Assembly (NCBI GenBank): GCA_004431415.1
Contig: QPMI01000036.1
Coordinates: 186,001 to 250,000 of the forward strand
DNA from: Cyanophora paradoxa CCMP329
Lineage: Eukaryota > Plantae > Glaucophyta
Length of the DNA: 64,000 bases
Direction: 5' to 3'
Every line of letters starts with the position of its first letter. Position 1 is the stretch's first letter. Positions 1 through 64,000 of the stretch are shown here, piece after piece. The notes under the pieces were generated by a model. That model saw nothing but the letters and a program-made list of their open reading frames with translations, was not told the origin of the DNA and did not search any database. A program made the translations under genes and the position numbers.

Positions 1-110
1 GGGGCCGGGGTGGCAAGGGCAAAGGGCCGGCGTCGACGTCGGGACTCGGGGGACCCCCGCCTGCGAGCGCCGCCCCCGCGAGCCAGCCGGAGGGCGACGA
101 GGACGATTGA
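1..110 (+). CDS. Probable 3' end of a gene entering from the left (…GRGGKGKGPASTSGLGGPPPASAAPASQPEGDEDD*)
   Basis: Open frame from base 3 to TGA at 108-110, followed by an abrupt shift to an AT-richer spacer. No homology recognised. Confidence 0.35.
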   Translation, partial: GRGGKGKGPASTSGLGGPPPASAAPASQPEGDEDD

Positions 111-805
111 GCACAGTCGAATGAACCAAATGCATGCACGCCGTTACGGCAGAGACTGAGACTGATCATGATGTGCCACGGTGCCACGGTGATCATGAGT
201 GTGAGACAGTGCATGCGCATACGCAACATGTCCGACGGTCCGACGGTCATGATGTACATGTACTGCTGTGGTACAGCCACAGCAGCACGCGGGCCTCGCC
301 GCGAGCCTCGGAGTCACTGAGTCATGCACGCAAATCTCCGGTCCGCGGCCGTTATATATATTACAAGATAAAGCCTAGCAAGTTGCACGAGCTATAAGAA
401 CTGTCGCGCGGCGCCTAGAGCAACGTCGCCCTGGCGGGCTTCGTGCCGAGGAATTCGAGCTCGGCGACACTAGTACTGAAAGCACCCGTGCACAAACCGA
501 TGCCCGTGGCCATTTGCGAGGATCCGGAGCTCGCGATCGGCGCATATATACGAGCTCGAGCTTGTTGCCCCCGGGACGCGCACCGGCTCCTTGCGCATGC
601 CCTTTCTCTCGCGCTCGCCACGCCGTGACGGCCGCCTGTGGCCTGTGGCCATGGCAGCTGCAGCTGGCCATGGCCGTTCGGGACTGGCAGCTGGGCCGCC
701 CGCTCTTTGGTGAGGGGTCTGCAGGGGCCCGAGTCAGGCATGCGCAGGACTCGACATGGCGCCGCGCGCTGCGCTGCGCCGGCGTGGCGGGGCGTACGGG
801 CGCGG

Positions 806-3800
806 CTAAAGGCCGGCGGCGGCGGCCGCCTCCTCGATGGAGGCGAGCTCAGCACGGACGGACTCACACTGCCGCCTGAGCTCCTCCAGTTCGGCGGCGC
901 CGCGCTCACGGGCGAGGTCCGCTGCTTTCGACGCGTCCTTCAGGTCTTTCAGCTCCTGTCTAATGACTTGGCGGTACCGTGCAGGCAGCTGCTTGCGGAA
1001 ATCCGTGAGCCAGGCATGCGCGTGCACGATCGCCTGTCAAAACGGTCAGATCTATAGCTATCCCCAGAGATCGATCAGCTCGTCTCGCGTACCTTCTTGG
1101 AGACTCTCTCCACGATTGTTTTGTAAGTGTCATCCGTCTTCAGGACCTCCAGAATGTCCTCCAGGCAGACCTCGCTGCAGGGGCACACCTGCTTGCGGCG
1201 CTTCGAGCTCTGCACATGCACATTCGTCGGCAGCGCGTCGCGCGACCGCTGGGTGCCTTGGGTGCACCGCAGGCGCGTTGGAAAGGGCCTCGAGCACCGC
1301 AGCGCTAGCCGCACGCCGCCTGCGGTTGCGGCCCTTGCGCTTCTGGGCAGCCATGAGCGGGGCAAGCTGCATGCGCAGCCGCTGGCGGCGCCAGCACGGC
1401 ACGGCGCACGGCGCGTGCAGCGGCAGCGCTGTCGACGACGTTGGCAAGCTCGTAGTGAAATTCGTCCAAGACAGCGATGAGGAGATCGTTTTTGATGAAG
1501 GCCCACGCATCCCTGACGACGTTCTTGAAGACTTTATCTACCGCCGCCTGCAATCGCCTGCGCCGCATGCGCATTCCATCAGCGACCAGCCGCAGTGCCA
1601 GCTGCAGCAAGTGCACGTGGCAAGGTGGGCGCACGGATTGGACGTGCTGACGATGTTGGTGTAGGCGGCTTCCACGGCCATAGATTGCAGATCTAGACTA
1701 TGTACATGTTGGTGTAGCGCCGGCAGTACGGGGCTGCACTGGTCGATGAGGGCCTGCTTCCAGCGGGGGAAGACGGAGCTGTTGAGGATGCGCTGGAAGA
1801 CGGGGCCGATGCACTTGATCTCCTCGATGAAGCGCTTAAATGAGAGGCCGAAGAGGACAGAGTGTTCCAGGCTCTTCTGGTCCACGTCGCGCCCAACGGA
1901 CCCCACAGCATCATTTCCAAACCGATTCTTGAGAAGGCCCTGCACCGTCTGCGCATACTGAAGATAAGCGGCCAAGGATCGCGATCGCAGCAGCGCGTGG
2001 CGCTGCCAGGCTGCAGCTGGACACGCACGGAGCTCAGGAAGTCGGTCTCGGCATCGCGACAGGCCTTATCCCAAAACTCCCCGAATTCCTTACCGAATTC
2101 CTTGTCGACGCTAGCCATTACGCTATGGCCTCCGCGCTCCAGCGTCTGCACCTTGCTCAGCTGCCGCTGCAAGGCCCGAAACGCGCCTTGCAGCATCTCC
2201 TGCAGCTTCTTTCGATCCGCCGCCGCTCCCAACGACGGCAGCTTGAGAGTCTGCCACGCCGGGGCATGAGCGCAAATCAAAGCAGCGCAAGCAGACGCTG
2301 GCGGGGCGGGGCGGCGTGCGTTCTCGTAGAGGAGCAGGCCGCGGGTGAGGACGGCATGCGCTGGCGCGTAGGCCTTCTCTCGAAGACGCTGGAGGACGAT
2401 CTTGCAGCCCTGGCCCCTCAACAGCGCCATGATCTCCGCGTAGTCAGGGCGAGCCGTGACGGGCATTGCCTGTGCAGCCTCATGCCCCTCCACGGCGAGC
2501 GTTTTGAAGTACTTCGGCCCCGCGTTGTAGGTTCCAAAGAAGAGCCGCTTACGCCTGCGAAGCCCGTGGCATTGGCAGTGGCGGCGGCGCTAGGGCCCGA
2601 GCTTGAGGGGGGAACACACGCTGCAGAACCCCACTGGCTTGCGGGGAGCTGACTTGCCCACTCCTGAGGCCCGCACATGTAACGACAGGGGGGGCGGCGG
2701 GCAGCGCGGGCAGGGGCGCACCTGAAGGGCGCTGAGCCGCCGGCTCTTCATGGCCGATCGGATGCTCTGGACGTCGACGTCGCCATCGCCGAGCTCGCGC
2801 CTGGGATCGCACGCGATAAGGACAGCGTGCTCCTCAGGTCGGGCAACGAGGTCGCCGAGAGGCTCCTGGAGGGAGGCAAAGACAGCCAACGGCGTGTCGC
2901 CTCCCGAGTCGACGTGTACGAGCATGTCCACAGGCTGCACTGCTCGTGCTGCCTCCCGCCGCGCTGCATCGGTCTCCGTCGAGCCCACGCTGTCGACCTG
3001 CCGCCCCGGCCTGTCAGCTTACGCTTGACGGACCGCGGCGTGCGGAACGCAGGATGCGGCAGCGGCTGCACCTGGCGGAGGCCGACGCAGTGCGCACTCG
3101 GGACGCCCATCTCCACGGAGCGGACGAGGCCCCAGCAGCCGCCATTCACGTTGGCAGTGAGAAGCGTGAGGACACGCCCCACGCCCCGCTTTGCCTCCTC
3201 CCGGTCCGTGCAGGCTGTGTCCAAGCCGGGGCCGCCCCAGGCGTCAACTTGACGACTCGCAATCGACAAGCTAGAGCTCGCGGAAAGGCCGGTCTGGCGC
3301 ACCGGAGTGGTAAAGCACGGTCTTGCCCAGCAGCTCCTCGAAAAGCATAAGCTCCCTCGGCAGCTCGAAGTGCTCGGGGCTATCGGCAGCGATCAGCAGT
3401 GACAAGTTCCAGCGCGCGAAGGATATTAATATTGCGCATGCAAGGCGCACGTGAGGCGGTCAACGTCGTCGAGCGTTGCGGGCGTCAGGGACTCATTGCC
3501 AGCCATGGCGAGGGCGAGGGCGATTGCGGCGCGCTCCTGCATCCCTATGCGTGCCTCGCTGTCTTCGCGGTCCAAGTCGCGGATCTGCTCAAGCGCTGCC
3601 AGGCCCGCGGCCTTCGCGTCATCGCGCTCCTTCCGGTCTTTGAACGTCACGAGCACGTAGAAGAAGGGTGAGCCGAGCGTCACGATGGGCACGCTGCGGG
3701 GCTGTGAGGGTCGCGATTGGCGGCGGGGAGAGCGGGGGCGGCAAGCCTGCTGGTCGCGTTGACGGTGCGGCTCGGAAGGATGCGACCGGACACAAAAATG

Positions 3801-6800
3801 CCCTTCTCGTTGCCAGCGCGCGCCTCAAGGGCGTTTAAGAGGTGCCGTATACGTTTGGCAAGTTCGTCTTGTGGGGCGCCGAGAATCTCCCGTAGGCGCT
3901 GCACCTGGTCCATTGGGCGCACCGGCATCGAAGGTGCTGGTGAGCACCCGAAGCGCTGTGCATGGCGTTAAGGTTGGCACCGGCACGAAGTCTATCGGCT
4001 CACATCGGGGGAGCCGTCGGGGTCGGCAGGGAGTGCGGCAACTGCAGCGATGAGGCTGGCAAGTAGGGCGAAGTCCGCTGGCTTGGGAAGCCCGTCACAG
4101 ATGAGGCCCGAGAGGCACGTCGACTTGCCTGCCGGGCGTCGGAGGAACTGGTCAGCACGGGCGAGAGCGGCTCGAGGTGGGCAGGCCTAGGTGTTGAAGC
4201 GGGCGCGGCAGCGCTAGCGCACCGGCGCGGGTCCACCCCGCGAAACAGTTCTGCTGGAGGGCGATCTCGTCGATGGTCTTGTCATTGATAAGCTCCTGTA
4301 CCTGTGTACCAAGCTCCTTCACCTGCGCTCCCGTCGCGCCGGCCCCTCGAGCTCGCCCCGCGGCACACCCGCGAAGCCCAGCGCGCCTCGAGCTCGGAGT
4401 GGTCCCGGAGCGAGTCGGCGCCAATGTCGATCGTGATGCAGGCCTGGGAGGCGGACGCCCGGGCGTTGAGGTTCGCGATCCGCTTCGCCCAGTGTTGCGT
4501 ACGGCGCACCACATCGACGGCGTCTGCACAAAAGCCCGTGAGCGGCGCGGGCATCCAGAGACGGGCCAGAGTGGGCGGGGCGGGCCTGCAAGGCCAGCGT
4601 TGCGCAGGCCAAGGCGGTCGAGAAGGGCGAGCAGCTGCGCCTCAGGGACAGCTGGGCCCTCAGCACGAACTAGTTTGTCCTCGTACTCGGCCGGGTGCTC
4701 CCACACCAGCTCCTCTGAGAAGGTTCCATTGAATCGCCGCCGGAGCTCGAACGTGCCCTTCTGCTTGTTAAGGCGAGACTGCGGCGGACCTCGCAATCGG
4801 AATGGCCGGGATGGGGAGTTCGGGGTCGGTCAGCAGGGCGCACGAAGAGGATGGCCTCGCCGGGGTACTGAGGGTCCTTCAGCTCTGTTTCGTTTTCGCG
4901 GAGCTCTATGAAAGGTTATAATTAGCGGTGAGAGCGAAGCGCGGAACTCGGAAGGCGGCAGAAGCGAAGCGCGCACCCCATTCGAAGTTGATGAGGTTAG
5001 GGACGTGGATGACCGCGCCAGCATTGATGATGCGGAGGGCTGGAGCGCACGGAAGAGGCCAAAGCAGCTCGTAGACGCGCCGGCGCCCGCCGCCGGCCTC
5101 TTCGATTCGCAAGGCAAGCGTGAGGACGACTTGCGGAGGGCAGCCTGCGGCGGTCGGCGAGCCGTACTGGCTCTTCGTGACGCGATTCTCTCTCTGCACA
5201 GGCCGAATAAGGCAGGGCGTGGCAAAGGTAGAGGCATGCCTAGGGCGGAAGGCGGACCTCATGAAGGGAGAGGATGGAGATGCTGACGTCGGGAAAGCGC
5301 TCGGCGAGAACCGCAAGAGCCACCGCGTCCGCGAAGGATTCGAGCTCGGGCTCGGGTTCAGCGCGATCCATCACGAGCTTGAAGGCCCTTGCTACCGCCA
5401 GCTCGCGATCGGTGGAGTCCGCCAGCTCGGTCGTCTCGCCCAAAATGGCGAAGGCCTGCCAGGCGAGCTCGACCAGACTTGGCAGCACTGGATGCTCAAC
5501 AAACTTCAACGCAGTCTGCACAGGGCGGTCGGCCAGCGGACCAGCGGCCGAGCTCGAGGCCTACAGGCGCGCAGGCAGCGCGGACCTGGGCCCAGAGGTC
5601 CGTGGCGATGGCGGCGCGCAGTTCGCCCTCCAACGCTGCGCCACGGCTGGATGCACTGTCAGGCCTAGGCCTGGGCCTACTGTGCGAGCGCGAGTCCAGG
5701 AGGGCCTAAGAGTGGGGGGACGGGGGGAAGGGAAGGGGGCGGACTGGAGGGGGGCAGGGGGGGGAGGGGGAGGAGGGGGGGGGGGGGGGGGGGGGCGGTA
5801 GGGAGGGAGGGGGAAGAGCGGGGGAAGAGGGGAGGGTGGAGAGGAAAGGGAGGGGGAGGGAGTGAGGGATGGAGGGGGTTGGGGGGGAGGGGAGGGGGGG
5901 GGAAGGAGGGGGGGGTAGTTACGCACAACAGGCTGGCGGCAAGGACAGCGAAGAGGCTACCACGGACGGCATCGGGCCGGCAGCCGATGGCTTTGTAGAT
6001 GTCGTCAATGCAGGCGACAGCTGTGGGGCCACCGGCGAGCCGAGCAGCGCGGACGTTTAGAGCGCACGCCGCCACCCGCTCCTCGACGCCCATGTCCGAG
6101 ATCTTGGACTTCAGAAACGCCAGGTCCTGCACCACATTGTTTGGCGCGGCTCCAAACGGAGCGCGGCGGAATGGCAAAAGGGCAGACGCAGTCCGGACCT
6201 TGACGACAACCTCAACCGGAAGCCCCTCCGGATTCTGCTTCTGGTCCTTCTCCGCCTCCTTTGTCTCCGGTCCTTCCTCGTAGCTCCAGGGGGCGGCTGC
6301 GATGAGATTCAGGGCAGCCACCGATGGCGGCAGAGTACACGCTACCCGTGTCCTCTCCACGAGCTGGGGCGTCCGTGGGGCTCGACCCCTCCCCTGCTCC
6401 CGTCGGAGGGGTGCCCATCAGCGGAGCGGCCACCGACGGCGCCCGTGCGGCCACCAGCGGCGCGTCCACCGACGGCATCCGCGCGGCCGCCAGCAGCGCG
6501 GCCACTGACGGCACCGCCGCGGCTGCCAGCGGCGCGGCCACCGACGGCGCCGGCGCGGCCGCCAGCGGCGCGGCCACCGACGGCACCGCCGCGGCCGCCA
6601 GCGGCGCGGCCACCGACGGCGCCGGTGCAGCCGCCAGCGGCGCGGCCACCGACGGCACCGCCGCAGCCGCCAGCGGCGCGGCCACCGACGGCGCCGGTGC
6701 AGCCGCCAGCGGCGCGGCCACCGACAGCACCGCCGCGGCCGCCAGCGGCGCGGCCACCGACGGCACCGGCGCAGCCACCAGCAGCGCGGCCACCGACGGC

Positions 6801-8112
6801 ACCGCCGCGGCCGCCAGAGGTGCAGTCATTGACGGCGCGATCTCCAGCCGCGTGCAGTTGGCCGCCAGCACTGCGGCCGACGGCGGTGCGGCCGCTGATA
6901 ACGGCTTTGTGGTGCGCTTGCGGGCGTGCTTGGGGCTCGGCTGGGGGACGCGTACGCCGTCCGGATCCGAGTCGGCCTCTGGCTGAACCCGCGGCCGGAA
7001 GAGCTGTTTAACGGAGACAGTCTGCCCGTCGTGCAACTTGACCTCAGCCTTATGAAGCGCAAGCGAGTGCGCCGGCCCGCCGGTGACGCGGCTCCAGACG
7101 TCGCCAGCCCAAGTCCGCCCCTCGGAAATCTTCGTCTCTCCGTCCTCTTCGAACTCCACCATGCCTGGTTCCTGACACACCTGCATTCACACAGCAACAC
7201 CCTGAGCCTCGGGGCGAGGCGGGGGCGCGGAGGGGAGGAGGCGCCGTGCAGACGGCGGGGCGCACGCAGCACGTGTATCCGTACAGGGAGAGTGTCATGC
7301 CTGGGGCAACCATGCCTTGGTGGACGAGCATGCCTAGGCCGCAATCCTTGCGGGGCCCCCTCGACCTCTTCCTTGAACTCGAGCTCGAGACAGCCGCGCT
7401 CAGGAGAGCCGGCGCATGGCCATGGGTCCCGGGGCCCTGCAAGGGGACGAGGTGCAAGAAGAGTGATCAGCGGGGCCGGTAAGATCCCGAGCTCACGGCG
7501 GACGGCGCGCACGCTTGCGACTGCGCTCGAGGTCGAACTCGGCAGAGGCATGGCGCTGGCGCTGGCCAACTCATGCATATGCACGTACGCGTTCGAATTC
7601 CCGGCCGCAAACAGCTGCAGCACCGAGTCATCGGCAGCGAGCTCGATTGCGAGAATGCACTTCCTCGATATCTGCGCGTACCGTTCCCTCGCTTATTCCC
7701 GGGAGTCCTTGCGTCGTCGACGTCGATGGGGGCGCTTCGCGCGCGTGCGCATCAAACTTGTGCTCCGTCCCAAACATCCGATCACGGGCTGCAATCGACA
7801 AAGGTCAACCGTGACTGACCACACGCGTTCGCGCGCTCGCTCGAGGCCAGCATATGCATGTGTACGGCGGCAACTACTAGGCTAGGGACATATACATGTC
7901 AACTCGGCCGGACCACTCTAGAGCCGCTTGCAAAATTCAACGGGGACCGTCAGCGGCGGCCCGCGGGAGCCCAGCGCGCGCGGGCGGGCCTCTGTCGCAC
8001 AGCGCGCTCTAGAAAGCTGCCGCAGGCGACCACGCACCTTGCAGGACGCTGTGGAAGCGGTTTGTCGTGCTCGACACGATGTGTCCTTTGATGCCGAGGT
8101 GTGGACCCCCAT
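806..8112 (-). CDS. Large multi-exon protein: MGxxxS leader, RAMA-like domain, Ala/Pro 12-aa repeats, inactive OTU-like domain, dynamin-superfamily (NUGGC/SLIP-GC-like) GTPase and helical C-terminus
   Basis: Splicing the GT-AG intron 4129-4222 builds the P-loop CFAGWTRAGKSTCL. Downstream are LLNAL…ILPSRTVNATSVPIV…FYVLVTF and VRSVEMGVPS…GLRQVDSVG (G3 DxxG, ~2985-2997), then long helical exons ending …EEAAAAAGL* at 806. RAMA-like segment GLGMLVHQGMVAPGMTLSL…EDGETKISEGRTWA…DGQTVSVKQL lies at ~7000-7345. The 5' exon structure is uncertain. Confidence 0.7.
5714..5916. repeat. G-rich low-complexity tract with long G runs inside an intron of the GTPase gene
   Basis: Runs of G interrupted by A, seen directly. 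Confidence 0.85.
6421..6840. repeat. 36-bp tandem repeat, ~11.5 copies, alternating two variants; encodes (SVAAPLAAAPAP/SVAAPLAAAAVP)n on the minus strand
   Basis: Unit gcggcgcggccaccgacggc… recurs every 36 bp (e.g. 6421, 6601, 6781). Confidence 0.95.
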
Positions 8113-8159
8113 GTCGGGCCAGACCGTCCGGCGCGGGGCAGGGTACGCAAAAGCGTTCT

Positions 8160-8325
8160 CGCGGTCCGACCAGGTCGGACCGCGGGGCCGGGAGTACGCG
8201 GATTTCGAACCAAAGCGCCGATTGCTCCCCGGAGGGAGGGGTGAGGTTGCACGGGGGTAGCAATTGGCGCAGCGTCGGTCGCGGACGGTCCGCCGGCGCC
8301 GGTGCGAAATCCGCGTACTCCCGGC
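8160..8325. promoter_or_regulatory. Hairpin (12-bp arms, 8160-8184) plus 25-bp inverted repeat (8187-8211 / 8301-8325) upstream of the minus-strand ATG; also present in copy 2 (11219-11384)
   Basis: cgcggtccgacc-a-ggtcggaccgcg, and gccgggagtacgcggatttcgaacc versus ggtgcgaaatccgcgtactcccggc (one mismatch). A TATA-like ctatatat sits at ~8431. Confidence 0.7.
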
Positions 8326-8711
8326 AGACCAAGCTAGCCTGGCAAGCCTCGTTAGCGCTAGCTTCGCGTACCCACTATCTATCACATAACCCGTAGTACT
8401 AGTACGGTACCGGTAGCTAAGCTATCCCAGCTATATATCCCGCTCAGCAGCGGCTGGACAGTGTTGACGTCGACGTACGCGTCGACTAGTACTCCCCTCA
8501 CGCACGGTGCGCCCCGGTCGTGTGTGCCGTGCGTGAGGCGAAGGCCTCCCGTTACAAAAGCGCTTTATCCGGCGGCCGCCGCCTCCTCGCGCTCCAAGCG
8601 GTGGTCCGCGATCCGCGCGTCCGACGGTCGGGCCTCTAATGGTAGCCTCGCCGAAAGCCAAAACGAGCTCGAGCCAAACGAACAGCAGCTGCAGCAGCAA
8701 CAACGAAAGCG

Positions 8712-9350
8712 ATGCGGGCTCTCCTCCTCGCCGCGCTGGCGCTTGCGGCCGCGCTCCTCGACGCGCAGCCGGCCCTAGCTGGCGGCCACAGCACCCGGTG
8801 ACCAACGCACAGACTCCTCGCTCAAATTGAAGCATGCGTCGGTGGCACGTGCGTTCCCACAGGCGGAGGTGGAGGCCAGGGCTGTACAAGCAACTCCCAG
8901 TGCTGGCCCCTGATCTGCGACACCATCGCCACGACCTGCGCATCGTGCACTGCAGACTCGCAGTGCGACCCCGCCGGCAACACCGGCTATATCTGCGGCA
9001 GCAGCGGGCAGTGCATCAGCGCCAGCGCTACCGCCACGCCGTGACCGAGCGCCAGCCCGAGCCGCACGCCCTCGCCCAGCGCCAGCCCGTCGCCCTCTCC
9101 CTCGCCCTCGCCCTCGGCCACGCCCTCGCCCAGCGCGACGCCGGCCGCGACGCCGACCGCGAGCACGTCCCCGAGCCCCTCGCCCACCGCCGCGGTGACC
9201 CCCCCCCTCCCCCCCCCTCCCCCCCGCCCCTTCCGCGGGGCGTGCGACTCGGGGCGGGGGCGGGGCCCGGGGCAGCCGACGAGGGTCCTGGACCTCGCCT
9301 TCCTCCGCAACGCGTACCCCGACGTCGTCATGTGCACCTCTCCCCGCCGG
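8712..9350 (+). CDS. Secreted Cys-rich protein (signal peptide + 8-Cys domain), stopped by in-frame TGA at 9042-9044 before a Ser/Pro/Thr stalk; 3' part missing in this copy
   Basis: MRALLLAALALAAALLDAQPALA, intron, then GGGGGQGCTSNSQCWPLICDTIATTCASCTADSQCDPAGNTGYICGSSGQCISASATATP*PSASPSRTPSPS…. Confidence 0.6.
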
Positions 9351-9685
9351 CTTCATGACTCAGTGATCAAGCTTCAGGTTTAGTTTAAATAAGCTTCAGC
9401 TGCAGGCTTTAATTTCAGGGTTTCGAAATTCGAATTCTGAGTTCAATGCAAGTTTCGAATTCGAATTCGGCCCAACCCCCCTGCGATTTTTGATCATAAG
9501 CTTTTTAAGAACATCGATATAGACGATTCGCAAATATTAATTGAATCGGGTTTTAATTTGGGGTAGCTATAGTACTAGTGTCGGTTGATCATGAGCCCGG
9601 CCCACGGCCTGAATTCATGAAAGAAACACTTGCAAATATTGGGCATTTCATATAAGACACAAGACGACTTCAATCGAAAGAACTC

Positions 9686-11171
9686 CTAATGATCATGATA
9701 GGAGGGGTGCACGTGCTTGGGGAGCTCGAGGTCACTGGGTCTGTGCATGTGGCCAGCGATCAGCTCACACGCAGCCTGGTACACGGCTGCATTGCCTGCC
9801 CCGCGCTGCTCAACCCATTTCACCGGTGTGAGCATCATCTACCGATGAACCACGGTCACGTTGGGGGAATTCGCACGGGGGGGGGGGGGGGGGGGTTTGG
9901 AGCGCACATCGTAGTCACGGGGCAGCGTGACCGAGTTGCGTTCCACAATAAAAACTGCGCATGCGCGAGAGGGCTTATGCCATAATACAAAAAGCCGGGA
10001 AGCTTGAAATCCAGCTTGGAGCAGCGCATGCGGACCAGGGAACTTCTGCAGCCGGAGTCGGTGGTGTGCATACTGCGCGGGGGCGTACTTCAGTGTCGCG
10101 CGGCAGCACACACTCTCGGGTCTGCGTGCAGAGAAGGACCTGCATCTCGTCGTCGCAGTTCCTGGACGCCAGGTACGCTGGCGAGAGGAAGCAGATGAAC
10201 GAGTGGCAGTGGGCCATCGCATCCTGCTCAGCAGACTGAGGCGCGCTGCGGTCCGGGGCCGGCTGCACCGCTTGCGCACCCCGATTTCCTTCATCCACAG
10301 CTGGCCCGGCTTAAGCTCGCGGTCGATCCTGCACCGGCGTCGGGTGTCAGCGATAGCGATGTGCGGCCAGGCGCCGGGGCGGGGCGAGCCAGATGGAGAG
10401 CCCGGCGGCCTTGAGGATGTCGCAGTACCGGAAGACGACATCGGCATCCGCGTGTGCATAACTGCGCGCGGCGGTCATGATCAGGCCCCAAGCATCCACG
10501 GCGGACAGGCGCGCGTGCCATGGGTAGGGAAGACGGCGCACGCGCCTTACGAAACAGTCCCACTTCTTGACATTGTCTGTGACGACCGGCGCTGATATCG
10601 GCTTTTGTGGCGAGCTCGGCAGAGGCATGGCCGTGGCGCTGGCCAACTCGAGCAAGTTCCGGGCCGCAAACAGCTGCAGCACCGAGTCATCGGCAGCGAG
10701 CTCGATTGCGAGAATGCACTTCCTCGATATCTGCGCGTACCGTTCCCTCGCTTATTCCCGGGAGTCCTTGCGTCGTCGACGTCGATGGGGGCGCTTCGCG
10801 CGCGTGCGCATCAAACTTGTGCTCCGTCCCAAACATCCGATCACGGGCTGCAATCGACAAAGGTCAACCGTGACTGACCACACGCGTTCGCGCGCTCGCT
10901 CGAGGCCAGCATATGCATGTGTACGGCGGCAACTACTAGGCTAGGGACATATACATGTCAACTCGGCCGGACCACTCTAGAGCCGCTTGCAAAATTCAAC
11001 GGGGACCGTCAGCGGCGGCCCGCGGGAGCCCAGCGCGCGCGGGCGGGCCTCTGTCGCACAGCGCGCTCTAGAAAGCTGCCGCAGGCGACCACGCACCTTG
11101 CAGGACGCTGTGGAAGCGGTTTGTCGTGCTCGACACGATGTGTCCTTTGATGCCGAGGTGTGGACCCCCAT
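9686..11171 (-). CDS. TIR-domain protein (TIR_2/bacterial-like) sharing the MGxxxS leader exons of the GTPase gene
   Basis: Spliced product …KKWDCFVSYAHADADVVFRYCDILKAAGLSIWIDRELKPGQLWMKEIGDAMAHCHSFICFLSPAYLASRNCDDEMQYAHHRLRLQKFPVFIVERNSVTLPRDYDMMLTPVKWVEQRG…* with TAG at 9686-9688. It matches TIR box1 (DxFxSY) and the S-x-[W/N]-C-x-x-E motif. The 5' exon structure is uncertain. Confidence 0.85.
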
Positions 11172-12310
11172 GTCGGGCCAGACCGTCCGGCGCGGGGCAG
11201 GGTACGCAAAAGCGTTCTCGCGGTCCGACCAGGTCGGACCGCGGGGCCGGGAGTACGCGGATTTCGAACCAAAGCGCCGATTGCTCCCCGGAGGGAGGGG
11301 TGAGGTTGCACGGGGGTAGCAATTGGCGCAGCGTCGGTCGCGGACGGTCCGCCGGCGCCGGTGCGAAATCCGCGTACTCCCGGCAGACCAAGCTAGCCTG
11401 GCAAGCCTCGTTAGCGCTAGCTTCGCGTACCCACTATCTATCACATAACCCGTAGTACTAGTACGGTACCGGTAGCTAAGCTATCCCAGCTATATATCCC
11501 GCTCAGCAGCGGCTGGACAGTGTTGACGTCGACGTACGCGTCGACTAGTACTCCCCTCACGCACGGTGCGCCCCGGTCGTGTGTGCCGTGCGTGAGGCGA
11601 AGGCCTCCCGTTACAAAAGCGCTTTATCCGGCGGCCGCCGCCTCCTCGCGCTCCAAGCGGTGGTCCGCGATCCGCGCGTCCGACGGTCGGGCCTCAATGG
11701 TAGCCTCGCCGAAAGCCAAAACGAGCTCGAGCCAAACGAACAGCAGCTGCAGCAGCAACAACGAAAGCGATGCGGGCTCTCCTCCTCGCCGCGCTGGCGC
11801 TTGCGGCCGCGCTCCTCGTCGCGCAGCCGGCCCTAGCTGGCGGCCACAGCACCCGGTGACCAACGCACAGACTCCTCGCTCAAATTGAAGCATGCGTCGG
11901 TGGCACGTGCGTTCCCACAGGCGGAGGTGGAGGCCAGGGCTGTACAAGCAACTCCCAGTGCTGGCCCCTGATCTGCGACACCATCGCCACGACCTGCGCA
12001 TCGTGCCGTGACCGAGCGCCAGCCCGAGCCGCACGCCCTCGCCCAGCGCCAGCCCGTCGCCCTCTCCCTCGCCCTCGCCCTCGGCCACGCCCTCGCCCAG
12101 CGCGACGCCGGCCGCGACGCCGACCGCGAGCACGTCCCCGAGCCCCTCGCCCACCGCCGCGGTGACCCCCCCCCTCCCCCCCCCTCCCCCCCGCCCCTTC
12201 CGCGGGGCGTGCGACTCGGGGCGGGGGCGGGGCCCGGGGCAGCCGACGAGGGTCCTGGACCTCGCCTTCCTCCGCATCGCCGGCCTCGTCGTGCGCCCCT
12301 CTCCGCCCGC
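10615..12310. repeat. Segmental duplication copy 2
   Basis: See copy 1. The 91-bp deletion is at ~12006, at a GC microhomology. Confidence 0.97.
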
Positions 12311-13094
12311 CCCGCCGCCACCCGCCCACCCGCCCCCGGCCCGCCCCGCAGGCGGACCTCGCGAACCTCACCGCCTCCGGCAAGGCCGTCGTCCAGAGCG
12401 TGCGCCCCCGCCCCCCCTCGATCGAAGACGTCGAGGGCGGTCGCCCGCGCTGGATGCGAGGGGCGGTCTGACGGGTGGGGCAGGACGGCTCCGTGCGCGT
12501 GGCCATCGACGCCCCCCTCTAGAACGCCGTCCAGGGCGGCGGCGACGCCGTCTTCCGCATCGCCGGCAGCGGCTTCCCCGTGCTTGCTGCCCCCGGCCCC
12601 GCCCCCGTGCTCCCCGCCCGACGCCCGCTGCAGGTCGGCGAGAAGATCGCCGTCTTCATCGTCAACCCCGGTGCGTGTACCCCCTCTGTTCGGCTCTCGA
12701 CGGCTGACGCCTCGGCAGCGACGGGGGAGTCCCGCCAGGCCCCCTACGCGGAGATCACCTCCGCCGGAGAAATTCAGTTCAGTGCGCGCCTCTCCGGGCC
12801 CTTCCGCCTTCCCTCCTGGCTCTGAGATGTCGCAGCCGCGCCCAGCTTCGCGCGCCGCGCGCTGCAGGCGATGGCCGCCAACACGCCCTACGACGTCCGC
12901 ATCGTCTTCGTGAACGGGGGGTACGTCACCCTCGTCCTCGGCGGGGTGCGCCACCGTACCTTTCCTTCTATCCCGATCTCCGCCCCACCTCCCCTTGAGA
13001 CCCTCCGCAGGTCTTCCGCTGGGTCAGCGTCGCCGCGACCAACTCGGTGCCTTACTACCCGAACGCCGCCGCCGCCGCCGCCCAGGTGCTTTAG
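11770..13094 (+). pseudogene. Secreted Cys-rich/Ser-Pro-rich surface glycoprotein with C-terminal beta-rich domain, frameshifted
   Basis: Signal peptide MRALLLAALALAAALLVAQPALA. The 91-bp deletion removes half the Cys domain and shifts frame. Downstream exons include PTRVLDLAFLRIAGLV, VGEKIAVFIVNP, PYDVRIVFVNGGYVTLVLGG and VFRWVSVAATNSVPYYP…*. Confidence 0.55.
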
Positions 13095-14000
13095 GCCTCT
13101 CGAGTCGCTCAGCTCTGGCGAATCGCTGAGCCAGGCCGCAGGGCGCCGGCTTCCTGGCGTCCATCCTCGGCGCCCTCGTAGCGGGCGCGCTGGCCCTCTG
13201 CTGAAGGAAGTCGCGTTCCCGTACATGATTCTGCCGCAGTGCTGCCTGCATAAACCCTTTGAAAGCACCCTTGTTTCGCTGCGTTTTTCGCATTTAAAGA
13301 TTTTTTTGGCTCTAAGTTTCGCATAAGTTCGCTTAGTGCTTCCGTTTCATTTTTGCAGCGAGACAGCTGTCAGTAAACCTTACATGTACAGCTGCAGCTG
13401 CAGCTATAGCTATAGCTATAGATGATTATTTTTGCATGTGCAAATGCATTGTGCCTGCAGGCGCAATTTATAGCGAGGATAAATAGAATAAATACATCCT
13501 GAATGATCATGATCGTGCCACGGTGAACGATCGACAAGTTCGGCCGCGGATCTTGCGCTAAAAAGCCTGCCGCTGGCCGCTGAGCCTCGGAGCCTCGAAA
13601 ATCCCGGACTCCATGCTCGCCGAGTCGGGAAGCACGTCACTGCCAGGCTGCCACGCGGCTGATCATGCCATGATGACTCATGATCAGTGAAAGCCACAAA
13701 AACTTGGAATCTAAGAGTTACTGAGTTCGAATGAATTCCGGATCCGGCCCAGCCTGGCCCATGGCAGCGCTCATGATTTGCCACCGAGCGGCCCGGCCCG
13801 GCCGCGGCTCAAATCTAGAGCCGAGATCCGATGATCTAGACTCTGAGATCTTGATTTAAATTCTACCCCGGCCTGCCCCCGTTGCGAGCCTGATCACTGA
13901 GTCATGAGGCTCAGCGGCTCATGATCGTAATCAATCGGATATCGATCCCAGGGGAGGGGATGGCAGGCGCGGCGGGGGAGCCTTGCCCTGCGAAGCGGCT

Positions 14001-15333
14001 CTAGAGCTCCCCGGAGGGCTCCTCGGGGGCGGCCTCGGGCGCGGCGGCCGCCCCGGGCCCCGCCGGCGCCTTGCTGCGGGCGGGGCGGGGGGGCGGGCCC
14101 AGCGGGCGGTGACGTAGCGGACGGGCCGGTCGGGGCGGGCGGGTCCCACGCGCAGAGGAGGGCGGCCTTGCGGACGGCGCCGCTGAGGCGGGCGGCGGCG
14201 ACGAGCTCGCGGGCCGCAGGGGCAGCGGGGCCCCCGCGGGGCACGCGACCGCCACCGCCACGAACGACGCGTGGCACAGCGACGGCTCCCCTGCCCCCCG
14301 CCCCGCCCCGCTCAGCTCCGCTCCGCCCGCTCAGCCCGCGCCGCCCCCACAGCGGCCCCGCCGCGCGGCGCACCGGGGTACACGAGGAAGTCGCCCCCGA
14401 ACTTGGTGCCGGGGGTGAGGGCGTACCCCCGGTCGCGCAGGTCGGAGTAGACGGCCCAGCGCACCCCGCTCGGCGCCACCGCCCGCCCCGCGAGCGGCGC
14501 ATCCGCCTGCGCGAGCGTCGGAGGCGCCGCCGGCGGGGCGGAGATGGGGCGAGGGTCGCACGGGACCCCGCCAGTCGGGGCACGTCCGCTCGCACGCGAC
14601 CGCGACGCGCGTGAAGGTGCCCCCGCGCCCCTCCCCCGCCCCGGGCCCCGGCCCCGTCCGCTCCCGCTTCGCCGACGGCTCCTCCTCCGCCGGCGCCGCT
14701 GCCGGGGGCGGCTCGGGGCTGCTGGCGGAGGCGGGGCCCCTTCGGCCTCGCGGCGCTGGCGGCGGAGCTGCTGCTTGCGGGCCGCCTCGTCGGCGCGCAC
14801 GGCGCGGTAGTAGGCCGCGTTCTCCTCCTTCTGCCGCGCCGACTCCGCCGCCTGCCGCGCCCACTCCGCGGCGCGCGCCTCGCGGAAGGCGGCCGCCTCG
14901 GCCGGCGAGGGCGCCGGGGCCGCCCCCGCGTCGTCGCGCAGGCGCGCCCAGCCGCGCTCCGCGCACAGGCGCGCCTCCTCCGGCGTCAACCGCAGCGGCA
15001 GGCGGCCCTGCACGCTCGAGGCGCCCGCCGCGGCGCCCTTCCTCGCCGCCTGCGGGGGCACGCCGGCGAGGGCGCCCACGACGCCCCGCCGGAAGCGCAG
15101 CACGCCGGCGTCTGCGGCCTCGTCAGCCGCGCTCGGGCGTGTGCGGGGGCCGCGGGCGCGCCCTCGTGGCTCCAGACGAGGACCTCGCCGCCCAGCGCGT
15201 ACGCGTCCACCACAGGGATCGGGTCCTCGGGCCCGCCCGGGCCGGCGCGCTGCGCGGGGCCCTCCGGGTCGTCGATCCCCTCCACAATCACGTATCCGTT
15301 GAGCAGGTCGCGCTCGATCGCCCCCGCAGCCAT
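14001..15333 (-). CDS. TSEN34: tRNA-splicing endonuclease catalytic subunit Sen34
   Basis: LRFRRGVVGALAG…LPLRLTPEEARL, VYSDLRDRGYALTPGTKFGGDFLVYPG…HASF and LVAAARLSGAVRKAALL. The 3' end is approximate. Confidence 0.88.
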
Positions 15334-15902
15334 CCTCCAGCGCCCGCGCGCCCGATGCGCTTGGGGGTCCCGCCGAACGCGCCTCCCGCGGTTCTAACGC
15401 GTGCGCAACGTGAACAGAAACTGCAATGACCCGTGTGCGGCGTCGCAGCTCGCTCCGCGACCTTTTTCGAACCGCAGCGCCGAAATAGAGGGGGAGGAAG
15501 CCCGGGGCCCTACACGATTTTCCCGGAGGCTCCTAGCCGTGTCGATCGGAGTTCGCAGGCGGTCTCTGCGCTCGTTCTCGCAGCAGACAGCGGTATCGTC
15601 CCAGCTCGCTGAAGCCGGTCGCTAAAGCGGGTCGACCTTCGCGCCCTCACTACGCTGGCTACGGTCGAAGTACCTGCCGGCAAGCTCGTCCGTTTCGAAG
15701 CGGTCGGCACCAGCATTCGCCAAATCCGGACGTGCAGCGAGTGCAGCAGCGCTTCACCTTCTTTTAACGCTAGGAGAAGCCCCGGCTGCCTCGCTCGGGA
15801 GCGCGACGTGTGAGGACCGGCTCCTGGTACTTTGTGCACGAAAGCGGCCTCGGCGGCGGAGGAGGTGGTGGGCGCAGAGGACGCGCGCTTAGAGAGCACT
15901 CA

Positions 15903-16551
15903 AATGGGTCGTTGCTTCGCGACGAGCGGCGCGTCGGCACCGGGTTCGTGTTGAGCGCGCTGGGCTCCTAGCCCCGACCACGGCGTCTGAGAGCCGTCGC
16001 AGGCTGCTCGCCGGCCAACACGAACCAGTGGGAAGCGGCCGACGCGCTCTCTTGCTGGGCGAAGGGAGGCCTCTTCTTCCAGCAGGAGGAGGCGGGGTCC
16101 TGCTTCTGCAACCCGGGCCACAGGAGCGGCTGGTCGGCCGCCGACGCCGTCGCAATACAGTCCGTGCCGGAGGGCCCGAAGGACGTTCCGCCGCCGGAGC
16201 CGCCGCTGCAGGTGCGCCGCCGCGGCGCGTCGCGCCTGCGCGCCGGCCGCGCGGGGACCAAACGTGCCTGCCTCGCAGGGCGGCCTGGGGGCCTTCTCGG
16301 ACTGGAGCCCGCTGGGGCCGAGCGCGGCGGCGGGGCCCGGCGGCTTCGTGGACTGGAGCCCGCTGGACAGCGGGGCGCTGAAGGGGTGGAAGGACTGGAG
16401 CCCCGCGGAGGAGGAAGAGGAGGTGGCGGAGGCGGGGAGCGTGGGGGACGGGTACGCGGCGCTGGACGATGCGGACCTCGAGGGGGAGCCGCTGGGCCTC
16501 GAGGCGCCCCTCGCCGACGACCTCGCCCCCGAGCCCGACGCCTTCGCCTGA
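15903..16551 (+). CDS. Hypothetical protein: Cys/Trp-containing N-part, three DWSP repeats, acidic tail
   Basis: Two clean GT-AG introns join MGRCFATSGASAPG, CSPANTNQWEAADALSCWAKGG…SCFCNPG and …FSDWSPL…FVDWSPL…WKDWSPAEEEEE…*. Start uncertain. Confidence 0.5.
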
Positions 16552-16762
16552 CCCCCGGCGCCCCCCGGCCCCGTCCCCCGGCCCCGTCCCACGGCCGCTG
16601 CCCCATCCATACCGATCTGTAGCGCTTAGGCAGGCAGGTCATTATCTATCATAGTATGCAAGAGTACGAAGTAAATAATATCGAGGTCCTTCTTTGATCA
16701 TCTGTTCCACGGCTCCTGCCTGGGGGACATGCGGGGAGGGGCGGGGCCCGAGGCGCGGGGCG

Positions 16763-19700
16763 CTATCGGTTGAAGGAGCTGCGGCGGGCGGGGGCGGGGG
16801 CGACGCCCCAGCCGTGCCCGCCCCCGCCGGGGCTCTCGGCGAAGCTGAGGGGCTTCCGGGCGGGGGAGGCGGAGCGGGAGCGGGCGCGGGGGGGCTCGGG
16901 GGAGGGGCGCTGGAGGGCCCGGGCGCTCCCCTCGCGCAGGCTCCGCGCGCTCCCGCCCGCTCCGAGGCCCGCGCCCTGCGCCCCGCGTCGGCCCCAGCGG
17001 CGCGGCGGGGCGGGGCGCGGGGCGCGGGCGGGGCGGACCGCATGAGCTCGATGCGGTGGCGGAGGTCGGCGGGGGAGTAGAGCTGGAAGGCGGGGAGGGC
17101 GCGGGGTGCGACGAGGGTCTGGAGGCCGATGTACCACGAGACGAGCGCCGCCTCGCTCGGCGCGCAGAGGTCCACCGTCCGGTTCGGGAAGTGTAGTGAG
17201 AAGCAGAGCCACTCGTGGTCCCGCCCGGGCTCCCGCCTGCCCCGCCCCGTCACGCCGGCCACCGCGGCGAGGGCGCGCGGGGCGGGCGTCGCACCGCTCG
17301 AAGGAGCGGCTGCCGAAGGGCCCGTGCGTGAGGCCGACGATGTCGTCGACCTCGGCTGCCGCCCCGCGTCGGCCCCCGGGGCGCGGGGCGGGGCGGGGCG
17401 GGGCGGGGCCGGGGTACCGGAGGAGGTGAGGCGGCGGGAGGCGGGGTCGCCCCAGCGGACGCGGCGGGGCGGCCCGTTGTCGAGGACGAGCCAGCGCGTC
17501 ACCCGCCGCATCGTCGTGAACGCGAACTTCGTCATCACCGTCCTGCCCCGCCCCCCTCAGCCGCCCGGTCCGGCCCCGCCCCTCGCAGCTCGAAGGCGCG
17601 CACCCGCGCATCATGCGCTGCACCATCGCGCGGTGGTCCCCTTCGGGGGAGTAGGGCGGCGGGGCCGGCTCCTCGCCGGGCGCGGGGGCGGGGGCGGGGC
17701 CCTCCTCGGCGAGGGGCCCCTCCTCGTGCTGGAGGAAGCGGAGGCGCTTGCGGGCGTGGCTCGCGCTCAGCGGCGGTGTCCCCGCCCGCAGCGCGTCCAC
17801 GCTGTGCCGCCCCGTCGCCCCCCGCAGCGCGCTCCGCCGCGGCCCGCCGGCCCCCGCCCCGCCGCCCCGCGACCTCGGGCCGGCCGGCTCGCTCCGCACC
17901 GAGCGCGGGCTCTGCGCCCCGCATCGGACTCTCGTGGCCGGGGCGGGGGCCGGGCGGGGGCCGGGGCGGGGCGGCGCACGGGGCCTCGTCGTCGTCGTCG
18001 TCCTCGTCGCGGGGCCCGGCGGGCCCCCGAGGGTCGGCACCGGCGCCCCGAAGTGCTCCGCGCTGAACCGGTGCGTCTCCCGCGGCTCCCGCGCCCGCCC
18101 CCGCGACCCTGCCGCCCCCTCGCCTCCTCCCCAGGGGCGGGGCGCGGGCCGGCGCGCACCGACGGAGGCGGCGTCTGAGGCGTCGTAGTCCGGCGACGGG
18201 CTCCAGCCCCGCGCCGGCGGTGGTGGTGGTGGTGGCGGCGGCGGGCCGGCGAACGTCCCCGCACCCGCGGTGAAGCCCTGGGGCAGGAGGGACGCCGCCG
18301 GCTGGCTGAAGAGGCTGCCCGTGTCATCCGCCGGCGGTTGGGCGGGGACAGGCGGCAGGGGGCGGTAGGTCGGGCGGGGCGGGACAGGGGGCGGCTGGGC
18401 GGAGGGCGGAGGTGCGGGGGCGGGGGCGATGGGGGCGAGGAAGGGGGAGGGGGCGGGGGGCGGGGGCGTCGGGGAGGAGCGGAAGGCGGCGGCGGCGTAG
18501 CGGGAGACGTAGGGCTCGTGCGGGGGCGAGGGCGGGGGCCCGGCGGGGGCGCGGAGGGTGCCGGGGGAGGAGGCGGCGGCGAGGGCGAGGGCGAGGGTCG
18601 CCCGGCTCGCCGCCACCGCGTCGATCTCCGCGTCCACCTCCACCGCCTGCGCACCGTCAGCCTCCGCGGGGCCGGGGCGGGGGGGGTGGGGGGCGGGGCG
18701 GGGCGGGGCGGACGCGGGGCGGGAGGGGAGGGCGGCGGCGGCGAGGGCGGCGGCGAGGGCGCGGGCCTTCTCGCGGAGGAGCTCCCCCTCCCGCTCCGCC
18801 GCCCGCAGCGCCTCCCCCAGCGCCCCCAGCTGCCCCGCGGCGCGCTGCGCCTGCAGCCGCTTCTCGTGCAGCTCCTCGCCCCGCACCGCCGCCAGCTCCT
18901 CGAGCTTCGCCATGCGCCCCCGCCACGCCCCGAACGCCTCCCGCACCCGCACCGCCTCCTCCACCCCTGCGCCCGCCTCGGACGGGCCCGGCAGGGCGGG
19001 GCGGGGGCGGGGCGGGGCGGGGCGGGCCTCGGCGAGGGCGGCGGCGTTGGCCTCGAGGGCGGCGAGGCGGGCGGCGAGCTGGCCGGCCTCCTCGCGCACC
19101 CCGGCGAGCCGGTCGGCGCGCCGCGCGATCTCCCCCGCCGCCTCCGCCACCCCCTCGATCCGCGCGTCCAGCGCGCTCAGCTTCTCCAGCAGCGTCCCCT
19201 CCTCGCCCTCCCCGTCGCTCTCGGAGCCGGCGTCGCGCTTGGCGGGGGTGGCGTAGGGCGAGGGGTTGGCGCTGCCCCCGCGCGCCGCCTCCTCGAGGGC
19301 GCGGCGGAGGGCGCGCCCGCCCTCCGCCAGCTCCTGCAGGCGGCCCCGCGCCGCCTTCAGCGCCCCCGTCGAGACCCTGCCGTCCCTTCAGCGCGCCCGC
19401 ACGGCGCCGCGGGGCGGGGCGTGCGCACCGAGCGGCCTCGAGCTCGTCGGGGACGGAAGAGCGGGGCGAGGAGCGGGCGGCGTCGTGCTCGGGGTCGGCG
19501 CCCGGGGAGCGGGGGCCCTTGGAGGGGGACGGGGAGCGGGCGCCGAGGCGGTGGAGGCGCTCGACGAGGCGGAAGTTGCGCTCGTTCAGCGCCCGGATCT
19601 CCGCCTCCTGCTCCCGGCAGCGCTCCTCCAGCGCCACGCCGCGCTCCTCCAGCGCCGCGAGGCGGGCGGCGGCCTCGGGGCCCGGGGCGGCGGGCCCGGC

Positions 19701-21868
19701 GAGGAGGGCCTCCTCGTGGGCGGAGCGGGCGAGGCGGTGGAGGTCGCCGGCGAGCTCCTCGCGGCGCGCCTCCAGCGCCGCCGTCTCCTCCCGCAGCTCG
19801 TTGCGCCGCCGCTCCGCCGCCATCGCCTCCCGCCCCAGCCGCACCAGCTCCTCGCGGGCGCGGCGGAGGCGCTCGCGCTCGGCGGCCTCCTCGTCGTGGG
19901 CGGCGGCGTCGGCGGCGCGGCGGCGGGCCTCGAGGGCGGCGACCTCGCGGGCGGCCTCGGCGAGGGTCGCCTGCAGCCGCGCCCGCCGCGCCTCCAGCTC
20001 GTGCAGCTCCTCCCCGCGCCGCTCCACCTCCTCCCGCAGCTGCCCCCTGGCGTCAGGTCCCGCCCCCGCACCACTCCGCACCCTGAGGATGCGCACCCCG
20101 CGGAGGTGGGCGGCGTCGGCGGCGTCGACGGCGGCGCGCGAGGGCGAAGACGCGCTCCGCACCGGTGACGCCCCCTTTGCCCCCGGCCCCGGCGGCGTCC
20201 CGGGCACAGGGGCCGGGGCCGGGCCGGGGCGGGCGCGGGGCCGGGGCCGGGGCGGGGGGCGGGGCCCTGGCGGCGGCGGCGGCGAGGTCGCGGAGGGCGG
20301 CCTCGACGGCGTCGAGGATGCGGGCGCGGCGGGCCTCGAGCTCCCGGACCTCCGCCTCCCGCCGCTCCACCTCCTCCACCAGCTGCCGCCCCCGTCACGC
20401 CCCGCCCCGCCCCGCCGCGCGGGCCTCGGGCGGGGGCGCACGGAGGCGGCGCGGCGGACGGTGTCGCCCTCGCTGCCGGCGGCGCGGGCGAGGGCGGCGG
20501 CGCGCTCCTCGGCGTCCCGCAGCTGGGCCCGTAGCAGCAGCGCCTCCCCCTGCAGCTGCGCCCGCGCCTCCACCTCCGCCACCGCCCGCCGCTCCGCCTC
20601 CGCCGCCGCCGCCTGCGCCTCCCGCGCCTGCGCCTCCTTCCCCGCTGCCCGCTCCCGCGCCCCCTCCAGCTGCCACGTCGCCTCTGCCGCCCGCCGTCGC
20701 TCCGCCGGCCCCGGGGCGGGGCGGGGCGGGGGGCACCGGAGAGGCGCTGCTGGCAGGCGGCGTGCTCGCCGCGCTCGAAGGCGAGCTCCGCCTCCAGCGC
20801 GTCCCGCCGCGCCCCCAGCTGCTTGATCTGCCCCGCCCTCAGGCCCCCGCCCCCTCCAGGGCGCCGGCGGGCGGCGGGGGCGGCGCACCTGCTCGAGGGC
20901 GCCGTCGAGGGCGCGGTGCACCTCGTGCAGGTGCGCGTCCGCGTCCTCCTCCCCGCCCCGCGCCCGCGACAGCTCCTCCCTGCCGCCCGCCCCGCCGCTC
21001 AGGCCCGCCGCGCCGCCCCGCGCCGGCCCCGGGCCGCCGCACTCGAGCCGGTCGCGGTGGAGCTGCGCGCGGGCCTTGTGCTCCGCCTCGCGCTCGATGG
21101 CCGTCACGAGCTCCGCCTCCCGTCGTCTCGCCTGCTCCTGCATCATCGAATTCGCCCTCCGCGCCTCCGCCAGCTCCTGCGGCGCCGGCCGTCAGCCGCA
21201 CCGCCGCCGCGAACGCCGACGCGGGGCCCTCGCCTCCTGCAGCCGCAGCTTCTCGTCCAGCGCGGCCTTCAGCTGCGTCTGCATGCGGCCCATGCGCTCG
21301 TCGAGCAGCCGCTGCGTGTCGTGCACCGCAGACAGCTGCGCGGCCCGTGTTCGAAGGCGCGTGGGGCCGTCGGGCGAGCGGCGGACGCACCACGCGCGAC
21401 TCCGAGGAACGCCTGGTGTGGGAACGTTCGGACTCGCTCGGCAGCGACTCGATGGGCAGCGTGGCTACGGGCGGGTGGCCGCCCAGCAGCGGCTGGCTGA
21501 TCTTCACGAGCTGGTTGAAGTCCTCCACGACCTGGTTGTACAGCGTCTGGTGCACCTGCCGCCCTCTTCCGTGAGCTTTCTGGGGCAGGCAGTAGCGCAG
21601 GCAGCCGGCTGGCAGCCCGCCGCACCCGCAGGGTCGACAGGTCGACCGCGCCATCGTGCCACAGCAGCTCGACCATAGAGTACAGGCCCTGTGCGTCGGA
21701 GAATCATGTACGAGCCTCGACACGCTCATCCGCGGAAGCTAGCCCGCTGCAGCTAGCGCGCCGCTCGCGCACCGGTGCGCGGGTCCTGATGCGCGCCAGG
21801 CATGACCTCCCGTCGCCTCCATCAGCTTCGAACGAGGGCCCGGGGTCCCCCGGAGCGTTCGGCGGCAT
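16763..21868 (-). CDS. Long coiled-coil protein with Pro-rich linker and C-terminal PLC-type PH domain
   Basis: E/R/A-rich heptad exons at 18600-21330. PH-like exons MTKFAFTTMRRVTRWLVL…VRW, IVGLTHGPFGSRSF and WLCFSLHFPNRTVDLCAPSEAALVSWYIGLQTL at 17100-17540. Both ends approximate. Confidence 0.75.
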
Positions 21869-22327
21869 CCAGGCCGTTGCTTCGTTTATTTGCCTGTACC
21901 CGTCCGGCCGGCGCAGCGGTTGCCGCCCAGCAATTCATTGCAACCCGTATTCCAGCCGGCGCCAATTGCAAAGCCATTCAGCTGGTGAACGCATGCAGGC
22001 GCCTCGGTGGGGCCCGACTGGCCGGGAGCTCGAAGTTGGCACCGCGGCGCTAGCGCTGGCGCGCGCCGCGGCACCGCGGCCGGCGGCGCAAGCGCGCATG
22101 CACGAGCCGTAAACAATGTTGGTTTGAAATGAAATCATACCTAAAGCAAGCTACGTGTTGTGCCTAAGCGGGCACAGAATTCGAAGGAAGCGGGAGGGCA
22201 AGGGATGCGTTGGATGGGAAAAGAGTGGCGGGCCTTGAAGAGACCCGATCGCGAGGCGGCGAGACGAGGGGGGGGAGTGGAGGGGCAGATTGGTAGGAGA
22301 GGAGATGGTAGTTTCAGACGGCGGGTG

Positions 22328-23588
22328 TCACTTGGTGGCCTTGGCCATCGCGCTGATGACCTGCACGCGGGTCAGGGCGGAGCGCGGCGGGGCTCGGGGC
22401 GGGGCGGCGCGCCTGGGCGCCCTCGAGGAAGGGGACGTTGTTGGCGAGGGCCCACTTGCGGGCGCCCTCGAGGGAGAGGGAGCTGCGGGGCGCTCAGGGC
22501 GGCCGGCAGGGCGGGGCGGGGCGGGGCCGGCGGGGCGCACCAGTCGCCGTCGGGCTCCATCATCTCCGCGCCGACGACGACGGGGAAGACGCCCGCCAGC
22601 CGCGCCACCGCCACCGAGAGCTCCGTGTGGCCCTGGGCCCCGCCTCGCACCGCGCTCAAGGGCTGGTGCGCGGGGGGCGGACCTGGCGCATGCTGACGCC
22701 GCCCTTGGACTCGCGGCAGAGCGGTATGTGGCCCGGGGTGCGGAACTCGGAGCCCAGGAGCCGCGCCGCCTCCTCCGAGTACTGCACCTCCCCCGTCCCC
22801 TGCTGCGCAAGCGCCTGCTGGCTCACCTCCGCGAACCTGGCCCCGCATTTTGTCGGTGAAAAGGAAAGGAAAGAAAGAATCCCGCCCCGGGGCCCCAGAG
22901 CGTGGCCTGGCCCAGTACCGGGGCGCAGCGCCGCGGGCCAGCGCCGGATCCGGAACGCACCGGCGGACTGTCAAGCAGCGGTCGCGATCAGTGATGCCCG
23001 TGAACGTTTCGCGATGATTGAGCGTGAGGCTGAACGCAGACCGCGCGTCGTACTGCGCGCGGGGCGATGAGCAAGCGCCGCTGGAACTCGAGGCGGCGGC
23101 GCTCACGCGAATGTCGTTAGAAACAAGATGCTGCAGCAGAGGGCACTGTTGGACTACGGGAGGTGCCGTGTAGATGTCCTGCGCGGCGGGGGGCGTAAGG
23201 TCGGGCGGATGATGAGCTAGCTTGAACCGACGCGCAGCGCCGATCACCTGCAGGAAGGCGAGGCCGAACATTTCCGACACCTCGTGAGGCACGGCCATGA
23301 AAATGAGCCCGCCGGCGCTCTTCCGCAGCGTCCTGATCTGTGCAGGCTGCAGCGAGATCGCCGGGAAGAGGATATCTGTCTCCTGCTCGCGCCGCTCGCT
23401 ATCGAACAAGCATATGGGCTGCCCGTTGCGGAAGGCCTCCAGAGCTCGCGCGAGGGGGTCCGCGTGCCCGTTCTCGCCCTCGCTGTGCGGGAGGGCTGCG
23501 CACGCGACCGCGCATCAATATCTTATGCGAGCGAGGGAAGCGGGGGGCGCGGAAAGCGACCTCCATTCATTGCCTTGGCGCCTGCCAT
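22328..23588 (-). CDS. ribB: 3,4-dihydroxy-2-butanone 4-phosphate synthase (riboflavin biosynthesis), archaeal-type, stand-alone
   Basis: [91 protein letters not shown] and AEMM. Confidence 0.92.
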
Positions 23589-23953
23589 GTCGCTGCGGGT
23601 GCGTGCGGGCGCTGTGGCTGCGAGGGACGGCTGGCTGCGTCACGGGCTGGGAGCGGTCGGTGCTGTTGCTTTCTCTGCCTGTGATAGCTGCTGCGCTGTT
23701 TGCCGCGGGTTACGCCAGCAATTCGCTGTTTGACGACTTTGACGTCCGCAGGGGGGGTAGTGGAGTACTTGGCCCTGCCGTCGACGAGCTCGCAGCGATC
23801 GGATGCAGCTGGGGTGCACTGAACTATTCTAATATTCAGCGCTTCTTTGCCAGAGTATCACCGCCAGACCCGCTCCCGTTCTGGACATCCGCAGAACGGC
23901 CCTGCCGGCTTAGCTAGGGGCGCGGGCGGGGCGCGGCAAGGTCGCCTGGGCCC

Positions 23954-26900
23954 ATGCCTTTCAACACACTCAAGCCGGCGGCCCTCACGCCGCGAGAAAG
24001 CCGGGCCAGCCATGTTCAGGCGCTCTCACATGCCAGGAGCGAGTCCACGGCGCTGTCGGAGACTGTGTCGGTGCGTGTGCATGTGGGCCAGCTGGGCTAG
24101 CTCCTGATGTGGCCGCCCAGGGCTCTCTTGCGGGCAGCGGGCTGCCCACGGCGGCGCTCTCGGATGCCGGAGAGTCGCTCAGCGCGTCGGCGCTGCTGGG
24201 CCGGGGGCTGCAGCGAAAGAACCTCGTGCCTTCCCAGGCGGAGCGACGGGCGGAGAAGCACCGGAAGGCGAACGCCGGCTTCTGGCAGCTGTGGGAGAAG
24301 CTGAACCCCGGGAGGGCGCCGGCGGCGTCGCAGCGGGACGAGGAGGGCCTCGTGGAGAACGCGGGGTGGCCCTTCGTACGGGCCGACCCGCACGACTTCA
24401 TCGCCGTCCTCGAGGCCGGTGCGCCCGCCCCGGGGCCGGCCGGCCGGCGGGGGACCCCTGCCGAGGGGGCGGCAGACCCGACGGGCCTCAAGTTCTGCTT
24501 CGCGGTGCGCTTCCACGCGGACAAGTTCCGTGCCTCGTGGAACCCCTACGAGCTCCGCCTCGTCACCAAGCAGGAGGCCGAGGGCCAGGCCCGCCCGCCC
24601 CGCCCCGCCTCCGCCCCCGCCCCAGGCGACGGGCGGCGCAGGAGCGGTACTACACGGTGAGCCCCGGCGGCGTCACCGAGGTCTTCCGCGGGGCCGCCCG
24701 TGCGCCCCGCGCCTGTCTTCGGGGCGGCGGGGGCCGGGGGCTGAGGGGCGGGCAGGGGAGCACCTCTCGCGGGCGGCGTGGGAGGCCGAGCGGGCGCTCT
24801 TCGCGGCCCTCGTCGCCCGCCCCGTCTTCCCCGCCGCGCGCCGGATGCGCTTCTTCAAGGCCTGGCGGCACTTCGTGGCGGGGCGCAAGCGGGGGCGGGC
24901 GGCGGCGGCGCTGACGGCCCCCTCGGCGCTGCTCGCGGAGGAGAAGCTGCGGCACCTGCGGCCCCTCCTCGCCCTCTTCGCCGGTCAACCCGCCCGCCCC
25001 CGCCCCCGCCGGCGTCGAGCCCCGCGCAGAGTGCGGGGAGGCGGTGGGGGCGCTGGGGATCGAGGCCCCGCGGCGCGGGGCCGGCGTGGAGGTCCCCGAC
25101 CTCGCCGCCTGGTGCCCGCCCCGCCGCCCCGCCCCCGCGCCCCGCGCCCCACCCACCCCGCCCCGCAGGTCGGAGGAGGCGGCGGCGCAGATCGCAGCGC
25201 ACGGGGCGCGGCTGCAGGGGCTCGCCGCCGGCCTCGCGACGAGCCTCGCGGTGGCCATCCGGCGGCGCATGGAGGAGGCCCACAACAAGCTCCTCGCCGA
25301 CCGCGCCGCCGCCGCCGCCACCGCCGCCGCCCTCGCCGCCGCCTTCCCCCGCGGCCCCGCGCCCTGCCCCTCCAGGTGCCCCCGCCCTGCCGCCCGACCC
25401 CACCGGCACGCCCCGCTCCGCGAGGAAGCCGCCCGTCCCGCCCTCTTCCGCCGCGCCTCCACCGCCACCGGCCCCGCCCCGCCGAGGCCCCGCCGAGCCC
25501 GAGCGCCTCGCCGCCGCCTTCTCCGCCGCCGGTTCGCCGCCCGCCCGCCCCCGGCCCCGCCGCGGCCCCGCCTGACGCCGCGCGGCAGCGGCGGAGGCGC
25601 AGTCGCCGGCGCGGCCGCTGCCGCTGCCGCGCTCGCGCTCCGAGACGCCCCCGCGCCCCGACGCCTTCCTCGAGTTCTCCTCCCCGCAGCGGCCCGGCGC
25701 CGTGCCGCGGCTGCCGATCCCCGTGCCGCCGCGGCAGCCGCCGGGCCCCGGGGCCCGTCGCCGCGGGGGCGCGGGGCGGGGCGCCGCTGGTGGGGGACGG
25801 CCACATCTCCGACTTCCTCAAGGGCAAGGGGCCCGCGACCGCCGCTCCGACCACCTCCTCTCCCCGCGCCGGCCCCGCCCGGCCCCCGGCCCCCGGCCCG
25901 AGCCCGCGCACCCTCCGCTCCCTGGGCGCCCTCGACCTCTCCTCGGGGCCCCGCCTCGCCGCCCTCGCGCCCCTGCCCTCCGCCGCCCCGGCCCCGCCCC
26001 CCGCGCCGTTGGAGGAGGGGCTGGCGGCGCGGAGCCTGCACGCCGAGGTCGCCCTCGCCCGCGCCGTCTGCGCCGACTCCCTCTCCTGTCCGCCCCGCCC
26101 GTCCCGCCAGCCCGATTTTGCAGGCCAAGGCTGACGGGGGCCCGCGGTGCAGTCGTGAAGCGGGGCCACCTGGCGCTGGCGGACGCGCTGCTGCGCCTCG
26201 CCCCGCGCCTTCTCGCCGACCTCGCCGCCCCCTCGCCCGCCCCGCCGTCCGCGCCCCGCCCCGCCCCGCCGGCGTCCTGCTGCCCGCGCTGAGCGCTCCG
26301 CCGCAGGTCGACCCCGAGCTCGAGGCGGAGGAGCCGCCGGCGGAGGAGGCCCCGCCAGCCGCAGCGGAGGAGGCGGAGGCTCCGAACGACGAGGCGGCCG
26401 CCCCGGCCTCCAAGAAGAAGGCGCGCCCCGCCCCTCCCCACCCCGTCCCGTCCCGCCCCGCCGCGTGCGAGCGGGGCGGGGCGGGCAGCCGGCGACGCGG
26501 CGCGTGGGGCGGGCCTTCATCGTCGAGCGGGCCCCGTCGCGCGCCTCGGACGCCGACGCCGACGCCGACGCGGGGCCCGAGGGCGAGGCCGCCCCTGCGG
26601 CCCCGAGCCCGACCCGGAGCCCACCGCCGAGGAGGCTCCGCCGCCGGCACCCGCACAGCAGCTACGGCCGCCGTCCGGGGAGCCGCCGGCGGCAGCAGGC
26701 GACGGGGCCCGACGAGCGGAGGCGGTGAAGCTGTGGGGAGGGCGGGGCCGCGGAGGCGGGCGCGGAGGCGGGCGCGGAGGGCGGGGAGGGGCCCGGCGAG
26801 GGCGGCGAGGAGGAGGAGAACGAGTTTCTGGAGCCGCCGCCGCCGCGGCGCTCTTCACCGTGGCCGCCGAGTGGGACGCGGGGCGGGGCGAGCTGCGCCT

Positions 26901-27782
26901 CGCCCCCGACGCGGCGGCCGTCGCCCGCCGCCTCGACTCCCTCGCCGCCGCGCGCACCGCCCGCCCGCCCCGCCGGCCCCCGCCTGACGCGGGGGCAGGA
27001 CGTGGTGCGGGCCATCGCCGCCGTCACCACCCCCGTCGCCCACGTCCGCCCCGCCCCGCCACGCCCCGCCGCCTCCGCCCATCAAAGCCCCGCGCAGGAG
27101 GCGCTGGCGGCCTTCTACCGGCTGGCGGCGCACGAGGAGCGGGAGGAGCTGCCGCCCTTCGAGTACATCCTCGCCCCCGACTTCGCCCCGGAGACCGACC
27201 GCGGCAGCGCCGAGGAGCGCCGCCGCGCCGCCCACCGCCGCGCCGCCGCCGCCGCCGCCGCCGCCGGCCCCCGCCCCACAGCGCCGACGCCCTCCACGCC
27301 CTCCTGGCCCCGGTGCCTTTGGCGGGCCCGCCCGGCGCCCCCTCCGTCGGCTTGGACTCATACGGCGGGCAGGGCGGGAGGCGCTGCGGGCGGCGGCGGC
27401 GGCGCGGCTCGCGGAGGCGCAGGCGGTGGCGGAGCGGCGGCTGGCACCCTTCCTGCCGCTGCTGCGCGGGGAGGCGGCGGGGCCGGAGGCCGGCGCGGGG
27501 GCGGAGCGGGTGCCCGAGCGGCTCGACCTGGGTCCCCTCGAGCTCGACCTCCGCCCCGCCAAGGACGCGTGCGCCCCTCCCGCCCGCCTCTCCCAGCGCT
27601 CTTTTATGGCCCGCCTCACGCGCGCCCCGGCCTCGCGCAGGATCTTCGCCCGGCTGGGGGGGCCCACCCTCGCCCCGCGCTCCACCTCCGCCCTCGCCGA
27701 GGCCGCCAGCCCCGCCCGTCCCGCCTCCCGCCCCGCCTCCGCGACCCCACACGAGGGCCCGCTCGCCGTCTCCGCCCGATAA
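23954..27782 (+). CDS. Protein resembling the N-terminal stem of inner-arm dynein heavy chains (DNAH6/14-like), without motor domain
   Basis: WNPYELRLV…YYTVSPGGVT…LSRAAWEAERALF…PVF…RFFKAWRHFV…K, later LFTVAAEW…LRLAP. No AAA motifs before the stop near 27782. Confidence 0.65.
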
Positions 27783-28753
27783 AGGCCGCAAATACAACGC
27801 CGCCCTTCCTCGAAGAGCTCGAAGAGGTCGTGCCTTCAGCAACCATGAAGCCGCTTAGCAATTGCAAGGCATTTCCACCGGAGCAATGGGGGGCCAGTAT
27901 TCACTTCCCCTGTCCCTCTTTTTCGGGCCCGACCCTTCCCCCAATTGCAATCCCGGCCCGTTTTTGTGGCCTGCAGCCTGTAGCTGGGCCGCCGGGCACC
28001 CGGTGACCAACACCTAGCCTATAGCTACTGGCCCACTGGCCCGGCGGCCCGCGGCCAGGACACAAAAATCGTTGAACGGCCCGGCGGGTCCGACGGTCCA
28101 GAATCTGATCCCGGAGTCCGATGTTCTGAGACCAATTCGAGGTTATCATGGCATTGCCGGCGCCCCCCGGGCCCGGGGCCGGTGCCCCGGGCCCCGCCGG
28201 GCCCGCATCACCGTTGCCAACTTGGCAACTTGCCAATTTGGCAAGTTGCCATGATGCAGTGCCACGGTGCTTTGCCAAGTTGCTTTCAAACTCTTCATGA
28301 TGCCATTATAGGCAAATACCGTACTCGGTAGCACGGTAGTACACTGTGACACTATTCATGATTGCAATTGTACAGTGACAAAGCCGCCTTCCGAGTACAA
28401 GGCTTCACCCAGTTGTGCAAAGAGCGTCGGAGCCTGGGAGCTCGAAGATGCCCGGCCCTCGGGGCCTGATCATGAGGCCGAGCTAAACGAGGCATGATTG
28501 GCCGACTGTACTCGAGTTCGCCCACTGGGGCCACGGCCCGGCGCCCGCGCAGCATTCAAGCCGTTCAGTTTAGCAAGCTATTTCCACCGGAACAAACGGG
28601 GGCCGGCGCCAATCCAAATAAATGCGGCCAGCACCAAGCTGTAAGCTTAATTATAAGCTTGGACACCAAAAACGCGAAGGGGAAGGGGATGGTGGGGGGG
28701 AGGACAAGGTGAAGAAGCTTGGGAAGGGGCCGGTGTGCGAGGCGGCGCTGGCG

Positions 28754-30884
28754 TCAGTGTTTCCAGCTGCGCGTCGTGAGCTTTGGGGCGGCGGGGGCGG
28801 CGGGGCGGGCGGGCGGACATCTTGACGAGGCGGTCCTTGCTGCCCGAGGCGACGCGCTCCCCGTCCGGGCTCCAGTCCACCGCGTACACCTGGAGGCGGC
28901 GTCAGCAGGGGCGGGGGGAAGGGGCGAGGCGGGGCGGGCCTCGTCGGCGTGGCCGGGGAGGTCGAGCTTGGGCTTCTTGGTGCGCGGGTCCCAGACCTTC
29001 ATCGTGCTGTCCTTGCTCGCGCTCACCAGCAGCCGGCTGTCCGCCGACCACGCCACCTGGTACACGTGCCCCACGTGCGCCCGCAGGTTCCCCAGGAACC
29101 TGCCCCCGGTTCAGCGGGGGCGTCGAGGCGAGAGAAGGCGAGAAGAAGAGGGGCGGACCTGCCGGTGGCGGCCTCCCAGAGCTTGACGGACTTGTCGAAG
29201 GAGGCGGTGGCGAGGGTGCGCCCGTCAGGGCTGAACACCACGTGGTTCACCAGCGCCTGGTGCCCCGTCAGCCGCGCGATCGCCTTCTTCCCCGCCGCCG
29301 GCTGCCCCCCGCGACGCCGTCAGCCGCGCGAAGAAGGACGGGCGGGCGGGCGGGGGGAAGCGGGGCGGGGTGGGCGGGCGTGCCTCCCAGAGGATGATGG
29401 TGAAGTCGTCGGAGCCCGTGGCGAGGCGCTCGGGGTGCGGGCCCCGCGCCGCCTCGTACCGCTGCTTCGCCTTGGCCGCCGCCGCCTCCGCCTCCTCGGG
29501 CGCCGCCTCCCCGTGCTCGAACGCCCCCGTCCGCAGCGCGTACTCCGTGCTGCGCGGCGCGGCGTCACGCCGGCGCGGCGAAGCCCAGGCCGAGCAAGGC
29601 GCGCCTGAGGGCCATGGTGTTGACCCAGTGGGCGTGGCCCTCCAGCGTCCGCACCAGCTTCCCCTGCCCCACCGTAAGATGCATGCGGGGCGTGCCGGGC
29701 GTGCGTGGCGGGGCGGGGCGCGCGGGGCGTGCGGGGCGGGGCGGGGCGGGGCGGGCGCACGTCGGCGGGGCTCCAGACCTTGACGGTGCGGTCGTGGGAG
29801 GCGGTGTAGAGGAGGCCCTCGCCGCCCCACTTCACGCACGAGACGGCCGCCGTGTGGCCCCCGAGCACCAGCAGGCAGCGCTGCGTCGGCACGTCCCACA
29901 CCCGCACCGTCCCGTCCTTGGACGAGCTCGCCAGCCGCGTGCACCCCGAGTTACTGCGGGGGGATGAGGGGGGGCGAGGGGCGGGCAGCTGGGGCGGGGG
30001 TACGCCGCACAGGTGGAGGGGCTCCCAGGCGATGCTGGTGATCCACTTCTGGTGGCCCTTGAGGGGCTTCCCGAGCTGCTTCCCCTCCTTCGGCTCCCAC
30101 ACGCGCACGTCCCCCTCCATGCCCCCCGACGCCAGCCGCCGCCCATCCGGCGACCACGAGACGCACAGGATCCAGCTCGTGTGCCCTGCCCCGCCTCTCG
30201 GCCAGCGCCCCGGGGCGGGGCGGGGCGGGGCGGACCCTCGAGGGTGTGCTCGGCGGTCTCGGTGTCGATGTCCCAGATGCGGACGGTCTTGTCCCCAGAG
30301 CCGCTCGCCAGGCTGCTCCCGTCCGGGCTGAACGCCACGTGCAGCACCGCCTCCGCGTGCCCTGCGCCCCCGCGCCCCTCAGCGCCCGATCCGGCGCGGC
30401 GCGGCGGGGCGGGGCGAGGCGGGAGCGGGGGCACCGGCCATGCTGCCGGTGCAGCGGGTGACGGGCCGCACGCGGAAGACGGCCTGCGGCTGGTAGAGGA
30501 TGGGGAGGACCTGCTCCCCCGAGACCGCCTCCTTCTGCGCCCGCAGCGCCCCCCGCAGGTCCTCCACCACCTCCTCACCCTTCACGAAGAACGCGTACGG
30601 CAGCTTCTCATCCTGTGCGCCCCGCCGTCCGCGATCGAGCCCGGTCAGCGCGAGCGCTCGGGGCCGGCGACCTGCGCGCGACGGGAGGCGCGCACGTTCT
30701 GCAGGAGCTGGTTCACGAGGGTAACGAGCTGATCGGGCGTGATGTCTAGCGAGACCTCGAGCTGCGGGCCGGTCGCCTCGCCGCTCTCGCTCGTGAGCTG
30801 GGCAATCAGCGTCTTCCTGCCCGCGAACGGGTCCGGCTCCTCCTGCGGCTGCCCGCGCTTCCTCTTCACAGCCGGGGACGACAT
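28754..30884 (-). CDS. NLE1: Notchless/Rsa4 WD40 ribosome-assembly protein
   Basis: NLE domain ([14 protein letters not shown]…[12 protein letters not shown]…LPYAFF), [17 protein letters not shown] repeats, and end [27 protein letters not shown]…WKH*. Confidence 0.96.
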
Positions 30885-31067
30885 CGCGCTGCTGCGGGGC
30901 TGGCGCTGGCCGATGAGGGAACGTACGCTCGCGAACTCTGCGGGGTGCTGCGGGCGTTGGGGGCGCGGCGGGCAGCGCTATTTGTTCGCGCCGATCGCTC
31001 TCGATCGATATTCCAGCCCTCTTGCACGGCGCTCGACGACAGCCTCTACCCCCCCAGCTAGCGCTCG

Positions 31068-34000
31068 ATGGCGGAAGGCGAAGGCGCCGGCGACGAGAGC
31101 ACGACTGTGTTTATTCGCGGTCTAGCCCACCAAGCCGACAACAAGATGAGCCCGCCCGCGCCGCTAACTCCGGCCACGCGCATGCTAACGAATCCGGGCC
31201 CCGCGCCGTCGCTCGCGCGCGTACGATGTGGAGGAGTTCTTCTCCGCCATCGGTGCGTCCTTTCTGGCCGGTTGACTGGCCCGGGCGGGCCCCGCCGACC
31301 TCGCGATCAGGGCCCGTCAAGAAGGCGTTCGCGGTGAAGGAGCGGGACGGGACGAGCCGCGGCTTCGGATATGTCGAATTGTGCGCGCGCATCACGATCG
31401 CGGTGGCCGATCCCGCGCGGGGCGGCTGCAGCTAACGGGGGCGGGCCGGCAGCGCGCTGCCGGAGGACGCGAAGGAGGCCATCGCGAAGCTGAACGGGAA
31501 GCAGATCAAGGGCCGCCGCGTCCAGCTCGACCTAGCCCGCAAGCGGCAGCAATCCCGCGCAGAGCGCCGCAAGCACCAGGACAGCGGGGAGCCCAAGCGG
31601 GGGCGCCCCGCCCCGCAGCGGCCGGCGCCGGCACCCGCGCAGCCCGCAGCGCCTGCGCCCGAGGCGGCGGCGGAGCCCGAGCAGAAGCCGGCGGAGAAGG
31701 GGAAGGCCCAGGGGAAGCAGCGGGCGGAGAAGGCGGGGGCCGGCGCGGCCGACGGGGCCCAGGCAGGGGCGAAGGCGGAGGTCAAGCGCGCGGCGGGGGC
31801 CGCCGCGGAGGCCGCCAAGCCGAAGAAGGCGGCGGCGGCGCCTCCCGCGCATGAGGCGGCTGCGGCAGAGGCGAGCAAGCCGAAGAAGCCGGCGCCGGAG
31901 GCGGAGGCGGCGCCGGCGGCGAGCGCGGCAGCGAAGCCGGCCAAGGGGAAGAAGGCCGGGGCCGGGGAGGCGGCGGCGCCGCCGGCGGGAGCGGCGGCGG
32001 CGGCGGCTGGGCGGGGGAAGAAGCGGGAGCGGGAGGCGGCTGGGGAGGAGGGCGCCGGCGAGGCGGCCCCGCGCCGGCGCCCGAGCGGCCCGAGCCGGCG
32101 GCGTCGGCCAGCGGCAGCGTGCGTGCGGCTGGGCGGCGCCGGGGCGGGCTCGGGGCGCGCGGCGGCTGACGCGGGCGGGGCCAGGACGGGGAGGGGAAGC
32201 CGGGGCACAGCACGAAGCGGAACCGGCTGATCGTCCGCAACCTGCCCTTCAAGGCGCGCCGGGCGGGGCGGGGCCGTGGTGGGCGGGCGGGCGCGGGGCG
32301 ACGAAAGCCGACGCGGGGGCGCTGCGCAGGCGGACGAGAAGAAGCTGCGGAAGGCGGTGGAGGGGATGGGGGAGCTGGTGGACGTGCAGGTGGCGAAGAC
32401 GGCGGCGGGGCACGCCCGCGGCTTCGGCTTCCTCGAGTTCAAGCGCCGCGGCGACGCCCTCAAGGCCATCGCCAAGCTCAACGGCTCCGAGCTCCTCGGC
32501 CGCACCGTCGCCGTCGACTTCGCCGTCGCCAAGAGCAAGTACTCCGCACCCGCACCCCCCGCCCCGGCCGGCCCCGCCGCCGGGGCCAAGGCCGCCGCCT
32601 CCGGCGAGGCGAGCGACGAGGAGGAGGAGGAGGAGGAGAAGGACGAGGAGGGGGCCAGCGATGGCGAGGAGGAGGACGAGGACGACGACGAGGAGGCGAG
32701 CGAGGGCGAGGAGGACGAGGAGGACGAGGAGGAGAAGCGCGCGAAGGAGGAGGCGGAGAAGCGCAAGGCCGAGCGTGCGCACGCGCCGGGGGCGGCAGGC
32801 CCGCTCGCCCGAGCGCGCGCGCGCAAACCGCGGGCGGGGGCGCAGGGGCGGCACGGCCGCGGTACGAGCTCTTCATCCGGAACCTCCCCTTCGAGTGCAG
32901 CGAGTCCGAGCTCCGCGCCAAGTTCGAGACCTACGGCAAGGCGTGTGCTGGCGGGGCGGGCGGGGCGGGCTGGCGGGGCGTCGGGGCCGGTGGCGTGACG
33001 GCGGGGCGGGGGGCGCAGGTGCGGTTCTGCGTGATCTGCAAGGAGGCGGCGACGGGCCGCTCGCGGGGCACCGCCTTCGTCGAGTTCTGGGCCAAGGAGG
33101 ACGCCGAGCGCGCCCTCGCCGCCGCCCAGGGGTCCGCCCCCGCCCCGCCCCGCCCCGCCCCGCCCCGCCGCTGGCTCAACGCAGCGCAGGGCGGGGCACG
33201 CGGACGCCGAGGCGGAGCGGAAGGCGAAGAAGCGGCGGGCGGCGGTGGCGGCGGCGCTGGCGGGGGGCATCTCCGTGGGCGGCCGCACGCTGAACGTGGC
33301 GTGGGCGGTGAACCGGGAGACGGCGGCCAAGCTCCTCACGGAGGGCGAGCAGCGGCGCGAGGCCGAGAAGGCCGACAAGCGCAACCTTTACCTCGCCAAG
33401 GAGGGCGGTCCGCCCCGCCCCGCCCCCGCCGCCCCGGCCCCCGCCCCCGCTGCCCTCGCCTTGGCCCCGACCGACCGGCGCCGGCGCAGCGATCCCCGTG
33501 GACTCGCCCGCTGCGGCCGGCCTCACGGAGCGCGACAAGCGGATGCGCGCCGTGCGCCGCCCCGCGCAGGCGCCCCGGGGCGTCCTGGGGCCTCACGCGG
33601 GGGCGGGCAGGCGGCGGAGGCGGAGAAGAAGGCGAAGCTGAAGGACCCGAACTTCTTCGTGTCGCGCACGCGCCTCGCCGTGCGGAACCTGCCGCTCGAC
33701 GCCGACGAGGCGAGCCTGCGCAAGCTCTTCCGGGAGGCGGCCCAGCGGCACGCGCCGCGCTCGGGGGCCCCCGCCGTCAAGCAGGTCAAGGTCGTCCGCG
33801 ACGCCGAGCGCCTCGACGCCTCCGGCCGCGGCCGCTCCAAGGGCCCGCCCCCGCCCCCGGCCCCGCCCCCGGCCCGCCTGGGAGCCGACTGAGGCGGCGC
33901 AGGGTTCGCCTTCGTGGAGTTCGAGGAGCACGAGGCCGCCCTCGCCGCCCTCCGCGAGGCCCGCCCCGCCCGCCCCGCCCGCCCGCTTCGCCCCGCCGAG

Positions 34001-34656
34001 AGGCGCGCAGCTGAACAACAACCCGGAGCCGTTCGGGGCGAGCAAGCGGCCCATCGTCGAGTTCGCCGTCGAGAGCCGCGCCGCCCTCGAGAAGCTCCAG
34101 GCCGCCCCGCGCCGCCCCGCGCCGCCCGCCCCGCCCCGCCCCGCCCCGCCCCGCTCGGCCGGGTGCTTGCGCTGACGCCGACTCAGCGCGCGATGGCCCG
34201 AGGGCGCAAGCCGACCGACGAGGCCCCCGGCAAGGCGCGCCGCCCTCCCCCCCCGACGCCTCCCCGCGCCGCACCTTCTGAGGCGCCCCGCAGGAGCAGC
34301 GCGGGCCCGGCAAGTGGAAGGGCGCGGAGGAGGGCGGGCGGGGCCGAAATTCCAAGCAGGGCCCCGGAGCACAGCAGCAGCAGCCGCAGCAGCCGCAGCA
34401 GGGGAGGAAAGGGGTGCCCGTGCGGCAAAAGGGCCCAACCGGCAAGCAGCAGGACTCCGCTACAGCTCCCAGCCCGGCCGCGGTGGGCGGCCGCAAGCAA
34501 GGCGAGGGGAGGCCAGCGCAGGGCGCGCAGCAGCAAGGGCGGCAGCAGGCGGGCAAGCCCCAGCAGGCGGGAAAGGGCCAGCAGGCGGGCAGGGCGCAGC
34601 AGGCGGACAAGGCGCAGAGGGGCCAGCAGGGCCAGCAGGGCCAGCAGCAGCAGCGG

Positions 34657-34697
<41 letters not shown>

Positions 34698-34896
34698 GGG
34701 CAAGGCGGCGGAGCCGCGGCAGCAGAAGCGGCGGGCGGGGGAGGTCTCGGCGGAGGACGCGGCGCTGCTGGCGGCGGGGGACACGGGCAAGCCCGACAAG
34801 AAGCGGCGCCGCAACCAGAAGGAGGCCCGCGAGGAGCGCGACTTCGACCGCATGGTCGCAGAGTACAAGAAAAAGGCCTTCGGCGCCGCCCTCTAG
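31068..34896 (+). CDS. RBM28: Nucleolar multi-RRM protein Nop4/RBM28
   Basis: Four RRMs (SRGFGYVEF, RLIVRNLPF…RGFGFLEF, SRGTAFVEF, SKGFAFVEF), DKRNLYLAKEG, KLKDPNFFVSRTRLAVRNLP, acidic linker. Confidence 0.93.
34640..34696 (+). repeat. (CAG)n poly-Gln tract in the RBM28 C-terminus
   Basis: Direct CAG run. Confidence 0.9.
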
Positions 34897-35066
34897 CGCC
34901 CCGCCCCGGCCCTGCGACCCTCTCCCGAATGGAAACAGACCTGGCCTCGCCGCTCTCTTGCCGTGCAGCGCATCCGCGCAGAGAGTGGAGGGGTAGCAGC
35001 GGGCGCTGAGCGATAAGGAAGAGGGGCGGCCCAAAAGAAACCAGAAGGTTGAATTCGGACACAACG

Positions 35067-35868
<802 letters not shown>

Positions 35869-36392
35869 CTAGCACCGTACCGCCGCGCTGGTCAAGTTTG
35901 CAACGGGGGGGCAACGGGTACGCTGCCGTGTCGCGGCGCGGGCGCTCGAGCCCCGGCCCATCGATCGAGTTCGCGCTAAAAGCTCGTCGCCAGACGGATC
36001 GTCCGATGTTAACTCCTCTGCCCTCACCGACCCACGTGCACTGTGCATGCAGTCCCATGCATTCAGCTTCGTCTGCAATCAGAAAGTACGAATTCGATCG
36101 AATTTGTTGTAAATCACACACAGAATCAGAGTCTGTCTCAAAACATGTCATTGCGAAAGCGGTGCACACCACGTAAAGTGGTGGTCACGCGTGTGCGCTT
36201 GCAGCTGGCTGCAGGCACAGGTAGCTATAGCAATTTAACGATGCGAGTCTAAACGGCCTAGGCAGCTCTAGCGATAGAACTACCGAGGTTATAGTTCTAA
36301 CTGCGAGCTATACGCCATGCTTTTAGGCCCCATGCACGGCACGAACCTTGGTTAACAGTCCGATGGTCATGGCTTGCGTCAAAGAACTCCAG

Positions 36393-36462
36393 AAGGCCGA
36401 TGAAAGGCATGAAACAAACACATATAAGGCCGATGAAAGGCATGAACCAAACACATTCAAGC
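36393..36462. repeat. 33-bp tandem duplication in AT-rich spacer
   Basis: aaggccgatgaaaggcatgaa[a/c]caaacacat at 36393 and 36426. Confidence 0.9.
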
Positions 36463-37038
36463 CTGAACAAGGTGCGAACTGCAGCAGGAGATGGTTAGAA
36501 CGGAGAAAGATCTTGCTCGACCTCCACGATTGATGAAGTCCACTGCCGGGCTCCGTGGCCGGTTGCAATTGAGGACTACTCCCGGTTGCAATTGCTTCGC
36601 CCCCGAGATCAGCGATCGCCCCCTGCCTCTTCATCCCAAGAACTCCGCAGTCCCTGCCGAAATGAGCACGGCGCGCACGACGCGGCACGCACCCGGCGAA
36701 GAAATGCATCCTTCGCTCGCTCTGCCTCCATTCCTCAAGATAAGAATTCAGATTTTCGGGCCCCTGTGCTGCTGCTCGCGTCCAGCTGCTGCTGGCGTTG
36801 CCGCTGCTTGTTTACTGCTACTTCTGATCCTCCTACCGCCGCTGCTGCTGCTGGCATCGGAGCCGTCGCCAGGTAGCCGTAGAGAGCGACTCGCCAAAGA
36901 TCGCGACTCGTGATGTTTCGGCAGCCTACCCCGGCCATTTCCATTCCCCCCCAAACCCGACCCCTCTAGAACCCCGAGCCCGCACGCCGCCAGCGAACTG
37001 GCGAGCTAAGCAGCAGCGTCAGCAGAGTCGGGAGCACA

Positions 37039-38966
37039 ATGCTCGCCGCAACCCGCACGGTCCGCGGGACTACGACCCTGCACCGCTCTCGCCTCTTTTG
37101 ACTGGTTCTCCCCGGCCGGAACAGCAGGTCAACATGAGCCCGTCTTGGGCTCCGCGCACCACGGCGAAGCGCAGAGTGTTGCGTGACCTCTCTCCTGGCG
37201 GCCCTGTGGAATCGGAGCCTGTGGAAGGGGAGCCGCTGGTTCCGAGCGCCCCTTGCTGCCCGAGCCCGGTGCTATACTCTAATATCCGACCTGTCCTGAA
37301 CCCACCAGCTCACCGCCGTCCGGCAGAACACCGGCGTTCCGCCTCCGCGCGACGGGAAGACTTTTACCCTGGTGCGGGACCCCTTCAGACAACATATTTT
37401 CATGTTGCACACTATATGTTACGACCTAAATGTCGTTCATGCACGGCCGGCTGCTCCCGCGATCGAATACACGTGAAGCGGAGCTCACCACCGGTCATAG
37501 GTGCTGGACCTGGACGAAACGCTCATTCACTCGGAGTGGAGCGTTACCCAAGGATGGAAGACTCTGCGCCGGCCCGGCATGCAGCTTTTCCTGCGCAGCA
37601 TGTCGCAGGTCGCTTTCTTCGAAGTCTGGTTGGCGCTGGCCCCTCTCACTCGGCTTGTGCAGATTGCCGACCTTATCCTTTTCACCGCTGGAACTCAGGA
37701 GTATGCCATGGTCCGTTGCTGCCTCGCGCGACAGACGCGGCCCCCCGCTGACCGTTCGATTCGCTGCGCAGCCCATCATCGACCGGGTGCGGCAGGACTT
37801 GCGCGGCTCACTCTTTCTTTTTGCCCTGCTAATACTGTGCCTCCGCTTTAGTTCGTCGATCCGCACAACGAGGTGCGCAGCCCGCGATCCCCTCCCACCG
37901 GCAGCTTCTGCGTCTTCCGGTCCTAACCTCGCGTGTGTGCAGTTCTTCACCGCCCGGCTTTTCCGCGAGTGGGTGCGCTGGCCCCGCGCGCACGGTTCGC
38001 GGATCGACCGCAGCCGACGCTCCGTTCCTTGCGCACAGACCACGCAAGTCGGCATGAATCACGTCAAGGACCTGTCGAAGCTGAACCGCGATCTTAGCCG
38101 GGTCCGTGCTTTCCGCCTCCCTGTCAACCGCCCCTTCTAACCGTGCGCCCCCAGACCGTCATCGTCGGTGCGAGATTTCGAAGAGAGCGCTCGTTCGACC
38201 GACGCTGAGGCTTTGCGCTCTTTGAACACGCAGATAACCTTTCGGAGAGCTTTGCCCTGCATCCGCTGAACGGGATTCAGATCCGGCCTTTCATCTCGGA
38301 CATGCGGGTAAGCCTCCCTGTGCACGCAGCGCAGCGGCACGCAGGGCTAACCGTCTGGTCTGCAGGACACGGCCCTCATCCAGCTCATCCCGTTCATGCA
38401 GAGTGCGCCCCGCGGCCTGCTCCCTGCCTCCGCCTCCCTCACCCCGCGGGGCCGCCGCAGAGCTAATCGGGGACAATGTGGACGTGCGTGAGGCGCTGAA
38501 GACAATGCCGATTCCGCCCGCCGTCGGCCCGGGCGTCGTGATCTCGGCGCGTACGCCGGTCTGGCGGAAGAGCACGACGGGCAAGGCGTGGACGCCGAAG
38601 GCGACTGCGGCGCCGTTGAGCGCGACGACGACGCTGGGCGGGCCGTCCAAGGTGGCCGGGCTCGGGGCGGCCAAGGCGGTGGGCACCAGCCCGACGTCGG
38701 TCTCGGTCGCCGTCTCGAGCATCGCCGACCTCGACACCAACGTCGCCGCCTCCAACTCCTACGCCACCCCGCTCCGCCGCCGGTGCGACCCGCGCCCCCG
38801 TCCCCCGCGCCGGGCCGCGCTTAGGGGATGGCGCAGGCCGGGCGCGGCGCACAACGAGAACGCGGGGCGTGCGGCGAACGCGCTCACGCAGTCGACGCCG
38901 ACCTCGCTCTCCGCGACCATGGCAAGGGCCTCCTCAGTCGGCAGGCGCCGCCCCCGCGTCGGCTAG
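37039..38966 (+). CDS. NIF/FCP1-family HAD phosphatase (Tim50/CTDSP-like) with low-complexity C-tail
   Basis: TLVLDLDETLIHSEWSVTQGWKTLRRPG, LILFTAGTQEYA, RLFRE, HVKDLSKLNRDLSRTVIVDN and HPLNGIQIRPF, with 13-21 nt microexons. Start uncertain. Confidence 0.85.
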
Positions 38967-39215
38967 ACCATTTTCCGCTTTTTCGTAGAGAACGCTTTTT
39001 CGCCACGCTCGCTTTCTTTGTTTAAAGTGCTCCACCTTAAATTAAGCGACCACAGTAGCTCAGCGCCGCCCTTTTTCCCGGCTGAGGAAGGATGTTATGT
39101 ATTTGAGTGTCCTCTTTTATTCGAGTGTACGCAGTGCAGTGTACGAGAGACCTTACGAGAAAATATAATTGATTTTGCGTAGACAGAGTACGTGTGCACG
39201 GGGGCGGGGCGGGTG

Positions 39216-40677
39216 TCAGAGACGGGCGGGCTCGAGGAGCGGGGGCGGGGGCGGCCTGCCACGGTGGAGGGCGAAGGTGCGGGCGACGTGGCGGCCGGCG
39301 GGGGTCTCGCGCAGGGCCCGCGCCTCGCGCTGGAGGGCTTCGGGGGCGGCAGCGAGGGGCAGGGAGCCCGGCCCGTACGGCTCGAAGACGACGGGCGCGG
39401 CGAGTGAGGCGAAGCTGAGGTCCGCGGATGTGAAGCGGCCCCCGACCTGCGTGCCCCCGCCGCCCCGTCAGGCGCCAGCGGCCGACGCTCTCCTCGCGGG
39501 CAGCGGTGGCCGCGCACAAGGAAGCCTTCGCCCTGGGCCCCGGGGGCGTGCGGGGTGAGGCGGGGCGGGGCGGACGGCGGCGGCGGGGCGGGCGGGGGCG
39601 AACGGAGGGGGGCAGGAGGGCGGAGAGGCGCGCGAAGACGTCGCGCACGATGGCGAGCGAGCGCGCCGCGCTCTCCGGCGTGATCTGCCGCGCCGGCGCT
39701 CGCAGGAGATGGAGAGGGGGAGGGAGGGCCTGGGGGCGCAGCGCTGGTCCCGCACCTTCAGCGACGCGGACATGCTGCGAGCGATCAGAGGCCGCGCCAC
39801 CGCGAGCGTCGCCCGCTCCAGCCTGAGCCGCGGCAGGCCAAGCCCCAACCGTAACTTCAAGAGCGGTCGGCGGCCGTGGGGAGCAGCAGCGGGCAGCGGG
39901 CGTCCTCTCACCTGGAGGTGCAACCGGCTCCCAGGAAGAGCCTGCCCAGCCGCGGATCGTTCAAGACGTGTGCGTAGATCCAGCGGCGTACGTGCGGACC
40001 CAGCTTTCGATCGCATATCTCTGCAGAACGCACAGCGGCGCACGGCGGCCGCCAATTCAGGGCGTGGCCTGCGAGGAACCTGAAAGCAGACTCGCCGACC
40101 TTCTATATCGCGTATGCGCTGCCTCTCGTCGGGTGATAGGTCCTGCGGATAGAGCTTCGCGTCGACCGGAAGGAGCCCGTCGACGAACTCGACGATCGCC
40201 TGGGAGTTCGGGAGAAACGCTCCTGCCCCGCCCCCGGTCTCGACCACCAGAGCGCAGGGGACGCTTGTGCTGCGAGACCCCTCTGGCGAACGAACCTGCA
40301 GCGCATGGCCCGGGGCCTGTAAGCACCGTGTGCGAGAGCGGGAAGCACCGTGTGCGAGAGCGGGCGACTGCTACTAAGACCGCTGTATTTCACGAAGCAA
40401 GCGCACCGCTTTTACGGCGCGTATGTGCAGAAGCGGCACCTGCGGCGCAGGTGCGGTGAGGCCGGAGCGAGAGGTCAATCCCAGGCCAGCGCAGCGCGTA
40501 CGTGGGCCTCCTCGGTGTACGCGGTCAGCCCGCGGGCTCCCGACAGGTCGAGCGCCCACCGCGCGCGCTCGCAATAGTGGCTGCCCTCAGTGAGCCTGCG
40601 AGACCCGCGTTCCTGCTGGCGCCAGCGCACCTCGCCCCGATCGTCAGCAGCCGAAGCTGAATGGGCACGTCGCCCAT
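39216..40677 (-). CDS. Glutathione S-transferase-like protein (SHYCE type)
   Basis: LRLLTIGASHYCERARWALD…YTEEAHVPLLH, SVPALV, NSQAIVEFVD…LYP and RFTSADLSFASLAAPV. Confidence 0.85.
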
Positions 40678-40772
40678 GGTAGGGAATTGCAGTTGGCCGC
40701 CGGGCTGCGCTCCTACCTCCAACCTCGTGTACCCTCCCGCCAGCCTCGGGTACACTCGTTCGTCGCGAAAGC

Positions 40773-43260
<2,488 letters not shown>

Positions 43261-43667
43261 ACGACCGGCGCACGCAGTCCCTAGGCCCTCGGACGATCCG
43301 CCGCGGCCGAGGTTTCAGCTAGCTCGATATAATTGTTTTTGAATTCGGTAGGGCGATTTTTCGGCCTCGCGATGGAGCCAGGCAAGAGGGCGAAGTGGGG
43401 GTGCTCAAGTTAACGTTGGGGAGCAGCGCTAGCCCGGGTACCCAAGTTGTGGCTCCATGGCCAGGCGCCCGGAGACGCGATGCGGAGCCCGTGATACATT
43501 TAAAAGACAGCTTACAAGCAGTCCGTTTCGAATAATAAATCCGGGGGGCTCTCCGCGCGTGGGGAGCGCGGAGGGGAGGGGGGGCGGGTTGAGGGGCGGA
43601 CGGGGAGTGGAGGACGCGCGGAAACACGCGGTTGAGAGGAAAGGAAGGCAGGGGGCGGGGCGGGGCA

Positions 43668-45817
43668 TCAGCCTGCGCGGGGCAGTGAGCAGGGAGGGGG
43701 GTGGCGGCGGCGGGCGGGGCGGGGCGGACGGATGCTGGTGGCCCAGGAGGGGGAGAGGGCCTGCGACTCGGTGAGGGTCGCCCGCGTCTTCGGGCCCTGC
43801 GCCCCCGCGTCAGCCCCGCCCCCCGGCCCGGCTGCAGCCCCCGCGCGGGGCGCACGGGGAAGACGTTCCAGAAGCGAAGCGTCTCGTCTCCGGCGCCTGC
43901 GACCGGTGAGGGGCGCCCGGGGCGGTGCGGTGCGGGGCGGGGGGCACCGGTGACGATGGTCTGGCCGTCGGGGGACATGGAGAGGTACAGCACCCGCATC
44001 GTGTGCCTGCCGCCGCCCCGTCGGCCCGGCAGGCGGGCCCCGGCGCAGAGAGGGCGGCGAGGGGAGAGGCGCACCCGGTGAGGGTGACGACCTTGGACAT
44101 GGAGGGGTAGCGCCACACGATGATCTGATTCTGGCTGTACCCGTGCGTGCTCACCAGCTCGTTCACGTTCTTCGACCACGCCAGGTTGCAGACCTGCGGG
44201 CGGGCGGTCAGGGCGCAGGCGAGGCAGTAGGCGGGGAGGGGCCGGGGGCGCCTGGGAGCCCGTGTCGACGCAGTTGAGCTGGACGGCGGTGAGGGTGTTC
44301 CAGAAGCGGATGCAGCGGTCCGCCGTGCCGCCCCCGGAGGCGAGGATGCCGTGCTGGTGTGGCGACCACGCGATGGCCTTCACCGCCGCCGTGTGCTCCC
44401 CGAAGCGCGCCACCGGCTGCGCGGACTGCAGCGACCAGATGAAGAGCTTGTTGTCGTTGCCCCCGGAGGCCAGCTGCTGGTCGTCGAAGGACCACTTCAG
44501 CCCGCACACCTCCTGCTTGTGCTGCCCCCGGGCGTCACGAGGGCGCGCGCGGGGGGCGGGGGCGGGGGGCGGGGCGGGGGCACGGAGGCGAGCTTCATGA
44601 AGAAGGGGCTCGGGGAGCGGACGTCGCGCTGGAGGATCATCCGATCCCGCGAGCCCGAGGAGAGCACGTGGGAGCCCCACGCCAGCGTCCCCACCCTGCC
44701 GCCCCCATCACGCCCCGCCCCCTGGGGGCCCGCGCAGCCCCGCCCGGCCCGGCGCCGGCGCACCGCATGTCGTGCCCCGGCATGCTGCGCGTCTTCTTGC
44801 ACTTGGCCGTGTCCCAGAGCTGCACCTACGGCCGCCGTCGGGCCGGGGCGGGGGCGCGGAAGGGCCGGGCCAGGGGCGCACCTCGCCGCGGTTGGTGCCG
44901 ACGGCGAGGTGCGTGCCGCGCTGCGTCCAGGCCACCGAGGTGACGCTGTTGTCCTCGCCGGAGAGGTCGCAGAGCTTGGTGACCTTGCTGGTGCAGGCGG
45001 ACCAGAGGTAGACGCAGGGCCCGAGGCCGACGGCGAGCACGTTCTGGCTGCTCCAGTGCACGAGGTTGAGGTAGAAGTCGTCCTGCAGCGCCGGCGCGTC
45101 CAGCACCTTGAACGGCACCTTCGCGATCCGCCGCGTCGCCCGCTTCGGCGTCCCCAGCGCGTCGGGCAGCTCCTGCCCCGTCCCCACCGGCGTCGTCGCG
45201 TACGGCGACTGCGGCTCCTGCCCCGCCAGCGGCGACCGCGGCTGCCGGAAGTGGAAGAGGTTCCGCACCGGCGACCGCGCCAGGCCGCTGTTCTCGTCCA
45301 CGAGGCCGCCCCCCGGCTGCTGCACGGGCGACGAGGGCCCCGGGCCCGCTATGTCCAGGCCCAGGAGCTCGTTCCTAAGTACTTGGTTGTATGCAGAAAG
45401 ACCATCCTCCTTGGTCCCGTCTCCGGGTTGCTGCGGAGGCCCCGGACTGCTGTTCATCAACGAGAAGCTGGCTTCCACGCTCGGCGACCTGGGCGGGGGC
45501 CGGCGTAAGCAAAGAGCGCGCGAAGAGGTTCCGAGGCTCGAGGGGGAGCTGAAGAGCTGCGCGCGGCGTGCGCGGGCGCTAGCTCGACCCCGGCGCACCT
45601 CGTCGGTATGAAGCGATCGCTGTACACATCCTTCGAGGGGGTGCCCGGTGGCGATGGCGATGTTCGCTGGCGCTTTACGGGGCTCGCGAGGCGAGCGATG
45701 TACTCTGCGGCCACCAGTCAACGACATCGCGCAGTTTCGACAACGGCGCGCGGCGCAGCCTCTTCTTCCGCTTCTATGGCTTCTACTAGGTGGTGACACG
45801 CCCGCACCTGCGTCCAT
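43668..45817 (-). CDS. FZR1: APC/C activator Cdh1/Fizzy-related (CCS52)
   Basis: C-box [40 protein letters not shown] and C-terminal IR tail. Confidence 0.95.
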
Positions 45818-46155
45818 TCCGTACGGCGGGCGAGCCCGCCCTTCGGTCGCCCACCAGTCTCAGAGATGCGCTCGGGCGGCTGTTCACGATGCAAAGGTCA
45901 CTTCTCGTCGCTCAAAGGTGCGTATTCTCGACACTTTGATCCGGGAGCCGTTCTCGGCGCTCCGCAGGTGAAGGCTCGACTCCTCGCGGGGCACTTTTTC
46001 AAAACTCGCACACCGCGGCCCCGCAGGCCCCGCAGCGCGGCAGGCAGCGTGCAGGAGGCCCGGTGTTCGATTTAGAAAGAGCTCAGATCAGATAAGCGCG
46101 GCATCGCTCGCGCGGTTCCGGTGCAGTTCGGCGGCGGGCCCTCCGGCGTGCAGGG

Positions 46156-48770
46156 ATGTCGGCGCCGGCGACCCCGGCCTCGGCGGCGTCCACTTCGACG
46201 AGCAATGTCGGCCATCAGGCCGCCTCCGTGATGGTTGCGTCCGCGGCGGACTGCATCTCGCTCTGGGATCTCCCTTCCTCGACGACGCCCCTCTCGGTCG
46301 TCAACACGCCGGCTAGAACGAACTGCATTCGATGGAGCGCGAACAGTGCGCCGCGCGCCCGCCCTCTCCGAGCGCCCGCCGCCGAGCCGACTCCCGCGCC
46401 GCAGACCAGACGATAGCGAGCGTAGGCAACGACGGAGTCATACGGGTCACGCACGCAGTGACGGGATCTACTGTCCTGTCGATGAACGTGAACGGCCAGG
46501 TGGCTGCGGACCGCTCGCCGCCGCCTGACCCGGCCGGCCCTCTGAGCGCCGCGCGCCCAGGACGGGAAGCCGGAGGTGCTCAACGGCGTCGGGTTCAGCA
46601 GCTCATCGCGCTTCCTCGTGACGGGCGGCTCGGACGCGGTCGTGAAGATTTGGGACCTGAAGGCCCGGATCATGATGCGGGCCCTCAAGGCGCGGCCTCC
46701 CCCGGCGCCTGCCGCGGTGGCCCGCGCGCCCTCCAGGCGGGGCGTGACGGCGTGCGGCGCAGGGCCACTCGGCTGCGGTGACGTGCGTGTCGTTCTCGCC
46801 GGAGGACCTGGAGGTGGCGTCGGGCGGCAAGGCCGGCGACGTCTTCGTCCACCAGTTCTCCTCCCAGGAGCACGCCGCCTCCAGCCTCTCCCCGCTCAAG
46901 CTCCCGTCCTCCTGCTCCGCCGTGCGCGCGCGCCGCGCCCGCCGCCCGCCAGCGGGCCGAGGGCGGTGGCGGGGCAGGCGGTGCGGGCGCTGCAGTACGC
47001 GCCGCTGCGGAAGCAGACGCTGGCGGCGTGCCGCGAGGACGGCTCCCTCCAGGTCTGGGACACCACCACGGGGTGCGCCCCGCCCCGCCCAGCCCCGCCG
47101 GCCCCCGCCCCGCCCCGCCGAGGCGACGGGCGGCAGGGCGACGCTGCTGTCGATGACGGGGAAGCACGCGGGGGCGGCCACGGCGCTGGCCTTCTCGCCG
47201 CTGAACGCCATCCTGCTGGCCACCGTCGGCCTCGACTCGCAGATCCTCTTCTACGACCTCGACAACAAGAAGCTCATCAAGAACGTCCAGGCCGAGGAGG
47301 CTCGCCCGCCCCGCCGCCAGCCGGCGCGCCCCGCCTGACGGGCGGCGGGGGCCGGCAGGCGCTCACGGCGGTGGCCTTCACGAACGACGGCTCGGGGCTG
47401 GTCGTGGGGACGGCGCGGGGGCGCGTGCTGCTGTACGACCTGCGGCAGGCGCACGCCGGCCCCGTGCAGGCCCTCGCCGCCCACTCCCAGCCCGTGGCCT
47501 GCGTCGCCGTCACCCACCGCCACTCCAGCGCCTCCAGAGCACGCCCCGCCCCGCCCCATCCCGCCCGCCCGCCCCGCCGGCGCTGACGCGGCGAGCAGAA
47601 GGCGAGCGTGGGGCGGCCGTCTGAGGTCGGCTCCCTCCGCGGCCTTCCGACGTCGCACCGCCGACGCCCGCCTCTCCTTCGCCCCCGCCCCGCCCCGGCC
47701 CCTCCCGCCCGCCCTCGACGCCCGCCGCCCGCCGGCGCCGCCTCCCTCACCGCCCTCGCCGCCGCCCGCGCCTCGGGCGGCGGCCCCGCCGCGGCGGCGG
47801 CCCCGCGTGGGCCCACGGCCGCGGGTGACGCGAACTCTCCCGTGCGGGGCGGCGAGCCGGCTGCGGGGGCGGGGGCGGGGGCGGGGCCTCGCTGCTCGAC
47901 TCGTCGCTGAACGCGTCGCGCCTCGGGCTCGACGAGTCCCTCCTCCAGACCCCTCCTTCCCCTCCAAGACCGCCCCCGCACCGCCACCTCGCCCCCGACC
48001 CGCCCGCCCCGCACTCTTCTCCGCCCCGCCCCGCCGCCCCTCGCCCCCGCTCCCGCCCGCCCCTCCTCCCTCCCCGCCCCGCCCGTACGCGACGGACCCC
48101 GCCCCCGGGCCCGCCCCGCCGCCTCCCCGGAGCCTTCACCCGTGCCGTGCGCCCCCGCTGACCGCCGCTGACCCGCCGCCCCTGCTGACCCCCGGCCCCG
48201 CAGGCCGCCCCGCGCCTCGGCCAGCGCCCTCTTGTGCGTCCGCCCGCGTCAGCAGCCGCGCCGCTCACCCGTTTGCAGCAGCACAGCCCGGCCCGCGGCG
48301 CCCAGCGCCCCGGCGCCTTCCCCAGCGCCGAGCGCGGCTGCGGGCGGGGCGGCGAGCACGGCGGGGTGGTGGAGCGTGCGGCTGCCGCCATCGCCGGCGC
48401 CGGTGCCAAGGTGCGGCGGGCGGCGCGAGGCGCCGGGGACGGCGCGTGACGGCGCGCGGGGCGGCAGGAGGCGCTGGAGGCGGGGCTGGTGCGGTCGATG
48501 CTGGAGGAGGTGCTGGAGGAGGGGCGGCGGGAGGCGCGCGCGGAGATGCAGGCCCTCCACGTCGACATGCTCCGCTGCTTCCACGAGCTCCAGGCCCGCC
48601 CCCCCGCCCGCCCCGCGCCCCGCCGGCCTGCGGGGCCTGATGCCCGGCGGCAGTCGGAGACGTCGGGGGCGATGCGAGCGCTGCTGGAGCAGGTGCAGGA
48701 GCTGACGGAGGAGGTCGCCGCCCTCCGCCGCGAGTCTCAGCGCGCCCGCGCCGCCGCCGTCTTCTCCTAG
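46156..48770 (+). CDS. NEDD1: NEDD1/GCP-WD gamma-tubulin ring complex targeting factor
   Basis: N-terminal WD40 repeats, Pro-rich linker and C-terminal LEEVLEE…EMQALHVDMLRCFHELQ…EVAALRRESQR coiled coil. Confidence 0.85.
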
Positions 48771-49162
48771 CGCCCCGCCCCCGCCCTCTCTCAACACGTC
48801 CAGCTTTCGAGCCCCCGGGGGCAGACACGCCGGTCGCCGGGCGAGGCGGGGCGCGGGGTGCAGGGGGCGCGGGGTGTCGGGCCGCCGGGTCCAGGCCCTG
48901 GCAGTGGCCCTCAGGGGCGAGTTCGAGGTGGGGACACTGTGCACGTGCAGCATAGGCCAACAGCTAGGGGCGAGGCGGTGAGGGGCGGACACTGTGCGGC
49001 ACATCATCAGTGTGCATCGACTTCGAATTCATGTCCGCGTGCCATGGCGGCAGGCGCCGGGAGGCGGCGGCAGTGCCGCGGCAGTGCAGGGGGGGGGATA
49101 CCGGTGCACGAAACTTGCCGAAAGTTCCAGTCCAGCTGCAGCACAGCAACCCGACCTAGCGA

Positions 49163-50892
49163 ATGGCACGCGTCGGCGAGGGAGACCCGCGTTGGTGCGC
49201 GCAGATGGCCACGCGCGGCGCCTCCTGCGCGGCTGTGCACGGCGGCTGGCATCCGCCACTCACCGCCTCACCGCCGGCGCGGCGCAGGATCGTGAACGAG
49301 CGTCAGGATGGCGCCAACGTTAACAATTGGCATTGGGTCGAAAAGGACTGCTCAAAGCTCTCGCGCGACCGGATCACCGAGCTGCTCGAGAAGCAGAAGG
49401 TACCCGCGCTTGCTGGCCAGGGCCTGCGCCGCCGGCGGCAGTGCGCGTGCGCTGATGCGTGTGTTCCACCGCAGGTTATTGATGAGAAGGAGCTGACGAT
49501 GGAAATCACGAAGGTGGATAGCATCTCCGGCGAGGCGACCGCGAACAACAGGAAAGGCAAGCGCATCGTGTTCTACGAGCTGGACGTCAAGCTCAAGTGG
49601 AAGGGTGCGTCGCGTGCCGCCGCGCGCGGCGCGCTGGCGCGAACCGCCGGCGCAGGCCAGATCAAGGACTCGGATGACAAGGTGATAGCGACGGCGGACG
49701 GCAATGCGGAGATTACGAACCTGTCGGAGGAGCAGGACGCCGATGACCTGGAGGTGCGCGGCTGCCGTCCGGGGGCGCGCTCGCGGCCGGCTGCCGACGC
49801 GAAGGTTCTGGGCGCTCCGCGCAGGTCGTCGTCAGCACCAGCGGCACGTCGGCGAACCACGAGCGGCTGCGATCGATCATGCGCACGCACGGCATTCCCT
49901 TCATCCGCAAGCGCCTCGGGCAGTTCATCCGCGAGTTCAAGGCCGGTGCGGGCCGCCGGCCGCCGTCGCGCGCTCGCGCCTCGTCCCGACAGGCCGCGCC
50001 GCAGGCGAGGGCTGTTTCACGATCTCGGGAGGCTCTTCGTCGCCTGCGCCGATCCCGCCCAAGTCGGCGAGCCCCGCGCCGGCGAAGCCCGCCGCGGCGG
50101 CCGAGCCGGTCAAGCCGGCGACAGCAGCAGCGCCCGCAGCAGCAGCACCGGCAGCGCCGGCCAAGAAGGGCGCAGGGAGAACGATCAAGATGAAGGCGAG
50201 ATGGGCGGGGCCGCGCCGCGCCGTGGGGCGCGGGGCGCGGGCTGAGGCGGGCGGGGCGTGCAGGTGACGTTCCAGTGCCCGGCGGCGGAGCTGTACGAGT
50301 GCCTGGTGGACGAGGCCCGCGTCGCTGCCTACACCCAGTCCAAGGCCACCATCAGGTGCCCCCTCCCCGCCCCGCCCCGCCCCGCCCCGCCCCCGCCCCG
50401 CCCCCCGCCCCGCCGCCGACGCCGGGGGCCGACGCGCGCGCAGCCGGGAAGTGGGGAGCAGCTTCTCGATGTTCGGGGGCTCGATCACGGGGCGCCAGGT
50501 GGAGCTGGTGCCGGGCAAGCGCATCGTGCAGGACTGGCGCTTCTCCGACTGGGCCGAGGGCGTCCTCTCCAAGGCCCGCCCCGCCCCGCCCCGCCCCCAA
50601 GGGGCGCCCCGCGGCGTCGCTGAGGGGGGCGGGCGGGCAGGTGACGATGGACCTGGAGCAGGACAAGGAGGACGGCAACGCGTGCGTGCTGCAGCTCGTG
50701 CAGGAGGGCGTCCCCGAGACCGACGCCGGCGGCCACGGCGGCGTCGTCGAGCGCACCCAGCAGGGCTGGCGCATGCACTTCTTCGAGAAGATCAAGGTCC
50801 CGCCCGCCCCGCGCCCCGCCCCCCCGCCCCGGCCGCCCCCGACGCCCCCCGCGCAGCACGTCTTCAACTTCGGCACCACTTTCCACTTCTGA
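49163..50892 (+). CDS. AHA1: Activator of Hsp90 ATPase Aha1
   Basis: MARVGEGDPRWIVNERQDGANVNNWHWVEKD, NNRKGKRIVFYE and C-domain FSMFGGSITG…KRIVQDWRF. Confidence 0.96.
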
Positions 50893-51116
50893 GGCGCGCT
50901 TCGGCCCCGCCCGGACCCCCGCCGGCCCCGCCCGGCCCAGCGCCCCCGCTCCTCCTCCCCGCCGGCGCCCCGCAGCCGACCGCGCTGCCCCCTCCCCATC
51001 GCGCGGCGCCGCCCCCGCAGACCAGAGAATTACGTATACAATTGCAATGGACCCAAAGTAGGCGGCTCGAGCGGAGCGCGCGGCGCGGGCCGTGCGTACG
51101 GAGGTCGGGATTGTTA

Positions 51117-53974
<2,858 letters not shown>

Positions 53975-54312
53975 TCAGATCGGTTCCCGCTCGGCGATGG
54001 ACGGATGACACGGCCGCCGAGCTCGCCAGTGAGTGCACCTGGCGGTTCTTCTCGCCACACGCCTCGAGACTGACGTACCCCCTCCCACCAATGCAATTTT
54101 GGCCGCCGCAAATCTTGACCGGCCCCCTGCGCATGCGTACCGGCCGCAATACTCGAATGTGGGTGATAACGGACATACGATCGCGCATTGCCGCCTTGTG
54201 CACTTGAAATTCGAAAATGGGGGAAAGAGACGCGTACGGATCACGCAGGCCGGATTCAAAGGGAAGCTGGGGTCTGGCGAATTGAAATGTACAGATACAT
54301 CTAAGCTCGAGC

Positions 54313-56008
54313 TCATTGGATGGTGCAGCAGGGGCAGGCGCGGTTCTTCTGCTGCTGCTGGGGAGGGGGCAGGCTGCGGGCGGCCTGCTGGAGCTGGGCG
54401 ATCGTGCTGTCCTTGTTCTGCATCTCCCGCATCTGCATCGTCGTCCGCGCCTCCAGCTGGCTGATCTTCGACTCCAGCTGCAGGTTCATCTCCCGCAGCT
54501 GGGAGGGCGGCGCCGAGGGTGTGTCGGCGGGGGGGGGGGCGGCACGGGGGGGGGCTGCGGGGGCGCACCCGCTGGGACTCCTCCTTGGCCTGTTTCTCGA
54601 GGTCCTCCTGCTTGGATTTGAGCATCCGCACGGCCTCTGCCTTCGCCTTCACCACCTCCTGCTCCGACTCCTCCCGCGCCCGCGCCAGCTCCCGCTCGTG
54701 CAGCTGCCGCCCCGCGTCAGGCGCAGTCTCACAGCAAGAAAGACCGACAATCTCCAAGGATAACGTGGGAGGGCGCACCTCGAGCAGGCTGCGCTCCGTC
54801 TCTTCCCTGGTCGTGGCGACGGTGCGCTCCCAGTTCTCGCGCTCCCTCTGCACCAACGCCTCCGCCTCCTCCTTTGCCGCCTGTAATCGCTGCCTGCAGC
54901 GCGGGTCGGGAGCGAACTGATGAGCACCTGGCGTGGCAGCGGACCTTTCTTCCCTCGCTTGCGCTTGGAACTTCTCTCTTTCTTTGCTGTGCTCGAGGAC
55001 CAGCCGCTCCAGATCTTCCCGAAACTGCCCTCCGAACACATCATGAGCACGCTGCATCAAAGAGAAACGGATAAGGTGTGGTGAAGGAACAGACCCTTCG
55101 GCAGACTTCTTCATGCTCTCCCCGCAGTGGCCGGAGCTGCTTATCCACCTCCACGTCAAGCAGGGCGGGGAGATCCAGGAGGAACAGCTCCAAGTGAATG
55201 TCCTCCGTGTCCATGGTGTTCCGGATGCGCCCCGCGGGCAGCTGCATGGCGTACCTGCCACCGGGGCTCAGCCTCGATGCGCAGAGCCAGCCGCACGCGT
55301 GGAGCGAGCGGACCATGATCGGTACACCATATTGGGCTGCATCCCTTCTAGCGATACGAAGAGATCCGCCAGCAGCGGGTCGACCTGCGGCTGCTGCCCG
55401 TCGCCGATCTGGTGGTGGAGCTCCACGCGTACGTTGTCCGTCAGGTCGCCAGTCAGCTCGCCCTGCACGGGGCTGGGAGCGGAACGAGAGGTGAGCTCGA
55501 CGAGCGCCTGGGCGAGCAGCCGATGAGCGCACAAGGAGAACTCGGCGTTCCAGTCCGGGTTCACGTTCGCGAAGAGCGTCTTCGTCCAGTACTCCGTCTC
55601 GTGCAGCCTCAAAGTTGCGTAGCCTGCTCATGAAGTTTAAGCTCGCTTTCGACTCTGCAGCCCGTAGACGCCGGAAACTCGAGCGCACCGTTGTGCTCAG
55701 CCTGCCCCGCCTCGTCCAGGCCTCCGAGCAGGTTCTTGGCCTCAATGACTGACGGAAAAGTATAAGCACAAGAACGTAGGGCCATGCGCGATAACAGAAG
55801 AGCGGGGCGCACCCCGAACGAGAAGCCGCCGCTGGCTCATCCACTGCTTCAAATCCAGCTCCTCGTCGTCAAACGGGATGGCCGTCTGATCATCGTGATG
55901 ATACCGGGCCGAGGACAGAGGGCTAGCTATGTCAAGCTGGACGTCGTCGAGGTAGTGCGCCGGTTTCGACGGGACCGGGGCGTAGGAGCCCCGCGAATCG
56001 CCCAGCAT
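54313..56008 (-). CDS. C2-domain + coiled-coil protein ending in a CaaX motif (…RACPCCTIQ*)
   Basis: LLVRVIEAKNL…WTKTLFANVNPDWNAEF…VRVEL…W (C2), E/R/K/Q-rich coiled-coil exons, TGA at 54313-54315. Confidence 0.8.
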
Positions 56009-56148
56009 GCGCGCCCCCGCAGCACCTAGCTAACGATTTCGTGCACGACAGCCGCCCGGACTGGCGGCTGTTCAAGCCGCTGTTGATCGGCGGGGTACAG
56101 GGTCTCGGAAGGGTCGCTACGGATTACAGGGGATCTGCTGCGGATTGC

Positions 56149-57865
56149 ATGGTCGCTACGGCCTTTGTGGCTCCGGCCCCGCTGCACCCGGCTGCAGCAG
56201 CGCCGAGGAGCTGCTTTGCGCACAGCACGCGCAGCCCGGCCGCAGCTGCGGGCCGCAAATCCGGCGTCTGCCGCTCTTACAGCCTTCAGATCGCATTACA
56301 GCCGGATGTCACTAGAACGACTAGAACGACCGCGCGCTGCCCGAGTGGCAGCCAGCGGCGCGGCACGTTCGTCGGCTTGCGGCTCCAGGGCGCCGCGCAC
56401 CCGGTCCCCGCTTGGTCCCATGGCAGCGTACGCACAGTTCCGCTCGTCATGCGGCTCATTTGCAGTCCGTTTGTTCATTCGTTCGCGCAGAGTGCACGCG
56501 GGCCACTCTGCCAGGCCAACGACGGCGAGGGTGCCCCAGACGAGGGAGATCTAGACAATGCAATGCCTGCCATCCCGAACAGCCTCTCCCACATAGCGCA
56601 GCTGAATCAGGCGATGCAAGAGGCCGCGGAGCGCGAGGACTTCGAAACGGCGGCGAAGTTGAGGGACGAAATCCTTGCGCTGGAGGGGGCGAGCCTGCTC
56701 GTGGCGGAGCCCGAACGCGAGCTCGCATCCTTATCGCCATCGAGCATCATCCAAAAGTGCATCAACATGCTGAAGACTGGCAAGACGACAGGCGCCCGCC
56801 CTGTGTCCCACGCGTGCGCCCGTGCGCATGTGGGGCAGGGCCGATCGGGGCGGCGGCGCAGATCGGTGCTTCGCGTGCGACCAGCTGGGCGAGGTCGGCG
56901 TGGGGGAGAAGGCCCTCGAGGCGCTCGCGGTGCGCCCTCCCGGCGCCGGCGCCCCGCGCCCGGCGCCGGGCGGCGGCTGAGGGGCGGGGCAGGAGGCGCT
57001 GCACGACAGCAGCGTGGACGTGCGGAACCGGGCGGAGCGGGCGTTCTGGCTGGTGGTGCACCGCTACGGGATGGCCGAGGTGGACGCCCGCCTCCAGGAC
57101 GGCATCACCGCCATGCGCGAGGGCCGCCTCGGTCCGCGCGCCCCGCCCGCGGGCCCCGCCGCGGCCCCGCCCGACGCGGGGCGGGCGCGGGGCGCAGAGG
57201 ACGGGGTGCGCATCTTCGGCGAGGTCATCCGCCTCGCCCCGGACTTCGCCGGCGCGCTCCCCTCCCCGCCCGGCCCCGCCCCCCGCCCCCGCCTGAGCCC
57301 GCCCCAGAGGCGTACAACAAGCGCGCGACGTGCCTGTACCTCCTCAAGCGCTTCGACGCGAGCCTCGCCGACTGCGAGAAGGCCCGACGCACCCCGCCCC
57401 GCGCCGCCCCGCCCCGGCCCCGGGCGGCCGACGCCGGCGCAGGTGGTCGAGCTGCAGCCGAAGCACTTCGGCGCCCTCTCCGGCATGGGCCTCTGGTGCC
57501 CCCCCCCCCGCCCGCAAGCCCCCATCCGCCCCGGCCCGGCCCGACGCCGGGGGGGGCCAGCCGGATCGGGCAGGACGACTACGAGGGGGCGCTCCAAGCA
57601 TTCACGCGCGCCGTCGCCGTCAACCCCGTGCGCCCCACGCCGCCCGCCCCCCTACGCCGCCCGCCCCCCTGCGCCGCCCGCCCCGCTTCGCGCCCCTGAC
57701 GTCTTGACCGCCACAGAACATGCTGCAAGTGAGCCGCGCGGCCGTCGGGTCAGACGGGGCGGGCGCCCCGGCCCCTGACGCCCGCCCTCGCCCGCGCAGG
57801 TGAAGCAGTACATCGCGGCCGTCCGCGTCAAGCTCCAGAAGCGCGACCGCGAGCGCGGGCAGTGA
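56149..57865 (+). CDS. Plastid-targeted UVR-domain + HEAT/TPR protein
   Basis: Transit peptide MVATAFVAPAP…, UVR motif LNQAMQEAAEREDFETAAKLRDEI and TPRs APDFAEAYNKRATCLY…QPKHFGALSGMGL. Confidence 0.85.
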
Positions 57866-58042
57866 TGCGGCTGCGCAGCGCGCGAGACTCGGAGGGCGCT
57901 GCGGCAACTTGTACACATTTCCCTGTACCATATGAACAGACGTAGATCTAGACTGCACTGTGAACGGGACGCGTCCGATGGCCGCACGGATGTGGCCACG
58001 GGGGGGGGGGGGGGGGGGTAAAGCGGCGAAAGCAGGCTGGAA

Positions 58043-58607
58043 ATGGGGCGCGTCGGGGACACTCGCCGCGCTGTGAAGAACACCGTGAACACGATCGGCA
58101 AGGTCGGGAAGGTGCGTCGGGTCGATCCCGCCGATACTCCGAATCCTGCTAGCTTCGTTCCATCCGCCTCTCCGCTCGCCTCGTTTCGCGCTGCATAGCT
58201 TTTACCGGATAGGCACAAGCTCCCCGAGATCGCGAGCTGCCGCTTGGTCGCACCACATGAGCTCGCCGCTGACGCTTGACTGCACCCAGAACGCGATGTA
58301 CTATGGCTTCGTGGTACGCCAGCTGCATTATTGCCTCGCTTCTGCTGCGCTCCCTCTCACGCGCTCGGCCCGCGCAGCCCCTCATCCTCTACCGTGCGCC
58401 GCGCCAGCTACCGAACCCTGGTCCCCTTTCTGCCCCGCCTCGCTTTATGCTGACGTGCACCGCTCCGCCGGCAGTTGGCTTCACGCAGTGCAACCCGCGG
58501 CCTGCGGTGCTCGGCCCCTCTCCGCTCGTGCGCGGGCGCACCTCACGCCACGCGGGCAGCTCGGCGACCTGCTCTGGACGGCGACCCAGGCGGTCCCGCA
58601 GCAGTAG
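58043..58607 (+). CDS. TOM7: Mitochondrial outer-membrane translocase subunit Tom7 (59 aa, 5 exons)
   Basis: Exons 58043-58102, 58290-58313, 58378-58393, 58475-58506 and 58560-58607 (all GT-AG) give MGRVGDTRRAVKNTVNTIGKNAMYYGFVPLILYLGFTQCNPRPALGDLLWTATQAVPQQ*, with the Tom7 signature YG[FY]xPLILYLG…PRP. Confidence 0.9.
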
Positions 58608-58897
58608 ACATGCAACGCGCACGGCGGCTCCGCGTCGGCCCCCCGGCCGCCTCTATCAGTGCGATCGCAGGGCAGCGGTGCCCCACGCACTCCCGCCCTC
58701 GCATGTGAAGGCTTCTCTTAGGTTAATCGAGTAGGATACAGATTGCGTTACTTCGCTCAAAATGAACATATGGATCCTCGTACTAGTACTACGCTCGTTA
58801 ACTTAGGGGCGCGGGCACTGAGAAGCGCCTGCGGCTACGGGCAGAGACAGGGGGCGGGTGTGAGCTTCTCGTACTACGACACCAGCTGACGCGGGCA

Positions 58898-60652
58898 CTA
58901 CTTGGTGGAGCCGATGCCGAAGTAGGCGGGCATGAGGTCCTTGGCGTGGCCGTTGGCGTGCTCGGCGACCCCGAAGAGCTCGAGGCCGACGGGGATCATC
59001 GGCCGCTTCAGGTTCCACCCCAGCTGCGCGCCCCCCGCGCGTCAGGTTGGGGCCTCGCAGGGGATGGGAGGGGCGGGGGCCCCGGGGCGGGCGGGGGAGG
59101 CACCTCCATGTAGGTCGTGATGGGCCGCAGGTACTTCTCCTTCGGCTCGAGCGCCGCCAGCCGCTCCCGCAGCGGCAGTTCCGCGCTGCTCACCGGCGCG
59201 GATGCGCTGCCGCTGAGCCCGGCGCCGCTGCGGCCGCGGGCGGTGCCGCGCTCGTAGGCGGCGCTGCCGTGGGAGGCCTGGATGCGCCGCGGCGGCTCCA
59301 TCTCCCGCACGATCGTCACGTTCCCCGCCACCGTCACGCTCCCCGAGGCCGCCGGCTGCGACGCCGCCGCCGCCGCCGCCGACGCCGGCCGCCCCTTCGT
59401 CGCCTCCCCGGGCGCCGCCGCCGCCCCCGGAGCGTCGTTCTCGTCGGCGGGGGGCGCGGGGCGCGGCTGGGCGCTCTTCGCGCGGCGGCGGGCCTCGCGC
59501 TTCTCGCGCTCGGCGGCGCGCTCCTTCTGGAGCCAGTTGGGGAGGGAGAGCTCGCGCAGGTGCGCCTGCTTGGCGAGCTGCTCCCGCATGTGCGCGTTCA
59601 GCACCTCCGCCGGCGTGTACTGTGGCGGCTTCGTCAGCCCCTTCTTCAGCCTGCGCAGCGCGGGGCCGTCAGCCGGTGCCGCCGGGGCGGGAGGGGCGGG
59701 GGCGGGGCGGGGCGCGCTTGTTGGGATGCGAGATCTCGCCGGCGACGAGGAGGGAGGCGCTGCCCGGCTGCTGCCCTCCCCGCGACGCCGCCCGCGCGAG
59801 CTCCATCGCCTTCATCCGGTGCGGGGCGACGGGGAGGGTCTTGACGCCGGCGTGCTGGTTGCGCTCGGGGGCGTCGGCGAGGCCCTCCCAGCCGGCGAGC
59901 TGCTCGTCGTAGTAGTACGGGTTGAACGGCGGCGGCGTCGCCCCGCCGCTCGACGGCGCCCGCCGCACGAACGGGTCCCCCAGCACGGGGCCCCCGCCCT
60001 TCGGCACGGGGCCCGCCCCGCGCACGTTCCCCGCGGGGGCCGCCGAGGCGCGCCGCCGGACCTCCTCGGGGCTCGGGTCCGGCTTGCCGTCCACCGCGAG
60101 CTGCTTCTCCCCCGCCTCCGCCCACGCGTTCTTCAGGTTTCCCTGCCGCGCCGCCTCCCGCGCCGCCTTGCTCGCGTAGTACTCCTTCGAGACCTGTGCC
60201 CGCCCTCAGCGCCCGCCCCGCCGCCGCCCTCGAGGGGGAGGAGGAGCACCTCGCCGAGGATGCGCGCCCGCCGCGCCTGCACTTGGGGGCCATTCCCCGT
60301 GATTCCCCCGAAGTGATCAGACCAGTGCTTGTCCTGCCGCACCGAGTCAGGCGCCGGCGGGCATCTGCGAGGGCCGGCCCTCGCTGACCGTCCAGAACTC
60401 TTTGTTGATGGTGTCCCGCCAGATACTGCGCCGCGGATGATCAATAAGCAAGAAAGAGCCTCAAGGTAGCGGCGCCGCTGGTCTTAGCCAGAAGCCAAAA
60501 CGGTCTCAAGATAGAGCCGTCGCGAGTCTTAGCTAGAAGCCTAGCTGGCGGCGAGGCGTCGCAAGAACACTCAGAAAGCATGGCACAGGAACTCACATGT
60601 CGGCTGTCACTGCATCCACCGCCCTAGCACTGTCGCCGCGGCTGATGGCCAT
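58898..60652 (-). CDS. Probable ciliary microtubule inner protein-like protein
   Basis: N-terminal AVTADIIWRDTINKE…W and C-terminal PKEKYLRPITTYMELGW, resembling motifs in CIMIP1/FAM183-type MIPs. Confidence 0.55.
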
Positions 60653-60960
60653 GTCGCCTCTCTGTATGTGCCGTTGAGGCTTAGCTAGCCGCCACAAGTC
60701 GCTAGCTCTTAGTTTCTCGCTCCTTTATCGTCCGCACGGCTCCTGGAAGCTCGCCTAGGCTGGAGCCGCGGAGAGTTCGTGTGCTAAAATTTGTGGTCTC
60801 TTGGTGGGGTAGCGTATTTCTGGTGCATAGGGGTAGAGCCGACGCTGCCGGCGTCCACGTCCCCGCCAGCTGCAGCGCGTACGCTGCACCTGTAGTGTTG
60901 GTTGAGCACTGTCGACATAAGCTGCGCACAGCGGACCGACAAGGAAGCCGTCCATTGATC

Positions 60961-63900
60961 ATGTCGATCTTGAGCCTTCCTGGTGCGTGCACGCGCCTCT
61001 GGCGCCCCTCGCTCCTGTCTAAACCGCCCGCCTGCGCAGATGAGCTGCTGTTGTTGGTGATGGAGAAGCTTGCGCTAGCCACAGACACGATGAGCGTCCT
61101 GCGGGGCCTCGCATCCGCGCGGCGCCGCTTCCAGAGGGTCGCGTACGGGGACCACTCGACGCTCTTTGAGGAGCCCGTGTTCGCACGAGTCAGCAGCCCC
61201 TCAGCGCCGATGAACCGCCGCAATGAGCCGTACGTATGCGCGGACCACTCAACGCTCTTTGAGGAGATCGGGTTCGGACGAGTCAGCAGCCCCTCGCCGC
61301 CAATTAGCCGCAATATTGTCAGTGTACGCATGCTCACGCCCCCGGGCGGGGTTGTCGCAGCTTGCCAGCTTGAGGGACGCGTACGCAGCTCATGATCAAG
61401 AGGAGGGTGGAGCTTCGCAGGTGGCGCGGGAGGTCGTGCGGCTGGCCGCGAAGTTCGGAGAGCGCATCGAGCGGCTGGACGTCGGGGGGGTGCACTTCGG
61501 CGCCGCCGTCGGTGGCGAGCCCGCGCGGAGCCCGCTGGTGGAGGTCCTCTGCGCCTGCCCGAACCTCACCCACCTCTCCCTCGCCCCCGCTGCCTCCGAA
61601 TTCAACACCGCCTCCGCCCGCCCCATTTCTCTCGTGGGTCTCCCCGACGGTTTCGCCCTGCCGCGCCTCCGCCACCTCGACCTCTCCGGGCTCGCCCTTC
61701 CCCTCCCCGCCCTCCACCGCCTCCTCGCCGCCTGCGCCCCCTCCCTCCAGCGCCTCTTCCTGCGGTGCGCGGCCCGCTCGCGATCGGCGCAACCGCCTCC
61801 CTCCCTCCCCTCCCCCTTCCCCCCCCCCCCCCCCCCCCCCCCCCCCCGCCCCCTTGCGCCTGATGCGGCGGGCGGCAGGGGCTCGCGCGAGGCCCGCGGG
61901 GACGGGTTTCCGTGGGATGTGCTGCGAAATGCGGAAGACACCTCGGGGACGCTTTTCATAGCCGCCGACATCAGCGGCCCCCGCGAGTCCGTAGCCGCCG
62001 CCCTCGACGGCCTCCGGTGCGCCTCCGCGCCGCCCCTTCCCCCCTTTCCGCCCCCCCCCCCCCCTCCGTTCCCACCCCCCCCCCCCCCCCCCGCCGCCGG
62101 CGCCGGGGGCGATGGGGAGGGCGGGGGGGGCAGGTTCCCTCGGCTGGAGAGCGTGGACCTCGCCTGCAGGGGCGTGAGCCCCCTCGAAGCGCGCCGCCTC
62201 CTCCGCGCCCTCCCCGCCCTCCGCGACCTCTACCTCGTCCGCCCCGCGCCGCCCGCCCCGCCCCGCCCCGTCGCACTCCTCGCGATCGCGCGCTCGCAGC
62301 TCGCGCCGGAGAGGCGCGGGTTTGCGCTCTGGGGCGTGGAGCAGGCGCCGGCGCTGCAGTGGGAGGAGGTGTTCGCGGAGGAGGCCTCCTCCCCCCGCCG
62401 CCTCTGCATCCGCACGCCCCTCGTGCGCCCCCTCGATCCCGAGCCCCCGGGGCCCTCCGAGACTCACGCGACTCCGCGGCGGCCGCAGCGCGACATGGAC
62501 GCCGCGTCTCTGCGGGCGCTCCGCGCGCACTTCGACGGGACGGCGTACCCCCGCCCCCCGGAGTCCTGCCTCGACGTGCCTCGTCTCGCGCTTCCCGCCT
62601 TCTTCGAAGGTCTCCGAGCAGCTCTAAATCTTTGCGAGAGTTGCGCGCCTGGCGATCGTAGCTGACGCTCGCGGCGGCAGCGCTCTCGATGGGGGCGAGT
62701 GGGGTGGAGGATGCGCGGAAGCTCGTCTCCGCCCTCGGCCTCTCGCCCCTCGCGCGTCCGCAGGCGCACCCGACCGGCCGCGACCCGTGGGCACGCCCTC
62801 CCGCTCCCTGCCGCCCGGGCCGCGCCGGGCCGGGGCGCCAACCCCCTCGGAGCAGGTGCCGCCGTACTTCCGCCCGACAGCGGGCGGGGCGAGGGCGGTG
62901 CAGAAGACGGCCCTCGAGCTCCTCGTGAGTGCGCACGCGTGCACGCCGGCGCACGCGTACGAGAGGCGCGCCCCCGTCGATGCCTCCACAGTGCGGGAGG
63001 CGAGCTCCCCTCCGCCTCTCCTTCGAGTTCGCCGGCCGCCTCTCACCCGCGCCGCGCCGCAGCTGATCGGGGAGTGGGGGCTCGCGCCCCTGTTGAACGG
63101 AGGGAGCGTGCTGCAGCTCGCCGCCACGCACCACCCGGCACTCATCGACATGCTGGTCGAGGCCGGCGCCGACCCCGCCCTCCAGGCGCCCCCCGCCCCG
63201 CCCCGCGCGCTCGCCCTCGCGCCCCACGCGACCTTTCCTCACGTGCACGCCGCTGTGTAGGACGCAAGAGGCGCTCCCGCGTTGCTCGCTGCGTGCAAGG
63301 CCGGGCAGGAAGAGGCCGTGCGCGCATTGCTAAAGCTTGGCGCCGACCCGCACTGCACGGTACAGCCCTGTATCGACACGTATCCAATCCCGCGCGCCTT
63401 GACTCCCTCCTCCCTCGCGGGGCGGCGCCGGCAGGACACCGATGGCTCCACTTTGCTGCACGTTGTCTGCAAACAAGGCCTCGTGTCTTTGGCTCAGGCT
63501 CTGGTCGAGGCCGGCGCAGATCCCTCCTCCCTCCAGGCGCCCCCGGCCCCGCTCTCGCCCTGGCCCCAGCGCCCTTTCCTCACGCCGCTCGTGCAGGACG
63601 CTCGGGGCGCTGCCGCGTTGCTCGCTGCGTGCAAGGACGGGCGGGAAGACGCCGTGCGCGCTCTGCTCAAGTTTGGCGCCGACCCGCTCTCCAGGGTGCC
63701 CCCTCCTCGATGCCCCGCCCGCCCCAGCCCCAGAGCCCTCCGCCCGTGACGGAGCGGCGCGGCCGCGGGGCAGGACGCAGCGGGCGCGACTCCTCTCCAC
63801 GTCGCGTGCGAGCTGGGCCTGCTGAAGGCGGCGCGGGCGGTGCTGGAGGCGGCGGGGGGCGCGGGCGTGGACGCGCTCTCCGCGAGGGACGCCGCCGGCC

Positions 63901-64000
63901 GCACCCCACTCCAGAGGCTCGCCGGCTCCCACTCGCGACCGGCACCGGCGCCCGCGCCCGCGCTGGAGCCTGAGGACGACCTCGACGAGCCGCACGCGCC
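60961..64000 (+). CDS. F-box + LRR + ankyrin-repeat protein (runs off window)
   Basis: MSILSLPDELLLLVMEKL (F-box), CPNLTHLSL / LPRLRHLDLSG / FPRLESVDL (LRR) and G…LLAACKAGQEEAVRALLKLGADP (ANK). Confidence 0.85.
61141..61320. repeat. 93-bp imperfect tandem duplication just after the F-box
   Basis: gaccactc[g/a]acgctctttgaggag…gagtcagcagcccctc at 61150 and 61243. Confidence 0.9.

Follow-up and report, generated by a model that had tools for sequence, protein, structure and literature searches.

A probable chimeric TIR gene sharing its promoter and first exons with a neighbouring RAMA-dynamin-like GTPase gene in Cyanophora paradoxa

Two unrelated minus-strand genes of Cyanophora paradoxa, a TIR gene (g9058) and a gene for a RAMA - dynamin-like GTPase (g9056, hereafter gene A), share a promoter and their 5' exons, as had been proposed in an initial annotation and is seen in RNA contigs. 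We consider the TIR gene to be, probably, a one-off chimera created by partial local duplication, through a single gene-fusion event of a familiar kind. Its 5' part is homologous to a retained parent, its 3' part comes from an unrelated gene, the join is in frame and the transcript is fused. The locus, which the initial annotation took for a candidate defence island, comprises three genes, and its right-hand neighbour is a tRNA-intron-endonuclease gene. Positions refer to the window, the whole stretch of 64,000 nt that was analysed (Table 1).

Table 1. Features of the locus and their positions in the window
Feature	Position	Strand	Remarks
Gene A, tig00000144_g9056, 1696 aa	806..7777	-	exon mapping; RNA looked at for 7001-7698 only
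Dynamin-like GTPase region	809..4325	-	G1 GWTRAGKS (aa 874), G3 DSVG (aa 1146)
Ala/Pro/Val spacer	6347..6910	-	in-frame 36-nt tandem repeat; absent from paralog
RAMA-fold domain of gene A	6985..7345	-	about aa 97-185, two exons
Duplicated segment, copy 1	7534..9348	.	gene A's native promoter and 5' exons, plus 5' part of surface gene
Diverged fringe in gene A exon 3	7534..7608	-	against TIR copy 10611-10667
Shared divergent promoter region	8147..8711 (copy 2: 11206-11769)	.	
Surface-protein pseudogene, copy 1	8712..9348	+	signal peptide, Cys-rich repeats, Ser/Pro stalk
TIR gene, tig00000144_g9058, 221 aa	9686..10836	-	about 58 borrowed leader residues, then TIR_2
Duplicated segment, copy 2	10611..12311	.	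heads TIR gene
GT-AG intron, 67 nt	10674..10740 (copy 1: 7615-7681)	-	RNA joint and zero coverage
Shared exon 2	10741..10847 (copy 1: 7682-7788)	-	protein start ATG at 10836/7777 and uORF stop
Shared exon 1	11097..11205 (copy 1: 8038-8146)	-	holds uORF ATG at 11171/8112
Surface-protein pseudogene, copy 2	11770..13204	+	full length, hydrophobic C-terminus

Runs X15 and X17 were taken as RNA; this label was guessed, and the spliced joints show RNA. The RNA contigs of both genes splice through common 5' exons and end in the same exon-2 letters, so that their transcripts do not start downstream of the shared exons, an outcome that would have spoken against the initial annotation. Contig 12 runs from these exon-2 letters through all TIR exons, the internal exons of the gene adding up to the contig's 289 nt. 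The shared RNA unitig has a depth of about 23-25, near the sum of the values for the TIR gene (17-21) and gene A (6-7). The 5' end of shared exon 1 was placed from binned RNA depth.

The common leader differs from the one first described, which started at MGVHTSAS as a myristoylation-type sequence and included the ISRKCILAIELAADDSVLQ exon (ISRKCILA). This exon corresponds to an intron that is spliced out, and an exon model retaining it was rejected: the frame is open, yet RNA coverage is zero across this segment, with the proviso that RNA contigs show presence only and that a minor isoform joining exon 1 to ISRK could be missing from them. An open frame through this segment is expected by chance roughly one time in four, by our own estimate. 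In the RNA form, the ATG of MGVHTSAS is out of frame and opens a uORF that stops after 56 codons. The published models of both genes start at the exon-2 ATG; both proteins begin with MFGTEHKF and do not carry the Met-Gly...Ser6 motif. The divergence of the two genes immediately after AMPLPSS was confirmed.

The repeat itself is real: the duplicated segment is present in exactly two near-identical copies in the genome, a count that is based on depth and on an unbranched unitig and that copies of less than about 90% identity would escape. In run X5, the shared DNA unitig (7603-8948) has a depth of 57.4 against 23.5-29.7 in the unique flanks, and in run X1 the corresponding values are 165-212 and 75-99, i.e. 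twice the single-copy depth in two independent DNA runs. DNA unitigs span all four edges of the two copies. A false duplication by the assembler could be suspected from the nearly complete identity of the core, and small errors do exist, since a base missing from the window at 11695 is present in RNA contig 20. The doubled depth, the edge-crossing unitigs and the copy-specific RNA contigs nevertheless refute this explanation, to which we give practically no credence.

Alignment of the two copies reveals a 1346-nt core with 1 substitution and 1 one-base gap, while 91 nt of copy 1 (8947-9037) are absent from copy 2. The fringe in gene A behaves differently. It differs from the TIR copy by 7 substitutions over 57 nt and by three in-frame 6-nt insertions with the pattern X-revcomp(X)-X; the frequency of substitutions (7-8/57 in the fringe versus 2/1618 in the core) differs with a Fisher p of 5e-11. 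A deletion in the TIR copy was rejected as the source of the 18-nt leader difference, which consists of the three insertions in gene A and therefore gives no support for a direction of capture. Diverged fringes around a near-identical core point to an old duplication followed by recent gene conversion between the copies, although the fringe pattern would be the same if a recent duplication had come to lie on a related leader of older date.

The body of the TIR gene matches Pfam TIR_2 (PF13676) with an E-value of 1.4e-20 and 74.4 bits, against a gathering cut-off of 28, and the fusion point lies in frame within exon 3, at 10610/10611. Glu141 is intact in g9058; this residue is invariant in five paralogs and aligns with the Cat1 glutamate. 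The protein lacks a sensor, is probably cytosolic and is a likely NAD+-cleaving enzyme. The TIR paralogs, which are 39-53% identical overall, carry N-termini that are LRR, SAM or unrelated. Among 40 metagenome TIR loci (23-44% identity), neither the duplicated segment nor the GTPase was found. Near the locus we detected neither a TIR donor nor a second TIR remnant, which leaves the order of rearrangement steps beyond reconstruction. We also discarded a scheme of one tandem duplication involving a TIR donor downstream, as neither a TIR remnant nor a matching terminator occurs to the right of 13204.

A paralog of the GTPase, g7068 (tig00001098_g7068), indicates the direction of capture; it starts with MPGTKRKSDA. 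It shares with the gene A leader 5 of the 9 residues that follow the Met at the very start, a likeness with a shuffle p of 5e-6 to 1e-5 and found in 1 of 88,455 background 10-mers; four TIR paralogs share 0-1 residues with the leader start. As g7068 carries a related start, the leader appears to belong originally to the GTPase family, which makes the TIR gene the probable chimera. This transfer from the GTPase gene to the TIR gene is suggested by one paralog protein and ten residues. The reverse, in which promoter and leader were originally those of the TIR gene and were captured by gene A, taken to be a member, shortened at its 5' end, of a larger family, would agree with the complete surface gene adjoining the TIR copy and with the TIR transcript being the deeper contig. 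We hold it to be improbable, because the homologous decapeptide stands at the start of g7068, which has no kinase, and is missing from the TIR paralogs.

In the chimera scenario, gene A and the surface-protein gene would have stood head to head across one promoter in the ancestral locus. A local duplication would have copied the promoter together with exons 1-2, a portion of exon 3 and the surface gene's 5' part, and the duplicate would have been joined, in frame and inside exon 3, to a TIR body from the expanded TIR family of Cyanophora. The outcome would be a 221-aa TIR protein made from gene A's promoter and preceded by the first ~58, mostly low-complexity, residues of gene A; the two genes may thus be co-regulated. 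The edges, diverged by about 12% and bearing insertion scars, suggest that the duplication is old. The copies lie 3 kb apart, and ectopic gene conversion between them may later have homogenised the middle 1.7 kb, and would also have spread the stop codons of the surface gene.

The initial annotation had instead seen interchangeable effectors, to which a mobile or recombinational cassette would supply a myristoylated leader along with a co-expressed, secreted Cys-rich surface protein. Two unrelated genes are indeed headed by one 5' module. However, only two copies exist in the genome, the MGxxxS frame is not that of the RNA form, the leader appears native to the GTPase family, and the fusion point lies within an exon with no recombination motif. 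Searches at the duplicated segment found no terminal repeats, target-site duplication or recombinase gene such as a transposase. The surface gene, which matches no Pfam family, is a pseudogene in both copies: copy 1 is truncated and has in-frame stops at 8799 and 9042, and copy 2, although transcribed and partly spliced, has a stop at 11857, the 91-nt frameshifting deletion and a TAG at 12520. Such a cassette-swapping system is therefore very improbable. Within the promoter region lie two 25-nt features, a palindrome (8160-8184) and an inverted repeat (8187-8211/8301-8325). One 17-mer is present on the minus strand at 9353 and on the plus strand at 13891, 12 nt of it recur at 315, and the window has no other occurrence. 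These sites were rejected as transposon ends: a target-site duplication is lacking, and each of the three falls between convergent genes, in DNA rich in palindromic scars; the recurrence is probably convergent. A match to an integrase repeat (P0003) was attributed to chance.

Gene A encodes, in order, the leader, a RAMA-fold domain, an Ala/Pro repeat, a helical region and a dynamin-like GTPase with a helical stalk. Searches were run exon by exon and with the published proteins, joined exons serving for reading-frame checks only. Sequence searches of Pfam, NCBIfam, PADLOC and the PDB returned nothing for gene A; in particular, no Pfam profile match to RAMA (PF18755) was obtained, and an ESM feature search with the RAMA piece was blank. 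The fold was modelled on the paralog domain, 36% identical to the gene A region, with gene A as second row. This model (pLDDT 87) matches the CcrM C-terminal domain (Z 10.2), the MPND RAMA domain (Z 9.1) and PF18755 in the atlas (TM 0.65-0.72), and the RAMA fold of gene A is confirmed at the level of this predicted structure. The identity of the GTPase region as dynamin-like is well supported by sequence features: the G1 motif, whose coding sequence is split by intron 4222-4129, and the G3 motif are conserved in both family members, gene A and its paralog, and the ten best named matches in the ESM Atlas all belong to the Dynamin_N family or clan, SLIP-GC-like proteins included, with feature similarities of 0.93-0.95 to Dynamin_N clusters. 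Gene A may thus be an active GTPase. Of the effector domains first proposed, the TIR and RAMA-like ones are confirmed and the dynamin-like one is well supported. The OTU-like one is a mere candidate recognised by eye: its model has a pLDDT below 50, there is no Pfam, PDB or fold match, and by eye no Cys occupies the expected place. Relatives of the gene A family were found only in Cyanophora, and none in viral contigs.

A further reading adds a function to the chimeric gene without replacing its history. Selection would keep promoter and leader identical in a sensor-executor pair acting in one defence pathway, for example if TIR proteins clustered on polymers that the GTPase builds on foreign DNA. 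The TIR gene has kept its frame, splice sites, Glu141 and transcription while the surface gene decayed; RAMA is a DNA-binding domain with links to restriction systems (PMC4738411, PMC9963953), protection against phage is provided by a bacterial dynamin-like protein (PMC8844932) and TIR NADases act in immunity (PMC13142454). On the other hand, homogenisation extends over introns, intergenic DNA and a pseudogene with stops, as neutral conversion would, the three insertions taken by the leader in gene A indicate weak constraint, and no relative of the TIR and GTPase pairing was found outside this genome. We thus find selection for such a pair unlikely. It is just as doubtful that this is a bacterial-style two-gene module newly assembled in a glaucophyte, in which the RAMA-dynamin GTPase would sense foreign or modified DNA and the sensor-less TIR NADase would execute, and no better odds attach to its promoter and 5' UTR with overlapping uORF being kept in step by gene conversion.

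The process proposed for the chimeric TIR gene is textbook, and chimeric genes that arose through tandem or partial duplication have been surveyed in Drosophila (PMC4503668) and in rice (PMC3673630). The likeness lies in a breakpoint inside a gene, a 5' regulatory region and first exons joined in frame, and a parent retained next door; the Cyanophora case differs by its near-identical core with diverged edges, indicative of concerted evolution, and by a TIR body with no near-identical donor in the genome. With the short TIR_2 NADases (Cat1, Thoeris ThsB, CBASS/Pycsar TIR effectors, amoebal TirB/C/D; PMC13142454), g9058 has in common the TIR_2 profile, the glutamate at the catalytic position and variable N-termini gained by shuffling. 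In contrast, it lacks a partner operon as well as any sensor or oligomerisation domain, and its TIR scores far below the curated cut-offs of the named defence families. Gene A resembles RAMA proteins (MPND, CcrM C-terminal domain; PF18755) by a fold match of Z 9-10 over about 80 residues, but fuses RAMA to a dynamin-like GTPase rather than to a JAB deubiquitinase, methylase or nuclease; a preference for 6mA is disputed even for MPND (PMC9963953). It shares with bacterial DLP and NUGGC (SLIP-GC) dynamins G1 and G3, a long helical C-terminal region and Dynamin_N language-model features, but is too divergent for Pfam, has about 110 residues inserted after G1, carries an N-terminal RAMA domain and has relatives that were found in Cyanophora only.

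Our literature search yielded no paper that treats either Cyanophora TIR genes or RAMA-dynamin fusions, and the parts appear undescribed. The locus offers a transcript-supported snapshot of how the large TIR family of Cyanophora may gain new N-termini and new regulation when a member takes over the promoter and first exons of an adjacent gene; here a paralog indicates the direction of capture, and insertion scars indicate its age. If the two genes were co-induced and cooperated, they would represent a rare eukaryotic defence module assembled by promoter sharing.

The initial annotation had proposed a repeated segment at this locus, and self-BLAST paired 7534-8948 with 10611-12006 and 9038-9348 with 12005-12311, the first member of each pair lying in copy 1, which heads gene A (minus-strand g9056), and the second in copy 2, which heads the TIR gene (minus-strand g9058). 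Between the two cores (7603-8948 in copy 1) there is a single substitution and a single one-base gap, and one further substitution lies in the 273 nt that follow; a stretch of 91 nt in copy 1 is missing from copy 2, with a 2-nt microhomology at its ends. The unitig common to both copies, 7603-8948, had a depth of 57.4 in DNA run X5, versus 23.5-29.7 in unique flanking unitigs, and in run X1 the depths were 165-212 and 75-99, respectively. All four repeat edges are spanned by unitigs. The doubled depth and the spanned edges rule out an assembly artefact: the duplication is real and the genome holds two near-identical copies, no more, by a depth test that is blind to copies more than about 10% diverged. 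At 11695, a T found in copy 1 and in the RNA contig of copy 2 is missing from the window, probably through an assembly error.

Shared transcription was analysed with contigs of runs X15 and X17, which were labelled RNA by guess and whose contigs are spliced. The comparison drew on contigs over 7001-12990, so that the start points, strandedness and abundance of transcripts are approximate; for gene A it covers the 5′ end. The contigs define exon 1 (about 11205-11097), exon 2 (10847-10741) and exon 3 (from 10673). The stretch 10674-10740, initially translated as ISRKCILAIELAADDSVLQ, is skipped: loose ends connect 10674 with 10741, and zero coverage of this stretch reproduces the binned depth (13.80 expected, 13.8 seen). 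Gene A RNA comprises 7001-7177, 7263-7435 and, by depth arithmetic, 7512-7615 plus 17 letters. Contigs of both genes terminate in exon-2 letters, and the depths of the TIR contigs (17-21), gene A contigs (6-7) and shared unitig (about 23-25) are a consistency check only, contig depth being a poor measure of expression. Transcription of the two genes thus runs through the shared exons, which was the central point of the initial annotation. In the published model, the TIR gene's internal exons have a combined length of 289 nt, which is precisely that of the unlisted middle part of RNA contig 12. Two TIR-gene introns have GC donors (10545 and 10389), and RNA contig 17 of run X17 retains an 81-nt TIR intron (9955-10035), which adds 27 residues in frame behind the catalytic helix. 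A palindrome and an inverted repeat, each of 25 nt and both confined within the window to 8160-8325, lie immediately upstream of where the minus-strand transcripts begin.

The predicted myristoylated start did not hold. In the exon 1-2-3 form, the MGVHTSAS frame (ATG at 11171/8112) stops in exon 2 after 56 codons, constituting an upstream ORF that overlaps the in-frame start codon (10836/7777). From that codon the two published proteins begin, reading MFGTEHKF; since Gly2 is absent, they carry no myristoylation signal. The upstream ORF could limit translation of both genes. A minor isoform that uses the other acceptor, and in which MGVHTSAS would be in frame, may exist.

Coding features of the duplicated leader
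Feature	Position	Strand	Remark
uORF, strong context	11171-10752 and 8112-7693	minus	overlaps true start of both genes
Three 6-nt X-revcomp(X)-X insertion scars	7573-7600	minus	in frame, gene A coding exon

The divergent plus-strand gene encodes a signal peptide, Cys-rich repeats, a Ser/Pro stalk and a hydrophobic tail, and its transcripts are present, in partly spliced form. The frame of copy 1 is interrupted by stops at 8799 and 9042, and this copy ends at 9348; copy 2 has a stop at 11857, a frameshifting deletion and a TAG at 12520. These letters are the same in DNA and RNA contigs. As read from these lesions, neither copy can make the protein, and the proposed co-expression with a working surface protein is not supported. 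RNA loose ends lead to related genes elsewhere. RNA contigs of other genes align at 12217-12312 with 90-99% identity, so expressed relatives of the pseudogene exist at other sites of the genome.

The open frame over the TIR gene matched the published model tig00000144_g9058.t1 (EukProt EP00741) in a homolog search. Its TIR domain is confirmed by Pfam TIR_2 (74 bits) and by Glu141, invariant across the family and aligned with the Cat1 glutamate. Matches to many bacterial TIR defence proteins are weak, none close to the curated cut-off, and the protein lacks a sensor domain. The long-gene piece is 100% identical to g9056.t1 (EukProt EP00741), a model that, to judge from its alignment with the paralog, probably reads a C-rich intron (about 5925-5647) as coding. 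The N-terminal domain of its paralog, 36% identical to that of gene A, has a predicted fold (pLDDT 87) resembling the CcrM C-terminal domain (Z 10.2, rmsd 2.5, 81 aligned) and MPND (Z 9.1, rmsd 2.0, 80 aligned); the next-best match reaches only Z 5.7, and all atlas rows are PF18755 RAMA. Both structures are identified as RAMA domains in PMC9963953, which reports binding to DNA with no clear 6mA preference. Both family members carry G1 and G3 motifs in the C-terminal half, whose language-model features are those of Dynamin_N, with SLIP-GC-like clusters among the matches; Pfam and PDB sequence searches with this half returned no match. Of the domains first assigned to gene A, the RAMA fold is confirmed via the paralog and a dynamin-like GTPase is well supported; no confirmation of the OTU-like part was found.

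Gene A has one paralog among 5.8 billion proteins, tig00001098_g7068, with 35% identity over most of its length. The latter opens MPGTKRKSDA, 5 of the 9 residues after Met matching gene A (shuffle p 5e-6 to 1e-5; 1 of 88,455 background 10-mers scores equally). The four closest TIR paralogs have LRR, LRR, SAM and unrelated N-termini, with 0-1 of these residues matched. Because g7068 matches the start and the TIR paralogs do not, we infer from sequence comparison that the promoter and the leader originally belonged to the GTPase family, which makes the TIR gene the chimera, with its fusion point within exon 3 at 10610/10611.

Over the 57-75 nt beside the fusion point, 7 substitutions and an 18-nt indel separate the copies. 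Three insertions, all in gene A, make up the indel, and the leaders align without gaps once these are removed. The opposite edge (about 9310-9348) has diverged too. Divergence of about 12% at the edges versus 0.1% in the core (Fisher p 5e-11) is consistent with a duplication that is old and with gene conversion that acted on it recently. Since such conversion covers introns and the pseudogene, it needs no selection. Each of the locus's three convergent intergenic regions contains the same palindrome-rich word of 12-17 nt (at 315, 9353 and 13891), which is absent from the rest of the window; at 9353 it lies on the right edge of repeat copy 1. Given the in-frame coding scars in gene A, the palindrome-scar process also lengthens proteins.

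By the tests run, the locus is not a member of any cassette or mobile-element class. The right-hand neighbour (14315-15103) is a housekeeping gene, a tRNA intron endonuclease subunit (PF01974). A literature search of incomplete coverage found no publication about these genes of Cyanophora. A putative immune role of the locus is plausible by analogy (PMC8844932, PMC13142454, PMC4738411) and because the TIR gene survives beside a decaying neighbour. The locus behaves as a chimeric gene that arose through partial duplication, a recognised origin of new genes (PMC4503668); in this case the gene for a sensor-less TIR protein has gained the promoter of a putative DNA-binding GTPase gene.

What the first reader, a model, noticed from the sequence alone, without database searches (positions are those of the whole stretch)
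806..7440. Unusual architecture: RAMA-like + pseudo-OTU + NUGGC-like dynamin GTPase
Seen: the P-loop GWTRAGKST appears only after splicing intron 4129-4222, G3 is DSVG, and no canonical [TN]KxD G4 was found. Region ~5050-5990 follows OTU motif order (RGSLFAVLAASL…ELRAAIATDL…FADAVALAVLAERF.VSISIL…RVYELLWP) but has Ser and Val where the catalytic Cys and His would be. A basic RKRSR precedes the RAMA-like domain. Inference: a sensor for modified DNA and ubiquitin fused to an oligomerising GTPase effector. I do not recognise this combination from described proteins.
Basis: partly seen in the sequence, partly recalled or inferred. Interest (0 to 1): 0.8.

Follow-up and report, generated by a model that had tools for sequence, protein, structure and literature searches.

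The report
Algal DNA-binding dynamin-like GTPase gene
This is one real, spliced and transcribed gene of the alga Cyanophora paradoxa that joins a DNA-binding RAMA domain to a very divergent dynamin-type GTPase, a pairing not described in the literature I could search. The proposed "dead OTU" ubiquitin part could not be confirmed, and the gene's function is untested.

Summary
**Observation: confirmed.**
- RNA-like contigs from three studies show spliced joints.
- The gene lies on the minus strand, 806-7777. My model has 27 exons and about 1,661 aa with no in-frame stop.

**Interpretation: partly supported.**
- **RAMA: supported by structure.** The fold of the N-terminal domain (core pLDDT 85-90) matches the RAMA structures named in the MPND paper: CcrM at Z 9.0 and MPND at Z 8.7-8.8. 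The next unrelated hit scores 4.7. All nearest ESM Atlas models carry PF18755.
- **Dynamin-type GTPase: supported, but less firmly.** The nearest clusters by language-model features are Dynamin_N (0.93). G1 and G3 are conserved and G4 is degenerate. No sequence profile matches. A specific link to NUGGC was not tested.
- **Pseudo-OTU: not supported.** There is no profile or sequence match, and the fold was unusable (pLDDT 41). The region is a conserved domain of unknown fold.

**Relatives and context.**
- An exhaustive search with one conserved exon, and a word search with the conserved core, found only this protein and one paralog (35% identical), both from EukProt.
- Notes from this scan report the same family on other DNA of this genome (s1-581843, s1-509578).
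- A TIR-like gene upstream shares an identical 5' leader through a ~3-kb tandem duplication.

The domain pairing is new; its function is unknown.

The parts
806..7777 (-). Whole coding region: 27 exons, 26 GT/GC-AG introns (48-94 nt, plus one of 280 nt), about 1,661 aa, stop TAG at 806-808.
   Evidence: RNA-contig joints and depth arithmetic. Splice-site refinement. Phase check found no in-frame stop. Public model P0001 matches the searched exon 2722-2997 at 100%, and its peptides map onto the exons.
7513..7777 (-). Exons 1-2 (7682-7777, 7513-7614) and intron 1: an N-terminal leader that is duplicated upstream of the neighbouring TIR-like gene.
   Evidence: Alignment with 10555-10960 is identical for about 300 nt, then diverges after the codons for MPLPSS. 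The repeat pair was found. Intron 7437-7512 fits the X1 depth exactly.
7359..7373 (-). Basic patch RKRSR (continuing GPRK) just before the RAMA domain. It may be a nuclear-localisation or DNA-contact patch; this is inferred.
   Evidence: Translation of exon 3.
6998..7343 (-). RAMA-fold domain (protein residues about 98-184), split by intron 7181-7265.
   Evidence: AF2 model has core pLDDT 85-90. Foldseek top hits are CcrM 6pbd and MPND 7ydw/7ydt. VIA Z is 9.0, 8.8 and 8.7 against 4.7 for the next hit. All ESM Atlas shape neighbours carry PF18755, TM 0.56-0.64.
6419..6817 (-). In-frame 36-nt tandem repeat, 11 copies. It encodes a 12-residue Ala/Pro/Val/Ser repeat linker within exon 4 (6346-7180). 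The paralog lacks it.
   Evidence: TRF: period 36, 11.1 copies, 88% matches. The frame is open. An RNA contig is continuous over 6686-7177.
4977..6219 (-). The fold is unresolved. The proposed catalytic Cys and His positions are Ser and Val here.
   Evidence: 41.5% identity to the paralog over 205 residues. No Pfam or PDB hit. AF2 pLDDT 41. Fold searches gave only noise.
5647..5926 (-). The one long intron: 280 nt, low-complexity, pyrimidine-rich on the coding strand. The public model wrongly reads it as a poly-proline stretch.
   Evidence: X1 depth in bins 5600-5799 and 5800-5999 equals exactly 47 and 73 exonic letters. The splice phase fits only this donor. The paralog reads ...GLFRDAVTEGDL... 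across the junction.
4779..4843 (-). 65-nt intron, spliced in X8 but retained in the X1 and X2 contigs. If retained, all three frames hit a stop, and the product (about 757 aa) would have the RAMA and central domains without the GTPase.
   Evidence: The X8 loose end of 13 letters at 4844 equals 4766-4778 exactly. Contigs are continuous over 4586-4905 in X1 and X2. Frames are shown.
4118..4238 (-). G1 P-loop GWTRA|G|KST, split by intron 4129-4222.
   Evidence: Joint seen in X1, X2 and X8 and not in DNA run X12. Canonical sites. The paralog has GWNGVGKST.
2620..4322 (-). Divergent dynamin-superfamily-type GTPase domain (exons 13-20), with about 265 residues between G1 and G3.
   Evidence: ESM Atlas feature neighbours of the paralog's equivalent region are all Dynamin_N clusters, score 0.93, ten of ten. 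54% identity between paralogs.
3749..3772 (-). Candidate G2/switch-I segment SRTVNATS (followed by S-VPI), nearly invariant between paralogs. The assignment is inferred.
   Evidence: BLASTP alignment and invariant columns.
2983..2997 (-). G3/Walker B: VDSVG, preceded by a hydrophobic strand.
2800..2814 (-). Degenerate G4 position, ACDPR (AFDPR in the paralog), 62 residues after the G3 Asp. The Asp is kept and the N/T-K is lost.
806..2554 (-). C-terminal region of about 445 residues: presumed helical stalk with a coiled-coil tail. It includes the basic patch KRKGRNRRRR (1313-1342). No hydrophobic membrane paddle was seen.
   Evidence: Weak coiled-coil Pfam matches only. Hydropathy and basic-patch scan. 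34.6% identity to the paralog. Exons 25-26 follow the public model and were not tested by RNA here.

Best explanation
This is a single expressed nuclear gene of the glaucophyte Cyanophora paradoxa. It encodes a multidomain protein of about 1,660 residues, in this order:
- a short leader with a basic patch;
- a RAMA-fold DNA-binding domain;
- a long flexible Ala/Pro repeat linker;
- a conserved central domain of unresolved fold;
- a highly divergent dynamin-superfamily-type GTPase domain with a large insertion between G1 and G3 and a degenerate G4;
- a long C-terminal region, presumably a helical stalk.

Shown here: the gene structure and its transcription, the RAMA fold, the conservation of the whole architecture in a second paralog, and the G1 and G3 motifs.

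Inferred mechanism: the RAMA domain tethers the protein to double-stranded DNA. That could be chromatin, or foreign or modified DNA. The GTPase and stalk then self-assemble and hydrolyse GTP there, so the protein acts as a nucleotide-driven scaffold or remodeller on DNA rather than on membrane. The adjacent TIR-like gene shares the same duplicated leader, which makes a defence or stress role plausible but unproven.
For: Gene model and expression:
- Spliced joints appear in contigs of three studies and are absent from the DNA run.
- All 26 introns are GT/GC-AG and there is no in-frame stop.

RAMA:
- AF2 core pLDDT is 85-90.
- The top three PDB entries are CcrM and MPND, at Z 9.0, 8.8 and 8.7 against 4.7 for the next hit.
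- All eight ESM Atlas rows carry PF18755.
- The RAMA domains of MPND and CcrM contact the DNA backbone (PMC9963953).

GTPase:
- Neighbours by language-model features are Dynamin_N clusters at 0.93, ten of ten.
- GxxxxGKST, hhhhDxxG and a retained G4 Asp are invariant between paralogs.

Family:
- P0002 shares the full domain order: 35% identity over 1,335 residues, plus the RAMA part.
- No hydrophobic paddle was found, and basic patches are present.

Context:
- The TIR_2 hit on the neighbouring gene has E 3e-5, below Pfam's cut-off.
- The 5' leader is identical between the two genes.
Against: - No sequence profile (Pfam Dynamin_N, RAMA; NCBIfam; PADLOC) and no PDB sequence matches any part.
Its dynamin assignment rests on one language-model search plus motifs.
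- hhalign against E. coli RdcA/CrfC aligned only the P-loop.
- G4 is non-canonical, so nucleotide specificity is uncertain.
- No single RNA contig bridges the repeat between the RAMA exons and exon 5.
- DNA binding, GTP hydrolysis, oligomerisation and localisation are all untested.
Confidence: 0.55

Rival explanations
1. One reading: the central domain is a catalytically dead OTU fold that senses ubiquitin. The protein would then couple detection of modified DNA (RAMA) and of ubiquitin to an oligomerising GTPase effector.
For: - The motif order and spacing resemble an OTU Cys-loop, a variable loop and a His-loop, and are conserved in position in both paralogs.
- The predicted secondary structure is helices followed by three strands, with the 'Cys-position' at a helix N-terminus (low confidence).
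- Three OTU-type proteases (8cmr, 7mia, 3pse) appear among the top 50 weak Foldseek rows, with probability at most 0.14.
- Eukaryotic RAMA domains are often fused to deubiquitinase (JAB) domains (PMC4738411).
Against: - No Pfam OTU hit even at E 10.
- No PDB sequence hit at E 10.
- The AF2 model has pLDDT 41.
- The VIA wide search has best Z 4.3 with no OTU.
- The ESM feature search of the N-terminal half gave no usable hit.
- Both proposed catalytic positions are substituted, and differently in the two paralogs.
Confidence: 0.15
2. The P-loop domain is not dynamin-like. It would be another P-loop NTPase class, such as an ABC/SMC-type ATPase or another TRAFAC GTPase, so the protein would work as a different kind of motor or switch.
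For: - The paralog's Walker A, GWNGVGKST, resembles the GxNGxGKST of ABC-type ATPases, with a weak ABC_tran hit at the P-loop only (E 0.08).
- Dynamin_N does not match.
- G4 is not canonical.
- G1 and G3 are about 265 residues apart.
Against: - hhhhDxxG with a preceding strand, and an Asp 62 residues later, is the GTPase pattern and not Walker B hhhhDE.
- All ten best ESM neighbours with a family are dynamin-family.
- No ABC signature motif is conserved between the paralogs.
Confidence: 0.15
3. The RAMA part and the rest are separate genes or transcripts, wrongly merged by the reader and by the public gene model.
For: - No RNA contig bridges 6233-6685.
- Run X8 has no coverage above 6000.
- Intron retention at 4779-4843 shows that the transcript population is heterogeneous.
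Against: - The frame stays open through the whole 835-nt exon 4, into a canonical donor whose phase fits exon 5.
- The DNA contigs break at the same tandem repeat, so the gap is an assembly effect.
- The paralog P0002 has the same order, RAMA then central domain then GTPase, in one model without the repeat.
- The central domain and the GTPase are bridged by contigs from X2 and X8.
Confidence: 0.07
4. This is a lineage-specific, decaying or functionless fusion: transcribed, but without a selected function.
For: - The family was found only in this organism.
- A retained intron with stops is seen in two of three studies.
- A scan note reports an early stop in another copy (s1-581843, not checked here).
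Against: - The 27-exon frame is intact.
- The two paralogs are only 35% identical overall, yet keep the nucleotide-binding motifs invariant, 54% identity in the G domain, and the whole architecture.
Confidence: 0.08

Closest known systems
RAMA domains of MPND (PDB 7YDT, 7YDW) and of the CcrM methyltransferase (PDB 6PBD); Pfam PF18755
   Same: Same fold by predicted structure: Z 8.7-9.0 with 82-88 residues aligned. All ESM Atlas shape neighbours are RAMA. As in MPND, a basic stretch precedes the domain and an acidic or low-complexity stretch follows it.
   Different: Sequence identity is only 17-20%, and Pfam RAMA does not match. Known eukaryotic partners are JAB deubiquitinases and chromatin domains. 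Known prokaryotic partners are methylases, nucleases and McrB-type AAA+ (PMC4738411). None is a dynamin-type GTPase.
Bacterial dynamin-like proteins (Pfam Dynamin_N), for example E. coli CrfC/RdcA and B. subtilis DynA
   Same: They are the nearest neighbours by language-model features. They share the G1 and G3 motifs and a large C-terminal region. CrfC acts at the nucleoid and replication forks (PMC6374313), and DynA contributes to phage defence (PMC8844932), so both DNA-linked and defence-linked dynamins have precedent.
   Different: No profile-level similarity was found, and hhalign to RdcA aligned only the P-loop. G4 is degenerate, and there is an insertion of about 265 residues between G1 and G3. 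No membrane paddle was seen. The protein is fused to a DNA-binding domain.
Prokaryotic RAMA-McrB-type fusions in restriction systems (Iyer et al., PMC4738411)
   Same: The same logic applies: a RAMA module joined to an oligomerising GTP- or NTP-driven motor.
   Different: McrB is an AAA+ GTPase, which is a different fold from a dynamin-type G domain. Those systems pair with a nuclease, and none is seen in this gene.
   Same: It is a large dynamin-family GTPase said to act in the nucleus (my own knowledge, not tested).
   Different: The neighbours found are bacterial-type dynamins, not NUGGC. NUGGC has no RAMA domain, to my knowledge.
OTU deubiquitinases (Pfam PF02338)
   Same: Only the order of three short motifs and a helices-then-strands layout.
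   Different: There is no profile or structural match, and the catalytic Cys and His are absent in both paralogs.

Membership tests
RAMA (PF18755) | Match to the Pfam profile at or above the gathering score | tested here: not met
   No RAMA hit for P0001 or P0002, whole or as the isolated domain, even at E 10. PMC9963953 notes that RAMA sequences are poorly conserved.
RAMA (PF18755) | Fold equals that of the solved RAMA domains (CcrM 6PBD, MPND 7YDT/7YDW) | tested here: met
   VIA Z 9.0, 8.8 and 8.7, rmsd 2.3-3.7 Å, 82-88 residues aligned. The next unrelated entry has Z 4.7. These are also the Foldseek top hits.
RAMA (PF18755) | Nearest predicted structures belong to RAMA families | tested here: met
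   All eight rows shown for the 30 nearest ESM Atlas models carry PF18755 (69-98% of members), with TM by query 0.56-0.64.
RAMA (PF18755) | Binds double-stranded DNA | not testable with these tools
   Needs EMSA or similar.
OTU deubiquitinase (PF02338) | Profile match | tested here: not met
   No hit at E 10. No PDB sequence hit at E 10.
OTU deubiquitinase (PF02338) | Catalytic Cys and His | tested here: not met
This alignment to OTU is itself unverified.
OTU deubiquitinase (PF02338) | Papain-like OTU fold | tested here: inconclusive
   The AF2 model has pLDDT 41. Foldseek's best E is 0.14, with three OTU entries among weak rows. The VIA wide search has best Z 4.3 and no OTU.
Dynamin superfamily GTPase (Dynamin_N, PF00350) | Profile match | tested here: not met
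   No Dynamin_N hit at E 10. NCBIfam and PADLOC gave none. The PDB profile search gave none.
Dynamin superfamily GTPase (Dynamin_N, PF00350) | G1 P-loop GxxxxGK[ST] | tested here: met
   GWTRAGKST here, after splicing. GWNGVGKST in the paralog.
Dynamin superfamily GTPase (Dynamin_N, PF00350) | G3 DxxG after a hydrophobic strand | tested here: met
   LRQVDSVG here and IRLVDGVG in the paralog.
Dynamin superfamily GTPase (Dynamin_N, PF00350) | G4 [NT]KxD | tested here: not met
   ACDPR and AFDPR at the expected spacing. Only the Asp is kept.
Dynamin superfamily GTPase (Dynamin_N, PF00350) | G2 switch-I Thr | tested here: inconclusive
   SRT[VT]NATSSVPI is invariant between paralogs and lies before a hydrophobic hairpin. 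The assignment is not structural.
Dynamin superfamily GTPase (Dynamin_N, PF00350) | Overall G-domain likeness to dynamin families | tested here: met
   ESM Atlas feature search of P0002:585-1000 scored 0.93 with 173-180 shared features, and ten of the ten best hits are the dynamin family. This is one source and a lead-grade method. The domain was not folded.
Dynamin superfamily GTPase (Dynamin_N, PF00350) | Helical stalk or bundle, and GTP-dependent self-assembly | not tested
   The C-terminal 445 residues were not folded, and biochemistry is needed.
NUGGC / SLIP-GC subfamily | Specific sequence or structural affinity to NUGGC | not tested
   No NUGGC sequence or model was available through the tools, and the neighbours found were bacterial-type dynamins.

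The most novel reading that the evidence does not exclude
This would be a eukaryotic innate-defence module. The RAMA domain would recognise foreign or adenine-methylated DNA from viruses or bacteria. It would nucleate GTP-driven polymerisation of the dynamin-like part on that DNA, possibly with the central domain as a second sensor. The TIR-like gene next door would be co-regulated, since it carries the same duplicated promoter and leader. The result would be a DNA-sensing dynamin immune effector, with a regulated intron-retention isoform that lacks the GTPase.
Probability: 0.15. Interest if true: 0.85.

Novelty: new variant of a known kind. Interest (0 to 1): 0.55.

Why it matters
Dynamin-superfamily GTPases are known mainly as membrane remodellers. 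A family that puts a structurally verified DNA-binding RAMA domain on a dynamin-type engine would extend them to DNA-templated assembly. So far that is hinted at only by E. coli CrfC and by vertebrate NUGGC (the latter from my own knowledge).

It would also add a new partner to the RAMA domain. The role of RAMA in eukaryotes is open, and the evidence on whether it prefers 6mA is disputed.

The neighbouring TIR-like gene and the shared leader cassette make an immune role testable in a culturable alga. The finding also shows that the public gene model of this locus is wrong in two places, and it gives an RNA-supported correction.

Tried and rejected
- **Family scans.** Pfam on all stop-to-stop pieces and on the exact exons gave nothing. 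Pfam, PADLOC and NCBIfam on the full proteins and on each domain, down to E 10, also gave nothing useful.
- **Word searches.** A search with the RAMA ORF gave no hits. The whole paralog found only itself. The conserved G-domain core found only the two paralogs.
- **PDB sequence and profile searches.** The G domain, the N-terminal half, the central domain and RAMA gave nothing meaningful.
- **tblastn of the G domain against plasmids.** Only chance hits.
- **Profile comparison with a bacterial dynamin.** hhalign of the G-domain alignment against E. coli RdcA/CrfC aligned the P-loop only. I tried to build a broader bacterial dynamin profile from genome contigs. It returned only Escherichia-level relatives, some frameshifted, so I dropped it.
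- **Central domain.** The fold failed (pLDDT 41). I searched with it anyway and treated the results as noise. The ESM feature search of the N-terminal half gave no usable hit.
- **Paralog locus.** Not on record.
- **My own first guess at the C-terminal structure.** I had proposed a single 221-nt intron at 1189-1409. I replaced it with the public model's two short introns (1343-1409 and 1210-1267), which fit the genome's intron size. Neither version was tested by RNA here.
- **Joined spliced model.** Exons were searched by reference. Whole-protein tests used the database's own model of this locus (P0001) and its paralog (P0002).

Full report
**What is there**

The window is very GC-rich (63-83%). 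The finding lies on the minus strand. Stop-to-stop translation showed many short, protein-like pieces in changing frames, which is the look of a gene with many introns.

I laid contigs of three RNA-like runs from three studies (X1, X2, X8) and one DNA run (X12) on 1600-7599.
- The RNA-like runs show 15 listed joints with CT..AC or CT..GC ends. On the minus strand these are GT-AG or GC-AG.
- None of these joints is present in the DNA run, whose contig is collinear with the window.
- After shifting within the aligner's ambiguity, every intron has canonical ends.
Only after its removal does the P-loop read GWTRA|G|KST.

**Gene model**

Joints, contig lengths and depth arithmetic fix the remaining structure.
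- X1's depth in bins 5600-5999 equals exactly 47 and 73 exonic letters. That places a 280-nt intron at 5647-5926.
- In bins 6000-6399 the depth equals 128 and 33 letters. That places a 72-nt intron at 6127-6198.
- In bin 7400-7599 it equals 124 letters. That places an intron at 7437-7512.
- A 65-nt intron at 4779-4843 is retained in the X1 and X2 contigs, where it puts stops in all three frames. It is spliced in X8: the 13 loose letters at 4844 equal 4766-4778 exactly.

The resulting model has 27 exons (806-7777) and 26 introns of 48-94 nt plus one of 280 nt. Four donors are GC. There is no in-frame stop, and the protein is about 1,661 aa. Exons 1, 25 and 26 and intron 6297-6345 follow the public model or splice logic and were not tested by RNA here.

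Exons were searched by reference.

**Relatives and organism**

Pfam on the exon pieces found nothing. I then ran an exhaustive HMMER search of 1.84 billion representatives with exon 2722-2997, which holds G3 and G4. It found only three proteins.
- P0001 (1,696 aa, 100% identical) is the public model of this locus, EukProt tig00000144_g9056.t1.
- P0002 (1,535 aa) is EukProt tig00001098_g7068.t2.
- The third is a spurious low-complexity hit.

Word searches found no further member.

The 'tig..._g...' names, the 67.6% GC content and the short introns (mean 86 bp) match the Cyanophora paradoxa assembly paper (PMC6704402). Scan notes name the same organism.

P0001 and P0002 align over their whole length: 35% identity over 1,335 residues, plus 36% over the N-terminal domain. 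By region, identity is 54% in the G domain, 48% in the region before it, 41.5% in the central domain, 39.5% in RAMA and 34.6% in the C-terminus. The architecture is therefore conserved in a diverged paralog.

Compared with the RNA evidence, P0001 is wrong in two places.
- It reads the 280-nt intron as a poly-proline stretch.
- It skips part of exon 12.

The paralog agrees with the RNA-based version in both places.

**RAMA**

No profile matches. An AlphaFold model of P0001:85-200, which is identical to spliced exons 3-4, is confident in its core (pLDDT 85-90).
- Foldseek's best PDB entries are CcrM (6pbd) and MPND (7ydw, 7ydt). The MPND paper describes these as the structures that contain a RAMA domain (PMC9963953).
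- VIA-align gives Z 9.0, 8.8 and 8.7, with 82-88 residues aligned. The next, unrelated entry scores 4.7.
- All rows of the ESM Atlas shape search carry PF18755, with TM 0.56-0.64.

The RAMA fold is therefore supported. Membership by Pfam profile is not met, which fits the reported poor sequence conservation of RAMA.

**GTPase**

Pfam, NCBIfam and PADLOC give no Dynamin_N hit, and there is no PDB sequence match. The ESM feature search of the paralog's region 585-1000 returns dynamin-family clusters only: score 0.93, 173-180 shared features, ten of ten.

Several elements are invariant between the paralogs:
- the P-loop;
- a candidate switch-I segment (SRTxNATSSVPI);
- hhhhDxxG;
- an Asp 62 residues further on, in A[CF]DPR.

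About 265 residues separate G1 and G3. hhalign against E. coli RdcA/CrfC aligned only the P-loop. The dynamin assignment is therefore probable, not proven. 'NUGGC-like' was not tested.

**Pseudo-OTU**

The four motif strings are present in exons 6-9 in the stated order. This copy has Ser and Val at the proposed catalytic positions, and the paralog has Pro and Thr. Nothing else supports OTU.
- There is no profile or PDB sequence hit at E 10.
- The ESM feature search gave no usable hit.
- The AF2 model has pLDDT 41.
- Searches with that model gave only noise. Three OTU-type entries sit among weak Foldseek rows (probability at most 0.14). The wide VIA search has none, with best Z 4.3.

The region is a real, conserved domain (41.5% identity between paralogs), but its fold is unresolved.

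**One gene?**

Contigs bridge exons 8-9-10 (X8) and exons 9 to 19 (X2). X1 bridges exons 10/11 to 24. The central domain, G domain and stalk are therefore on the same transcripts.

The RAMA exons 2-4 are spliced together in one X1 contig. No contig crosses 6233-6685. The DNA contigs break at the same place, on a 36-nt, 11-copy tandem repeat. The link between RAMA and the rest rests on three things:
- the frame stays open through exon 4;
- the donor phase fits exon 5;
- the paralog has the same domain order without the repeat.

**Context**

A tandem duplication of about 3 kb (7534-9325 against 10611-12292) places an identical first exon, first intron and most of exon 2 in front of both this gene and an upstream minus-strand gene. 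An exon piece of that upstream gene hits TIR_2 at E 3e-5, below Pfam's cut-off.

**Literature**

No paper in the searched library combines 'RAMA domain' with 'dynamin'. The founding RAMA survey lists fusions to methylases, nucleases, McrB-type AAA+, JAB deubiquitinases and chromatin domains, but none to a dynamin (PMC4738411). MPND's RAMA binds double-stranded DNA without 6mA preference in one study (PMC9963953), while another reported 6mA binding (PMC6591016). Dynamin-like proteins linked to the nucleoid (CrfC, PMC6374313) or to phage defence (DynA, PMC8844932) exist in bacteria.

**Verdict**

Notes from this scan report the same family on other DNA of this genome, in longer versions with kinase and SAP domains (s1-581843, s1-509578). 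This locus is a shorter member that sits beside a TIR-like gene.

Noticed in passing
window 7534-9325 and 10611-12292; detail 7480-7900 against 10555-10960: A tandem duplication of about 3 kb, 98-100% identical. It gives this gene and the upstream minus-strand TIR-like gene (about 9686-10860) the same upstream region, first coding exon, first intron and most of exon 2. The two diverge right after the codons for MPLPSS. An exon piece, 9978-10310(-), hits Pfam TIR_2 at E 3e-5 with 24.8 bits, below the cut-off of 28.
   Followed up: partly
window 4779-4843: This intron is retained in RNA-like contigs of two studies and spliced in a third. Retention puts stops in all frames. It would give a protein of about 757 aa with the RAMA and central domains but no GTPase. 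This could be a regulated isoform or simply unprocessed RNA.
   Followed up: partly
window 5647-5926 and 4387-4523: The public gene model (EukProt tig00000144_g9056.t1) disagrees with the RNA contigs. It translates the 280-nt low-complexity intron as a poly-proline stretch, and it splices out part of exon 12.
   Followed up: yes
window 6419-6817: A 36-nt tandem repeat of 11 copies (88% matches), in frame, encodes a 12-residue Ala/Pro/Val/Ser repeat linker. Short-read DNA and RNA assemblies both break here, and the paralog has an acidic linker instead.
   Followed up: partly
window 2251-2319, 3694-3746, 4323-4386, 4524-4585: Four of the 26 introns in this gene use GC-AG, and the donors follow G[TC]NCGC. 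This agrees with another scan note on this genome (s1-528716).
   Followed up: partly
window 5074-5092 and 6541-6561: One contig, seen in X1, X2 and the DNA run X12, touches these two short stretches with 29 other letters between them. It is most likely another locus sharing short GC-rich repeats, not a rearrangement of this gene.
   Followed up: no
window 8778-9359 and 11836-13023 (minus strand): Long open frames rich in Gly, Arg and Pro lie inside both copies of the duplicated segment. Whether they are coding was not examined.
   Followed up: no
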